A stretch of DNA of 62,731 nt, the filler included, from Sluysia triapertura (taxonomy: Eukaryota): the NCBI GenBank assembly GCA_046118255.1. It is 4 parts of 4 records of this genome, joined end to end, with 100 filler letters (N's around TTAATTAATTAA, not from the genome) between each part and the next. Parts side by side here need not be neighbours in the genome. Positions count along the whole stretch, not along the records: positions 1 to 15,775 come from JBJNIA010219469.1; 3 more parts are not named here. The stretch is one strand, 5' to 3'. Position 1 is the first letter of the stretch. Each line of letters begins with the position of its first letter. This document shows positions 1 to 62,731 of this stretch, one piece after another. A program made the translations under genes and the position numbers. The notes under the pieces were generated by a model. The model saw nothing but the letters and a program-made list of their open reading frames with translations, was not told where the DNA came from and did not search any database.

Positions 1-641
1 GTACAGAATTAATTTATTGTGTTATCAAGTAAACGTTAAAAATAACCAATCGATTTACTTAGACTTTAAGTTAAGTTCTAAAATTCCAAAACCTAGTAAT
101 ACGTCTCCAAATTTGGCATAAAACGTATATACTAGGCGAACTGACCTATCAGATAATTTGTTAAGTATAAGGAAATACTAGCAATAATAATGATAACGAT
201 AACGTAATTATTATACATTTTAGAATAATGATGATGATGTTGTGATAATTATGTACAATGATTATGTTTGTTTTTTGAATGAGTCAAGTAGTTTGTTTAA
301 TGTTCTGTGTATGTATGAGATATTTTTATGTGATGAAGCATTGATATTTTGATATGATTTCCCAACACTACATTATGAAATAAAATCTAAAAATGAATTT
401 ATACTGTTATAATAAATCATTAATTGAACTTTAATACGTTTTTTGAAAAATATAAATTAAATTTAAAATTACTCATAGAGAAATATACTGTTTCAAATTA
501 CCTTAACTCCTTGTTTAAATATACCTTAATTATATGTATTTAATTATTAATTTCCTTTACTTAATTTTACATCAATTATAAATATTTATTTTAATATTTT
601 AAATTTATTGCTTTCTTTTTGAAGAAAGGCTTTTTTTAATC

Positions 642-1844
642 ATGGGTGAAAATGACAAGAAAAGTGTTTTAAAAAATATTAGAAAGCAATTGGAATTTTA
701 TTTTAGTGAGGGTAATTTACCAAGAGATGATTTTATGCAACAATGTATGCGTAATTCACAATACAATTCACTTTCAATTGAAGATTTATTAAAATTTAAT
801 AGATTGAAAGAATTAGGTGCTACAAATAATTTAATAATAGAAGCTGTTAAAAAATCTAAAATACTTATTCTTGATGAGTCTAATACAGGAGTAAAACGAA
901 AAATTGATTTATGTAATCTAAAACATATTGATTCTAGAACTATCTATATTTGCGGTATCATGTCAGAAGAAGATTCTAATAATGATTATACATTAGTTAA
1001 TAAAAGAATAAAGAAGATATTTAATTCCTTTGGAAATGTAATAAGAATCGATTTACCAAAATATAATTCTACGAAAATGCTAAGAGGTTTTGGATTTGTT
1101 GAATTTATGACCAAAACTGCAGCAAGAGCAGCCCTTTCAGTGTATAAGCCTCATTTAGAAGAAGATAGAAAAGTGTCAGCTTGGAGTTATTTTTCATTTA
1201 AAAATACTCAATATTGTCAGTCACTGAAGCAATATTCGATGTTGTGTAATTCTAAAGAGAAATCATTTGTAGAAAAATTTTTAGGTGAAGGAAGGAAAAA
1301 CAAAATTTCTAATTTAGTTGCTATTTCAAAGAAAGAATGGTTAAAATTCAGATCAGAATTCTATGAGGCACAAAAGAAGCATTTAAATGAAATACGTGAT
1401 AAAATTTCAGCTTTGCAGAATAAAACAGAAAAAATGATTTGTAGTCACAAAAAGCATGAAAGATTACTAAACGATGAAAAAAATTCAGAAGAAATGAATA
1501 ACGCAAAGGATACAAAAGAAATCTCATATACTGGTAATATTGTTTATATATTATTATCAAATAATAGTACAAAAAAGAACTTAAAAGACAAAATAGGAAA
1601 CTATAGAAATATTGTAATGTATATTGATTTTAAAAATTTGGAAAATGAAGGATTTATTCGATTTAATAATGCGAAAGACGCAGAAACTTTTGTGAATAGT
1701 TTTGACGATGATGTATATTTTACAGAATTACGAATTTTAAGTGAAACTGAAGAGAATGAATATCAACAAAGAATTGAAGATGACAAACTTATGCGCAGAG
1801 AAAATCAGAAACGTAAAAAAGAACGAAAAAAATTAAAATTGTAA
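642..1844 (+). CDS. LARP7: La-related protein 7 (La motif, RRM1, C-terminal xRRM); single exon
   Basis: La motif QLEFYFSEGNLPRDDF; RRM LPKYNSTKMLRGFGFVEF; LARP7-type helix LVAISKKEWLKFRSEFYEAQK; xRRM VMYIDF...EGFIRF...ILSETEENEYQQRI; AATAAA just after the stop. Confidence 0.88.
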   Translation: MGENDKKSVLKNIRKQLEFYFSEGNLPRDDFMQQCMRNSQYNSLSIEDLLKFNRLKELGATNNLIIEAVKKSKILILDESNTGVKRKIDLCNLKHIDSRTIYICGIMSEEDSNNDYTLVNKRIKKIFNSFGNVIRIDLPKYNSTKMLRGFGFVEFMTKTAARAALSVYKPHLEEDRKVSAWSYFSFKNTQYCQSLKQYSMLCNSKEKSFVEKFLGEGRKNKISNLVAISKKEWLKFRSEFYEAQKKHLNEIRDKISALQNKTEKMICSHKKHERLLNDEKNSEEMNNAKDTKEISYTGNIVYILLSNNSTKKNLKDKIGNYRNIVMYIDFKNLENEGFIRFNNAKDAETFVNSFDDDVYFTELRILSETEENEYQQRIEDDKLMRRENQKRKKERKKLKL

Positions 1845-3212
1845 ATAAAAATACTATTTAATTATATTTTTGTAGAATATCTTTTAAAATCTACTGTTTA
1901 TTTAAATTTTGAATAATAAACTTTTTCAATATAAACATTTAATATAAATTATGCATAAATGGTAACTAATAGGTATAATAATTTAGGATTGAGATTCAAT
2001 AGATAACAATTGATAAAATATCCAATAACTTCATGGATTCTGAATATTTTTCAATTAAAAGGAATGTTGAATTTTTACAAGCAAATCAGAATAGTTTGCT
2101 CCGATTTATTATCTCATTCTATTTAGAGGATGTGTTTCTAATTGGCTTTATTGTAAAAGCTTTTCAAAAAGGTTAATTAAACCAACTTAATTAAGAACAC
2201 AATGTCGAGTTATTTTAAATTATTCTAGATTTATTCTAGATCTAGTTTTGTGCGCAACATGATATTAGGTGTGAGTTTATTTATGTCCAATAAAGTATGG
2301 TCACAACAGTGTTAAAAATTCAATATGTTAGGACAATTATAATTTACGTGAAATTGATTTTCAAAACTAATACAAAATTTCGGAAAATAGAACTTTAGAT
2401 CCCTATATTTAACAAAAAATCTAAAATAAAATTTGGTTTCACATTAGTACACGTAAAAATTACACTATAATGCATATAATAGTAATAGTAACAGGTCACG
2501 ACGGCCTGAACAGCACCGCACTTGAATTGTCCGCGTAGCTCTGTAATTTAACTGGTTCCGCAAAACATTCGATTTGGTCAATAGTTTGCACTTTATTAAA
2601 TTAGAAATACATTTGGATAGTTTATAATAAAATGATTAAACTTAATAAGCAACAAATTGTTAATTTTACAATTTTTATTTATGAGTTTTAGTACAAAATT
2701 ACTTTTAAGAATCATTAAATATGACAAAGACTTTTATATTATAACTATAGCGTTTAGTAAATACACAAGGGAGGATAAAATCAGAAGAAAAGGGTGAATT
2801 AAAAACATAAAGAGAAAATTGATGATAAAATTTGCTAACTTCATTGCACAAACTTTGATTGTAATACATAAAGGAACAAATATTGTTAACAGATCTGAAC
2901 ATTGAAATTCTGATATATATATATATATATAAGTGATGTAATTTGATTAGGAGTTAGATGAACACCAAAAAGGATGTGATATATTTATATTCAGGAGTTT
3001 TACACTCAATTGGCACTTTTTATTAAAATATGAGCAAACTCAAATAATTACGATGTAATTGACTTATCCTTGTGATATTGTATGTATTTCGTCAGGAAAG
3101 CATTGCAGCTTCATATTGATTTCTAGAATACAATTTAGTGATATATTAAACCCATTTAGCATGCCCAAACAGTAAACTTGATGAAATATTTCATGTCTTT
3201 CTAATGAATCAT

Positions 3213-3257
3213 AAAATGGACTGACCGGAGATCGAAACCGGGACCTCTCGCTGCGCA
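3213..3257 (-). repeat. 3' half of a tRNA-Ala-like unit, related to the tRNA-LTR element at 12706-13081
   Basis: Minus strand reads TGCGCAGCGAGAGGTCCCGGTTTCGATCTCCGGTCAGTCCATTTT, sharing TGCGCA, a B-box-like motif and CCGGTCAGTCCATTTT with both LTRs. Confidence 0.7.
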
Positions 3258-3801
3258 TTTCGATGAATTGAATTGAAAACAAAAGCGAGTACGTACATTA
3301 ATAGGATACGTAATCATATTTATATGGTATAATAAATATAAATAAAGGGTCATATTTATATAAAAAGTAGTTAATGTAATAAGGCTAATACTGATTGTCC
3401 ATTTAAGAAGTTGTTCGTGCTGTTGCTGCCACTTGTGCTGTTGGTGATAAAGAACATGTTAATAATTGTTGTTAATAATAATGGGGCCACTAGTATACCA
3501 CTAATAAGACAGAAAAAACAAAGAAAGATATTAAATCACAATCACACCAATGATAAATCGCAGACATACAATTAAGTGGGTGAAATAAAGAAATGAGAAT
3601 GTAGGAAAATAAAGAAGGGAAAAGGATAAAAAAGAATAGAAGAAATAAATAAAAACTATTAAATGCAAAATGAAAAGAAGAAGGAAATGAAAGTGAAAAT
3701 GTGAAAGAGAATATCAGTTGTTGTATAACAGATTGAGTATTTCCAAGAACCAAAATATTAAAGATTAAAAGCCCCCAAGATAGAGGATAAACAAACGCAT
3801 T

Positions 3802-4100
3802 TGTAGTGGCCAACCTTTAATTTAAAATCCAAATTAATTTTCTTTATTCGCAATAGCACATGTATTGACATTTAATATTTTTTTACCTACTCATATTATT
3901 GGAACCTTTTTACACTTTAAAACATTTAAATTCACAATCTTTCAATATCCAAACTATACATACATTCAAATGCCATCAATATACATTTAAAAATTCGTTT
4001 TAAACATCTTATTAATTATCTCATAACATTAGAACCACAATTTACATCTTAAATTATCATTGAAAACGTGAAAATTAATTCAAAACATTTTCACTTGTTT
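3802..4100 (+). repeat. Dispersed repeat starting TGTAGTGGCCAAC, followed by A/C-skewed sequence (other starts at 5506, 47707, 51087); possible LTR/TIR end
   Basis: Four near-identical TGT(A/G)G(T/C)GGCCAAC starts on two contigs; right boundary is approximate. Confidence 0.45.
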
Positions 4101-4248
4101 TTATGTAAAGAAATGGAATAAACAAAAGAAAGATCATGTAGATAGAGCAAGGAATTCATGCATTTTAAATTTAATATTATCATTTATTATTATTTTGTTA
4201 CATATTTCGTTTTCATTTTACATCATCATCGTTATTATTATTATTTAA

Positions 4249-4249
<1 letters not shown>

Positions 4250-4302
<53 letters not shown>
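4250..4302. repeat. (ATT)n microsatellite; similar tracts at about 6412-6457, 43029-43083, 43997-44060 and 62661-62731
   Basis: Direct reading. Confidence 0.95.
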
Positions 4303-4303
<1 letters not shown>

Positions 4304-6410
4304 ACCATTATTTATGAAATCACCATTATCAATAATTTATCATCACCTCTATAGCCACTTAATTCTCATTTTATTAAAAGCAACTCAATTAAAATCAGTC
4401 CACATCACTTAGTAACTGTCGGCAAATATAAGTTACTTAATACATAATTAATACTTAGCATTTGGCACACATACAAGCATATAGGCTTGCAACATTATAT
4501 ATGTAATACAGTAGTTGATTGGACAAGTCTTTCTCAGCATTATAATTCTACTTACCGTGATTGGACGCCCAATCAACATTAACATCTTAACATAGAATAC
4601 TAAAAATTAAAAAAAGGTTCTAACAAAATTTTATTGGTTATTAGAATTGTAACATTTCTCTTACACGAGTCAGAGGCAACATAATTAGGTAACATTAAAA
4701 AATAACTAGTTAAAAAATAATTATTGTTAAAAATTGAGTTATTCGTTAAACAACGTAATTATTCAATTTTAAAAGTATAACGTCCACGCTAAAAATTAAT
4801 AAAACTTCAATATTAATTTTCTTTTGGCAATTAGGTATCAAAATTTAATTTATGTAGCGTTGAAAATCGAAAAGGAAGATATGAGAGATTCATGAAAAGT
4901 AATTTCAGTGATTTGGAAAAATCGACTAGTTCAGTGCGAGGTCGTAATAGAGTTTATATTAACGTACAAAGTGAAAGGCCTATTGAACGAAAAGCAGATG
5001 CATTTGAGATTATATCAAGACATTAATTATCTAGATAATGAAGTGATAGGAAAAGAATGTACAACTGTTCGTCATGAAACTTTGTTTGATTCAAATCGTT
5101 CATTCTTTAAGATGATGGCATTAGTTGAAACCATATATTATTCTCCAAATAGTTAAGTTGGATACTTATGCACACAATATTTTTATCAACCAGTAACAGA
5201 TAGAAGACTTATATACAGTAATGATATACTATTAGATGAGAAAAATAGTAATAATAATTGTAAGGAGGACAATGGATCTGTATATATATCAATTACAAGT
5301 ACAAATTCGGTTAAGAAAAGGAGAAAATTTTAATGATGGAACAATTAAATATGCGGAGAGTCTGCAACAAAGTCATTCTAACAAACGATTCAAGAATAAT
5401 TGAAAATATACCATTTATGAAACTATATCGTATCATTCTTACGATGAAATTACGAATAAATTTATCAATATTAGTATTATATATTTCCCAATAACCATTC
5501 CTGGATGTGGTGGCCAACATATTACTTTTAAAAGATTTTATTAAAACATTTTCTTTTGAACATTACTAAACCACATACATTTTCAAAATATACAATATAC
5601 ATTTTAAAATTCATTAAAACATTTTATACATAGTTCCATGTCAATATAATCAAAATCATACATTTCAACATCACACTCACCCTCAAAATCTACAACTCAC
5701 ATTGTTAAATTCACAGTTCACTACTAACATAACTAAAAGCATATCCTTTTCAACATCACATAACCTTTTAGAATTTGTCAAAACCGTTTCTATATCTTAT
5801 TTCTTTTCAGATTCATTAAAATCAATTTCCATTTATCAAAAAATTTTAAGTTCACAATCTCATAACATTCAAAGCATCAATGTATATTTAAACAATTCAT
5901 CTAACATTTAACAATTCAATTTCAACCAAATCCGAAATTAACTACTAGACATTTACAAATCAATTCAAACATTCCAAATTCTTAATTATTTATCATTTTA
6001 TCCCTAACATCTCAGAAAGATAATATTACTTAAAATTTAAAGAAAATAAATCACATTTTCAACATTGTACAACCACGTCTTCAACGTACCAAAAGCTAAA
6101 CTATAACTTATCTCTTTTTCATACACTAAACTACACTCTTTTAATGCATTTTAAAGTCACATTTGCAAACAGCTAAACATTATTTCATTCACATCATCAA
6201 TGTATATTTAAAATCCAAGTAAAATATTTATATCATTTCAAAATACTTAAATCGTAAGTTTCTACATCATTACATTTAACCTTCAAACATCATTAAAGAT
6301 ATTTAACTATTTTTAAGTAGATTCAAATATGTTAAGAAATATTAAAGAAATAAAGAAAGTTCATGTTAATTTTCAAGAATTATAAAGAATTTATGCGTTA
6401 ATAATAATAA

Positions 6411-6458
<48 letters not shown>

Positions 6459-7779
6459 CATTTTATTTTTATCACTGTTAAATTAAATTAAGTATTCAAT
6501 CTGTTGTGTTTTTGTTTTGTTTACTAATATCCCTCTTTAATAACTAAAAATCAAATAAAACTGAATCTCGATATATTCTCATATAACAATTACAAAAATC
6601 AAATCTTTTATATGACAAATATAATTCTATAAATCAACCTCTTTATATTACAATTATAGTTCTATAGATCAAACTTTTTAATTCTTTAAATCAAATTCTT
6701 TAATAAATTATTGTTCAAATTTTTAAAAAACGCAGGGGTTACACAACATAAATGCTGTTACCACAAATAAAAATAAAATGAATCCTAGCTCTCTACTAAA
6801 CACGTAAACTTATCTTTATTTTAGTATTATTACTGAAGAGAAAGATTCAATGAGTGTTATTCACAACTCAATTGAATCCAGCGTCCTTACAGCAAGAAGT
6901 TGTTTCAATAGTTCTGATTTTTGGGATATTGACTATTTTTTGTCGCTTGTTACTGTTATCGTTTTTCTATTTGTGTTTTGTTGCAAAAAGTTATCTCTTT
7001 ATATTGTATCTAGATAAGTGTCAGATAGTCGGGAATTTAATTTAATTATTTTACATGTCTACTACACATGCTATTGTCGTAGAGCCGGTTTTATGCCGAC
7101 CAATTACTAAGATGAATTTCAATATTAATTTCCAAGGAATTTTCGACTTTAGATTGCCCGACAGTTATCTGGAGATAATGAATTTTGTGAAGAACAAACC
7201 CATATCTCTTTCAAATACTCGAATCGCAATTTAATACCACAATTGGAATTATACAAACAAATATAAAATACATCATCCTAATTTACCCATATTTATAATC
7301 TAATATAAAATTTATTTTAATAACAATATTTTATATCACACATAAACACGTTAACGGTACGTCACACGTCAATCTCACTAGCGTATACTGACTTGTTTCT
7401 CTGCAAGCTTTAATCTGATATATACTTTATTAATGCTCAGTCATTGGAACGTATTTAATCTTTAATTTTAAATATTTTAAAATACTTTTAACAGGGTTCG
7501 ATTACAGTAAGCGTCTTACAACGTATCGTTGGCACTTCTGTAACTAATAAGTTAAAGATCACTTAAAAATAACGTTTCTGTCTAATAAACTAAATGAGGA
7601 GGGTCTTACAACTACTAAATAATTTAATTTCTAATTTAATAATTAAATAGAGCAAAAACTCTAATTCGTTTATTAAAAAGAATATAAAAAAGCTAAAAAA
7701 CTTAGAATAGTAAATTATGAGTTTAGATGAAATAATCAATTTTAAAGATTAAAGCTCCAAGAAGTTTAAGTAGAGTTTA

Positions 7780-8243
7780 CCCCTCAATATATCGGGGACT
7801 TAAAAATTTTATAAATCAATGTAAAATTTAAGTTGATTTTATAAATATATAATTCACCAAAATCTGATAGAAATTCCACAATTGATTGCCGGATATCTGG
7901 TAATTGTGACGCTTACTAATTTCACAATAATCCTGAATGGCGATTTTTATTGTAAGATGCTAGTTTATATACTAGTCATCATCCAATGATAATCAATGGA
8001 ATGTTCCAAAATATTCTAGAACATTCTAGAAGCTTCTGATCTATTATTAGAAGCGTATTTTCTACTTTATAAATTTTATTTTCTTTTTTGGAAAATAATT
8101 GTTTTATAAGTAATTTTAAAAATTAATAACTGATTTTAAGATGTTTTATGGTTTTAATTAATTTTTTGATAATTTTAAATATTTTGAATTAATTTTAAGG
8201 TGTCATTTTAACATTTTAAAGTTATTTTATAGGGTTTGTCACC
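7780..8243 (-). mobile_element. Solo-LTR-like repeat, copy 1, with heat-shock element
   Basis: Shares CCCTCAATATATCGGGGA and a ~100-bp TATA/CCAAT/HSE block with 10239-10774; left boundary approximate. Confidence 0.6.
7998..8037. promoter_or_regulatory. Heat-shock element, 7 of 8 nGAAn/nTTCn units
   Basis: gGAAt gTTCc aAAAt aTTCt aGAAc aTTCt aGAAg cTTCt; minus-strand TATATAAA at 7964-7971. Confidence 0.75.
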
Positions 8244-8669
8244 TTTATTACAAATATTATTAATAATTATTATTAATTACAATATTAATATTATTATAAA
8301 TATTATTATTAATTACATTTTTAACTATTTGTATAAAATTTTTAATTTTATAAAAAAATTTTTTAATTTTGTAAAAAATTTGTATTAATTTTTTAATTTT
8401 ATTTTTCTAAAATTATTTTTATTAATTTAATTTTCATTATTAAATTAATTTTTTATTTAATTTTTATTAATTTAATTCTTGATCAAGACATGACCAAAGA
8501 CCAGTCCTTGTAATTTAACATAATACGAATAGGTTTTCAAACAAATCTTTTGTATACCCTAACTTTGCTTTTTATATTAAATTGTAATATTAATTTATTA
8601 TACTATTATTTTTATATTTAGTTGCTATTTATGTAACTATATAGTTATTTTATATCATATAGAAATCAC

Positions 8670-11600
8670 TTTTTTCATATTGATACCGGCATTAACGTGA
8701 CCATTGGCATGTAAATGCCTTAGCTCTGTTACTGTTTCAATAGGATTTAAACCTGCATTCTCTGATAAAGTATAAGATATAATGTCCATAGCAGCCGCAA
8801 ATGACCTAAAGCAGTATTGGTGTTCTCCAGAAATTGAATTCGAATACAAAGCCATTTTTTGAGCTACTTCAATTTCAGGTGCACCACCTCCAGCAATTAA
8901 GGCTCTGAAATTATATATTATGTTAAAACAAATTAAATAAAAATATCTTATACTTTTTCTTTACTAAGCATCTAATAACGCATAGAGCGTCATGTAGTGA
9001 ACGTTCAGCTTCATCTAATACCAATTTGTTTGATCCTCTTAACAATATTGATACAGTTTTGTATTGATGTTTAATACCAGTAACGTGTACAATTTTCGAA
9101 GCACCTGCTTGAATTTCTTCAACATGCGTTGCACTACCTAGACAATCAGCAGTAAAATTTTCAATATTTGCAATTGGTTTACATCCTATAGTCTAATAAT
9201 AATATTTCAAATATAATTTTATTTATGCAATTATGTAGTAACTATTGTAAGTAAAATAAAATAATGAAAAATTAAAATAGTACTTTACAAATGAATTCTG
9301 TTTTTTCTTTTGGAATAGATTTAACAACCATTATATTAACTTTACCAAAGAAATGTAAAGCTAAATCATTTACTGAATCACGTAATACGTTTTTTTGTAC
9401 TAGTAAAACATTGCAACCAGTATTTTTAATTTTTTTGACAATATCAAGTATATATTTGCGTTCGTCTTTTAACACTCGATCCATTTGTGTGTAGTCAGAT
9501 ACAACAACACTTTGATCCATCTAAAGGGAAAATGTTTTGGTGATATTTAAAATAAAAACTATTTAAGATCTATAGTTATAAGTCATGTAAAATAAAAAGG
9601 GTCCATTTTGACAATAAACACATTAATTTAAGAAATAAGCAAGAAAACTAAAATATTTGTTCATAAAATATTTCGATAAGAGCCTGATATTTTGACTCAC
9701 TCTGGCATGCAGTTAGACATAAATAAAGCATAAACAATGTAAAATCCTTAATCATTAAATTAAGTCAATAAATTAATTAATATTCTTAAAAATATTACGC
9801 ATTTGCGATAATTTAGATTAAATTATCGATTAATAAATAATAAATTATAACTGTGAAGAAAATTCGACATAATTATGTCATAAAATTATCAGAATTTTAA
9901 ATAGTATTATTTTTAGTATATAATAAATAATTTATATAAACTATCTCTTATGAACTTCTGTGGTTTCTCTAACATTTAACCTACGGCAAAATATTTTTTA
10001 GCAGGGTATAGTAGGCAAATAATTATCAATGTACACTTTGTCTTTGATCATAAAAATTAAATTCTTAATATTACAAAAAAAGTTCTAAATCTGATGAATT
10101 TATTGAATTCCTTACTTAAGCATAATAATGAAACTACAAATTCAAAACATGTTTATTAAGAAATTACGAAATTTAAAATGTACAAATTTTTATAGGGTAA
10201 AGTATAGAAATGAAGAGAAAAAAAATAAAATAAAATTTTGCAATAAAAACCTTGAGTCTTTAATTGTTTTTTATAAAATAAATTAAGTATATTTTAACCC
10301 TCAATATATCGGGGAACTTATTATATTTTCAAAAAATTAAATCTGAGTGTCTTTTATGATAATAATTCTTGACAATTAGTATCGCCTTAATAAAAAATAA
10401 CTTACGCTAAGCAAGGATTGAAATAGTGAATAACATTGCCACAATTATTAAAATATGATGTATTATCTAAACCAGTATTGATTATTGAAAAAACAACAAA
10501 ATCAAAAATTACGTTGAAATCAAGATGGCGACTAATAAATAATGGTTGTAAATTGTGTCTTTATGATTGTACTGATGCTAGTTTATATACTAGTCATCAT
10601 CCAATAGGAATTGATGGAATGTTCCAGAATATTCTAGAACATTCTGGAAGCTTCTATTCTATATTTAGAAGCGAATTTCCCTTTTTCGAAAATAAAGTTA
10701 TTTTCAAAGATTTTTAAATGATATTAGAGTGTTAAAATGGAATTTTTAAATGATTTTAGAGGGTTGTGATGACAAACTAACAGAACTAAAAAGATATAAA
10801 GAAGTACAAAGATATCGCTGAAACAAGTTTTGTTTTATCAAGATTTGTTTTAAAAAGTAAATTAAATTAACATTATCTATATTATTAATTAAAAAATTAA
10901 TCCACAAAATTAAACATCAATTTTCTTGACAATTCATGATAAAAACAAGTTAGAGAATGAAAAAGAAACAATAAATAACTAAAATTAGGCTTTTTTGGAG
11001 CACTATGAACATCTTCGTCTAGAATTATTTCGATATTGTACTTATACATTTGAAAACCAAATGACTTCAACATTAGAAAATAAATTATAAACGAACTTCT
11101 GCTTTCGGTGGTGCTACACAAAATTGAATAAATCCAATTTTAGCATTATCAACTGAAAATATATTACAAAGACTTTCAACGCGACGATCAATCAAAAGAC
11201 CATCAACAAGTTCAGTGTCTTCTACAGTGCCACCAATTTTATTAACAATATTAATATCTTCCAAATGAACACAATTTGGTAAATAATCATCTCGGATACG
11301 TAACACAGCATCAACTGCAATCGGTGATAAAACCGAAGAATATTGTGACACTACTTTCGAATTAAGTGATGTTGATGCTATTTTCAATAAATTTGCACGA
11401 TCCTAAACAATATAAATAAAATTAGTATCGATAATTGTGAATATAAATATAAAATAGATTTAGAAATATAATTTTATTAATAAGGGAAGTTTCCAAACTT
11501 GGTATACAAGTAAAGTATCAAAACTATGAAAAGTGATACATTACATTTTTCATCAGATTTAATTTTAACTGAGTTACAGCTACCAAAAATTCAAAAAAAT

Positions 11601-14600
11601 TAATTTTTTAACTTGAATATCTTTAGAATTGTTAAGAATATTTTGAAATAAATTTCAAATTGGAATTCAGCATAAAAATTCTTTCGACGGCATTATTTTT
11701 TCTTTTTTGTGCTATTAATTTGTGTTTTTCAACGTTTCATGTTTCATCTTCAACAAGTTTAATTTTGTTTTTATTTCTATTTACTATAAAGCGGTTAAAT
11801 AAGTTTACTTTTCTTAACACTTCTTCCCTTTTCCTTGTTATTGGCTGTATGTGCAGGTACAGAAGCACAAAATCATTATTCATAACTTTTGATACTCTAT
11901 TTTAATGCCAGGTTTGGTCATGATCTGAGTTTACCTTGGACACCTCTCTTGTAAGCGATATTGTTAGAATGTACTAGCATCTTTGTGGAGTGTTAAGCTT
12001 TGTGAGTTTGTACATTATAAAATTAAAAGCTTCTTTGAAAGATAGCCTTATTTTGACAATAAAATCATAATAAAACAATATTAATATTAATTTTATAAAA
12101 ATAAAGTAGAATTTCTAAGTACATCTCCGTAATAATTATTAACTATGTGTTGGATAATTTTAACAATAATCAAATCAAATTCCTTAACAGATTTTTAATA
12201 ACTTCAATAAATTAAACATGAATACCTCAAAAATAGATATTATTTCAACAATCTAATTGTTATAATCCGAATAATTTAAAAAATTTGTAAACAGTAAATT
12301 ACGTTAATAAAATTTATACTTGTAGATCTACTGGTACTGACATAGCTTCTATAATTTCCTTGGCTTTTTGAGCAGCCATATAAAATGCTTCAGTAATAGT
12401 AGTTGGATGAAGACCCTTAGAAAGTAATTTATCACTGGCATCCAAAAGAGCACCTGCCAAGACCACAACTGTTGTTGTACCATCTCCAGCTTCTATATCT
12501 TGCGCTTTTGATAATTCAACCAACATTTTGGCAGCTGGATGTAATAATTTCATACGATTTAAAATGGTAGCTCCATCATTTGTTATTGTAACATCACCTT
12601 TACCTTCTTGAATCTAAATTTATATAATTGAAGTTTTGTGTACAATTATAAAAGTTTTATATAAAATTATATTCTAATCATTGAACATTTTAAATTTAAA
12701 TTAATTGTTGTGGTAAAAGGCCTAAAAAGTGCTAAGTAGTATAATTGAATATATAGCTCAGTGGTAGAGCATCGACTGCGCAGACGATGGAGTCGGGTTC
12801 GATCCCCGGTCAGTCCATTTTACGAAGTCTAACATTTGGTGAGCCCACATATCGAATACCATCTGATATTGAGTTAATGATTTATATGATGTTTGAGGAC
12901 AAACATATTTGAATTGGGTGAGATATGTTGGGGTAAAGAGGCTTAAGGTGCCATTTGGTCAAATTGACAATAATAAAATAGAACTGTTAGACGGGGCTGA
13001 TAGCTCAGTGGTAGAGCGTCGACTGCGCAGACGATGATCGCGAGTTCGAACCCCGGTCAGTCCATTTTACGAAGTCTAACATAATAATAATGAAAGAAAT
13101 TGTATTATTTTATTCATTTAGTATTGAATTAAAGAAGTGATCTACTTTCTTAATAAATGAATAAACATAAAGACAATTAGGATTCTTGTTACAAAATAGA
13201 GCTATATAAAAATTAAACTACTCACTAAAGTGTTGTCTTGCCTCAAATGCACTTTCATCAGTTTTCAAAAAATTCGACACTATTAAACAATCTGAAAATT
13301 AATCGTGTAATACTTTATGATGAATCTGACAATAAAATTTATAATTTTCTATTATATATTTAACAATGACTTTTTTGATTTAGGATGTGCAGTTCAGAAT
13401 TAGTTGGACAAACATTAAGACCGATATTTTTAGCGGGTAATTGTAAATGAATAAAAACAAAAAGCATACTTCGACTTTTACGTCATATTTGTTCCTTTAT
13501 CAATAACGTTACTGTGATCACTGAACGATGTATCTATTTTTTAGTGACTTCATCATCTGGTTGTTAATTATCTGATAGACTTTATTCATTTCATCGATAT
13601 ACTTTTGTTTATAAAAGTCAGAATTCAAAGTTGGTTCATCATAGTCATTTTGTGCATTATTTTAAATCTAAATAGTACGTTTCCAGAAATTATGTCGCAC
13701 CACTTACTTTGACTCATTATCTTTAAATAACTTCTAACATTTACCTAATTCATCGTTGATAAGTTCATCTGTTATTCAATATCTCCATATTTCGCATTTT
13801 CTTCGGTGACCAAAGTCACGTAATAATAAATTAAGAATAAATGTATTGGTTCTTTAGTCGCAATCAACGCTACCATTGTCTAGCTTGACTAGACTTGAAA
13901 AATTGTATATTTTTATTATTCATTGACATTGCTTATGTAAAAGCCACTTATTTAAAAAGCTGTACTATTAATTAAACCACTATGACTTTAGTACACGTTG
14001 ATTTTTCGAAAGCACATTCGGGAGCTTGCACCAGCACTAACAGACTAATTATTCTTTAAATAACTATCCATATCTGATACTAAATGAGAATTTTTTTCTA
14101 AGATTGTCTGAAAGATCAACGTAGAACAATGAAAATGAGGATATGCTGCTTTTTTCTTTGCTTTCTAAATTACAATGGATGCACCCCATTAATAGGTATA
14201 TAAGCTTCTTCAAATTAAATGTCATAATATATTATAACTTTAGTTTCATTTAACGGGAATCTAACTTTTAATAATTGTAATTGTGAATAACATTTCATTG
14301 AAGCCAACATTGTTAGATCTTCAGTATTGGCAAATAAAGCAGATTTTCTTATATCGAATATTTAATATAATTACTTTGAGGTAATAAAGCAGCAATCACA
14401 AGAGCTTCTTTATATTCTAGTGAAATCCTAGTGAAAACCTTGCAATTGTTCTAATAGTTTTTGAAACAATAGTGTTATCAATTATTTTTTCATATGAAAT
14501 GTGAATTGGCAGCTACTGTAGCCAAATCCATATTTCGTTGGGCAATTAGCTAAATTAATGTGCATTTTTAAAATATAATTAAAAATTAAAATATAATCAA

Positions 14601-15247
14601 GTTATAAATTCTTAATCTTTTTCATTTACAGGTACAATAAAGAACAAAGATTTACCTAAATAAGCCATAGAAAATTTAAATTGGGATTAAAAAATGTTGC
14701 AATTTGAAGTTACGTTCTAAAACTCATTCCGAAAATCTGATGAGACCGAAATAATAATTGGCGGCTATTTAATAATGTACTGGTATATTTCATATAAAAT
14801 TAAATAAGCACTACATACTAACCATTTTATCCATTCCTTTGGGCCCTAAACTTGTTCTTATAGCATCTGCCACAGCTAAATATTAATTTAATTGAAAATT
14901 CGGTAGAGACAACTTAACATCAAAATTATCTCAACATTAACTCATAATTTATACATTGAGAATTTATTAAATTATTTTATGAACTGATATTATAAATTTT
15001 AGTATTCAAAATTATTAATGTAAAAACCATTATAATTATTTATATTTAAATTTCGTAATAAGAAAGTTTTACAATAAATTTAATTAAAATATAGCAAAAA
15101 AATAATTTTAATAAACTAAAGTTTACCTTTAGAAGCCACTATATTACTATTTCGAATAGCGGTTGGCTTATTTCTGTCACTGAATTCTTGTTTAGTATCA
15201 ACTTTATTTTGATGAGACGAAGTAACATTAGATCCAGAGTCCGACAT
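8670..15247 (-). CDS. CCT4: T-complex protein 1 subunit delta (chaperonin CCT4). Exons 15247-15127, 14875-14823, 12613-12320, 11402-11097, 9520-9284, 9192-8954, 8904-8670; final exon not found
   Basis: Spliced translation gives [88 protein letters not shown]; GT-AG junctions with consistent phases. Confidence 0.95.
10239..10774 (-). mobile_element. Solo-LTR-like repeat, copy 2, in CCT4 intron 4
   Basis: Minus strand begins TGTCATCACAACCCT and ends AGGTTTTTATTGCA (TG...CA, imperfect inverted ends); internal HSE-CCAAT-TATA; no clean TSD. Confidence 0.6.
10616..10655. promoter_or_regulatory. Perfect 8-unit heat-shock element
   Basis: gGAAt gTTCc aGAAt aTTCt aGAAc aTTCt gGAAg cTTCt; CCAAT at 10601-10605; minus-strand TATATAAA at 10582-10589. 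Confidence 0.85.
12754..12817 (+). ncRNA. tRNA-Ala-like pseudo-tRNA in LTR1 (5' acceptor strand lost)
   Basis: A box TAGCTCAGTGG, B box GGTTCGATCC, ends TCAGTCCA then TTTT. Confidence 0.7.
12994..13064 (+). ncRNA. tRNA-Ala-like pseudo-tRNA in LTR2
   Basis: Acceptor stem GGGCTGA/TCAGTCC with G3:U70 and discriminator A; D arm GCTC/GAGC; anticodon and T stems imperfect; followed by TTTT. Confidence 0.75.
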
Positions 15248-15659
15248 GTTAAAAACTATAGTGATTTTGTTTATTGATTATTTATAAAATTAATTTATAC
15301 AAATCAAATTCATACAAAATACCGTTACTAGTTTTATTTGTACTGTAAGAATACAAATTAAAATCAATTTGAAAATAATTTTAAAGTAAAAGTAATTTAA
15401 TTAAGACTTTAATTAAAAGTAACGTGCAGAAACAGATGCGTCATGAAATGCACCGTTTTTAGGATAAACGAAAATAAGTTATGGTTGTAAAATAAAACTA
15501 ACCAAACTTGACTAGCAATAAGAAAAACTATTGTGGTTAATTCCAATTGTGCTGTTCCAATTTTTATTTGCTTTTATTTTCTTAAATTAGCTGAATTGCT
15601 TTCCTTAATTTTGAATTTTTGAGCTTTCTTAAAAGTATTGATAATACTATAAAAACATC

Positions 15660-15775
15660 TTAACCCTTTCACTACCAAACCTTTTTTGGTCCCATTTTTA
15701 ATATTAACTTAATTGGCTAATAACTTATGGCCATGGCATAATTGAAAAAATGTAACCGACCAGCTGATTTCACGT
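15660..15775 (+). mobile_element. Possible piggyBac-type terminus at the contig end
   Basis: TTAA followed by CCCTTTCACTACC; other end not visible. Confidence 0.35.
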
Positions 15776-15875
15776 NNNNNNNNNNNNNNNNNNNNNNNNN
15801 NNNNNNNNNNNNNNNNNNNTTAATTAATTAANNNNNNNNNNNNNNNNNNNNNNNNNNNNNNNNNNNNNNNNNNNN
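15776..15875. other. Artificial contig linker (N-TTAATTAATTAA-N)
   Basis: Identical 100-nt spacer with stops in all six frames, seen three times. Confidence 0.97.
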
Positions 15876-18211
15876 TATAAATGTTTTCTTTATCATGATT
15901 CTTATTTCAACAATGTTTATAATGTTCAATCCATCAATTTGTATAAGTTATTTTTTGATTTTATAGTTCTATATATTTCTTACTCATTTTCAGATCCATA
16001 GTTGAGTAATCCCAACATAAATACACAAGAATTTAACATTAGTAATTCATATTTATGTATTTTAACTATATATTTATTAACAAATCAATATTAGTCTATT
16101 TAAAACTAGATATTTGTAATTATGAATTATTATTAATAAACGAAAGAAAATACAAACACATCTGAAAGACTCAAAAACACAATATAAAATCAAATATCCC
16201 AGCTGTATTTTTTATTAAAAATAAACTTAACCTGGCCATCACAGAAGACTTTTATAAGGATTATCGATTATATCCAATCACATTTTAAATCGGGATCTGA
16301 CAGAATAATTGGTCTACTGACTTTATTATTATAAAATGACAACGAAATGAACAGCACCATGAGAACAATTTTGTATCTGTAAGTTACTGATGATTTTATT
16401 CCTGTGTTAATAATATCAAAAATATAAAGTTAAATTATTTTTATTAATGTCCTATAAAAATCTTAATTTACATAGTGCGAATTTGTTTTATTTATAATCG
16501 AAATTGTATTGATTGTTCGTCATTTAAATATAGTTTTTCCTTGTTAAAGCTTTTATTTTGGATTGAAGAGTAAAATATTCGTAACGAAGACAATTTTTTA
16601 AAAATTTAATAGATTTTAAAGAATTTAAGGAAACTCGAAGATTTTTCACGAATTTTAAAGGTTTAAAACAATCATCTTACATCTTTGAGAACAGAGACGA
16701 ACATCGAATCAAACCTTCAGACTTAGCTTATAAAAAGGAAACCAATTTTGAATAATTAAAAGAATAATTATTTTAGGTGAATTGAATACAAATTTATTTA
16801 ATAAATTTGTACTAAGTCATTTACAGAGAAAAAGTTTTTCAACTAATATAAGGAATTATTAACAAACCAAATATGTAACTATATAATTACGTAAAATTAC
16901 AAAGCCGGCCTTAGATAAAGTAGTAAGTATTTTGCACTGCTAAAAGTACGAAAGGAAATTTGGCATTAATTAAAGTTTTTCGATTAAGATTTAGATGACT
17001 GTGAGATTTCAGAGTTAAACAATTATAAGGAAGAGGTTTTGAGTTATTTGAAAATGACATAAAGCCTAAGAAAAGATTAACTAAATCAACTTACACTCAT
17101 AATTATATAAATGTTACACTACAAAAAATTGATTTTATTTGACTTATGCTATTTTAATGAAATTTATATCATAAAAATCCAAAAATTACTCAAAATAATA
17201 AAAATCTTCATTGAAAAAATTCAAAATATGTTAAGTATTTTTCCAGACTGAAATATTAAATCATATTTTTAAAGGTCTGTACAAACAAAATTCAACAATA
17301 AAAAGCAAATATTGAATAAAATAATTATTAAAGCTATTATGTTAAATTAGATGGAATGCAATATCTGAGTTAGGCATAATAATAGTGCAATAAAAATGTA
17401 CATAAACAAAGATTTACACAAAACTCAGATTGTAAATAAGAAATAACAAAGGAATGTTATATAAATACGTCAATAATATAATTAAATAATCTATAAACAA
17501 ATCAATATTTGTTTCTGAAAAATTGGGGATAAGTTTTCATTTTAACCATTTGAACTTCACAAACTATTCTACATAACTAATTACGCGAATGTCGAAAAAT
17601 AAAAAAGTAACAATAATTATTAATTATTATTTTACAATTTTTTAATGGATATATCGTTCAAGTACTTAACTAATTGTTAATTGTTTTCAAAGATTTACAA
17701 TTAAAACAAGCAAAGCTTTGGTAAAAACATGTCCAAAAATTTAAGTTTTTATATGTGAAATCATATTTAATATATTCCCATTGGTACACCACATATGTGC
17801 AGCATAAATAACGTCAAAAATATTAAGCAGGTGAGAACGCGATAAAAAAGTCTGATATTTTCATCGTTTACCGAAAAGCATATTTTTAAATTTGACAATT
17901 GCATTTTTCAATACACATTTCAATAAATCCTTTTTGTAGGCTGTTCAATATTTTACTGCTATTTTTGTATAATTAATAATTATTCATATTTTTGAAATAT
18001 TTAACCAATAAATCGTTTCTGAATTTAGGTTGTAAAGTATAACAAAATTTAATAACTTTTCCATAATAATAATAATAATAATAAAACTGTTTTTCTTTAC
18101 TTTTACATAAAATATAAAGAATTAAATTAATATTTCAAATCAAGCTCCTCCACGTATCACAAATGAACAGAATTATTTAACGAAACTAGAACACATGAAA
18201 ATACGTTTATT

Positions 18212-21200
18212 TTAGTTCCCAGAACTAATTTGATTCGATGAATCATTTAAATTAGTTGAACATGTAACTGATGTAGTAGATGATTGATTAGTTACTGGAG
18301 ATAATGATGGTGCTGATAAAAGTGATACTAATTTCTGTTTCAACCGTTTATCGGTTTTTGTTATGAGACCAATTAAATTTACTAAATGAGTTCGCTGGTA
18401 TTTATCTTTATTGGCCAATAACCACGTCTCAAGATCACCAATACCAATATAATATGCTTTGATGTATTTTTCAACATCACAAGATTCGAACAAATCACTA
18501 AAATTAAATAAATATATTAACTACTTTTTTAATCTACTTAAAGCTTGTAACACTATGTTACCAAATTTCATTGTTTTTTCACTTTTATAAAAAAGTATAA
18601 TCTAATAATTAAATATTCGCTCCAATACCGCAATGAAGCTGCATAATTTATATCATTTTAATAAAAACTATTTATTATTGTTTTTCTACGTAAAATTTTA
18701 GTTCATTTGTAATTAAATTTTAAAAATAATCACTTTCATATTTCAATCACAAAGTAAACTAAGATTTTTTTTCGAAAAAACAGAATATTCATTACTCTGT
18801 CGAAATTTAAATACATTAATTTATTTTCTCGTTCTTAAAGCTAAAATTTAAATAAATTATTTTTAAACAAATTATTTTCTTACTTAATTCCTGATGTGTT
18901 AGTGGCATATCTCACATACGTTTGCCAATCAACAAGCATTTGATTTCTACCAGCTTGTGAACAAGACGTAATTAAGCCATAGCCATCCAATAAAAATCGA
19001 TCGATTAAGCGTGTACGTAATAACCAAAGCTGATGATGTAATTCTCGATTTAATGGAACTGTAGTCGCAATATATTTTAAACGCTTATCAAATTCAATGA
19101 TGCTCTAAATAAAATTAAAATTTTGATACATCACCAAACTAAAAATAATGTCAGTGTACGTCTATAACTGATCATAATAATAATAAGTAGTTAATTGCGA
19201 TTTAAATAAACTACTTCAATTAATTTAAATATTGCTTCAGTTAAAAATTCGCGATTTATCAAAGGCTATTTATATATTTAGATTGTAAGATAGTTTAAAG
19301 CCAGAATTTAATTTTAAAATAACTTAATTTAATTTAGAATAGTAATCTTAACCCCTCGTAGTTTTATTTATTTAAATAAATTATGCGCCTGAAACAATTA
19401 TATAAAAGAAATTTCGTAACAGCAAAACAATTTTATTTATTAAATAGTACAGTGAAAAAATAAAAATAAGTGTGTGATACTTTTCGAAGCAATCAGGATC
19501 ATACAATGCAACAAAACATTGTTTCATAAAGCAAATTTAAGTTACACGAGTAAGACTCGTGTTTATTGCAAAATAGGTTAAAATAAAATCATTGATTATA
19601 GAAAAAAATTTAAAAATACCTAAAATAGTTACTTTAAAATGTCCTGCAATCAAAAAAACAAACAAAAGGAAATAAAAATGAAATACAAAAAATTTGAATT
19701 TTTCCAAGCTTAATTTTATTAAAATCGAAATGAAGAAATACTAAACCAGCAAAGTAAATGCATACGTGAATAGCCAATCATATATTATAGCAAAAAATTA
19801 AGTAACCATTGGAATTTACCACATAACAAATTATAAACTACAGGAAGAAATTAACGATATAATAGTTGTTAAAGTGTAAGAAATTTAAACTTTTAAAACT
19901 TCATGTATGTGTCAGGATGCAGGCCTAAAGTGCCATTTAGTACAATTGACTATAATTGTTAGACGAAGCTGATACAGAAAGCATTAATCCATCCTGGCCT
20001 GTCTCGAACATATTCACAAACTCACTCTCACAAATCTCCATTTTTATTTGCTGCTTGATTTCTCTAATGCTTTTGGCTTCGTGCTACACGATTATCTGTT
20101 TTGGCTACTTGAGAAATCTAGTTTGTAAAAACCAGAATCTGCACAAAGACAACTCCTCCACTTCTGCACTTGGAGTTGGTGTTAAGTAAGATTGTCCTTT
20201 TTCTGTGACACTCTTTTATTTTGCTATGAACCACTTCTCCGCTATGTTATCCGAAGCGTTTCTCCCTTTACATACTTGGGCTTCTCGTTCAATTGCCTTG
20301 CTTACGCTCATGATATCAACAGACTTTAGATGACCTTGTCGCACTTTCTTCGTTCATCAACCTAAAATTTATTCAACCCCCCTTACTATTTGTAATATTC
20401 CTGTTCCTATAATTAATTCCGAGGTATACTATACTTATCTTGGAATGAAAATCGGAAGTGCAAAACACTTATCAATTAAATTTTTACTCCACACTGCTCT
20501 CTTTGACTGATCTAAAATCTTAGAATCCCGCCTTCATCCTGCTCAAAAAATCAGAGCCATCAAAATCTTTATTTTATCTCGCTTCTCTTACCGATTTAGA
20601 GCTTGCAAAGTAGCACGAACGCACTACAATAACAATGATGATGCTGATAAGAACTCGCCCTCTTTTGATAGAAGCTTTAGAAACATCTTGAGACCCGCTC
20701 TTCAAATTCACTTTCAGTCATCATCTATTGACTACCTTTACACTATTATTGATCCCGGAGGACTTAGATTTACTTCTCTTCATAGTTCACTGTTTCCGCA
20801 TTTTTTCCTCTGCCGACAATACTCTTTGATGATTCTCTGTAGAACATCTTAACTATACTTCCAGAAACCAGATATTATTACCACACTTAACTGGCTTTCG
20901 GTCACCACTGATTTTGAAATATATCATTCCAAGTCAATCCTGTGGTCCAACATTAGATAATCTTGTAAGGCTCTTAAATCCAAACACGATATTCGAGTCT
21001 TGTCTGCCTTTGCATATAACTCTTCATCGACTTCACCAAAGATGAAAAGGATAAAGTCACTCAGGCCTTTCATTAACTGACAGAGCTATCCCATTTTCTA
21101 AGATGACATCCTTGAAATGCCAATTTCTCCTGATTTCTCTCACACAGTCCCGCCTTACGAATAGAATGCTCATGAGCTTCGAAATTCCTGATTACACTTT

Positions 21201-24200
21201 CTTCTTCCTACTCAAAGCCCGAACAAATACTTTACCTCTAAATTTCATTGCGGGAAACTGTGAATCTGCACTTAATGTTCTTAACCACTGACATTTCAAC
21301 TCCCGTCTTCTCACCTTGCACCACATCCTAGCACTTGAATTTATCGCTTCTTTCTTCAGAGATAATAGCATTGATGTTAACTGTGATGCTCAATGCTCCT
21401 CGTTTCTAACCGATCCGATGTTCCTGATTACATCAAACGTCAACGGCCTGACTTACTATTATCGTACAATGATTGCTACTTTCTTGTTGACATTAAAACA
21501 CCGTTCGACAAAATCGAGACTTATTCAGATATTCATTAGGAAAACGCTCTGAAATATTCACCATTCTACCAACATCTTAGCAAAATCGTGAGGCATAAAG
21601 TCAAAATATTCACTTTAATTTTCCCGGTTTTTGGCACAATGAACCCTGATAACATTAGTATCCTTAAGACCTTCAAATTCAGTAAATTGTCAATAAACAA
21701 ATTACTGTTTGACACTTCTACTGGAATGTTTAAAATGTCTTATCGAATTTATACCAATCATATCTTGTCCCGGTACCCATAAATCCGTCAGCCAACAATC
21801 ACTCCGTCTGATGTTCCAACTCCATCCCATGTTCCAATTCTTCCTACAAATTCTGCTCTGGTAAATGATATCGAATAGCAATCCTTCTGAACGGCAATCA
21901 AAACTCATTTGTTGGGATTTTTAAAATCGTTTACTGCACAGCCTTCGGACAAATATTTAAAAATTTAGTGCATAATACATTTTTGCTATTATTATTATTA
22001 CCAATGCACCTTCGTTCCCGATTAATTGGAGGCGCATTGTCACACTGCGAAAGTTTTTCAGACAGCCGAAATGTGTCGGAAACTGCGATCGCGTTGGTTG
22101 GGTTACCTCCTCGATAGTCATTGTGGGCGGTCTTTGAGGTCGGTATTGATGGCTACTTTGAAATTCTGTAAAAGTTCCGTTCCTGACACCAATAAAATCA
22201 CGTTTGAACACATTAAAACGTTCATCCAACAGGTAAATTACGATGCCTCCTTTTTAATAAAATTATTTCTATCCAAAAAATACCGCGAGCCTGGAAGAAC
22301 TTTACCACCCTTCTTATCATAAAACCTAATAAACTTCACCTTGCATATGTGGTCTCATCTTTGCGGCCTATTGCTATACTTGATTCCACATATCGCATTT
22401 TACCAAGATAATTAATGACCATCTTCTCTCCTGGATACATGCTGGAAACCTTATCATGCTCATCAGGCTGCGCTTTTACATTCTGTTTGTTGCACGGAGA
22501 ATAACTTCATGTTGCATTCCCTAACGGAAATTATTACTTTCCTAAATCTCAAAAAGGCTAGGAATATTGAGCTCCATGTTATATTCCTTGACTTAACCAC
22601 TGCTTTTGGTTCTATTCCTCACGAACTGATCTGGCATACTCTATCACTCATGGGTTTGAACCAACACACCCTTAATCTTTTTATGGACCTATATGCAATA
22701 ACCTCACTACTGATCCTGTTCCAATTAAATATGGTGTAAAATGAGGTTGCTCAATTTCAATGACTCTTTTCTGTTTGGCCATTGATTACTTATTTCATAG
22801 GTTCACCTCCACTGAAGATTACATATCATTTCCCTATTATCTTACCTATGAGATGATATTGCACTTATTTCTACCTCGCATAAACACCTACACCAGACGC
22901 TCAACTACATCGTAGGGCATGCTCAATCTGCTAATCCATTTCCACAATATCCCTGATACGACGAATCTTTCTGTATTCATCGTTGGCACCTCAATTGTAA
23001 ATATGAAAGATGGCGAAAATGCGATCTATCTAGGGATGAACTTATTGTGGAAACTTAACAATGGTCCAAAAAATCAAAGACTCTAAATTTCTTATGTTTC
23101 GCAACTTTATTCACTCGCGCCTTCCATTTCACACGCGCAACCTACATATTAATACCCATACCCTTAGTAATCCTCACGCACGACAATCCAAAAACCTCCT
23201 CAACCTGTTGGATATGATGAAAAAGTAAACCTTCTATTCAAGGGCTTCCTAGGATTGAAAAACTTCCCTTTAAACAATTTTCTTTTATGCCATCAAAAAT
23301 CACTGTGGTTTAAGCTTGATTTCGTCTTACGATGACTACATGTGCCTATTTAACAGTCGATCAAACCTGATTCATAACCTTGCCCTACATGAAATTCTTC
23401 GTGTCTCCAATGATAGATTAAATAAAGTCGAGAACATTTCTGATGCTCTATCTTGGCAAAATGGCGGTAAACCCGATAAGCGTTCACGACTTCTGACGTG
23501 ATGGACCAAAATTCGTTAATCTATCCTCAATTTGTGCCTAAAATACCGAATTTCTGCTAGCTTCTTTTATTGTGAGAGCCAAATGAAATTAAACATCAAA
23601 TACGACATCCTTGGTGAAAACGAAGTCATATTAAATCGGGTCCACAAAGAGAAAGTAAGTAAATATCTTCATGAACTTATTAACATTTGGAAATCTCAAA
23701 ATCCAAGGTCGTTTTGTCGAATGCTTCATGAAAAGTTCTCTATCTGGTCGCCTGTTTTCCTTATGATTATGGCTAGGAATAGCATTCTTAAACTTCATTC
23801 TTTCCACAAAACATTCGACTGCATCTTCTAGTGTGGCTTTGAGAGGGAAACAATTGCCCACGTATGTCTTTGCCCTCGAACTATCATTGGTTGTACAGTT
23901 AGACATAATAAGATTCTCGAATGTTTACATAGTAGACTTAAATAAATGGGTTTTTTGTAGTCTTTTACATAAAACACAGACTGGACATTATTGAGAAGGA
24001 ATTAAAAATTCTTTACATTATACATATTATGGCTAATTTGCAATATTATTTGAATCCGACCCCAATTAAAAAGGATCGTAGAATCGGTTTTTTATAAAAA
24101 ATGATGAATGTTAAAATTTTTTAGTGTGGTTACAATTACAAGTTACAAATTACAATTTAACAAAATTTCTTTAGAAAGAAACACTTTTATTTAAGCAGAT

Positions 24201-27093
24201 ATATATTCTTTTAGTAAAATTTTACTTCAACTATTGTATTAAAGTTATGATTACAATGGTAATAAATAAATGTCAAGATTGATGGAGAGTTTAAATACAA
24301 CTTATAATAAAATTAAATTAATTATAAAGAGGAGTATTAAATCATTTAAACCCTCAAAAGATAGGCGTAACCAGATGAAAAAATCCAAGATGGATCAATA
24401 AAATCTATTAAGTTATTCGTTTGTAATCCTATAGGTGTGACCACCTTTAAGGTCATAAGTCACTTAGTGCAACCGAAGCCATCAACATTTCTATTTTGAG
24501 GATGAGCAATTTAAAAACCCTCGCAATACAGTTAATATTTCCTTCCATGTAGTATCCTATTTTCTGGACTTTTAGTTTAGTGTCTTGCATCTTATCACCA
24601 CAATTAACTTCGTTTTTATTATTGCTGTTTCATTACTGAAAATAATAAATTTTGACTTTTTCTCGATTTAGTCATTCTAATTATAAAATCATGAAATTTA
24701 TAAGTAATTGAAAATTAACAATAGAAAGATTAGCATCATTTGCTAGAATTCTATTTATATATAAAACAGCGATTTTCAGACCAAATATAATTTTATCATT
24801 GATTTTATGTGAAACTTGCTAATTTTTAGTGAAAAACATAAACATATTTTCAAATCTAAGTCATATGATTCACAATAAACATAGAAATAGAATCAAATAT
24901 ATTAAACATACTAAACAAAATCAAATGAAATGATTCCCATTTCGGAGGCCATTGTTTTTTCCGAAATACCGATAAAATTGCATGTCAATTGAAACCGTTT
25001 TCTCTTTATATGTTGCACATCATAAGTGCTTGTTATTATGCATTTAATTTTAGTGTCGCATTTTCATTCGTAATTTTGGATGCGAACAAACAGGTGTGTT
25101 GTGTTTTTAAAAATTGCTACTTAATGGATTAATGTGCTCCGCAGTTGGTGTTTCATTTACTTTTATAAATTTCACTTTTGTTAGTGAGATTTAATAAGTG
25201 ATGTGACAAATCAGGATGTTTACACGTTATTTACAAGATGTTGAATATAGTAAAAGTTTCAATGATTTATAAACTTTATTCAATTTCGTTAATCTTTATC
25301 TTTTACCTCTTATATTTACCTCGAATCAATTCAATAATTGTGTTTCAAATATAAAAATTATACTGGATAAATATTAAAAAATTTAGGCTTTTCGATTGCT
25401 TCGAGTAATTTATAAAATGTATAATTTCATAATAATTAAGATATACTTGAATATTATTGATTTTAATATTACAATTACCATTACTTGATAATTTTGTAAT
25501 AATTCATGTATTTATAGTTAATGAAATTATTTAGTCATCAATTTAACTAACCGGTTGTATTTCATTTGTAATATAATCACTAGTAACATCCGTAATTGTG
25601 CGTGAATTCCAATAATTACTACCACTACCGCTACCACTAACAATACTGCTAGTTAATTTTCGATTTTGTTGATAGTACTCGACTGACATCACCAAACCAT
25701 AAACTAGTTCACGTAATTTGACTCCAGGTAATATACTACGTTCTGAAAACACATGCAACAGACCTCGCTTTGCTTCGGGAAGTAAATCAGTAATGACTGG
25801 TAATAACTCTTGCTTTAAAAAATAATTACCAAGATAAACAAGAGATTCGACAGCTACAATGCTTTGTGAAAGTGTGTCTGCATTATCATGTATACCAGTA
25901 TATGATGATTGAGATGGTGGCGTGTTATGAAGAGTAATACAAGGATTCAGAAGACTTATTCGGCTATCTAAATGCTAAATAATTATATATTTATATTTAT
26001 AATTATATTTATTTTATAAAGTAACAAAAAATGAATTACTTGATGCAAGTTAAGAATGCAAAATACAATTGCTTGTATAAACCATCGACAAAACCATCCA
26101 CTTCCATTATACCTCAAATTAATTTATAATTGGCAATACAAATTAATACATCAGTATTCTATTCAGTGGTTTCAAGAAATGTCTTCATTACTTCAATAAT
26201 TGCTAATATGTTTCTTGTGTCGTCAACTCTATTATTTTCTTCTACTACATCTACCTTTCAATAATACATTTACTATTCTTGAATTCATAATCTTCGATTT
26301 ACTGCGTACAATTTCTATAATACGTTTTTCTTTAAGCCATCCTAATTTTAATGTTTTGGCAACTTTTCAAGTAATAAAATTAACATATTTCCATCATTTA
26401 ATTATATAAACTTATCACCGTTCTTCAAATTAAATGGAATAGTACTAAGAATGACATTTGTTTATTTTCTGGTATTGTATCTGAATAATGATCTTAATGA
26501 TCCAAATAAAGATCTAAAATCAACTACTTTTATTACAAATTCTCGACAAATAAGTCAAGAATTAAAAATTGCTTTTTTAACGTGTCCAGTTTCGCGAATA
26601 TAGATTTACGTCAGAATAAACTTTTGCTACGTACTATGAACAAACTATAAATTTTTATTTCGAAGTGAAAATTCGACTTTTATAAAAGGATAATCAATAA
26701 TAGAAACATATAAACACAAGTAAGTGAATAGATTTTACATTTTGCTTTAAAAGGCAAAAATCATCAGAACAAAATTTATTTTTATTTCGAAAAAAAATTA
26801 AAATGTAATTTTTTGAATGTTCCTCTTGTGTAAAAAATTGAGTAAAGATAAGAAACCTTGGTTTAATATTAAAAATTGAAATAAGTTTCAAATTAGAAAA
26901 GAGAATCCAAATGAAACAATTTCAATAAATATTCACAATATTTATATTAAAATATATAAACCTGTTGCGCATGATCTCCAGAACTATCATCATCGTGTAA
27001 TATTAGCCGTTCCCAAATCCAGCGAAGTACTATTCCAAGACGATCGTTTGATTGTCGAGGAATTGGAAAATTAATCTCATTGTGCAATTTTAA
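18212..27093 (-). CDS. VPS50: Syndetin/VPS50 (EARP subunit), 3' exons 27093-26962, 25974-25552, 19104-18884, 18497-18212; 5' part absent
   Basis: SIVAVESLVYL, KLRELVYGLV, LDGYGLITSCSQAGRNQMLVDWQ and VEKYIKAYY match the syndetin C-terminal domain ([41 protein letters not shown]); splice phases consistent; start of the first exon less sure. Confidence 0.85.
19908..19974 (+). repeat. 5' part of another tRNA-LTR, ending at the start of the tRNA unit
   Basis: AGGCCTAAAGTGCCATTTAGTACAATTGAC...TGTTAGACGAAGCTGATA aligns to LTR2 AGGCTTAAGGTGCCATTTGGTCAAATTGAC...TGTTAGACGGGGCTGATA. Confidence 0.7.
19975..21790 (+). mobile_element. Decayed RLE-type (R2/NeSL-like) non-LTR retrotransposon, 3' part
   Basis: Fragments YTYLGMKIG, LHPAQKIRAIKIFILSRFSYRFR, DPGGL, FLLKARTNTLP...CESALNVLNH; many stops and frameshifts; boundaries approximate. 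Confidence 0.75.
21791..23960 (+). mobile_element. Second decayed RLE-type non-LTR retrotransposon (RT to zinc knuckle)
   Basis: RPIAILDSTYRIL, FLDLTTAFGSIPHELIW, YGVKxGCSISMTLF, DDIALIS, YLG, CGFERETIAHV...RHN. Confidence 0.8.
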
Positions 27094-28681
27094 CTTAATA
27101 ATATCAGAAAAAATTAACAATAATGTTATAATAGTTTCATTTCACAGTAAATTAACAAAAAAAATAATTTCACTAACTTTAAAAACATTTTATAAGTTTG
27201 AAAACATATATCAAAAAATGTTTATTATTATTATTATCATTATTGAAAACATTAATGTAGCGCTTTAGGTTATAAATATTTGACTGTGCTTAAACGAACT
27301 CTATATATCAGGCAATAACTCCGCTTTATAATTAACTATGCGTACTTTATATTATTTAAACTCTAAAGTTTTGTCTAGGAAATGTAAATCAACATTACAA
27401 AATCTAAATTATTATTAATGTAAATTTCCTTTACTAATTTATTTTACAAGTGATATCTATGCTCTGAAAGTGTAAATTCCAATACTCATACGAGTTATTC
27501 GGGATAGAAGTGCTCAATAATTGATTCAATTAAACTTTTGTTATTATCTCACTATGCCTCGATCAATTTCGTATAATTAAGCTTTAAGATATCTTGTTCT
27601 ACTCTATTAAACTTTATTTTGAGTTATTATAATTCTCTTAAAAGAAAACTTTTATTTTATGTACTTTAATTTTACCTTATAAAATTTTAATTCCAATTTT
27701 ATTTATGTTACTCTACTTCCAACTCCCCTTTTACAATTATCAAATATAAAACTAAATTATAATAATTTTGGTTGTAATCTAATAAAGTCTAGAAATATTA
27801 CGGAGAATATACATTTATTTATTAATTGCGCCTTCAATAATTCTTAATTTAAACAAACGCAAAAGAATATAATTTTGTATTTGAAATTTAATTCAGATCA
27901 CAATGTAATAAAACTTATAATGATTCAATGACAAATGAGGATTATGGCGGATTATTAATCAGAATAAAGAGTTAGAATTGGTTCTATATCTGAATCAGAA
28001 AATTTCGTATTATGAATTGATTCAATTTGATATTATCGACTCCTTGACGGATTTATCGTGACTTTTCACAAAGGTTTTATCGTCATTGTTGTTGCTGCGG
28101 CTGCTGGTGTTTGCTTGATTTTAGTTGTTCTATTCGTCTTATTTATACACTTTTTTAATATATCCATATTATACAAAATAATTATCAATAAAATCTATAT
28201 TGTAAATGTGTTATTAAAAACTGCGCTATGTTAATGCAAATAATTATTTCGGTACATATTATTATATAATTGAATTCAATATACTGCAGTTTTAAGTCGT
28301 GTATTATAACCGAACCTGATATAATTTATTTAATAAAACCGCATTATTATTATAAGAAATTAACTATAGAAAAATTACTATAGAATGAACTGAACATTTA
28401 TTTGTTATAGTGTAATCATAGTAGAAAACACTATAACAAACAAATCTTCAGTCCATTCTATAGTAATTTTTCTATATATTAGGTTGGGTTGAAAATAAAA
28501 CTTTGTGATAGAACTCAGGAAAACTTTGCGTTTGCAGGTGAAATGAAAGAAAATCACAATTTTTAATTTAGAAACTACTCGCTTTAGTGGTATTGACAAC
28601 CACAGCAGACTTATCAAATAATGAGACACACCTAACGCAAATCAATATTGTTTGCAAATATAAACAGTCAAGCAATGATAA

Positions 28682-28948
28682 TTACTCACAGAATATAGGT
28701 ATGTCCTTTTCTAACAAATAGTTACTGCAAAAAGTTGTCACAGTAATCTTGTGAGGCATTGAATTGCGATAATTTACTCCTGTACGAATAAAGCCATCTC
28801 TGGCTTCAAAACCATAAACAGCTTTTGAGGCATCTGTAACCAGTTTTATGCAACGTTCCACTCCGTGAGTGTGGTTCTTGTAATACAAAGTTAGTGGCTC
28901 ATTGCTGAATTTAGTAATATTGATACTTTTGCCTGATGAAGGCGTCAC
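28682..28948 (-). mobile_element. DNA transposase-like C-terminal remnant (superfamily unassigned)
   Basis: HTHGVERCIKLVTDASKAVYGFEARDGFIR resembles an HTQxVERxVKLVTEAS...RDGFIR motif I recall from invertebrate transposase-like ORFs. Confidence 0.55.
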
Positions 28949-31900
28949 ATGTGTCAGATAGCTACTACGTGGTTCTTCAACCAGAACATAATGATCTTCA
29001 ACAGTAGTGTCACCATACTACTTGCCATAACAATTTGGCTATAACAATTTTACTGACATACCGTTTAAAGGTAAGACATTTAACGTAGTTCTTCTTATGG
29101 ATTTCCGAGTAGCCTTTTAATATCAATTATAAAATAGTTCAAGTTAAATTGAAAAACTAAGTCGAGAATTTGGTTTTTACATTCAACATCGATATCATGA
29201 CTTCGAAATAATTGTGCAAAGCAGTATTATAGCACCAAATAATAAGAAGGGAGTTGGATGGACAATGATTTAGGACAAGGATTTCAATTTAAAGGAACAA
29301 TGATAGTGTGCGGGAACACTATCTTTAAGGTTCAATCCAGATAAATTTAAGAGTAGATTAAATTGAACCAAGGATAAGGAAAGTAATGATTGCCATTCAG
29401 AAAACGAAATAAACCTGCCAATTTATTAAAGACTTGGATAACACTATCATTGCCATCTCTTAAAATCTTGAATAAGATAAAATTATTGAGCAAAAAAAAA
29501 TTGCATAAAGATGCCACATTTTGATTATGGCGCGTCTTTAAAATGTTACTCTTTTTAAATTTAAACCTTAAAAATTCAAAATATATATATATAATACTTA
29601 TCAAATGATATATAAAAAATATCATTTATATCAAATAATTTAAAACTAAAAATATAAAATACTAATAATCTAAAATTACACTATTAATAGTGGTAATTAA
29701 CTAATAGCAAAAAGGAATTAAAATAAAATATAATCAAATAATAAGCGTCATATTCAGTTCGATGCTAAATCACCGTAAGTAAGAATTTAAAATTAAATTA
29801 AATTACAAAAATTTTTAACTTAAAATAAAAATAAAATAACGTCTTACTTTTTCGTAGATTATCATTGTGGATTATTAATTTTAGAACTATTACTTTATAC
29901 TTTCTCATTAACGAATGACTCTGTAGTTTTGCAGTCAACATTTTTGAGACTCGAACCGACAATAACAGTTATTACTTGTCGGATTTTATTAATTACATAA
30001 CATAAAAACCTGATTAAATGTCAATCATTATTTTTCCCTACTCTACTCGGTTTATTTTCTCCTAAATTACTTCTCACATTAAATTACTTCTCACAACATA
30101 CACAAAATTAATGAATTTAACTTCAGTTTTCAGAAGTCAACTAATTTTTATTTTTGCACAATCTTCTTTCTAATGAAAAACGTTTAAGGTTCTTTTTATC
30201 AAAAAAGATAATTTTATAAACATTTCAGATTTATTTCCAGATTCTTCTCTTTCAACACAGTCATTTCATATTAAATTTATATCTTTTCATCATTCTAAAT
30301 TTGAAAAATTTAACATTCCAAAATTGAGAATTAAATAAAATTTGACTTTGTTCACTATTAAGGCTTTCTTTGCATTAAGTCAATCAAACTATATATCTTC
30401 TTTTTAAAACTAACACATAATTAAGTTAATTAAAAATTTAATTAGTTTAATTTTAATTCTATTTTATGCTTAAGGTTTTTATTAAAGTTTTTTAGATGGT
30501 TTCACCTTCACCACTCTGATTTCTTATTTCAACTTTCATGCTCATTATTAATGTATCAAATGTATCTTTAATATTAGTAACCATAATTTTATTTCACATT
30601 TATTTTAAAGATTTCAATGACTCTGCAAGATTACTCAAAGGTCTTAAAGGCTTACCAATGTATCAAGGATATTAAAAGATGTTAAGGTTCAAAGTTCAAA
30701 GAAAACTCAACATTTCGAAATATTTTTCAAGGCAATCTTTAGTTTCCACAATGGTTTCAAAACCTTATGAGAGTCTTTGAAACTCCAAGGTATTGCTCAT
30801 TTCCCAAAATTACTACATATGTTTTCCATCTTCATCATTCTTACTCCAACAATGTTTTATTCTGTTTTGTCCATCATTGTGTATCACTTTTTCTTTCATT
30901 TTTCAATTCTTCATCTTCCGTACTCATTTCCTATTTCGCAATTGGTTAAACCCATGAGATTCTTAAAGACTGAAGTTTATCAAATTTTAATAAATAAACA
31001 TTTTGATTTTTAAAGATTTTCTTATTGTGTTATAGTAATAAAATTGAAAATACAGAAGATGTTTTATGATTTTGTACATAATTTTTAAATAATTTTATAT
31101 TTTTCATAAATATATTTCACAAATTTAGTAATACTGTTCGTGTTTAAGCATTCAAAATCGAAACTCATCATTTTATTTCAGTAATTTGTGTTCTTAATAA
31201 ATAGTTTTATAATAAAATTTGAAATCAAATAATTAATTACAGCATAAATCTAAATTGATAATTTTTTATCAGCTAAATAAATCGTTTAACAATAAAAACA
31301 AGCGATTATTTTTGTTTTTCATTTTTATTACATCTAGAGAAGCATTATTTATTAAAAATATCATAACAGATGGTCATTATCATTGTAACTATGTTTTCTA
31401 ATAATTATTTCATAGAAATATGTTTAAATTTAAAGTATGTTTACTAACTGCTTATAGTTTAATAAACAGTTTAAATGTTTTTTCTATTTTCTTTAGATTA
31501 ATTAATGTCTACATTGTTAAATATTTTTACAACTTTGTTTTATTACTAAATAAACAATAATAACAAAATAATAATTCTAAAATTATTATTATATATTATT
31601 AATTAAATAATTAATTTCCTTACGTAATAATATTATATTTGAAATCGGAGATTGCTGAATATTATAAAAACGGAAATGATTATTATGATAATCATTATAA
31701 TGCAGCTGTTCAAAAATAATTAATATTTAGTCAAGTGACTTAAATGGTAAAATAAAAAACGACAGTTTTAAAAATGGTAGATAAAACTGACTATGAGTTA
31801 TCAAACCTTCCCATAAAATGTAAAGTTTCTTTTTATTCAATACCTCAACATATCTATCAATTAGCACGTCAGGTAAAATAAAAATGGGTCTTTATTCAAT

Positions 31901-32775
31901 ACTAGAGTATTAAGAGCTTGAACTTATGATTAACTGGCTAATAACTGAAAACTATCATTTCATTAGAGTCAATTATGTAATTTCTTCAAGTGGAACTTTT
32001 CATGATATTATTTCATTTGTTTTATCACAAGCTTCAATAATTTATTATCAGAATAATTGCCAATTATGCGGTTTCACTAAATATTAAATACTTTCGATAA
32101 CTGGTATTTTTCAAGTCTATATTTGAACATGTAAGTGTTTCCTATGAAATTTCATTTATAAAATAATGTTACTATCTTAAAGTCCGCTTAAAATAATCGA
32201 TTTACATTTCTACGTTCGACGAAACTGTCGGATTTTCAATATAAATAATCAAACTTACACTGGTGACTTCTACGGTACCTTTTGATTTCAGGTTCTCTTA
32301 GGAATTTGTATTTTCAATTATTCAAAGAATATTATTTTTAAGTTTTATTGTTGTGTCTTTAGTAGATGTAGTAATAACAAAATCAACTTAGCTTGGAAAT
32401 CGTAATAAATTTAATAAACAAATTCGAATTAAATTAACACAGTCAGTTTTTATTTTAACAATGATACTAAATAATTTATTTCTTCTTCACTAATTTCGTA
32501 TTAATATCAAACCTATTTTAATTTAACACCAAAATTTAAAACTTAATAAAGATACGAATCCAAATATATTTAGTACAATGCAAAAATAACAATGAGTCAA
32601 TTAAAGTATTATTCATTTATAATCACATGTTAAATAATCATAATTAAAATTATAATTACAAAGTTTTAAGATTCATTTAAATTTTACAATTTTATCTATT
32701 CTATTCAAATTAAATAATATTAAATAATATTCAAATACAAATATTTGGAAATCTCATCTTCTTCAAATCGGTAAG

Positions 32776-32875
32776 NNNNNNNNNNNNNNNNNNNNNNNNN
32801 NNNNNNNNNNNNNNNNNNNTTAATTAATTAANNNNNNNNNNNNNNNNNNNNNNNNNNNNNNNNNNNNNNNNNNNN
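32776..32875. other. Artificial contig linker
   Basis: N-TTAATTAATTAA-N. Confidence 0.97.
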
Positions 32876-33837
32876 TAAAGATCTTTATGCGTTTCTTTTT
32901 AATAACAATAATAACAACAGTACTATTACTGTTGTTACTATTGTTATTATTATCTCTTTTTATTATTATCATTTTTATTATTAAATTCATTTCACAACCA
33001 AATGAATAAAATTTTGTCATTTTTATTTGGTTACCGCCATCATCAGTAATACTTACTTTGATTAAAAATGTCTAGATTTTGACAGTACTGATGATGGCAG
33101 GTATGTTTTATTTACATTAATTTATACACCCAATCAGAGTGATCATCAATAATTACAATTACAAAACTCTGATTGGGCAAGCAACTTTGGGCAGTCACAA
33201 TATCAGAATAGACAAAATCATTTTTTTGAACCAATTAAATCAAATTGTATTTTCAGTTTGACAATTATAATAGCACACAAAATCTCCAATAGCACATCTC
33301 ATTGGAAGATAAAAATAGAACAAAAGCAAAAATTTTTGACAGCTTCTTCACAATTAATTTACTAATTCAATTTATCAATAAAAAGTTTAATGTCAAAATT
33401 GGTTATTATTAGTCTCTTGATGGATTCTCAACCTATACCAAATACTAATCAATTGAGTCGTGTTTTTCAAAATAACTCTATATCATTTTATAGTAATTCA
33501 GATACGTATATCAAAAATAATTTTAGTACATCTAAAACTCATGCTAATGTACAACATGTTAATCAGTTAATTATTTCCAACTCGAAGAAGAATGTTAAGT
33601 ATGTTCCTAACTTGTTTATTTTAGATAATTTTTCAATCCTAAATCCACCAAGTTTATCATTAATATACATATTGAGTCAATTTATTCATTGAGGTGCAAT
33701 CTATTAAGCCAACATTATAAGAAGATCATAATTAAGAATATGAACAAGATACGTAATGTCACATATATTCTTAATGATTTCGTACCTACTAATTCAAATC
33801 AGTCGACTGATCAAAAAAACAAAAATTAGTACAACAG

Positions 33838-34426
33838 TACCCATTGCTATTAATTCGTGCACACGAAAGTTTTAGATTAGAAAACTGTCAAGATAATTCA
33901 TTTAGTTATTTAGAGAAAACAATTAAAGATAGACTTCATACATGTATAGATCACGTATTTGACGTTGTTTGTTCGAACACTATCGATATGTTTAGAGTAC
34001 AATTATTTAGAGATGCTTGTGAACTTAATGAAGAATCATGTTGTAAAGATGTTAGTGCACTGATCAAAGTATCATGTCGTAGAGATACTGATGAACTGTT
34101 TAAGATACAGCTCTACGAAGTCACTTATAAACTGATGGAAGAATCATATCATGAAGATACTAATGGACTGAATGGAGTACAGATTCTTGAAGCTACTAAC
34201 AGGATGATAAAGGAACAGTTCTTCGAGTGTGGATTTTATTCATTTTATACATTTCTGGCTCAACAATCTTTTCTCGGCATTACTGGAGGTAATAATTTAA
34301 CATTTAAATTTACTTATATTAATTGTTATAACTTATATTCGTATATTCTTACTTTTAGTTTCAGTGACTCGATTACCAGTGGAACCGGACCATGGAATAG
34401 GGAGAAATATGAACAAAGCTTTATAA
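33838..34426 (+). CDS. Uncharacterised gene fragment: exon about 33838-34288, intron 34289-34358, short terminal exon
   Basis: Coding-like composition only in the first ~150 codons of the 409-aa ORF; CAG acceptor, GTAATA donor, TTTTAG acceptor, then VSVTRLPVEPDHGIGRNMNKAL*. Confidence 0.45.
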
Positions 34427-36481
34427 AGTACCTTCTAAATTTTATCAATAATTTTGTATTAAAATTTCCAATAAATTATATATCTTCGTGTTATTACATA
34501 CTAATTTTTAATATAATAGAATTAAAAGATAATTATGACAGATCATCGATCTTATATTTTATTATAATTAAAAACATTGATGAACTATTTCTAATCGTAA
34601 TTAGGGTGAATAAGATCGACATCGGTGCTAGTACTCATATTATGAGTATCAAAACAATAAGTAATTCGATAGTCATATGTACAAGAATCAACATCAACAT
34701 TATTATTATTACTTTGTCAGAATATTCCAAACATCATAGTCGTTTGTACAAGAATTCCATTCGCCTTAACAACACACATGTTTTTAATATAATCACGTCT
34801 TTAAAATATAACAAATTAATTCACAAGTGTAACATCTTGACTCATAAGACGTGGTTACATTTCAATAACAAAAACAAGTATAAGCTTTTAGGGTTTAAAT
34901 TCAGTCTGTACCTCTCTTCATTCTGTTATTTAACGCAATCAAACTCATTGTATACTACACTACATTCTTTAATATATAAAACATTAAAAACAACATCATC
35001 AACATTTTCCCCCATATTATTAATGTTACAAGGTTGTGACAATAAGAAGAATCTAAATAATACATTAAATTAAAGTATCAACTGAACTCTTTTGACATAC
35101 TTTCTTTTTTGGTTTTATATTATTTTATAAAAAAATTTCAAAAATGAAAGTACATTATTTTACTACCACTTAAATTTATAATATAAAATTATTGTTAAAG
35201 CTAACAATTTGAACACCTGTATAAAAAAGTCAATATATCAAAGTTTTCAAGTGATCTATGTGTATCACATTATTTGTGATACTTTCTTGGTTTTACTTTT
35301 ATAAATGAAGCTATCAATAATTAGACTTTTTGTCACGGTGTATTGGCTTTCAAATTCCACTTTACGTTTGTACATTTCAAGTCACTTAAACTATACATTT
35401 TTGATTGACATTAGTTTTCAATTTAATTTTTCAACACTGTATAAACAATTCAAATTTTCAAATTTATTACCAATGTATGAAAATAAATACCTAATTGTGA
35501 TTTTACTTTAAAAATTATTTGTTCTTAAATTAAAACTTACTGAATAAAATTGTAGCCAAGAAAAATAGCAAATTGTGATACATTAGACTAAGTATGAACT
35601 CATTTTATTTGAGCAGATTCTTTTATTCCACAATGAAATGACTAAAAGCATAAAATAGCACTGTTGGTTCTTCAGTTATAAATGAGAGAACTTACTTAAC
35701 CGAAAGTTGAATTGGCAATCCAATCAAAATTTCTCTGAAAGTTTTATCAATTTATTTATTACATGATCGATGTAAACCTACTACATCAACGCCAAACCTT
35801 TAGAGACAGAATGACTGGTATTTAAATGAAAAATTGATTAAGATAAACTAATTTCTTCATGACAGTTGTATGCTTTAATAATGTATTTCTGATCTTTACA
35901 TAATTCCAAGAAACCTAATAAGATAAGATTACACTTATTTTGATTTTGTAATTACATTTGATTTATTCCCTACATTTGACAACTGTTGGTGATTCAAATT
36001 TCAAATATTACTAAGGCATATGCGCTTTTGAAATGTATGAAGATAATATATGAAAAAGTACAATACTCAATATCTACATTACCCGCTTTAGCAAATGCAT
36101 TTAATAAAATATATCAATTTTAATTTCTTAGTCAAGCAGCTCATTTTAAAATTTATAATTATTTCTTAAGATCCCAATGAAACATAAGTCAAATATTTAT
36201 TAAAATTTCTTTATGCCACAAATATTGTAATAACAATAAATAAAATTAACACCGATTCAATATTTACATGAAATGCAAATATTAATGACTGACTTAAAAT
36301 ATTACAAAAAGATCTTATTTAATTGCATTTAAACAAAAATCAAATTCAAATATTTCATTAAAAATTCAAAATGTTCATCTTACAACATCATATAAAATCC
36401 AAAAACCAAAGACTTATATTGATCGGTGGTTACAAAATAAACGATAAATATCCTAACACAAGAATTTTATTAATACAAAAT

Positions 36482-37485
36482 TCACGATTCTCCAGCAGTT
36501 TCAACTTTCTTTTTATTTTTCATAGGTTCCGTTAAAACTGCTTTTGCTTGTGCATTCTTAACTTTAAATTCCGACTTATACAAAGTTCCGTCAAATGGCA
36601 AACCACTTAACTTCATTAATCTATTTTTAGTTAACAAAATTGTGCATTTGAATTCGGCAACAAATTCAGTATCCTTTTCGTACATTACAGGCAATGGATC
36701 AATCAAACCATGATTAACGCATTCAGTTACTGCAATTTTTGCTTTAGACTGATCATTGGACGACCGAATATGAAATGGATAACTCATATATCGATTACAA
36801 ACATCGCTGTAAAATTGCCTTGAAGCTTTTAGTTTCAGGTTATAAATATCTGCAGCTATATTTCGTTTATAAACTGTTGTTTTAACATCTCTCTCCTTTA
36901 CTTTACCATCTCTGCTTTAAACTAATACATCAATTGTCCAGACTTGATTAACTTCAAATTCAACATCTTCTAATATTTTTTTCTTTTCCTCTGAAGGATT
37001 CAAAAAGAATGTTTTCGCCGTATCATAAATATCTTTTTGTAAACCATTTACAACACAATTTTCTAATACTTTACAACCGAAATCAGAAGCAATATAATTC
37101 AATGGTTCTGTGAAATCTTTACTATTTTTACCTGGTTTAATTAATCTAATTAATCTAATTAGTTTAATTAATCTAAGTGCAGCTTCAGCGCAATTATGAG
37201 CTGCCAAAATAACATCTCCTTTTTTACCAGTGACTTTATTGGAACTTGTAGCGCCAATTACGAAAGTATGACAAATTATTGCAGCATAATCGTCTACATG
37301 AACACGTAATTGAATTTTAATCAAATCACCATCTAACAAAATATCATCTGAGTTATCAATTAATGGAGAAAAGTTGCAAACTACATTATTCCTCATAATA
37401 CAAGTCGGATATGCAATTCCTTTTTTCATGTCTTTATCTTTTTATATATTTTAGATGATTCTTCTAATATTCTTTCGTCTCCATT
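36482..37485 (-). pseudogene. PA2G4: Proliferation-associated 2G4 (EBP1) pseudogene, 5'-truncated, intronless
   Basis: GDERILEESSKIYK..DMKKGIAYPT, KTTVYKR, YNLKLKASRQF, EFVAEFKCTILL; in-frame TAA at 36917-36919, -1 frameshift at 37439-37443, 9-nt tandem duplications near 37141-37175, conserved Gly changed to Arg/Asp. Confidence 0.88.
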
Positions 37486-40400
37486 CTTTGGTTCTTGTGA
37501 AGATGTACTAGATGATTTATGACGTGAATTTTTTGAAGAATCTTGATTATCATCTTCTTGAGTTGACTTAGAACTTTTTCTCTGTACATTATCATTATCT
37601 GGAGGTCCAGAATAACTTCGTATATATTCTCTAACCTAAAGATAAATAAACTCTGAATTAGTTTGGAAACAATGTTTATGTAGAAAATTTCTATACATAA
37701 TTAAAATTTAAATAACTCAAATTTAACAAATTATTGTTTAAATATACATTATATACTTATTAAAATCATATGAGCATAGATTAAAATTTCAAATATAAAT
37801 TTATTTTATTTTATTACTTATTGCATTTAGCTGCTTTTTTGATAAGGCAGCTAATTCTGCCCAATCGCAGTGAGATATATTTCTCTGTTTGTTCGATGCA
37901 ACACTTCTTAGAAGACAGAAAATTTGAAGAAATTGATGATATAAAACTGATACTAGCTTTATACCAAAAGATATTTTAAAGCAATGAATTTTGCTAAATT
38001 TCATATTATCTATCTTTGGTTCATCAGTTTTTTACTTTTCCATTTCGGAATTAAACCAAAATTCCTCTTTACAATACTTTTTCATTTTAAAGATGCATGC
38101 TTATGTAAATAAAAGGATAATTTTGAACCAATATATTCAAATAATTTAATATAATCCTAATTATGTCTGTTAAATTTAATATCTTACGTGCAAATGAATG
38201 CAAATGGTTTTGGTTGAGTATAAATTAATATTAATTCTAGTTACTCAAAATTTATTCTTTATAATTGTTTAACTCTGGAATCTTACCGTTATCTGAATTT
38301 TAATCAAATAACTCCTTTATTGGTTTAATGTTAAAATTATTTCGCAATATTAACAACGCAAAGTACTTAAGTCTTGGCAATTCTATTATTATCTATTTGG
38401 TCTTTTTCTCTTGTATCTAAATAATTTAGTTTGAATTTATCAAATAACTTTTTATTCGATTCACTTAAATAATAACTCTTCTAGTAGTTCAAAATCGATT
38501 TCCTTTTTATAGTCTAAATCTGAAGGTTTGGTTCGATATTCGTTTCTGTTCTAATTAGAGTTTCGCGAATTATTCTAACCCTTACCAACAAACAAATAAA
38601 GAGACATAACATATATACAAACTAATATACTCACAACTAAAAGAAATTTTTTTATAAATGTTTTATTTATTTTAATTTTAGAAATAAAATTTCTATACTG
38701 TACAACTGATGCAGGAAAATTACAGTTATTTAGTTTGCCATTTTATATTGCTTGCTAGATTCAGTTCACTAAAAGTTGCTTGATCACAAAATCAATATTT
38801 TTCGCAAAATTCCGAATATCGTTTAATTATTTATTAGATATTTGTCTCGAAATCAACGTTTTACATCAAATTCAAATATTGTTCAATATTAAAATCCAAT
38901 ATTATCTAACTATCAGTACACTAAACTCGAATTATTTTCTTATTAAATTCCTGTCTATCGTGTACTTATACTGTAAATTTTATAATTTTCCTGCATACAA
39001 AATTTTTAACATATAAATTATAATTTTCCCGCATATTAAGATATCTATTCAACAAAATTATTTACATAAATATTACTTATTTATTTTATTATTATAAAAA
39101 AAGTATTTAGTAGCCATTCAATGTAATTTTTTACTTATAAATTTAGTAGCACATATTCATATGATATGCAAAGTTTTTAAATTTTTTTCATTATTTATTA
39201 TTACTGAAAATTGTATGTATACTATTCATTAAAAGTTTGCTATTTACTAAATTTTTTGATTATTAACATTCAATGTACGTTACAATTCATTAGCATAATC
39301 ATATACAATTCTTTTAATAATTTATCATTAGCAAATTCATTTATAATTTTTTTCATCCATTTATTAATATTAATATTAACCATTATTCAAATATTAACAT
39401 TATTTTCCTTTGTTAACATAATTGATAATTATTTTTATTTTTAAATTTGTATTGGCTCATCAAGATTCAAACATTCATTTACATTTAGAATCTGCATTGT
39501 CTCCTCATCATTTTCTCATCATATGTAATTATTTTCACTAAGGAAAATTATTGTTGAGTTGTATTTTGTTCAAGTTTTTCTTATTTTAAGAACTTAACAA
39601 TTATGATTTTTATAATCTTATCGGGTTCGCCAATAATTCAAGGTTTATTTCCCACGGAAGACTTGATTATTGGTTAGTGAATATTACTGCGTAAAAGTTG
39701 TCCTTATTCCTTTAGATAGAGGGTCCTCAGATATTTTATTATTTAACAACGGATTTCTTTTTATTCCTTTAAATAAATGATAAACAAAGGCCAGTACTTG
39801 TTGTACTCTATGAATTTTTATTAAGATATACAAAAAACTCTTTTACAAAAATTACAATTTTCTTTTGGAACATTGTCTTACACGGTCAAATTGTTCAATT
39901 TTACATGATTCTGTTATCTCTGACACGCAAAAGAATCTAAATAATCGTCAGCCTTTGCAAATCTACAGAAAATTGTGTCCCGTTTTTTAGTATTTTTATA
40001 CTTTCTTCTATTTGTGTGATTCATGATTTGTTTTTTTGCTTAACCGTGTGCGCAAACAAGAAAAAGGATATCGAGTCATGTTGCAATCCCAGTGCCAAGC
40101 ACGAGTATTTATGACAAACTGTGTGTGTATTGATCTTGAAATAATAAATCTTAGATAAACAATAACACTCAAAACAGAAAAGACAAAGCGAATAACTTCG
40201 TACAATTTAGAATTGGCAGCGAATGGAATGTGAAACATTAACAAACATAATATTGCACTTTTGATGTAACGAATTACAATTTATTTTTGCTAAATAATTA
40301 GAAATGTTATTATCATAATATTTAATTTATAAGAATCAGAAAAATACATTGTGTTATTAAAAATGTGCTTATTTTATTTATGGGGTCATGATTTTTTATT

Positions 40401-40517
40401 AAGTTGGGCCGCCAAAAATATATATGTTGAAATGGGGCGCACGCCAGATATAATGCAATGTTTTTTAAATGATTAGTTAATAATAATCGCAACTAATGAA
40501 ATTTACAGAAAACTAAC

Positions 40518-43028
40518 CAATCACATTCAAATGAATAGGAGATGTATAAATCCTATGTTTTGAATTAAATTTCGTACTCATAACAAAATAAAATCCTGTA
40601 TCTTCTAGTTGTACACCCTGTATTAATAAATTATCAATGGCATCCGAGTAGCCCACTTTTCTGAATCGATATTGTGTACCAGCCAGATCATTATTATCAC
40701 CATTATTTGATACTGTTGATATTGTTGTTGTTGATGATGATGATGATGATGAATAAGATGATGATAAGTAAGACGATGATGATGAAGCTAAATGTAATGG
40801 CCTATTGTCATAAGCGTAATTATTTTTGTTCCTGCTGAAATACCAACCCATTTTTATTAAATCGGGATTCGATTGGTCTAAGTTGTAGCACACTGGCAAT
40901 TCAATCGTGTCGCTCTGGATATAGATATAGTTAATAAATAACTTGCATATTAATTCAAGACATTATATTATTATTATTATCATTATTATTATTATTTAAT
41001 CATGCTTTCTCCGTATTTAAATTATATTGTATATATTAAGTATATTCTGCGTAAAAGTACAAAACAGAAAATATAAACAACAGAATGTTTCTCGATCGAA
41101 TGTATCGTCCAATAAATATGTTTGGTGATCATTTGAAAAGTAAATCCTAGCAGCGTTGCCAACGTGCGGCGTGTTCAATAAAGCGTTCATTGTTAATAAA
41201 TAATAGTGAAGAACTTTGAAAGTTAAGAATAAAGAATTCATTTGAGAAGATGTGAAATAAAACATACGGGTGAAACTTTTACAAAAAATTTGTTTTATTT
41301 AACACCGTAACTTGTAAACTTTATAAATCTATTTCTTAATTTTCTATATTTACCTAGATATAAATGACATTGTCAATCGATAAATAAAGCACAACAATTA
41401 TAATTACATATGTATATAGTATCAATGACTCGAAAATAGCTTCTGCAAATATTTGACATTCGAAAAATGTGCAAATGCAACGTATTTTTGGAAGTTATTT
41501 CAATAACAACTCTAATTGTTAATATGGTATCATCATCAGCANNNNNNNNNNNNNNNNNNNNNNNNNNNNNNNNNNNNNNNNNNNNNNNNNNNNNNNNNNN
41601 NNNNNNNNNNNNNNNNNNNNNNNNNNNNNNNNNNNNNNNNNNNNNNNNNNNNNNNNNNNNNNNNNNNNNNNNNNNNNNNNNNNNNNNNNNNNNNNNNNNN
41701 NNNNNNTCATCATTATCTTCATCATAATTATCATCATCATCGTCATCATCATCATAACTATGATCATTATAGTAAAATTATAAAATTAACTTTTCCCAGG
41801 CAGATAACCCTACACACCTTAATTCTTTTCTTTTATCAAATCTAATTTTATTTTAACCTTTTCAACTGTTTCAAATACTTCTTCAAATTGTTAAGGAATC
41901 TTGGTCCCTACTACCATCGCTGTTGCAAGTTGCCAACAGATATAATGGCGCCAATCAATGGCTCTTCTTAGACACATTGAAATTCTTCATGCAATCAAGA
42001 ATGATAATGATAATAATAATAATAATAATAATAATAACAGAATAAGAAACACTTCAAATATCTTCAAAAACTACCGATTATTATGAGTAGTTCGATTTCA
42101 TATGTAGTAATAACACAACTTAGAATAATAAAACAGCATAAAAAAATATTCAAATAAAAAACAATTTGCCACAGAAAAGTAAAAAATTCATCCAAATATC
42201 TGATATATGGGTTTATATATAGAAAATAATTAATAATACTTTACAAATAATCGATGTGTTGTTTTGAGTTTGAATAAATACATTTCATTCTTCAATAATA
42301 TAAATTTAGATAAAGTTAGCATTTTTTGTTTATGAAATTATAAACATATTTTAATGTGCATCATATTCAAATATATAAACATCACTATTAACATTATCAC
42401 CAATAATCATTATTATTAATATTATTATCATGATTATTAATATCGTCATTATTAATAATATTATTATTAATATTATCATTATTATTAATATTATTATCAT
42501 TATTAATATTGTCATTATTATTTATATTATCATTATTGTTATCATTATATTATCATCATTATTAACATTATTATCATTAGCATCATCATTATTAATATTA
42601 CCATTATCATCATTATCATCATTATTAATATTATCATTATTATTATCATCATCAGTTCTTACTTTATAAACTGTGATATTATTGATTGAACAGTGATCTA
42701 TCGATTTCACTCCGCTTGTATAACTCCACTGAATCATCTTTATTTCTGCTTTCTGATTCGGATCGTCATACAATGAATTATTGTAAAGATGTTGCAGTAC
42801 ACAACGCGCAGAAAAATCCTCGAAATCTTTATTGGTAATATTACGAATGTGTAGCATTGGTGCACTACTGGAAGCTCGAATGACACTATAACGACCGGCT
42901 AAACAACGAATATACGAAATAGATTATTTTAGAAACAGGAAATTTCAATCCAAACTAATTAGTTAATTAATAAAATAAATAAACATTATAAATATTGAAC
43001 ACTGATCAAAAATATGATAATGTAAACC

Positions 43029-43086
<58 letters not shown>

Positions 43087-43994
43087 TAATAATTATAATG
43101 ATAATTATAATGATAATAAAAATGGTGATAATGATNNNNNNNNNNNNNNNNNNNNNNNNNNNNNNNNNNNNNNNNNNNNNNNNNNNNNNNNNNNNNNNNN
43201 NNNNNNNNNNNNNNNNNNNNNNNNNNNNNNNNNNNNNNNNNNNNNNNNNNNNNNNNNNNNNNNNNNNNNNNNNNNNNNNNNNNNNNNNNNNNNNNNNNNN
43301 NNTGATAATAATGATTATCATATTAATAATAATAATGATAATCATATTAATAATGATAATAATATAAGATTTCAATCAAATGGATCTGTTTTCATTCAAA
43401 TTGGATTTAATAAATTTATGCATTAAAAAATTTTGATTCAAAATTATGATTTATCTTGCTTCAACATTTTTCTTAAATGCAGCAATAAAAGTGTGTTACC
43501 TGGCCTAATGTAACGATAAGGCCTAAGCGTGGACGTGCTTGAAGAGAAGAAGCACCTTATGTTCCGCAAAAAGTCGTAACTTCTTTGTGATTGCAGCCAT
43601 GAGGAAGTACAGTATGATTTACCATCAAATCTTCCAATCTGCGGTGAATGGAGATAGTAATGGAAATAAAGGTTGGATATAGGATCCTACATTCATCCTT
43701 TATAATGCTAGAATACATCACTACAGGGATTAGCTGAAACAATTAGTTCCCTAAATTTAGTAATGCTATACCTTCCTCCCTTATTACCGCTTCCTAAACC
43801 CTATTGAACAAATATTCTCTCTTTGGAAAACCATGTTCTTCGTAGTTGTGCTAAAAATGAAAATGAATTTATAATAGATTTGGTCAGGTAACACACTTTC
43901 ATTGTGATGCTGCTGAGTTTAGAAAAATGTTGAAGCAAGAGAAATCATACAATTTTAAATCAAAACTTTTTTAATCCACTTTGGTTGAAAAACC

Positions 43995-44050
<56 letters not shown>

Positions 44051-45503
44051 TAATAATAATGTAAAATTTATAATAAGTTTTAAGAAATGCTAATATGAGT
44101 ATTTGTAATATAAATTTGTAATTTTTAATGATGATTTAGACTCCTCCAATAATATCCTCACTTAGTATTACTGCTTGAATTCAACTATAACTACAATTCT
44201 CCTATAAACGTAAGATTTAAGATACTATATTATGGAGATCTGCTACGAACGTTACTATAGTTAATAAATCAAATAATTTCCATTTGTGAATTGTCTGAAG
44301 GTATGACGTGCGAAAGTTATACTCATCAATTATGTACTGTAATAAAAATAGAATCCTGTTCTATTTAAAGAGTCTGAGCTCAAATTTAAAAACAAATGTT
44401 AGCTTTGACTTGTTTTCTATTATTATAATTTTATTCATCCCGTGGGGCTATCTTAGACCAAAATTTGTTGACTATAACAATTCGAAATTTATTCGAAATA
44501 TAACTAAGTTTTAATTTTCAAAGTTCTATCAAAAATTTATATTTTATTATTCAGACAAAATATAAAATTACTTACTGTTTCAATTAGGATCGGAATGTTC
44601 AATTAATTTCTATTTGTAATAAATGTTCAATCGTCAGCAATGCGTCTCGATAAATTCAATTTTTTCAATAAATTCTTCAATTTAAATTCCTCAACTACGA
44701 CTTATAATTAACTTTGCCTTCTATTTTATTTTCAGTAACATTATTAATACTATTATTTTTTTATAATAGTAATAGTTATTATTCATGTAATAGTTAACAA
44801 ATATATACAAGTAATAAGTAGTAATACTAATTTTCCATCTGAATAATTTATTTCTCTGTTTATTATTCTGTCTTTTCTACCCAATCTTTAATTTAAATTA
44901 ATTTTAATCGAGAATAATGTTACTAATTTTTAATTACATACAAGTTTTATTCAATCTCGTATTAAAATGATTGTTATTGAACTTTATGTTTTTAAAGTTT
45001 GATTTTACTTTCTCTTTATAGAATCTCATTTTAAAATGATTATTTATTTAATTTCAATTTAAAATTGGTAACTATTTGTTATTAAATTTCGAATTTATAT
45101 TAACTCTATTAAATCTCACTTTAAATTGATATAAAAGAATTATAATGATAATAACAATTTTAATTTTATTATTTTAAGAAATAAATTTAAATTAAATGGT
45201 TTTTGATTCGATTAAAAATTTTGAAATATAAATTTCAAAATAGATGAATATTATGTTACAATAATAATAATGATAATAATAACAATAATATTAATAATGA
45301 TAATAATAATGATGATAATAATAATGATAATATCTTACTAGAATTGACTATCCGATACTCTTCTCCATTTTGCACAACCACCCAATGACTTAGTTTGTAG
45401 AAGTGATCAATTTCATTAAGCAAAGAACACTTGACACTTGCTTTCGAGTGTTTGATCACGTGCGGATTTTCATAGTTTAGTCGTACTGCATCCACTGCAT
45501 CCA
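40518..45503 (-). CDS. Immunoglobulin-superfamily-like protein, internal exons 45503-45339, 42898-42663, 40914-40518
   Basis: Spliced Ig pattern SVKC..W..GRYSV..LHIRNITNKDFEDFSARC, then LPVC..GWYF..NLLIQGVQLEDTGFYFV..LNV; junction phases compatible. Confidence 0.65.
43422..43975. mobile_element. MITE or internally deleted TIR element with ~85-95 bp inverted arms
   Basis: Arms 43422-43505 and 43882-43975; perfect 20-nt inverted match 43454-43473 with 43921-43940, plus AAAGTGTGTTACCTG/CAGGTAACACACTTT. Confidence 0.75.
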
Positions 45504-46099
45504 CTGAAAATGGAATAGAATCAGATAAATAATCAGTGTTTTTTAAAGATAATGTATTTTTTATTAAATGTTGTATTCAAACAAATGGCAAAAAAGGAGA
45601 CAAAAATTGAGGTTCTGATGGTAGATAGATGAAAAGATAGATTAGATTAGATAGAAAGATAGAAATAGAGAAAGATGTGAGAATTAATAAAACCCATTTA
45701 CAAATTAAAGCTCTTTTGTTATTTCAAATATATCTATGAACATCATAATCATCTTCGAAAAGAAGCATCTTAAATGACAGATGGACTTAATTAATTAGTA
45801 AAAACGAAAATGAAGAAATAGATACTAACAAGGACACACCAACAATTAACTGTAAATAAATGAATATAAAGTATAAAATATTTCGTATATCAAGAAATGT
45901 ATGTCCAAAAATACTTCGAAAAACAGAAGAAAAATCAGAAAAACATGAAATTTAATAAAACAGAAATGAAAAATGAACAAAAAAAACAATATTATATTAA
46001 TAAGAAATAGAACAAACAATACAATAGAATAAAATAAAGAAAAAATATGCTATTTGTAAGAAATAACTAAAAAACTACTACTACAAGAAAATATTTACA

Positions 46100-46400
46100 A
46101 CTTATGCCAGGAGCTGCCATACTGTATTTCCTTCCCGGAGGCAAGCGATGATTTTTCAGAAAAGTTTTAACGTACGAGTTAGGGTTAAATTCTTCCAAAG
46201 ATTTCCAATTTAAGCAGATCGTCATAAAATCCGAAACGAGTTTCATTGTAACGATATTATTCATCGAACTAAAAGCTCATTCAGCTTAGCGCCGCTAACT
46301 GCGATTGTTTCCATAATGACTTTGGCTTTATTTCACGGTGTTGGGAATTTCGATTTGGAATTTTCCAGCCAGTGCATTTTCTACTAAATCTCTAAAATCA
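46100..46400 (-). mobile_element. hAT transposase C-terminal dimerisation-domain relic
   Basis: Across a frameshift and a CGA>TGA stop it reads ETIAVSGA(E)AE(R)AFSSMNNIVT...LEEFNPNSYVKTFL. Confidence 0.65.
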
Positions 46401-46883
46401 TTTATTTTAATTTCATTTTTCAAAATAAAATTCGAAGTTCTTCCATATTCCACGTTTCAGGATAATATACATTAAATGTTTTTCAAGAACAAGGGGCTCA
46501 CAAATCATAGAATAATTTAACAAAGGGCTCTCGCGAGACCCTTATATCAAGTATTAAACATATAATCCAAATGCGGAATTAACACCGGAGAATTAAATTA
46601 CATTTTCATTTAGTCATCCGTGTGCATTTCAGCAATCAATATAATGAATGAATCAAATTCCAGCTTTTGTAAATGCTATTTTTGTGATAAAATTCAACAT
46701 TTTCAAGGATAAACTATTAATCAAAAGTGCATAAAAACATTGTAAAATTTGGAAAAAAACTACTTTCTCCAAAAAATTCTGGTGAAGGTAAAATAATATA
46801 TAAAAATACTGAGATCCAAGACATACAGAAATTTTATTCATGTAGAATGTGATAACACAATTTACTATGTACAAACTGTTGTA

Positions 46884-47087
46884 TCAGTACTTTGTTTGCC
46901 ATCCTTTGTTATCCAATAACTTCCTGATCTTTAAAGGCGCATGCCACAAATTGATCTCGTCATCGTGATACCATACTTTTATCAGGGTTTCAATAAGTTC
47001 CTTCCTGGTGGTTGGTTTATGGGTAGAAACTCTCCTTTTGACAATATCCCACAGATTTTCTATGATATTCGTGTCTGGAGAGAGCAA
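46884..47087 (-). mobile_element. Tc1/mariner transposase C-terminal relic
   Basis: SPDTNIIENLWDIVKRRV...KGWQTKY, compare consensus SPDLNPIENLW...GGxTKY. Confidence 0.85.
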
Positions 47088-50000
47088 ATATTAAGAATCC
47101 CAAAGAAAAACATATATTTCCTGTTTTAGTCTAATAATTTGTCCACCACTGTAATTCTTCACATACTATCAACCCTCACAATATGTAAAATAAGAGTAAT
47201 AAATAATTTAATTTAATTTAATTATTTTGTCATTCCGGTAATCTATTTAACATAAAAATTGAAACATTTATATGTCAAAAATGATCCGATAAGAAACTGT
47301 TTACATTTCGTATTTTTATTTGCATCGAGCCATCATTATCGTCAAGTTCGGACCATTGTACTATATGCCATGTATGCATATTATTTTATAGGAGTTTTGC
47401 AAGTGTAAAATCGTAAACAAATAGGAATATTCGTGTTATTATATTGGTAAGCTAGAATTTAGAATTTTTTTAATTTGCTTTAATTAAACATATAATTTTG
47501 AAAATAATTCATAGAAAAAATTATGGTATCTACTTCACGAAAACACGCTCGAAGCAAAAGTTCAATCGATTCTGAAATTAGCTTTCTTAATTGTGAAAAT
47601 TTTGTGTTTTCGCTGGAATTAAATATGACTTGTAGAGGATTCAATGGAAATAAAATATGACCTCGAAGTGTTCTTTTGTAATATTTTCGTAAATAATAAA
47701 ACGTAGTGTGGCGGCCAACACCCATAATTCAAAGTTCTTTAACATTCAAATCATAATCACACTCAACATTAACATATCAGAATAACCAGTTCACAAAAAT
47801 ACAACACCCAAATTAATCACATCCCACATTATCGAATTACATTAACTGATTCATCTTAAACAACATTCGACAATTATAATATTTCAACAACATATACCTT
47901 CCAAACAATTCATCTCATACATTAATAGAGTGTCAATATTGATGATGGTAATCATCAAGATTCATTATTTTACACTGTCATCCAATCACTGTGCATACCA
48001 TCTAGTTTATCATTTCGAAGTCGTGATTGGATGGCCAACCACAATCCATTGAGTAATAAAAATTTTAGTACTATTATTGGCACAAAAAATTAATAATACC
48101 AAAATTTTTACACAATTAGCAGACAGTAATCGTTTAAATTGTCATCCTTACAAATTATAATATAAAAAAGATAATTGATCAGATCTCGCTCAATGTATAA
48201 CAAATCGTTGGCGAAGAATTTGATAAATGTTTCAATACTACCGCAATGCAATGACTATGATGAAATTCCTCTATACCAAAAACAAGAAGCCGAACATGTT
48301 TCGAATGATTACATGACAATATCCTTCTATAATCACAATAAAGTTCAGATCCAAATAACTATCTTTTATGATGTTCCCAACCATCATCCAAGTAATCTTA
48401 ACAATATTTTACAGATTCAGAACAGTTTTGATAAAGATTCACACCTCCCAGGTGAATACCATCTCTGTGCCAAAGCATTTTGGATAGACGATAAAAAAAT
48501 GAAATTAAAAATCGTAATAAGAAATTAACTATAAGTCACTGTAAAATTGACAAACCCACGTACAAAATCAAAAAGTTAAGACTGATTTAATCGACTAAAA
48601 CTTACTTGTTTGATTATTATATCAAAATCTTCTTTTTCAAATAATGTGATCGTGATTAATCTTGAAATTCATTCTCGAAGTTTTATTATAAACATAATTT
48701 GTTATAAAAATATTTATACATTGATAACATGTTATAAATTTCCAATAGTTTTTATTCTAAATTACGTTATCAATGAAATGAAACAGGAACAATTATTCGT
48801 GTCAAAGGTTTTCCTCCTAACGATTTATGGCCTATTCATACTTAGAAGAAAAAGTAAATCAAGTCTATCGCTTATGAGCAATAAACATATAATTAATGAA
48901 ATAATTTTTAGAGATCAATCAAAAGGAACTAGATCATTAATTTCTATATTCATCACATATATTGATACAGACACAAATATCCTATCATATCTATCACTTG
49001 TGAAATTTTCTATATTTTTGTCACGATCTAAGAAGTATCCGTCAAGAATAACTAATCGGAATTCGGTCAAATCGTTACTTTTAAGAAAAGAAATCGTCAT
49101 TCCAAGAAATTCAACAACGCCACGAGACGACTTGATAATTCTATTAGTTTCAAGCCAAGAATTGATTGTAACATTGTTAGTCGAAGGAAGTCCAAAATCA
49201 TCCACAAATACAGCTTGTACATTTAAATTTAAGAAGATTACATTTGGTAAGACTTCATACGTAAGATTTGACTTTTTACCTTTGTTATTCTGTATTTTAG
49301 ATAATAAAATTAGAATCTGGAACTGCTGGAGGCAACAAGATTTAGTGGAATATGAACTTAGAAAAATAAAGCAAATCTTTGATAAAAATAGATATCCATT
49401 TTTGTTCGAAAACACTGATTTAATTAAATTGTGTTTAGCTGTTTTAAAAAATAAAATGAATAGTTTTAGTCTAATGATTTCAAAAGTTAATATTTTATTT
49501 TTAAACATAAAATATCGTAAAACATTGAGATATCGATTTGAATTGACATTGTACAATACTCACAACCACGAACTTAAGTATATGTCATAATATATGATGT
49601 ATGTATTTTGTTAAAAGCAACCGTATTCATCTCTTTTATTCATAAAACATTATTATTAAACATTAATACGACCATCTTTGACATATCTATTACTTTAGAA
49701 CTACAAAACGTTAATCCATTCACAAACTTCTTTATTGATATTAATCATATTCGTTTCTGTTATGACATGGAGTATTTAAGAGTTTACTTAGTACACAAAA
49801 CTTACGGAATTACTAACCTGTGTAAACTATTCAAGGTTAATTTATTTAAAACATGTTTAGTTCTAAAATTTAATCTTGTAACATCATTTCAACATTGTGC
49901 AAACGTCAACTACCCAAAATGATTGGTACTGTGTTACACCGAATGATAGTTATGCAAACGTTTGCAAAACATAAAACTCATTAGGCTTCATTTAATTTGT

Positions 50001-51186
50001 GCCGTTCAGCAACTTTTTTCGATGATTATTTATGACTTTTTTATGATTTTCTTCAGAATTTTTATCAGTTCAATTTTTATCCAATAATTATAAATTTAAT
50101 TATCTTTGTAGATCCAATTATAAGAACATTCGAATCAATATTTTGAATTCTGACAGTTTTTCTTTGCTTTCTTTCTACATTCTCTTTTATATTTTCTTCT
50201 AATACTTCTTTGTTTACGTGGTTTTAGGGAGAAAAGAGGAGTAGGAGTGATAGAAAGTGTTAAAAAATGTAAGTTATAAGGGTAAATAAATAAAAGGTTA
50301 AGGAGAAGTAAAAGTGAGTAAAAAGAGACTTAAAAGAATTATGGTGGAGCCGAGAGAAGTTAATTGTTTTTTATAGAAATTTCATTTTGATAATCGTTGA
50401 ATTTTTTAATTGTAAAGATTTTAAGTTATAAGGGTTTTTAATTATGGAAATTTAATTTTTTAAGTTTTGTGGTTGTAATGTGATTGTATAGTTGTGTTGT
50501 GTTTATGTGTTGTGAAATGTTAAAATTTTGAGTGATCCGCTTTCACGGCAAAATTAATATAATATGATTTTGTATTTGATCTCCTTTAAATAAGATCTAA
50601 TAAAGTATATTTTATAAGCGTTAAAATCGGCCTTGAATGTAAATAGTAGAATGGTACAAAATGTACAACTCGATTAGGTTAAACTTGCCTCAATTGTTAA
50701 ATGAAAATTAAACTTATAAGGATTTTATTGATTTGTAAGTTTGATTTAAGATTTCAAACTATCCGGATTAAAATGATCTTTAAAAATAGAAGATTTTTCA
50801 ACCGAAACGTAGAATCAGCTTTATAAATTAATAACTGTAACATCTATGAAAGTTTATTAAAATTTTATTGATAATACGATAAAAAAATGGTAAATATTTG
50901 ACAAGTTATAAATGTTAATTTGTTAATATGCAATAAAATAATAAAACAGAATAAAAAACAGTTCGTGATCTCAGATGGAGAATAATTTTTATAAATACCG
51001 AGTTGAAATGTCTTTCAATGGTATTTAATAAAGTATGAGTTAATATTACGACACATAGAACGTATGTACCTAAAACAAAACTAAGTTGTAGTGGCCAACC
51101 CCCTAACTTAATAATAAAATAAAAATTCATCACATAAAACAACACCACTCATCACACCCTTCAAACATAAAACACCACTCAACTCA

Positions 51187-51286
51187 NNNNNNNNNNNNNN
51201 NNNNNNNNNNNNNNNNNNNNNNNNNNNNNNTTAATTAATTAANNNNNNNNNNNNNNNNNNNNNNNNNNNNNNNNNNNNNNNNNNNN
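51187..51286. other. Artificial contig linker
   Basis: N-TTAATTAATTAA-N. Confidence 0.97.
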
Positions 51287-53202
51287 CTAACTTAAAATAA
51301 TAAAATTAAATAATAAATCTATTTCAAAATAAAATTTTAAAATATTTTTCATTTCATTTGTTTAAATAAAGTAAAAGAATAAATAATATACATTGCAATA
51401 TGGCTAAAAAATATGGATATAAATAGTTTTGTTTTACAATGGAATTACACAGAGAAAATAAAAGAAAGTTTAATCTAAAAATTGGAACAATATTTTTGGC
51501 CATTTCTCAATTCCATGAAATCAAGTTTTTATATTCTTACCATATAAGGAAGGATAAAAATAAACTTAAAATCATCTAATTTTACAAGACCTTAATAAGA
51601 TTTGTTTAATTTAGTTTTTAAACTTCACACAGTTACTAAGAAAGTTCTTTTTCTTAAGTTACTCTATAAACTCAGTATTTTTACTATATTTTTGTGTATC
51701 GATCATTTACGTAAAATTATTTTGTACATTTTATCGACCATTTACATAATATACTTTTGTGGTAATTCTTTGTTATCCTATAAATTTACACTAAATTATT
51801 GATTGATTCACTAGACCTTAATAAGGCTCATTTAAAGTCTAATATTACTAACATATTTTAACGTGTACGCTAGACCATAACCGGCTAGCTTAATTGATTT
51901 AGAAACTATACCCATAATCTGGATGATTTAATTTGTTTAATTTATATAAGTTTTGGAATTAATCTTTGTTAAGCGTACCGAAAGGTTTCAGTAAATTCAT
52001 TTAGTATTATAACTATATTAAAATCCTAATAGACCGCTTTCGGGCAAATATAAGTGGCCTCTGTTAGGTGAACTCTTCAGATAAAAATATTTTTTCAAAA
52101 GTTTTTTTAGTATAAAAACCCAGCAATAACAATAAAACATGAATTTTTTACTTTAGAATAGAATATGTACAGAAAATAATGTGGTTAAATGATTAAATTT
52201 TGGGGTTTAGTTGTTTGATGACTTACATTACTTATATTTAAAATTTTATGTTTAAGTTTATTGCTAAAATCATTACGAAAAATTTACCAAGGTTTGTGTA
52301 TTAAAAAAGGCTAAAAGACGATAAAATTATTTATTAAATTTAATTTTTCAACTACTACTTCATTATTTATTTCAAAAATAACAAAAATAACACCAAAAGT
52401 ATTTATTAACTACACTATGATACTCTAAATTGTTCTTGCATCCTCATACTTTATATCTGATTGGTCAGCCTTTTCCAACCTCGCTTCATTTCCAGTGTAG
52501 CAAGAGAAGCTTCCATAATCAAATATATCCATTCGAGACCAACAAACGAATGGATTTAATTGATAAGGGATTATAGTAGCAAATCTCAATTTCAGATAAA
52601 GGCTTAGCCGCACTATAATTTTATAATAATAATTTTTTGCATGTATCAGTGATATGTAATTGAAAAGGATCTTTTAGCGAACTATTTAGATAATAGGTTT
52701 CTAACGCCTGTTCAGTAATAGATAAAGATTGTCCAATTCTAAAAGTGACAATTCCTTTTTTCATTATTTATATCAGTTATATTCAATTTACCTGATCCCT
52801 CTAATTTACAGTCATTTATTACATTATTACAGCTATAACATTGATATCCAAATCAGTATTACTTTGAATTTCATCTAACTTTTCTCGAAATCTTCGAACT
52901 AAATCAGGTATGATAGGATATTCTGACATTTTTAATATTCGTTTAGTGTTTTGGTCGGACTCGTCATATTCACTGATAGTAATAAGAGAAATCTTTAATG
53001 TTTATTCTAAATTTTTACAATGTTTTCTTATACGGTCATTACAATACTTTATGTATTTAGTTGAATTGATAAGTTTATTTAATTTTCTGTTTACACAACT
53101 TATATTTTATTGATTTAATTATGTATACCTTAAATAACATTGGTAGTCGAAATAATAGTTTTAGTCAAAAAATTCACTTAATGGACATTATAACTTTCAC
53201 AG

Positions 53203-53482
53203 ATCCTTGACAGCATTCAATCGTGTATTTGTCAGTCTTCGTCGGCAAGATCCAAATACAGTATGTTATCGAGACACAAAGTTGACACATTTATTGAAAC
53301 CTTTTCTAACTAACAGTGGAAAATGTGCTTTAATTATCACAGTTCGTACCGATAGACGTAGTCTAAGTTCAACTCAAAATACACTAAGATTCGGTCGAGA
53401 AACTCGTGGTGTTACCCTGGGTAAAGCACGCCGTCAACAAGTAAATCCCGTATCTCAATCAACACCATCTAATATTACTTAG
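53203..53482 (+). CDS. Terminal exon of a C-terminal-motor kinesin (kinesin-14-like)
   Basis: Acceptor TTTCACAG; SLTAFNRVFVSL..YRDTKLTHLLKPFL..GK..TQNTLRFG..GVTLGKARRQ, then stop. Confidence 0.85.
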
Positions 53483-54629
53483 TAATTAATTTAAAAAGCG
53501 TTCTTGCCAAGCATTATTCGTGTTAGTCAAAAAAGTGATTTATATAGAAATAGTTAGTTATATTTATCACAAAAAATTTCGGACGTAAATATATTAATGA
53601 GTTTAATTTAGTTTCATTTATTAACATTTTATTGTAAAACAATGATAAAAATTGAGTGATATTTTTTTAAATGAATAATTAAGCTAAGTATATTTTAACA
53701 CACATACTGTGTTATTCCATGAATTCATATACACAGTATTTGTATTGTTATAGATTTAAAGCATTCAAAATAGTGCAATAAGTAACACTAATAATAAATT
53801 AAATTTATTCAAATAAATGAAAGTTCAAGTTCGATTTTTACCCAATCTTAAATCGAAATTGGTTTTTACATCCAAAGGAATGATAGTAGCACTTTTTTCA
53901 TAGCTCCAAAGAAAGTATCATATAATATAGATGAAAAGAAGTAATATTATTTAGAGTTTTAATTAAGAATAATTCAGTTTTATGAAATATTTTAAATAAA
54001 AATAAATTTTAATCATGCAAATTATGGAAAAAAATTTATAGATTTATTTACAATTACCTATTCTATCTTCATTTTTGAAAAAATTTCGCACAAAAGTAAA
54101 TCTGTGTAATGATATTGAACAATGTCAAAAAATAAGCTTATAAAATAGGAATTGTATTTAACAAAATAAAAATAAATTTAAAAAAAAGATCAGAAGATAA
54201 ATATAGTACAAAAAATGCAATATTTAATTGTAAATAAGCATGAAAGTGAAGGTGCATTTTTTCGAAACCTATTTTATTCCGTATAATTATTCGGTGTACC
54301 ATGTGTAATGGCCGGGGTATTATCGCATTTAATTTGAAATTAAACGTTAAAATATTACTACAAATACAACCAGACTTAAGGTCTGTATAATCATTAACAT
54401 AGCTATTACTAGTTTCATTAATAACAAATTGAAAGCGCAAGTAACGCTTTATATTGAAAGATTTGAAAAAAGATTTTAAAATGTAAAGATTAACATAGTT
54501 ATTACTAATTTCATTAATAACAAATTGAAAACACATTGCGGTTTCGTATGGATAAACAAAATGTAAGTAACTAAAATATAGTAAAAAATATAAATCAAAA
54601 ACTAAAAATTTAACCAAATAACTATCGAC

Positions 54630-55554
54630 CTTTCTCGTAATTAATACTTCCAATTTACGTATATTGACCACAAAAAGTGATGGACTGCGAACCACGACAT
54701 CTAATTTAATTTCAGACCATATGTCACTGTTTCGAGAGAAACCTTCAATGAATCGTAGGTTGCGTTGCAAACCCTTTTCGAATTGTTTGATATGAGAGCA
54801 GAAAACCTGCTTATTCTGTACACCTCTAAAAGATGATATTGATACAAAAGTGCCATCAATTTGACCAAATCCTGCCTTTAACTGATATTTGTATTGTCGA
54901 ATCATTTCAATCCAGTCACGATCACGTTTTTTATTGTTGGAAATAGCAGAAACAATTTGCGACAACTTCAAATCTTCTAAAGGGCATAAAATGCGCGAAA
55001 ATTCATTTAGTTCTACATTTAAATAATTCTTATTATTGCTCCAAGGATAAATAGACGATGAAAGTGCCATAAGAGCAGGAATTTGGTTTGTTGGGTGCTC
55101 TAAAAATAGAGAACTATTGTTAGTCGAATGGAGTCCAATGAATGGCAGCTTGTGAGCAGAAGTTATTACTAGTCCTAACTTGCATAATGAAGACAATGGT
55201 AGTATCGAGTTATAATACCGTAAAGGCGAATCTCCGCTAGAATCTGAAGGCGTTGTTAAACAATTTACAATTTGTTGAAATTTACATTCGTCACGAATTT
55301 CTTCACTTAATTTACAACTTAGCCCAGAACCTGTTCCACCACCAATCTGTGAATAAAATTACATCCGACATAATAATCACGTCTTTCTATTATTTTACGA
55401 AAAGTTTCATTATAATCATAAAACCAATTAGAACCTCTTCCACAATTGGCATGTATTAAATTTTCACTGCGTAACATACGATTTATTTTTTGATCCCTTT
55501 TAATTTTAACTATAACTTTAGGTTTCTGCATAACACGATTATCTTTTACGCTTT
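54630..55554 (-). pseudogene. Zeta-tubulin-like (ZED group) locus with apparent frameshift
   Basis: PKVI..SENLIHANCGRGSNWFY..ERRDYYVGCNFIH[-1 nt]IGGGTGSGLSCKLSEEIRDE..GDSPLRYYNSILPLSSL..ILCPLEDLK; tubulin signature GGGTGSG at 55343-55323; 3' boundary approximate. Confidence 0.75.
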
Positions 55555-56038
55555 CTAAAGTATTGACTGTTTATAATTTTGTACAGTATATAATTTCAAT
55601 AACAAAAAACTATAATTAGTAACACAAGCATATAATATTAGTAACTTAACACAAATGATGAAAATTCAAACAAAACATTCTTTAAATAATTTTATCTCAA
55701 CATGTGTCATAAGAACTATTTTACAAGCACTGTCTCATCATCAAATCATAGATGAATTAGATTAAGCGAATAGTTTATTCTTTACAATAAATGTACTCAT
55801 TGTATTTGCACCTTTAATTTATCCAGAAAACTATCGTTTATATAAGACCAATTGAAGTAAAAATACAATAAATCGGACTTGCAAATTTATGTTTGACATT
55901 AATTTTTTTTTGTAACTATAGGTATTAAACATAAGACTAATTTATTTTAAAACAAAATTTATTGTTATTTTAATTATATGTTTAGTAAAAATATTTTCCA
56001 TAGGTTTGTTACATTGTTTTCTGATTTTGTACATACAC

Positions 56039-57610
56039 CTATCCCACGATTTATTTATAGCTACATTAGATATACTATCTCTATCTTTATGATCTGGTGT
56101 TTCTTTTACATTAAATTCTAAAACATAATCACTATTACTCGATGCACTTGATAATTGTTTGTTAATAGGCTCTTGTTGAGATCCTGAATCTGCTCGAACT
56201 TTGTGATGTTCTAAAAACCATTTTCGTAGCAAAGCAATTCCTTTTTCTAGTCGACTGGGACCATTAAGTTGTGGCATTTGGTATCGTATCATCATAGGAC
56301 TTCCATGTCCATCATCAAATTCTACATTACCTAAGGTGTCAGATTCTTCGCTTTGTAATTTTATCGTATGCGTTGAAGTCGTATCAGCATACTGTGAATT
56401 AGCAATTATGGGTGAAAGAATATTCTTATTTTCAGATTCCATAGAATTTTCAATCATTTCTATTGCTTGCCACTCTAGTAAACGACGTGTTAATTTACGA
56501 TAAAATATACGACGACAGTCTTTCCATTCTATTACTCCATGCAAAACACCTTTTGACATCATTCGACCGGGTGTGTCATGAAGAGCGACAAATGAAACTG
56601 CAATCTACAAAAAACTTTAGTTAAACATATGCTACTTATTACAGTAAATAAAATGTATTGGTGAAAAATTTAAACAGTACTTGATGATATATTGGCATAA
56701 CATGTGCAATGCGAGATTTTATTTTACGTTCTAAAGACGCACGACGATCTAAATCTTTCTTTTCTAAATTGGTGATTTCTTTTCGCAACGCTATACATTC
56801 TGAATCTAGTCGTAATATAGTCTAAACAAAAATGATGAATATAACATTTAATAAATTTGTACTTTTTCAATATCACGATTCTTGTATTTAATTTCAACAG
56901 TTCCTTCTGGTTCTAAAACTCCACCATGTGATGTGTAATTATCTGCATACATTTCAATAAAATCTGGATTTATATTGTAATCAAGTACTACCCAGGCACC
57001 ACCTCTTAATTCACAATAAGGCGGAATATAGACGAATACTGGCCTTGTATAACGCTTTAATTCATCAACGATATAAGAACCGAATTTTAATACCTTGATA
57101 TATAAAATTCAGTTAATACATAAATTAAAACATCATATAAAATAAATAAGTTTCGAAAAATATAATACAATATAATATAATATATAATAATAAAAGCAAA
57201 CCTCATCATACATATCCATCATTCCACCAGAAAATCCCCTCCAGTTAGCAAGAATAAAAAGTGGTAACTCTTCACGTGCAAAGTCTCGAATAGCTTGAGC
57301 AGTTTTATAAGATGACGATGGAAACCATACTTGACCTGCATGCTGAACTTGTTGAAACTCTGAGGACGGATTTGCAGGATCAGCTGGTCTCTCCGTAGTT
57401 ACTGTTCTGGTTTCTGGAGTTATAACCCCTACTGGTATTCCACCAAGTCTTGCTCGACCAACTATTACGTTACTCGCCCAGTCATGAAGAATTTCACACC
57501 AAGAATTTCGATCAAAAATACCTCCATACCAAACCACTTTATTTTCTGTTAATCCTGTTATCATCAGACGAGGATCAACAGCAGTGTTTGCGTTCTGACA
57601 CACCAATTGA
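56039..57610 (-). CDS. ACC: Acetyl-CoA carboxylase, carboxyltransferase 3' exons 57610-57202, 57093-56863, 56821-56681, 56604-56039
   Basis: [77 protein letters not shown]; GT-AG junctions in frame. Confidence 0.95.
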
Positions 57611-60600
57611 CTAAATTATCAATATATATATCAAGTTCATTTCATTTTACTTAAAACGATAGAAAACTTTTAATCTTTTAAGATTTACTTATTTATGTTC
57701 AATATTTTACTAAAAATTTCACTAACAATTATAACATTAAAATTTCATACTTTTCATAGCACAATTCAAACTAAACGTATAACACTTAAAAAGTTTAAGA
57801 TTTAAAATCTTAATTTTTAAAGACTACAATACCTTTTGTAATGAAACTTTTGTATAAACAATTCTTTTCTCCTATGTTACGTATTTATGCCTTATTAAAG
57901 TTTAGTAAAATTAAAAACGAGTCGTTAAAAATTCCGAACAATTTTGATTCACAATTTAGTAGAATAGTGAGGATTAATTTTATATGGCAACTGCTAGTCA
58001 ATCAGCACATCTTCATTATCAAGTTTAAGAAAATGAAATGAAAAAAAAAGAAAAGGTTGGAAAATTTTTAACGTTGAAGCAGATGGTACTTGCTTGTTTC
58101 GTGCAGTGGAAATATTTGGAAATGAAGACAAACATAAACTCATTCGAGATCAATTTATAAATAACATGAAACAAAGTTGAGAACACTTTTCACAATTTAT
58201 ATCAGAATATTTTGATCTATACTTAAAAACTTTAATGAGTAGTGCAGTTTGTATCATCAATTCACACAATCAGGTGTGTTACAGGAAAGAGTTCATGCTT
58301 GTTGTCGGTTTCATGAGTGTCGAACCCTTTATAAATGGTACTATTATAGTAATAAGAGTTATTTTTTATTCCAATAAGAGTGCAGGCCGGCACTAAATAA
58401 TGTTTTTAAAAATAATTTACATGTTCAAATTTTGTTGCTTGGAATTTTATGCACTTGTAATTTAGAAATATTTTACAAATTTGGAAATTAAAAATTAATA
58501 TTTTAAAAAGAATAATTAAAATGGTACAAGACTTTGTTTAAATATTTTAAAAAAAATATTCGCCTTTTTCATACATTTATAAATTTCTATTTATAATATA
58601 TAGTATAATTAAAATTTAATTCAAAACAAAAACATTATAGTTATATCATTACATGAACACAATTGCTGAATGACAAATATTATAGTCAATGCAAATTTGT
58701 AGTACTCGTAATTGTAGTAGTAATGAAAGTAGAACTCAATATTCAGATTAAGGTTGTTTGTAAACTCATAATAATAACTATTTGATGTGTGTTGTGATAA
58801 CAACTATATCTATTATTAATTGATGTGTGACTGTGTATTTATTGATTTTAACCATAATATTTTTTGATTATTTAATAGTAAATTAATAACTGTTATTTAT
58901 TAATATTTATTTTTCACAATATTTATTGATTTTCATCATAATTTTGTAATTTACATAAATATAATTATAATGTAAGTAACTATCTTTAATTTTATTACTT
59001 AATCCATGTATTAAAATTATTAAGTGATTGTTTAAATCCATTCTAAATAGTGCAAGGTCAGTTTTAAAACTAATATAAATACGCTACATTTTATAATTAA
59101 ACACACTTTTTTAAATATCATTTTGATAGTTTGCTTTAAAATTTGGAAAAGCGGAATTTTTTGCCAAATAAAATTCGTTAATTTGTTTTTATTAAGTTAT
59201 AGTACTTTTAGTACACTCGTAACATACTTAAATTACCATTGTATATTTTAGAACCATTTAAAGGTTTTTTTTGTAAAATACTAAGCAAAATCATTTTTGT
59301 TAAAATTAACTTCACTAAGTTAATTTCGTATTCTCACTATCAATAATTATTAATTTTTTGTAAGAATTTTTACTTGTATGTTTGTCTTTAATAATATATA
59401 TTTTTATTTGTTCCTAGCACTTATCACTATTATTATTGTTATTATTTCTGCTACTTCCACTTTTATATGTTTCATTATATTGCTCAAAATCGTTTATCAT
59501 TCATTACAACACATCTAAAACATAAAGAACCTTAGTAAAAATTATGATTTTATTAAAAGAACACTTGCATAGCAAATTCATTCAAATACATTGTTTTAAT
59601 TTATAGTCTTATGTATACTTTCACTTATTGTTTCTTTTATGTATGTATATATCTATTTATTTCTCTATATTTATGTACATACCTTTCTCATTATCGTTTT
59701 TAGTATTTTATCATTAATGACAAGTTTAAAATTTTCGCTAGGCATGTTTTTTCGTTCAAAACATCAGTATACACTTTTACCATGTTTTTCTTAAAATTGA
59801 AAACAATAATTAAAATTTAACGTTTATGAAGTGGAAATGATTTTTAAATTGTACGGGATATTTATAAAATTACAATAAAAACGTTTAAAATTTATATATT
59901 TAAAAATTAATACTTAATTAGCTAAAAAAGTAATAATAATTTAAATGATCGATAATTACCTAGTCACTGCTAGGCTTAATTAACTTTTAAAATTTTTATA
60001 TTGAAATTACTTGTTATATAAATTACTCTGTTAGATTAATAAAATTATGCATATTTATAATTTGGAATAGTCATTTCTTAGTTGTAGGTAAAAACCTAAA
60101 TTTCGGACATGGTTTAACAACAAACCAGAGTCATCATGGTTATTCATTTTAATGTAGATTTTCAAAATATTTATATTATTTTATGTTGTGATCAAGAAAC
60201 TAATCATAGAAACCCTAATTCTCAATTACTATTATTCAGTCAATATATCATTTGAAATGACATTTATTATCAAACTAATTTAACGGTGAAAGAACCAATA
60301 ATCAAATTGAAGTCTTTGGCATTCTTTACTGGTTCGAATTATCCAAGTATGGTAGTATGTATAATTTCATTGGATTTCGAGTATGATTTATTCACTTTAT
60401 CTCTACATTTTATGCTACTTAAAGTTCTAGTTCTCGTTGTTTTATTATTTAATACAGGGTTTGTTTATTTTGTTTTTTTCTTTGTTCATATTACAATTTG
60501 TTAGTTATTTTAACGACGTTTAACCTTACAAGCAAAATGTTAGAATTTTGTCTAAGGTTAAACAATTTTAATGTAAAAAAAATTAATGAAAAATTTCGTT

Positions 60601-62659
60601 ATAATTACGAACTAATCGAAGATTTAACCATTTATATTTGAGGCCAAATCCTAAAACTAAAATGAGTTTTATCTGAAATAAAAATAATTTTTTTGAATTA
60701 CATACGGTCATTGTTATTAATATACTTTACTTTGTTTACAATCGATTTATTATAAGCATTATAAATATAATTAAAATAAATTCACGCAAGTTTCGATGCC
60801 TGTAAAGCAATATAAAATATTTCAAATTTTTGAATATTGGTAATTTAATTTAAAATCAGCAAGAAAATCAATAGATAATTTTATTACATATATTTTTTCT
60901 GATGTAATGTTTTAGAGTAATAATTTAGCCCATATTGAAATTAGACTTAATGTAGCAGGACAGTACAGATTGATGTAGATGTTGGGAATGAAATGTTGTT
61001 GAGCCGAGTAGATTTCACAAAATTTGAAAGAAGCGTTATTTAGAATTTTTGAAATGAGTCTATCTTTGTTACTTATAAAGTAATTGGTATTGCAAACGTT
61101 CTTTGTATAAATTAAAATCAATTTTCATAGTTTCATAACATAGAATTTCGTTAATATCTAAATGTACAGAGTAATTGAATCTTTTTCCATCATTTTATAT
61201 TAACTCTATTTAATATACTTTTTATAACTTTCACAATATTTGATCTTAAACTTAAGAAAAGCTCTTCAATACCTTTTAGATCGTTATATAAGTTACACTT
61301 AGCGATTTAATTAAAATATAAATCAGTTTCGAATTTTGGTTAAGATTTATTTCAATTTCAAAGTCGAATAATGAAAATCGGGAGAGTTTGTCTCAACTTA
61401 GATTTCGTGGAGGTTCGTATTATTTTTTGTTTACAATTTATAGTGAATTGCCTTTTATTTAGTATTTGGCGAAAATTCAGAATTGTAACATTAATGAGAA
61501 TGCAATCTACTCTATATATGTCAAAAAGACAATAAACAACTTGAATTCTAATATACATTTATTTTATACTAAAATGATACAATACATAATAAAAATAAAA
61601 CTTAAAAGACTTATTAAATGGTTTATTCAAAATGTAAATTGAGAGATATGAACTGTTATAGATTCTTCGTAACACTATGAATTATTTCCGCAGGATAATA
61701 ATGAATTGTTAATTTATCTCGATAAAGAGTAAATTTTAACAAGCTATTAGAATCACTATTTTACTGAGCCTACCCATCATTTTACTTTCATACTGACTTT
61801 TCATTACTTTAAAATAAACATTGATATAAAACATCATTTTCATGATATTTGTACGTATAGTCATAGCTTTCGCTTAAATTTTTATACACAACGTTATCAT
61901 TTATTTGACTTAACTGAATTTTTTAACATGAACATTAAATTAGTATTCTCATAATCGTTCATCAATTGATATTGTGAAGAATCTGAAAATACATTCAAAT
62001 TCGATAAGAGTAGTGATCCAGAATTGTGTTTTATCAAACCTAATGCTGAATATTTTTTTCCACCAATAAGTTAACTTGAGGTTGTGCAACTAGACATGCA
62101 GAATCCGTAAATGCATAATTAACCACAGCAGATTTTAAGTTACTAAAGAGATCTGAAACGCATGTTAATGCTGGTTCGCAATGATTTTAAAATCATCAGC
62201 AAAAAATTTTATTTTAAAAGGTCGTACTGATATACTCATAGCACATAAATATTAACTTGATAACCATTAGAAAGTGGATGTTTTTCTTTGTTAGTAAGTA
62301 CATCAATACAAATATCAAATCTCAACAACTTTTCTCAAACTTTTAACAATAAAGCACGAAACATAATCAGACAATTACCAAACGATTACCAAGGTTTGCT
62401 TAAAATTTAATTTCTAACTTATTTTAATACCTTTTTCCATGTAATAAAATTATTTTTCTTCAGCTAACTAAAGATGACATACAAACAATATTTGCCTGCA
62501 TTACACCTTCACTGAAACAAAATATGAATTGGAAGCTATTACAGGAATTCACATTTCATTTGTTTGGTGGCGAAATCAGTAAATGAATTCGCTATTGACA
62601 AAATAATTACCTAAAGTTAATACCTGTGAGAGCTAAATTAAATTTACGATATTAATTGA

Positions 62660-62731
<72 letters not shown>

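Follow-up and report, generated by a model that had tools for sequence, protein, structure and literature searches.

A high-copy LTR family with a heat-shock-type promoter, represented by two copies at the CCT4 gene of Sluysia triapertura

According to a 2025 study (PMC12801592), the HSEs of LTR promoters have been validated experimentally in only two systems, ONSEN of crucifers and four families of Macrostomum. In ONSEN/ATCOPIA78 of Arabidopsis and in related COPIA elements of the Brassicaceae, HSEs in the LTR place the element under the transcriptional control of the heat-shock factor of the host; solo LTRs of this type can pass the heat response to neighbouring genes (PMC5059998, PMC13602373). 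The HSE-bearing Ty3/Mdg4 LTR retrotransposons of Macrostomum lignano belong to the Mag, CsRN1 and Gmr1/Osvaldo clades; heat induction of more than 250-fold was reported, for which the HSEs were necessary, and two HSE-bearing families showed no induction (PMC12801592). A third case is a DNA transposon, Helitron1_CE of Caenorhabditis, which bears HSEs, contributes a large share of the HSEs of the genome and spreads them near genes (PMC6927752).

Here we describe two repeats found at the chaperonin gene CCT4 of Sluysia triapertura, within a stretch of 62,731 nucleotides (the window) that joins four parts of four records of assembly GCA_046118255.1, filler included. The explanation that we consider probable is that both are solo LTRs of a single LTR-retrotransposon family bearing a heat-shock promoter, that they were inserted independently of each other, and that their position at CCT4 is due to chance.

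Two repeats at the CCT4 gene

Coding exons of CCT4 (TCP-1 delta) were recognised between 8670 and 12613, at 12326-12613, 11091-11405, 9281-9523, 8953-9198 and 8670-8906, all on the minus strand; they belong to the host gene and are not part of the element. The delta identity was assigned by comparison with solved structures (E 4e-26, against 3e-9 for epsilon). A tentative mini-exon of 12 codons, LGYTKDLFENLF, at 8527-8562 on the same strand, is bounded by AG as acceptor and GTATTA as donor and is similar to what we take to be the GxITDMLEENVV stretch of CCT4. The last exon, with the last ~30 codons, was not found in several motif scans of positions 1-8560. An Rfam scan of the whole piece gave only two tRNA-like matches, both outside the element, and no ribozyme. 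Intronless HSP70 genes are present elsewhere in the genome.

The repeat within the gene (copy 2) is a complete solo LTR of 827 bp on the minus strand (9956-10782), its boundaries being set by alignment to 12 other copies together with the sequence itself. It occupies the CCT4 intron between the exons that cover positions 116-218 and 216-291 of the Cpn60_TCP1 profile. On the minus strand it runs from 5' TGTTAG to CCACAGAA 3', with flanks unrelated to the family, and a perfect 4-bp target-site duplication (TSD), GAAC, lies directly outside its ends at 9952-9955 on the left and 10783-10786 on the right. The other repeat (copy 1; about 7445-8255, minus strand) lies downstream of the CCT4 exon ending at 8670 and of the candidate mini-exon, and may be either intronic or 3' of the gene. 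It is an older solo LTR of a different subfamily and aligns over 7479-8354, with 71% identity, to a full copy at locus L027, from whose termini its degraded ends were extrapolated (about +/-5 bp); no recognisable TSD was found for this copy. The first-pass annotation had described a repeat of ~500 bp, and the actual unit is about 810-830 bp in the window. The TG...CA ends that it ascribed to copy 2 are a property of the family, but the true boundaries of this copy are 9956 and 10782, and the CA on its U5 side is mutated at one terminal base.

The strict trimer pattern nGAAnnTTCnnGAAn has nine matches in the window, all of them within 8014-8036 and 10617-10654; 0.21 matches are expected by chance, and nine were reached by no shuffle. 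In copy 2 the array is made up of eight contiguous alternating nGAAn/nTTCn pentamers (10616-10655, minus strand), all intact, which read GGAAT GTTCC AGAAT ATTCT AGAAC ATTCT GGAAG CTTCT. In copy 1 (7998-8037, minus strand) seven of the eight pentamers are intact, the third being AAAAT. Each array is followed on the minus strand by a CCAAT box (ATTGG in the promoter direction; 10601-10605 in copy 2 and 7983-7987 in copy 1) and then by TATATAAA (plus strand TTTATATA; 10582-10589 and 7964-7971, respectively), which lies exactly 26 nt from the array in both copies. The promoter direction of both copies is thus that of all recognised CCT4 exons. Direct reading agreed with the arrays, the succession of CCAAT and TATA motifs, their spacing and their orientation as originally annotated.

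The start site of copy 2 is predicted ~25-30 nt past TATATAAA, around 10550-10560. Downstream of the TATA motif, at 10523-10531 on the minus strand, is a GCCAT motif (plus strand AAGATGGCG, promoter direction CGCCATCTT) that may function as a YY1/initiator-type site. A conserved small palindrome, CCCTCAATATATCGGGG, lies further on within R/U5 (10298-10314, minus strand); it forms repeat D4 with 7781-7797 and is present in many copies. The AATAAA described just after the TATA motif of copy 1 does exist but is a peculiarity of this copy. Among 75 members of the family, only 6 show the motif within 40 nt of TATA, which rules it out as a conserved poly(A) signal.

Copy number and conservation of the promoter block

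The genome-wide search for copies that the first-pass annotation had proposed revealed thousands of dispersed copies. The family has at least 2,500 members in this 619-Mb animal genome. Queries with a 131-bp core and with the U5 end each produced about 2,200-2,300 first-look candidates, those scored being 82-93% identical, and a 28-nt piece of the array, allowing up to two mismatches, had 2,527 occurrences, whereas its reversed control had 0. Long HSE arrays gave 5,016 matches in the genome and 22 in the control; most of these arrays, or even all, can be explained by the family. The idea that it spreads HSF sites is upheld to the extent that thousands of strong HSF-type sites are predicted genome-wide from sequence, and a scan of this genome for HSE motifs would mostly pick up this LTR repeat, not true heat-shock genes.

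Read on the minus strand, the LTR begins with a U3 of roughly 300 nt, at the end of which lies the heat-shock-type promoter; a GCCAT motif is found near the expected start site. The R/U5 part that follows (500-680 nt) differs between subfamilies and closes with a conserved U5 end, ...AAACCACAGCA. Arrays of the family consist of 6-8 inverted nGAAn units, with an NF-Y-type CCAAT box and with TATATAAA 26 nt after the array; judged by its pentamers, an array of this length has room for two or more HSF trimers. Among 75 copies, TATATAAA was intact in 55 and ATTGG was kept in 56, a perfect trimeric HSE was present no more than 80 nt upstream of the TATA block in 70, and 41 had GCCAT no further than 45 nt from TATA, for the most part 20-24 nt behind it. 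In an unbiased sample selected by U5, the 28-nt array piece was kept in 6 of 29 copies and a perfect trimer in 20 of 29, indicating that many copies are probably dead as promoters.

Between subfamilies, identity was 82-84% in the HSE-CCAAT-TATA core, 68-74% in distal U3 and 52-59% in R/U5. Within one subfamily it was about 0.85 throughout, HSE included, and no added conservation of the HSE after insertion was seen there, its decay proceeding at the same rate as that of the flanks. The expectation that the HSE is more conserved than its surroundings is therefore borne out between subfamilies, where it is the best-kept part, but not within a subfamily. The anatomy, the copy number and this pattern of conservation are established.

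We consider it unlikely that the nGAAn array is merely a 10-bp palindromic tandem repeat (TTCTAGAAnn) changing by slippage, which would form no HSF site and leave the element without heat induction. The length of the array does vary between copies in 10-bp steps, giving 6 or 8 pentamers, and the lack of surplus conservation after insertion is consistent with this explanation, as are the two HSE-bearing Macrostomum families that were not induced (PMC12801592). Against it stand the fixed 26 nt between array and TATA with a CCAAT box in between, the HSF-specific spacing TTCnnGAA, and a core that is the best-kept part between subfamilies; moreover, such arrays are needed for induction in the two LTR systems tested. 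The arrangement of HSE, CCAAT and TATA is the classical layout of an hsp70 promoter.

As the promoter of an LTR retrotransposon, the block would probably work as follows. Heat stress would activate HSF, the array would be bound, and Pol II would transcribe the element; retrotransposition would in this way be coupled to stress, a coupling that has been shown for ONSEN in Arabidopsis and the HSE-bearing Ty3 elements of Macrostomum. HSF binding and heat induction are inferred, as are the start site and any effect on CCT4. A further-reaching proposal, which we regard as quite doubtful, is that this one LTR family supplied almost all long HSF-type arrays of the genome (~3,000 with at least five perfect pentamers) and that some solo LTRs, perhaps the intronic one of CCT4, are now heat-inducible promoters or enhancers of the host. 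If this were true, a considerable share of the heat-shock regulon of the host would have been rewired, on a larger scale than by the Caenorhabditis Helitrons.

Position at CCT4 and identity of the units

The first-pass annotation had suggested a special link with CCT4, with possible co-option, and had held that very many randomly placed copies would remove it; the near-intact arrays of the genome number at least 2,527. A second copy was present within about 1.5 kb at 2 of 84 other sampled loci, and the genome is expected to hold dozens of cases in which two copies lie a few kb from each other; the link with CCT4 is consequently not supported. The sense orientation of both copies, inside or next to the gene, was treated as chance, a sample of two (n=2) being compatible with selection as well.

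Exaptation, in which one or both LTRs would have been kept by selection and their HSE arrays would make CCT4 heat-inducible, whether by acting as an enhancer (intronic or 3') or by providing an alternative promoter, is very unlikely. The shared orientation with CCT4 would fit such a role, and the two copies hold the only trimeric HSEs of the contig; the 3.1 kb preceding the first CCT4 exon that was recognised contain none. There is also a parallel in mouse, where HSF1/2 activate the Cct genes and HSEs are located in the first introns of these genes (Kubota 1999, cited after PMC9117761). Against this role stand the thousands of near-intact arrays elsewhere, the frequency of neighbouring pairs, which is roughly what the density of copies predicts, and the decay of copy 1, which has lost its ends and has one pentamer mutated. 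Within a subfamily, too, HSEs decay as their flanks do, and a start inside copy 2 would give a CCT4 message lacking the first ~215 codons. The apparent HSEs at CCT4 should not be taken as native regulation. Under the solo-LTR explanation the two copies would be ordinary members of the family, of two subfamilies and two ages, that landed independently.

The termini of the family, 5' TGTTAGGTTGTCATCACAACC ... AAAAACCACAGCA 3', have TG...CA ends and sharp bounds in about 55 copies. The flanks beyond them are unrelated (29 U5-side and 26 U3-side copies), except for one partial pair per side (two in all) that looks like chance, and no internal sequence common to copies was found next to either terminus in these flanks. 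A region common to loci L006 and L016 beside their LTRs has neither a primer-binding site (PBS) nor a polypurine tract and is probably another repeat. At L031, a related LTR-like start, TGGTAGGTTGTTATCACAAACC, is found 836 bp downstream of the LTR, without an HSE and without a BLAST match to a family copy.

Of 27 complete copies that were unique, 15 had a perfect 4-bp TSD and 4 more matched at three of the four bases; the offset control gave 0 perfect TSDs, and the duplicated sequences varied between copies. The combination CACAGCA-N3-7-TGGCGCC was found at no fewer than 37 sites, against 0 in the control. At 6 of these sites the family U5 motif TTGCCGTAGG is also present with the correct spacing (control 0), the HSE core being assigned to PBS-bearing LTRs through U5 motifs in common and not by reading those LTRs. 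In the recurrent arrangement ...CCACAGCA-AAATT-TGGCGCCYGAATTGGA, TGGCGCCYGAATTGGA lies 5 nt past the LTR end. The few copies that keep the internal part have a PBS, TGGCGCC(C/T)GAA, 5 nt after the U5 end, a sequence that can pair with the 3' terminus of a tRNA of the tRNA-Lys type. A polypurine-tract pattern, defined as a run of 9 purines abutting the 5' terminus, gave 3 exact matches, a count without a baseline.

The TG...CA ends, the 4-bp TSDs, the unrelated flanks and the PBS after the LTR end identify the units as solo LTRs. Together with the thousands of dispersed copies, they establish the LTR identity and the mobility of an element that had initially been called mobile and LTR-like. Integrase-mediated insertion would have generated the TG...CA ends and the 4-bp target duplication, and later recombination between the two LTRs of the element would have left a single LTR in place.

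It is highly improbable that the units are instead stand-alone, non-autonomous cut-and-paste elements, moved for example by a Ginger-type or other integrase-like DDE transposase. Elements of this kind also yield 4-bp duplications and TGT termini, in keeping with the TSD length and the TGTTA terminus observed here; a head-to-tail junction of two units at L010 and the fact that none of the about 55 sampled termini adjoins a common internal sequence point in the same direction. Ginger-type elements, however, have terminal inverted repeats (TIRs) of tens of bp besides a TGTNR start and a 4-bp TSD, and the TIRs do not fit, since the ends share only a weak gapped inverted repeat of about 9 of 12 positions. 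A tRNA-type PBS at a fixed 5 nt past the U5 end, in at least 37 places and with the family U5 motif in 6 of them, also speaks against this identity, and the presence of a TATA promoter inside the unit, with a long transcribed part behind it, is likewise LTR-like. A Helitron, which a CCCC...GGGG palindrome near the originally annotated left boundary might suggest, is ruled out by the internal position of this palindrome, the true ends lying ~340 bp further out, and by the TSDs.

Comparison with known heat-responsive systems

Like the Macrostomum elements, the family belongs to the LTR elements of animals, and its canonical HSEs lie immediately upstream of the TATA motif and predicted start site of the LTR. 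It differs from them in having one long array of 6-8 pentamers with a CCAAT box, in its thousands of copies, most of which are solo LTRs diverging from one another by about 15%, and in its host, another animal whose genome is far richer in AT (25% GC in the window). That the host is an animal is indicated by a LARP7 gene, the best named relative of which comes from an annelid (39% identity). With ONSEN it shares an HSE in the LTR U3 close to TATA, as seen in the position of the array upstream of TATATAAA in both window copies. ONSEN, on the other hand, is a plant Ty1/copia element with few copies and a 5-bp TSD, whereas the present family has an animal host, a 4-bp TSD, a tRNA-Lys-type PBS and thousands of copies.

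The likeness to Helitron1_CE is that one transposon family provides much of the HSEs of a genome. Helitrons are rolling-circle DNA transposons that insert between A and T without a TSD and have 5' TC and 3' CTRR ends with a 3' hairpin; the TG...CA ends, 4-bp TSDs and PBS found here do not agree with these features.

The family would add an independent animal case, with an unusually complete promoter made up of a long HSE array, a CCAAT box and a TATA motif, at very high copy number, and would be a good system for determining how often retroelements evolve stress-coupled promoters and how many host genes gain a heat response from solo LTRs. The HSP70 promoters of Xenopus and human contain HSE, CCAAT/NF-Y and TATA elements in the same order and with close spacing; in S. 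triapertura the same layout is found, but inside a mobile LTR.

The promoter block and its host gene

Plus-strand positions 10616-10655 (copy 2) read GGAAT GTTCC AGAAT ATTCT AGAAC ATTCT GGAAG CTTCT, eight alternating units of a heat-shock element (HSE) array, and positions 7998-8037 (copy 1) carry this array too, one of its units being mutated to AAAAT, so that the first-pass annotation, which counted 8/8 and 7/8 units, was borne out by direct reading. The strict trimeric pattern nGAAnnTTCnnGAAn matched nine times in the window, all within the two arrays, against 0.21 matches expected from 200 dinucleotide shuffles; no trimeric HSE was found elsewhere in the 15.8-kb piece, not even in the 3.1 kb on the upstream side of the first CCT4 exon recognised. 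CCAAT (10601-10605 in copy 2, 7983-7987 in copy 1) and TTTATATA (10582-10589 and 7964-7971, respectively) were read from the sequence, with a gap of 26 nt between TATA and array in both copies, in agreement with the earlier coordinates and spacing. On the minus strand both copies thus present HSE, ATTGG and TATATAAA in the order of a putative leftward-firing promoter.

Exons matching the TCP-1/cpn60 profile were located on the minus strand at 12326-12613, 11091-11405, 9281-9523, 8953-9198 and 8670-8906. The exon match at 11085-11387 scored far better against solved TCP-1 delta chains (E 4e-26) than against epsilon (3e-9), indicating that the gene is CCT4. Since array/TATA order and exons all lie on the minus strand, both copies point the same way as CCT4, as first proposed. 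Copy 2 is intronic, the exon on one side covering profile positions 116-218 and that on the other 216-291. Copy 1 is located 3' of two exons, the one that ends at 8670 and a tentative one of 12 codons (8527-8562, minus strand). The last ~30 codons, which encode the highly conserved ...ILKIDD... tail, could not be located on the minus strand of positions 1-8560, which also gave no profile match, and copy 1 can therefore lie either inside the last intron or past the end of the gene. Orphan C-terminal TCP-1 exons are present on contigs C210397, C55702 and C41549.

Aligned with 11 further copies from other parts of the genome, the two copies gave a repeat unit of ~830-990 bp instead of the ~500 bp first estimated. 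Copy 2 spans 9956-10782, its ends set by alignment and sequence, with the target-site duplication GAAC directly outside each end (9952-9955 and 10783-10786). Copy 1 is 71% identical to one full family copy over 7479-8354 and, extrapolated to the termini of the full copy with which it aligns, spans ~7445-8255; its ends are decayed and its flanks showed no recognisable duplication. The two copies are 61% identical overall and 84% identical in the 131-bp core, indicating that they belong to different subfamilies and arose by separate insertion events.

Other features of the piece were also recorded. An intronless LARP7-like ORF (642-1844, plus strand; 400 aa, La / RRM / xRRM) is convergent with CCT4. 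The nearest relatives in the database are 47% (unnamed) and 39% (annelid, the best named) identical to it, with nothing closer found; this marks the genome as an animal's and suggests that the host lineage is poorly sampled. Just upstream of CCT4, two tRNA-like units (12747-12835 and 12994-13082, plus strand), 247 bp apart and 92% identical, share a non-tRNA tail, CCATTTTACGAAGTCTAACAT; they score 41 and 28.4 bits against the Rfam tRNA model, and ARAGORN calls one of them, giving it an unusual anticodon loop of 4 bases. At 3209-3257, 9.5 kb away, is a third copy, partial and inverted. The three units resemble members of a tRNA-derived SINE family, or else tRNA pseudogenes. Two long (ATT)n / (AAT)n microsatellites (4238-4310 and 6391-6462) lie in inverted orientation 2.1 kb apart.

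Copy number and the link to CCT4

The genome-wide search for copies that the first-pass annotation had proposed, run on the assembly of 619 Mb in 263,945 contigs, returned 2,283 first-look candidates for the 131-bp core, 40 of which were scored and, the window self-match (100%) aside, were 86-93% identical. First-look candidates numbered 2,228 for the U5 end of the unit and 1,134 for the U3 end. Allowing two mismatches at most, a 28-nt stretch of the array was found 2,527 times, against none for the same pattern backwards. Among 29 copies selected by their U5 end, a sample unbiased for the promoter, only 6 kept the 28-mer and 20 kept at least one perfect trimer; the family total therefore probably exceeds the array count and reaches several thousand copies, perhaps ~10,000.

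The generic array of five perfect pentamers, GAAnnTTCnnGAAnnTTCnnGAA, gave 5,016 matches genome-wide against 22 for the reversed control. Family copies in the sampled loci yielded 2.3 such matches per 28-mer match (93 to 40), which for 2,527 occurrences predicts ~5,900 matches and covers the whole observed number. Within the limits of this rough calibration, whose ratio varied from 1.0 to 2.7 across sample sets, most or all long HSE arrays in the genome could be attributed to the family.

Co-option of the two copies at CCT4 is a weak reading of these data. Both copies are in sense orientation, the locus has no strong HSEs other than their arrays, and mouse Cct genes use intronic HSEs (PMC9117761). 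However, at least 2,500 copies amount to one per 250 kb of genome or less, and a second copy within ~1.5 kb was found for 2 of 84 other sampled copies, so that roughly 2% of copies, or dozens of pairs genome-wide, would have such a neighbour. Moreover, the CCT4 pair differs in subfamily and age, and one member is badly decayed. The special link to CCT4 drawn in the first-pass annotation is not supported: copies as numerous and scattered as those of this family were what that annotation said would undo it.

Full-length ORFs lacking stops and introns were found for HSP70 (n=5: C239472, C109770, C130560, C185395, C240150) and for Cpn60/TCP-1 (n=3: C75940, C138638, C193338), whereas the window CCT4 has many exons. 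Inducible intronless genes, organellar/bacterial-type chaperonins and contaminant DNA are all candidate explanations.

Termini and anatomy of the repeat family

Read in the promoter direction, the unit starts with TGTTAGGTTGTCATCACAACC and ends with AAAAACCACAGCA. Its ends are sharp, the outer flanks being mutually unrelated in samples of 29 and 26 copies save for two incidental partial pairs. Direct 4-bp duplications, whose sequence varies, are perfect at 15 of 27 unique complete copies and agree in 3 of 4 bases at 4 more, against 0 in the offset control. The TG...CA ends and the fixed duplication length indicate putative integrase-mediated insertion, which would fit a solo LTR; they would also fit a Ginger-like DNA element, less likely than a solo LTR, and the sequence following the U5 end decided for the LTR.

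A search for the U5 end followed by TGG within 5 nt revealed several contigs that, amid mostly random flanks, repeat ...CCACAGCA-AAATT-TGGCGCC(C/T)GAATTGGA. CACAGCA-N3-7-TGGCGCC occurs in 37 places genome-wide (control 0), nearly always with a 5-nt spacer, and in 6 of the 37 the family U5 motif TTGCCGTAGG, at 9980-9989 in copy 2, stands at the right distance (control 0). We take TGGCGCCCGAA to be the start of the classical tRNA-Lys primer-binding site. Its recurrence after the U5 end argues that the units are LTRs, nearly all copies being solo LTRs by these motifs and a few tens retaining at least the beginning of the internal part. A polypurine-tract pattern search was uninformative. The first-pass description of a mobile, LTR-like element thus stands.

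At L010:1688-1720 (contig C195228) two LTR units lie head to tail (...CTAATA joined to CTGTGGTG...) without internal sequence between them, the U5 end lacking its final CA. A family LTR on contig C241459 is followed, 836 bp downstream (L031:8384-8594), by a sequence that starts with a similar terminal palindrome, TGGTAGGTTGTTATCACAAACC, and has ATTGG and, within the truncated contig, no HSE; it may represent an LTR family related to this one but devoid of the heat-shock array.

The family U3 is AT-rich, ~300 nt long and bears a terminal palindrome, GGTTGTCATCACAACC. Further along come an array of 6-8 pentamers, differing by 10-bp steps among copies, and then ATTGG and TATATAAA. Of the 75 copies whose TATA block could be recognised, 55 had TATATAAA intact, 56 had ATTGG intact, and 70 had a perfect trimeric HSE within 80 nt. 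GCCAT follows TATA in 41 of the 75, mostly 20-24 nt downstream, near the expected transcription start, and would be a YY1- or initiator-like element. The AATAAA that had been read as an LTR-like trait is present in copy 1 and is not a family feature (6/75).

Core matches in 5 of 40 full-length cases (C16210, C195334, C203036, C263076 and C193998) end at query position 7-8, window 10566-10567; in C16210 and C195334 this end sits 3 nt from the contig start. The shared end lies 16 nt past TATA, where subfamilies start to diverge. An assembly-graph break is the probable cause, and the position may coincide with the U3/R border.

Conservation of the core and known heat-responsive elements

Compared with 20 copies of another subfamily, copy 2 showed 82% identity in the core, 74% in distal U3 and 56-59% in R/U5, and against copy 1 it showed 84% in the core and 52-68% in other parts. 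In the lineages that replicated, the promoter core was thus preserved as other parts drifted, an argument that it was important to the spread of the element. Among copies of one subfamily, mean pairwise column identity was ~0.85 over the whole unit (array 0.85, CCAAT-TATA 0.90, other blocks up to 0.93-0.97), and inserted copies seem to decay neutrally. The expectation that the HSE is more conserved than its flanks therefore held between subfamilies (82-84% vs 52-74%) and failed within one.

In the Brassicaceae, ONSEN and other COPIA elements related to it have LTR-borne HSEs and are heat-activated through HSFs (PMC5059998, PMC13602373). Heat raises the expression of four Ty3-type families of Macrostomum lignano more than 250-fold; these families have one to four canonical HSEs upstream of the start site, and HSE mutation abolishes induction (PMC12801592). 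Judged from sequence, the present family would be like both in mode of action, but it has a single long array with a CCAAT box, another copy number and another host. In Caenorhabditis a substantial share of HSEs is carried by Helitrons (PMC6927752), whereas the present family is not a Helitron. With heat response and HSF binding predicted, and any host effect conjectural, it would add to the known class of HSE-bearing LTR elements.

Follow-up and report, generated by a model that had tools for sequence, protein, structure and literature searches.

The element at positions 12706–13081 of the window (i.e., the whole analysed stretch of Sluysia triapertura DNA, 62,731 nucleotides in length) is an old and damaged member of a highly abundant non-coding family of ~410 bp. 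Very probably, this family is a high-copy, non-autonomous TRIM of the Helenus (or "TRIMp3") design, with two 156-bp LTRs flanking a 93-bp non-coding interior. It would be read, probably, by RNA polymerase III (Pol III) and mobilised in trans. The structure in the window is far beyond chance, since the identical architecture recurs genome-wide with different 4-bp duplications. The family is real, and the design itself was already published in 2024.

Structure and genomic setting of the window copy

On direct reading, the coordinates that the preliminary description had given for the element were all right to the base. The features of the copy and of its surroundings are the following:

12314–12613, minus strand: host-gene exon, CCT/TCP-1 chaperonin subunit (Pfam Cpn60_TCP1, E = 7.8e-36)
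12702–12705, plus strand: left target-site duplication (TSD) TAAT, same as 13082–13085 (direct reading)
12706–13081, plus strand: element, LTR-interior-LTR (129 + 91 + 156 bp), ending in TG..CA and flanked by TAAT
12706–12834, plus strand: 5′ LTR, 129 bp, TGTTG...GTCTAACA, degenerate (alignment with intact LTRs)
12747–12817, plus strand: damaged tRNA-like unit of the 5′ LTR (Rfam RF00005, 28.4 bits vs. the 29-bit threshold)
12818–12821, plus strand: TTTT after the tRNA-like unit of the 5′ LTR
12822–12834, plus strand: 13-nt U5-like end of the 5′ LTR
12835–12925, plus strand: non-coding interior, 91 bp (93–97% identity to the interiors of other copies)
12837–12848, plus strand: PBS-like TGGTGAGCCCAC, two bases (TT) past the 5′ LTR
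12889–12906, plus strand: 7-bp interior hairpin ATGTTTG-AGGA-CAAACAT (RNAalifold, 28-copy alignment)
12916–12925, plus strand: PPT-like GGGTGAGATA, adjoining the 3′ LTR
12926–13081, plus strand: 3′ LTR, 156 bp, full length, subfamily A, with terminal TGTTGGGG
Up to 12984, plus strand: variable U3-like part of the 3′ LTR
12985–12992, plus strand: inverted-repeat arm TGTTAGAC, bracketing the tRNA-like unit together with GTCTAACA at 13074–13081
12994–13064, plus strand: tRNA-like unit of the 3′ LTR (Rfam tRNA, RF00005, 41 bits)
13001–13011, plus strand: A box TAGCTCAGTGG of the 3′ LTR
13043–13052, plus strand: B box AGTTCGAACC of the 3′ LTR
13065–13068, plus strand: TTTT of the 3′ LTR
13069–13081, plus strand: U5-like ACGAAGTCTAACA of the 3′ LTR
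13082–13085, plus strand: right TSD TAAT (direct reading)
~14814–14882: neighbouring, upstream exon of the same CCT gene (translated reading)

The element lies antisense inside a ~2.2-kb intron of the CCT chaperonin gene, between the exons at 12314–12613 and ~14814–14882. Both flank junctions of the copy were confirmed in a DNA run (one run, as contigs), while its inside was covered by read pieces of 59–60 bases only. An empty-site form of the locus was not seen in one DNA run, the contigs of which do not span the copy.

The element had been described as a complete LTR element, of which the LTR-interior-LTR order with its TAAT duplications stood, and the completeness did not. Its 5′ LTR is ~30 bp short compared with intact LTRs, and the 5′ acceptor arm of the tRNA-like unit within it is gone (A and B boxes being still present). 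Moreover, the first 47 bases of this 5′ LTR were found by alignment to be only 4–11% off type-B LTRs (L015, L008, and L021), vs. 30% off the 3′ LTR of the same element, and the U3-like part of the 5′ LTR is of subfamily B while the 3′ LTR is of subfamily A. Because its 5′ LTR is both deleted and mismatched, the window copy looks inactive.

Copy number, insertion signature, and LTR pairing

The 20-base LTR end had 8,207 exact matches in the genome, vs. none for its reversed control, and a first look yielded 5,331 whole-element, 2,399 LTR, and 1,204 interior candidates. The LTR-interior-LTR order was present at every one of the ~60 interior-holding loci, and intact copies measured ~405–413 bp, with LTRs of ~156–160 bp, TGTTG...TAACA ends, and an interior of ~93 bp that is too short for coding. 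The family is dispersed, and is not a local duplication. When public metagenomes were searched, the junction 20-mer had zero matches, and the LTR-end 20-mer hit 13 contigs that have those 20 bases only in common with the family and were rejected as unrelated.

Perfect 4-bp TSDs of varied sequence flanked 10 of the 15 full copies and 11 of the 19 solo LTRs (21/34 in all), vs. 0/75 and 0/95, respectively, in shifted controls (0/170 together). The many full and solo copies with distinct 4-bp TSDs expected from the preliminary description are thus there, and these copies were inserted by an integrase-type reaction (i.e., with TG..CA ends and 4-bp target duplications). In addition, the mean LTR-LTR distance within a copy was 0.085 vs. 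0.131 for shuffled pairings (with 0 out of 20,000 shuffles reaching 0.085), and private variants were common to both LTRs of one copy. Since the 5′-5′, 3′-3′, and 5′-3′ distances between copies were equal (~0.134–0.135), no position-specific LTR type exists. The two LTRs are regenerated together in each cycle, as in the reverse transcription of LTR elements. TSDs and LTR pairing are hallmarks of mobilisation by integrase and reverse transcriptase, and not of a SINE, and with TG..CA ends kept, different perfect 4-bp TSDs, and co-varying LTR pairs, the earlier assignment to a non-autonomous LTR retroelement with tRNA-derived LTRs was borne out.

A minority of copies, including the one in the window, nevertheless carry LTRs of different variants in one element. 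Such mismatched LTRs are not made by reverse transcription, so that either gene conversion is needed or the copies stem from mosaic assembly, the latter being possible for a repeat that occurs >8,000 times in a short-read assembly.

The two tRNA-like units of the window, located 247 bp apart, and the apparent 5′ truncation of some copies in the initial BLAST listing might instead point to a dimeric SINE of tRNA origin that was mobilised by a LINE, or to a tRNA pseudogene duplicated locally in tandem. However, the TSD is fixed at 4 bp next to TG..CA ends and also occurs on solo LTRs, the LTRs co-vary within copies, and >8,000 copies are dispersed over the genome. Copies end in ...GTCTAACA with the 4-bp TSD directly following, without any A-rich or LINE-like tail, and truncations in the inspected copies proved to be internal LTR deletions or contig ends. 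The tailed SINEs or tandem duplication named beforehand as the outcome that would speak against an LTR element were therefore not what the other copies looked like, these being dispersed, without a SINE-like tail, and abundantly present as solo LTRs with TSDs. The TSD, LTR-pairing, and copy-number results refute this explanation, which we consider hardly credible.

Most insertions of the family have been reduced to solo LTRs over time. The LTR-end-plus-PBS junction was found 494 times vs. 8,207 LTR ends, and solo units outnumber full copies by ~15 to 1. The sampled copies are old, since their LTR pairs differ by a K2P of 0.03–0.16. Solo LTRs dominated the least diverged LTRs as well (22 of the 29 best LTR matches), although the solo and full-copy samples were drawn differently, which makes the ages of both sets incomparable. 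Together with two solo LTRs that are 0.6% apart, yet sit at unrelated sites with different TSDs, this solo excess would also fit with single 156-bp units inserting directly, either as one-LTR cDNA or through cut-and-paste by an integrase-related (Ginger-like) transposase acting on TGTT..AACA ends. LTR-LTR recombination over a 93-bp spacer is nevertheless expected to be fast and to give the same outcome, and a similar solo excess is found elsewhere in TRIMp3 (e.g., 1,114 LTRs vs. 151 interiors for Ajax-1_LiLo; PMC10886601). Moreover, no transposase was linked to TGTT..AACA ends. Direct insertion of single units consequently appears very improbable next to the collapse of full TRIM insertions.

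The tRNA-like unit and a putative Pol III template

Among Rfam families, only tRNA was matched. In the window, ARAGORN called only the 3′ LTR unit, as "tRNA-???" with a 4-base anticodon (gcgc), and left the 5′ unit uncalled. Across 34 loci, it called 26 units, located in the LTRs of 24 loci, and 23 of these 26 had an "anticodon" of 2 or 4 bases. Most copies therefore have an abnormal anticodon loop and no assigned isotype, so that, of the tRNA-Ala-like unit initially proposed, the tRNA-like character with A box, B box, and TTTT was upheld while the alanine identity was not. A search for a SINE with the same tRNA head yielded 91 matches in which the tRNA-like 3′ end occurred without the usual LTR end beside it. 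These had no common body, and proved to be truncated copies or Helenus ends altered by a 1-nt indel.

The LTR can probably be divided into a U3-like part (bases 1–67), the tRNA-like unit (68–139), TTTT (140–143), and a U5-like end of 13 nt (144–156). In terms of conservation, the T4 run (0.985), the U5-like end (0.959), the A box (0.954), and the B box (0.943) ranked high, and the variable U3-like part (bases 9–59; 0.883) was the least conserved region. The T run following the tRNA-like unit was exactly four in 44 of 49 LTRs. Between the two stops, the sense strand of 15 copies contained 0 further T4 runs, vs. 15.7 ± 3.6 in shuffles, albeit that these related copies amount to about one ancestral sequence in which ~1 T4 run is expected. 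The same 15 copies held 48 A4 runs in this region.

Based on this layout, Pol III would probably initiate within the 5′ LTR, at its tRNA-like unit with internal A and B boxes, pass the minimal T4 of this LTR in some rounds, and then stop at the T4 of the 3′ LTR. Leaky read-through of the first stop would thus produce a ~325-nt RNA of the form R-U5-PBS...PPT-U3-R. This RNA might subsequently be packaged, primed at TGGTGAGCCC by a host tRNA, and copied and integrated in trans by proteins that an autonomous, probably Gypsy-type, LTR element would supply. A minimal four-T stop in each LTR, combined with a T4-free body, may suggest an answer to the problem posed by a terminator in both LTRs.

The family could, however, also be an ordinary TRIM driven by RNA polymerase II (Pol II), in which the tRNA-like sequence is a passenger (e.g., an old SINE in the LTR) that does not drive the template RNA, its retention having some other cause or being absent altogether. 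Indeed, with a T4 immediately behind the 5′ tRNA-like unit, the majority of Pol III transcripts would be expected to terminate ahead of the PBS, and Kojima (2024; PMC10886601) likewise calls the Pol III function of Helenus unvalidated. On the other hand, conservation within the LTR is among the highest for the A box, B box, and T4, and lowest for the U3-like part, which is the expected location of a Pol II promoter. The lack of any other T4 run on a sense strand with many A4 runs, and a predicted RNA length that is within reach of Pol III, further argue against a passenger role. We therefore deem a Pol II-driven element rather unlikely, and favour the Pol III-read TRIM.

With regard to priming, TGG begins 2 nt past the LTR (with TGGTGAGCCC starting at 12837, after TT), and TGGTGAGCCCAC was nearly invariant in 28 copies. 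A genome pattern search for a tRNA gene with the 3′ end TGGGCTCA, i.e., the exact complement of the PBS, did not find one. The best candidate primer was a tRNA-like 3′ end at G000:C56374, matching the PBS at 10 of 11 bases (one mismatch), so that, for the match between PBS and host tRNA 3′ ends anticipated in the preliminary description, a candidate with one mismatch is at hand. Complementarity to the PBS was lacking in the element's own tRNA-like 3′ end (8 of 13 bases, by eye).

The PPT-like GGGTGAGATA was kept in most of the 28 copies. With 8 of its 10 bases being purines, this tract is purine-poor for a PPT. In the interior alignment (A1; 28 copies), RNAalifold paired columns 57–63 with columns 68–74, each pair being kept in 26–28 of the 28 copies in an alignment that offers no covariation. 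This interior hairpin is a candidate packaging or dimerisation signal.

An autonomous element with the same PBS was not found among the genome pattern matches. The PBS followed by non-Helenus sequence occurred once (i.e., at chance level). With a non-Helenus LTR end in front of it, the PBS occurred 16 times. Eight of these matches were Helenus copies carrying a 17-nt deletion, and the other eight had unrelated upstream sequences. As seen over 17 bases ahead of the LTR end, these sequences were mutually dissimilar, and are thus taken as truncated Helenus copies rather than a second family. The integrase H2C2 domain (PF17921) gave 1,726 first-look candidates, 150 scored matches, all above the cut-off, and open frames of up to 1,661 aa. 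Of the autonomous partner initially envisaged, Gypsy/retrovirus-type integrase domains, as possible helpers, are thus abundant in the genome, and no autonomous element with the same PBS emerged from the pattern search.

Relation to known elements and significance

Helenus elements (TRIMp3) were first described as a group in 2024 (Kojima, Biology (Basel) 13:119; PMC10886601), and the precedent invoked for the window element is therefore a real published group with matching features. Like the window family, they are non-coding and have a short pair of LTRs carrying tRNA-derived sequence with A and B boxes. Their PBS follows the 5′ LTR and their PPT precedes the 3′ LTR, which are the positions of the PBS-like and PPT-like tracts in the window family. 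The family likewise falls within their reported total length of 311–1263 bp, and shares the 4-bp TSDs of animal Helenus, a tRNA-like part that is unlikely to be a working tRNA, and solo LTRs with TSDs (PMC10886601). In the model proposed for Helenus, trans-mobilisation relies on an autonomous LTR retrotransposon with the same PBS, being Gypsy in animals (PMC10886601).

In contrast, the PBS, U5-like end, interior motif, and LTR 5′ start of the window family are absent from the sequence file of Kojima (2024), in line with the earlier suggestion that the family may be undescribed. Its host phylum (probably flatworms) is absent from Table 1 of that study, and its PBS fits none of the primer tRNAs given there, as far as compared. 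The probable host, a fish-parasitic flatworm, is suggested by mitochondrial code 9 in an AT-rich COI, by an Atlas match to COI fragments of flatworms, and by fish mitochondrial DNA in the same assembly. A LARP7-like ORF matched distant relatives only, the best named one being an annelid at 39% identity, and a COI piece matched only unnamed fragments. With at least 8,207 LTR ends, it also exceeds the largest family counted by Kojima (2024), i.e., LTR-11_DR with 5,575 LTRs (PMC10886601). That all of the following would hold jointly is a tentative and somewhat doubtful proposition: that this is the first Helenus/TRIMp3 family of Platyhelminthes and the most abundant so far (at least 8,200 LTRs), that its template arises through a leaky T4, and that its solo excess is partly due to direct one-LTR insertion.

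Cassandra (a plant TRIM with 5S rRNA in its LTRs) and Ajax (a nemertean TRIM with a 5S promoter) similarly carry the Pol III promoter of a small-RNA gene in their LTRs. The promoter of the window family is nevertheless of the tRNA type (A and B boxes) instead of 5S, without sequence similarity to either, and its TSDs measure 4 bp vs. 5 bp in Ajax. A TRIM known from flatworms, ta-TRIM of taeniid tapeworms (Koziol et al. 2015; PMC4558846), has a ~590-bp interior and LTRs of ~198 bp in which a tRNA-like unit is lacking. Stem cells express it as a long non-coding RNA, and its PBS pairs with a Leu tRNA. It resembles the window family in that its LTRs have TG..CA ends, its TSDs are mostly of 4 bp, and solo LTRs are numerous, and its PBS and PPT have PBS-like and PPT-like counterparts there, but it has no obvious sequence in common with the family. 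Finally, tRNA-derived SINEs (SINE2) are also short, present in high copy number, and equipped with a tRNA-like A/B-box head, and they, too, would end up as tRNA pseudogenes in an annotation. They differ, however, in that a single head is followed by a body and by a tail that is A-rich or related to a LINE, with TSDs of variable length and no LTRs, PBS, or PPT, and none of the SINE-specific features was seen in the window family.

The known picture of TRIMs is left unchanged, since published elements already show this design, including TSDs of 4 bp and a tRNA part that is not functional. If the flatworm assignment is true, the class described in 2024 is extended to a further animal phylum. For annotation, the family implies at least 8,000 tRNA-like units in the assembly, which are reported by tRNA finders as odd tRNAs. 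Such units would lead to tRNAs or pseudogenes being overcounted, or would be classified as SINEs. It also provides a very large family for asking how a full-length template can be made despite a Pol III terminator in each LTR, and which autonomous element provides the proteins.

Layout and setting of the window copy

The element at positions 12706-13081 of the window has the overall layout of an LTR retroelement, and the coordinates and inverted repeat reported for it in the preliminary description proved correct to the base.

Features of the window (element layout read from the sequence; tRNA-like units from the Rfam tRNA model; genes from domain matches)
642-1844, + strand: intron-less 400-aa ORF, LARP7-like (La, RRM_1, RRM_3/xRRM)
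8655-15277, - strand: CCT/TCP-1 chaperonin gene (Cpn60_TCP1), many short exons
8655-8855, 9272-9520, 11085-11387 and 12314-12613, - strand: Cpn60_TCP1 matches
~14814-14882 and 15119-15277, - strand: CCT/TCP-1 N-terminal exons
12702-12705: left target-site duplication (TSD), TAAT
12706-12834: 5′ LTR, 129 bp, TGTTG...GTCTAACA
12747-12817: tRNA-like unit of the 5′ LTR (28.4 bits, just missing the 29-bit threshold)
12835-12925: interior, 91 bp; TT, then PBS-like TGGTGAGCCC from 12837; 3′ end GGGTGAGATA
12926-13081: 3′ LTR, 156 bp
12985-12992 and 13074-13081: 8-bp inverted repeat, TGTTAGAC / GTCTAACA
12994-13064: tRNA-like unit of the 3′ LTR (41 bits)
13082-13085: right TSD, TAAT

The element (43% G+C, vs. 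25% for the very AT-rich window) lies antisense within a ~2.2-kb intron of the chaperonin gene, between the exons at ~14814-14882 and 12314-12613. While its layout agrees with the earlier description of a complete element, the copy is not intact: ~30 bp of the 5′ LTR, including the 5′ acceptor arm, are missing, and its two LTRs belong to different subfamilies. A repeat finder aligned 83 bases of the repeats at 92% identity, and ARAGORN recognized the second unit only, assigning it a four-base anticodon and no known tRNA type. Within the 5′ LTR, bases 1-47 belong to subfamily B (differing by 4-11% from the extracted loci L015, L008, and L021) and are 30% divergent from this part of the 3′ LTR, which is of subfamily A. 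Since such mismatched LTR variants, also found within other copies, are not made by reverse transcription, they point to either later gene conversion or mosaic assembly (i.e., short-read assembly through a repeat present >8,000 times). In one public DNA run, both flank junctions were confirmed by long pieces, and the inside of the copy was covered by only 59-60-base pieces.

In this run, word depth, summed over contigs on the element (window 12669-13119), exceeded that of the flanks (14-21) by a factor of ~10^3 to 10^5; this is not a copy number but suggests that the reads contain still more of this Helenus-type family than the assembly does. At window 3209-3275 (- strand), an isolated second fragment holds the 3′ half of the tRNA-like unit and TTTT, with unrelated sequence replacing the U5-like end, and probably represents the remnant of an old, truncated LTR.

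Dispersal, insertion and LTR regeneration

Counting of copies in the window's own assembly (619 Mb, 263,945 contigs), as the preliminary description had proposed, revealed a dispersed family of full copies and solo LTRs with different 4-bp TSDs. Searches with the whole element, the LTR, and the interior yielded 5,331, 2,399, and 1,204 first-look candidates, respectively, and the 20-base LTR end CCATTTTAYGAAGTCTAACA occurred exactly 8,207 times (reversed control, 0). Local duplication was rejected, as these LTR ends are dispersed through the assembly. All interior-holding loci were LTR-interior-LTR or interrupted by a contig end; intact copies measured ~405-413 bp (LTRs of ~156-160 bp and an interior of ~93 bp), and no LTR-interior-LTR-interior-LTR arrays were present among ~90 loci.

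Perfect TSDs of 4 bp, differing in sequence, flanked 10 of 15 full copies and 11 of 19 solo LTRs (0/75 and 0/95, respectively, when the comparison was shifted by 4-8 bases), and copies ended in TG..CA without an A-rich or other tail, marking integrase-like integration. The mean distance between the LTRs of one copy was 0.085, compared to 0.131 for random 5′/3′ pairings (attained in 0 of 20,000 shuffles), and private variants were common to both LTRs of a copy, so that both LTRs are remade jointly in each cycle, as in the reverse transcription of LTR elements. Between copies, 5′-5′, 3′-3′, and 5′-3′ distances were equal (all ~0.134-0.135). Later LTR-LTR recombination is evident from solo LTRs, which made up 22 of the best 29 LTR matches and were commonly TSD-flanked; since the LTR end ran on into the PBS in 494 cases, vs. 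8,207 LTR ends in total, the solo-to-full ratio is near 15:1. The 4-bp TSDs, the within-copy LTR pairing, and the TSD-flanked solo LTRs led us to reject a SINE or a tandem duplicate.

The sampled copies are old, given their LTR-pair divergence of 3-16%, and part of the family is younger, given two solo LTRs at unrelated sites that are only 0.6% apart.

The tRNA-like unit, interior motifs and a putative life cycle

Conservation along the LTR (share of the commonest state across 49 LTRs; positions on the 156-bp reference copy; conservation and divergence measured against the per-column majority of the LTR alignment)
1-8: terminal TGTTGGGG, 0.949
9-59: variable part, two main subfamilies A and B, 0.883
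60-67: TGTTAGAC, 0.941
68-139: tRNA-like unit; A box 0.954, B box 0.943, anticodon arm 0.910
140-143: TTTT (T4), 0.985
144-156: ACGAAGTCTAACA, 0.959

ARAGORN found 26 tRNA-like units in 34 loci, 23 of which had a 2- or 4-base "anticodon", one of the remaining three being assigned to Arg(GCG) and two to Ser(CGA). The unit is therefore not a working tRNA, and the earlier label "tRNA-Ala-like" has to be dropped. In 44 of 49 LTRs, it is followed by a run of exactly four T. The stretch from one T4 run to the other contained no further sense-strand run of ≥4 T in 15 copies (shuffles, 15.7 ± 3.6), a depletion that is weak support because the copies are related; runs of ≥4 A on this strand numbered 48.

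At eight places in the assembly (e.g., contig C192765:3973-3997), the tRNA-like 3′ end ..GTCAGTCCA joins TTTGGTGAGCCC directly, with the 17 bases between two CATTT repeats gone and T4 plus the U5-like end removed. These LTRs still end in CA, and the deletion could reflect a subfamily or recurrent slippage.

The TGTTAGAC motif at LTR 60-67 is an exact inverted copy of the LTR end GTCTAACA (149-156) and resembles the LTR start TGTTGGGG (1-8); in the window 3′ LTR, TGTTGGGG, TGTTAGAC, and GTCTAACA occupy 12926-12933, 12985-12992, and 13074-13081, respectively. Within the LTR, the tRNA-like unit and its stop thus resemble a second, smaller unit with TG..CA ends, and this nesting may be a trace of the LTR's origin. 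Inspection of the LTR alignment revealed no covariation between the TGTTAGAC and GTCTAACA arms.

In an alignment of 28 interiors, TGG begins two bases past the LTR, TGGTGAGCCCAC(A/G)TATCGAATACC hardly varies, 26-28 copies retain a perfect 7-bp hairpin (ATGTTTG-AGGA-CAAACAT), and GGGTGAGATA adjoins the 3′ LTR. Pattern searches of the assembly found neither a tRNA gene with a 3′ end exactly complementary to the PBS nor a second family with the same PBS in a foreign context. Among tRNA-like 3′ ends, the best match was GGTTCGAATCCCGTTGGGGTCA (contig C56374), which may resemble tRNA-Trp; with CCA appended, this end pairs at 10 of the first 11 positions of the PBS. The 3′ end of the tRNA-like unit in the element itself lacks complementarity to the PBS. 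Integrase domains of the Gypsy/retrovirus type (PF17921) yielded 1,726 first-look candidates in the assembly, in open frames of up to 1,661 aa, and autonomous helper elements may thus be present.

Pol III would start at the 5′ LTR tRNA-like unit, sometimes pass the minimal T4, and terminate at the second T4, in the 3′ LTR; the resulting ~325-nt RNA (R-U5-PBS...PPT-U3-R) would be copied and inserted by the proteins of an autonomous LTR element.

Host lineage and relation to described Helenus elements

Comparison of COI sequences revealed two kinds of mitochondrial DNA in the assembly. Three variants (C219470, C200653, and C192378; 82-97% mutual identity, 46% G+C) are presumably fish, from their resemblance to teleost COI. 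The fourth (C243991, 23% G+C) has AAA opposite Asn at 6 of 14 positions and never Lys, ATA never opposite Met, and TGA as Trp, indicating the flatworm/echinoderm code (genetic code 9), and it neighbors a cluster of COI fragments from flatworms in the Atlas. The window's nuclear genes are distant from all named proteins; the closest named relative of the LARP7-like ORF, from the annelid Dimorphilus, has 39% identity, meaning that the host lineage is poorly represented in databases. The sample therefore seems to combine parasite and host DNA, possibly of more than one fish, and the element's host is probably a fish-parasitic flatworm, its AT-rich mitochondrion being presumably linked to the window contig, given their base composition.

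Helenus elements are TRIMs with tRNA-derived sequence in their LTRs, a PBS, and a PPT, and are grouped with Cassandra and Ajax as "TRIMp3"; in animals they have 4-bp TSDs and Gypsy elements as likely partners, and their tRNA part is probably not functional (Kojima 2024, PMC10886601). The present element likewise has tRNA-derived LTR sequence and 4-bp TSDs, and its PBS-like and PPT-like motifs are candidates for a PBS and a PPT. Since TG..CA ends, TSDs, LTR pairing, and solo LTRs all agree with the Helenus design first proposed for it, we consider it very probably a Helenus-type TRIM.

The PBS, U5-like end, interior motif, and LTR 5′ start are absent from the sequence file of PMC10886601, in which generic tRNA motifs alone occur, in line with the earlier suggestion that the family may be undescribed. 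JGI metagenome contigs (L099-L111, 38-47% G+C) share only the 20 bases CCATTTTATGAAGTCTAACA and were rejected as an unrelated repeat of other organisms, the match being a chance one multiplied by that repeat.

The phyla listed for Helenus do not include Platyhelminthes (Kojima 2024, PMC10886601), and none of the papers searched links Helenus or TRIMp3 to flatworms. The S. triapertura element is real and represents a new family within a recently described class rather than a novel class of element; it probably adds a new host phylum for Helenus, with what would be a record copy number.

Follow-up and report, generated by a model that had tools for sequence, protein, structure and literature searches.

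A tubulin-like locus in the genome of Sluysia triapertura, divided in the assembly into two reading frames, is best explained as a zeta-tubulin gene that is under very weak constraint and at an early stage of loss; we give this reading a probability of about one-half. Zeta-tubulin is a basal-body protein and belongs to the least understood class of tubulins. The window (i.e., the whole stretch of DNA analyzed) is 62,731 nucleotides long, and the locus lies in the piece at positions 51287-62731 (JBJNIA010184657.1; ~11.4 kb), to which all genome-side searches were confined. The G+C content is ~25% across this piece. On its minus strand, exons of acetyl-CoA carboxylase (ACC) are followed by a 410-nt spacer and then by the tubulin-like sequence (see the table below). 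An Atlas feature search returned weak tubulin leads (0.86), and an Rfam search of positions 51287-62731 returned no match.

A single public run containing the locus (here referred to as X1) was compared with the window over positions 53000-58000. The run is represented by assembled contigs whose library type is not on record and that carry neither strand, transcript ends, nor expression level. These contigs are 2 to 4% divergent from the window and may thus be derived from other haplotypes or from a paralogue. The two pieces of the tubulin-like open reading frame (ORF) were searched and folded separately and were joined by an X at the break only for the alignment, the conserved-column counts, and the tree.

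Features of the locus (positions along the window)
Feature	Position	Strand	Details
Kinesin last exon, C-terminal motor	53165-53482	+	Pfam Kinesin positions 261-325 of 327, E 7.5e-12
Hydrophobic C-terminal extension	54138-54386	-	~80 residues past the zeta-tubulin end; stop at 54138-54140
Second part of tubulin-like ORF	54141-55346	-	402 codons, IGGGTGSG... to stop at 54138-54140
In-frame duplication of last helix	54388-54535	-	Copies of 52 nt (54484-54535 and 54388-54439), 88% alike, 96 nt apart
SYLHFVYPYE	54543-54572	-	Degenerate counterpart of AYLHWYxKYG; Y, L, H kept; W, Y, G lost
LNVELNEFSRILCPLEDLKL	54963-55022	-	Counterpart of G-EPWE-xRSxCPxPxxKF, H8/T7 region; profile, PDB, and MAFFT alignment
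LVITSAHKL at T5	55146-55172	-	Family DG-xxLFxNDD; Asp and Asn-Asp pair lost
GDSPLRYYNS	55206-55235	-	Counterpart of G[ED][ST]PLQxYN; Q>R
GGGTGSG, tubulin signature, T4 loop	55323-55343	-	Present
Frame break	55346-55348	-	Window CAC AG- ATT; X1 CAC AGC ATT (H S I)
First part of tubulin-like ORF	55349-55531	-	61 codons, MQKPKVIVK...NFIH
GRGSNW, T3 loop (tubulin GxGNNW)	55424-55441	-	Intact in window
Spacer, ACC stop codon to first ATG	55532-55941	-	410 nt; stops in all three frames
ACC last exon	55942-56604	-	Stop codon included; upstream neighbor, same strand
ACC intron	56605-56680	-	76 nt, GT..AG; spliced out in X1 contig (joint 56604>56681, depth 149.7)
ACC 3' exon	57133-57606	-	Pfam Carboxyl_trans 57136-57606, E 3e-35

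Reading frame and the one-base break

In the window, two minus-strand frames (55531-55349 and 55346-54141), both carrying tubulin motifs, are joined at a one-base gap. As the initial annotation had proposed, the GGGTGSG signature lies in a stop-free stretch (54141-55358) upstream of, and in frame with, the ORF called at 54138-55196, and the ORF at 55319-55531 encodes both GRGSNW and ERRDYYVG (55387-55364). The junction was also placed correctly: the frames meet at CAC AG- ATT GGT GGT GGA (55351-55338), where a profile of zeta-like tubulins positions the two fragments as abutting.

The one-base break itself is absent from X1. The only X1 contig at this point carries an extra G behind position 55346 (plus strand; a C in the minus-strand reading; depth, 82.8/82.8), and the loose end (8 letters, at 55347) of a second contig agrees with the window sequence plus this G. 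Reads with the missing base had been named in advance as a refuting result (assembly error), and such a result was obtained with this run. The extra base restores HSIGGGTGSG, in which H and S occupy family columns that are at least 90% conserved, and yields a stop-free ORF of 464 codons that starts with the ATG at 55531 and runs up to the stop codon at 54138. With the base composition of the ORF itself, the chance of 464 stop-free codons is ~5e-17, which rules out a chance ORF; the corresponding values for the last 70 and the last 163 codons are 0.005 and 2.9e-6, respectively. The other two frames across the ORF are full of stops. A ciliate-type genetic code was also ruled out, as the 464-codon frame lacks TAA and TAG and encodes Gln by CAA and CAG.

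The 23-nt GT..AG segment at 55369-55347, offered earlier as an intron that could restore the frame, has the letters described and does overlap a conserved strand. As an intron it was rejected, because a contig crossing it shows no skip and the stretch aligns to the strand before HS-GGTGSG.

Either the window haplotype carries a deletion here or the assembly slipped by one base. The X1 contigs diverge from the window at many further sites, so a true difference between haplotypes, and not an assembly error, may account for the missing base. Only two indels distinguish X1 from the window across 53000-58000, and so few indel differences over 5 kb suggest that indel errors are not a general feature of the assembly. 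The reading frame is whole in the population that X1 samples, and the window copy lacks one base of a conserved Ser codon. For annotation, the locus is a case of a real gene hidden by a one-base difference between assembly and reads.

Motif content and predicted structure

The tubulin homology of the locus is clear from sequence matches of three kinds (i.e., Pfam, a zeta-like profile, and PDB). The Pfam Tubulin profile (PF00091) matched the GGGTGSG piece with 32.7 bits (E value of 1.2e-7), well outside what chance would give; the score is 0.3 bit short of the gathering score of 33 because only profile positions 115-172 were recognized. PDB tubulins aligned to residues 2-130 of the same piece, through the T7 region, with a best E value of 7e-5. 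With a local profile built from 93 full-length members of the zeta-like family, the fragment at 55322-55570 matched positions 48-124 (26 bits), and 54141-55358 matched positions 124-343 (66 bits); nothing else in the six frames of 51287-62731 rose above noise.

Once the break is mended, colinearity between the ORF and zeta-tubulin extends from family position 48 to the C terminus (MAFFT being used for the C-terminal remainder). The first part of the ORF corresponds to zeta-tubulin positions 48-123; it begins with the strand EPKV, includes the T3 loop, and ends with the strand that precedes T4. Toward the C terminus of the predicted product (here called the window protein), SLFVVN aligns to the family motif SLTVxxN, and CFQFVINEISNNY aligns to DFxxAFxxLxxVIxxY (MAFFT). 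The latter segment is the helix that has been duplicated in frame, the two copies encoding CFQFVINEISNNY and RFQFVINETSNSYVNDY. A "broken LHWY" had been suspected at 54295-54310. This candidate was ruled out as a chance match, lying in the wrong frame with flanking stops and scoring -3.7 bits; the true counterpart of AYLHWY is SYLHFVYPYE.

Many conserved features are altered. Residues lost at columns that are at least 90% conserved include the T5 Asn-Asp pair (N>A126 and D>H127) and the Asn of the T6/H6-H7 region (N>T148). The WNPFP block is changed, and the segment past NW is shortened, as had been suspected: helix 3 is ~15 residues short there. The GRGSNW motif is altered in the X1 alleles, in which its second glycine, a near-invariant column, is replaced by V (55434) or S (55435). 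In total, the window protein keeps 39 of the 74 near-invariant columns (i.e., those at least 90% conserved in 93 members), the family minimum and median being 63 and 73, respectively; fungal and protist relatives keep 49 to 62 of the 74.

No match to zeta-tubulin positions 1-47 (i.e., the first strand, the GQCGNQ T1 loop, and helix 1) was found in the six frames of 51287-62731, with filters off. In tubulins, the N-terminal strand and the T1 loop hold the nucleotide phosphates. We infer from the sequence that the window protein would be unable to bind GTP as tubulins do, since it has lost the first strand and the T1 loop, a portion of helix 3, the T5 Asn-Asp pair, and roughly half of the near-invariant residues. 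A short minus-strand ORF at 55762-55800, MSTFIVKNKLFA*, resembles the start of zeta-tubulin (MSSVVLQVG...) over seven residues and may be either a relic of a lost first exon or a chance similarity.

An AlphaFold model of positions 54387-55346 (minus strand), run with the family alignment supplied, had a mean pLDDT of 66.6 and a pTM of 0.63. The pLDDT was mostly 70 to 90 in the remainder of the GTPase domain and in the intermediate domain, and it was <50 over the last 80 residues, in the C-terminal third. Foldseek matches for the predicted fold were tubulins only (E value of ~2e-9), a result that leans on the supplied alignment.

Transcription, constraint, and competing explanations

Contigs of run X1 bear on the transcription of the locus. 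Removal of the 76-nt ACC intron joins ...MPIYHQ to a conserved ACC stretch, and the presence of this spliced form in X1 indicates that the run holds RNA-derived sequence. Over the tubulin-like ORF and the upstream spacer, X1 contigs have depths of 80 to 100 per version, and the depth over the ACC last exon is 150. No splice joint is listed for X1 contigs within 54336-55838, including at the 23-nt GT..AG. As judged from the contigs of this run, the tubulin-like gene is apparently transcribed. X1 contigs cover the spacer (55532-55941) unbroken at depths of 70 to 370, a pattern that read-through or a shared transcript could explain. A possible splice acceptor, TGTTATGCAG, is present at 55535-55526 and overlaps the ATG of the tubulin-like ORF.

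Variation within the ORF gives a measure of present constraint. Of the 24 differences listed between X1 and the window inside the ORF (25 more being unlisted), 19 are nonsynonymous and 5 are synonymous; with a ratio of nonsynonymous to synonymous sites of 3.88, the 24 listed differences give a dN/dS of ~1. For the same 24 differences, a dN/dS of 0.3 is rejected (p 0.009) and 0.5 is compatible (p 0.12). Two X1 versions are present at 55393-55444 (depths of ~86 and ~99), and each of the three versions has its own lesion at a conserved site (i.e., G>V, G>S, or the frameshift). Variation among the haplotypes appears neutral.

The history of the frame appears different from its present state. In a tree of the zeta-like sequences, the terminal branch of the window protein is 2.72, compared with a median of 0.84. 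A branch of such length without stops is impossible under neutral drift, so the frame was protected by selection through most of its history. Similarly, a stop-free ORF on a long branch in DNA of 25% G+C indicates that most of the divergence arose under selection for an open frame, an observation that also fits a still-useful protein. On the most likely reading, the protein-coding frame was maintained through most of the history of the gene, and constraint is now very weak or none. The gene is better described as weakly constrained than as plainly dead. The description of the locus as apparently decaying therefore needs to be divided: the frame break on which it drew falls away in X1, where the base is present and 464 codons are open, and the erosion, the missing N terminus, and the neutral-like variation remain in its favor.

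A tentative alternative, which we consider possible and on balance unlikely, is that the locus encodes a functional, fast-evolving protein of tubulin fold that no longer needs GTP (i.e., a pseudo-GTPase or scaffold), the gap in the window being an assembly error or a rare null allele. The 464 stop-free codons (p 5e-17), with the other two frames full of stops, argue for this, as do the colinearity with zeta-tubulin to the very C terminus and the presence of the missing base in both X1 versions. In a run that contains RNA, moreover, the depth over the ORF is near that of the ACC 3' exon, and the intermediate domain is predicted at a pLDDT of 70 to 90. However, part of the core sheet is gone with the central first strand and the T1 loop, the C-terminal third has a pLDDT of <50, and the duplicated helix and the ~80-residue hydrophobic read-through tail look as though the original stop had been lost. 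The dN/dS of ~1 at the listed sites and the change of a conserved glycine in both X1 alleles also stand against a working protein. A more specific proposal, and an unlikely one, is that an N-terminally truncated zeta-tubulin derivative without a working nucleotide pocket is kept as an open, transcribed gene, its remaining tubulin body having a GTP-independent structural role at the basal body; it would be a tubulin pseudo-GTPase, with a frameshift null allele segregating in the species.

It is improbable that the window copy is a dead duplicate and that the X1 contigs sample a live paralogue at another site in the genome. Window-identical X1 contigs are found only in the flanks, at depths of 13 to 18, whereas the contigs over the ORF (depths of 80 to 100) are every one unlike the window and include the two versions at 55393-55444, as such a paralogue would explain. 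However, over the ACC last exon just upstream, the X1 contig (56152-56604; 453 nt; depth, 150) shows no difference from the window, and coverage continues from it into the spacer. This identity and the unbroken coverage fit the same locus sampled through other haplotypes. Furthermore, G>V or G>S in GRGSNW is found in the very copies that are supposed to be live, and their differences from the window are of a neutral-like kind. The preferred reading remains a zeta-tubulin gene under very weak constraint.

Relationship to zeta-tubulin and flanking sequence

Word-index protein searches with both window pieces found no relatives, which were reached by an exhaustive profile search alone. Among 1.84 billion representative proteins, this search gave 38 matches at an E value of <=0.001, all belonging to the tubulin superfamily; 36 are zeta-like, the exceptions being an epsilon-like fragment (P0021) and a beta-like fragment (P0027). 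Every zeta-like match that was fetched contains G[ED][ST]PLQxYN or a close variant, and the full-length ones also contain AYLHWY. The best match, P0001, is followed by tubulins of 400 to 414 residues with 30 to 33% identity.

A search seeded with one of the matches (P0004) recovered a family of 405 to 425 residues from Xenopus, marsupials, reptiles, fish, amphioxus, echinoderms, molluscs, annelids, brachiopods, cnidarians, and Trichoplax. Neither a placental mammal nor an ecdysozoan was present among the best 120 matches. According to published surveys, zeta-tubulin is present in Metatheria, absent in Eutheria and Ecdysozoa, and sister to delta-tubulin (PMC4202323, PMC10063605, PMC4741028). 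Since the range of the P0004 family equals the published range of zeta-tubulin, we identified the family as zeta-tubulin. In our preferred reading, the locus is a genuine descendant of zeta-tubulin within the delta/zeta branch, the choice of zeta over delta being made by species range and motifs and not by the tree. The zeta-like assignment in the initial annotation is borne out by the same matches, all but two of the 38 falling in the family with G[ED][ST]PLQxYN and AYLHWY. The PDB contains no delta, epsilon, or zeta chain.

That the locus is instead a delta-tubulin is very improbable: the NCBI pipeline names members of the matching family "tubulin delta chain-like", and the grouping of delta with zeta has strong support (PMC4202323), but a family of 405 to 425 residues whose members come from marsupials, Xenopus, reptiles, and fish, the best 120 matches including no placental sequence, has the published range of zeta and not of delta (PMC4202323, PMC4741028).

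In the tree, which was built without a verified delta-tubulin, the window protein pairs with P0001 (SH-aLRT of 80); the branching order of this pair and the other zeta-like sequences is not resolved at their base, and the branch is very long. P0001 (UniParc UPI000600DEE6; 212 aa) is the closest of 1.8 billion representatives (E value of 3e-23). It is 54% identical to the window protein over the T4 region and 36% identical over 157 residues, and the two share SD-xGDSPLxYYN and SS-YPW-xxK-YLN-E-NE. Unlike the window protein, P0001 keeps GQCGNQ and LFHND and has a terminal branch of 0.99 (compared with 2.72); it is a partial gene model. Neither P0001 nor the two window ORFs have an exact entry in the gene-position index.

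With zeta-tubulin itself (TUBZ1; the basal-foot tubulin of Xenopus; here P0096 and the P0004 family), the window protein has in common GRGSNW, ERxDxYxG, HS-GGTGSG, G[ED]SPLxxYNS, CPxxxxK, FRG, SLxVxxN, and xYLH near the C terminus. Their identity is ~25%, whereas zeta-tubulins of different animal phyla are 37 to 46% identical among themselves. In contrast to zeta-tubulin, the window protein is without residues 1-47, has a short helix 3 and a duplicated last helix, and carries an extension of ~80 residues.

Delta-tubulin (TUBD1) is the sister class of zeta-tubulin, and the two proteins function at centrioles and basal bodies (PMC4202323, PMC11156431). Of the tubulin classes, zeta shows the lowest conservation and the most frequent loss (PMC4202323, PMC10063605). 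Known losses are those in placental mammals and Ecdysozoa and, for all three ZED tubulins, in Diptera. The eroded copy described here fits this pattern of loss; the published cases are absences, whereas here the gene is present, open in the X1 contigs, and apparently transcribed. Published surveys of zeta-tubulin have recorded presence or absence only. An open and apparently transcribed copy that lacks the nucleotide-binding parts and varies neutrally would show a route by which zeta-tubulin is lost, and it would bear on whether the body of a tubulin can be useful without GTP.

Several observations concern the sequence around the gene. Downstream, the last exon of a C-terminal-motor kinesin (53165-53482) is convergent with the tubulin-like gene. 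In an X1 contig, CAA is changed to TAA at 53438, so that the kinesin would end 14 codons earlier, and X1 has one base fewer at 53498, beside an A5 run. In the intergenic region, 175 nt (53819-53993) are replaced by 40 other letters in one X1 contig, probably a structural variant between haplotypes. In the ACC region, X1 has a second skip at low depth (CT..AC; 57809-57939; 131 nt). The depth of X1 contigs also varies along 53000-58000. Those that cover the kinesin exon, the tubulin-like ORF, and the spacer reach 60 to 150 and are 2 to 4% different from the window, mostly by transitions; the window-identical contigs of the flanks and introns have depths of 13 to 18, yet the ACC last-exon contig, likewise identical, has a depth of 150.
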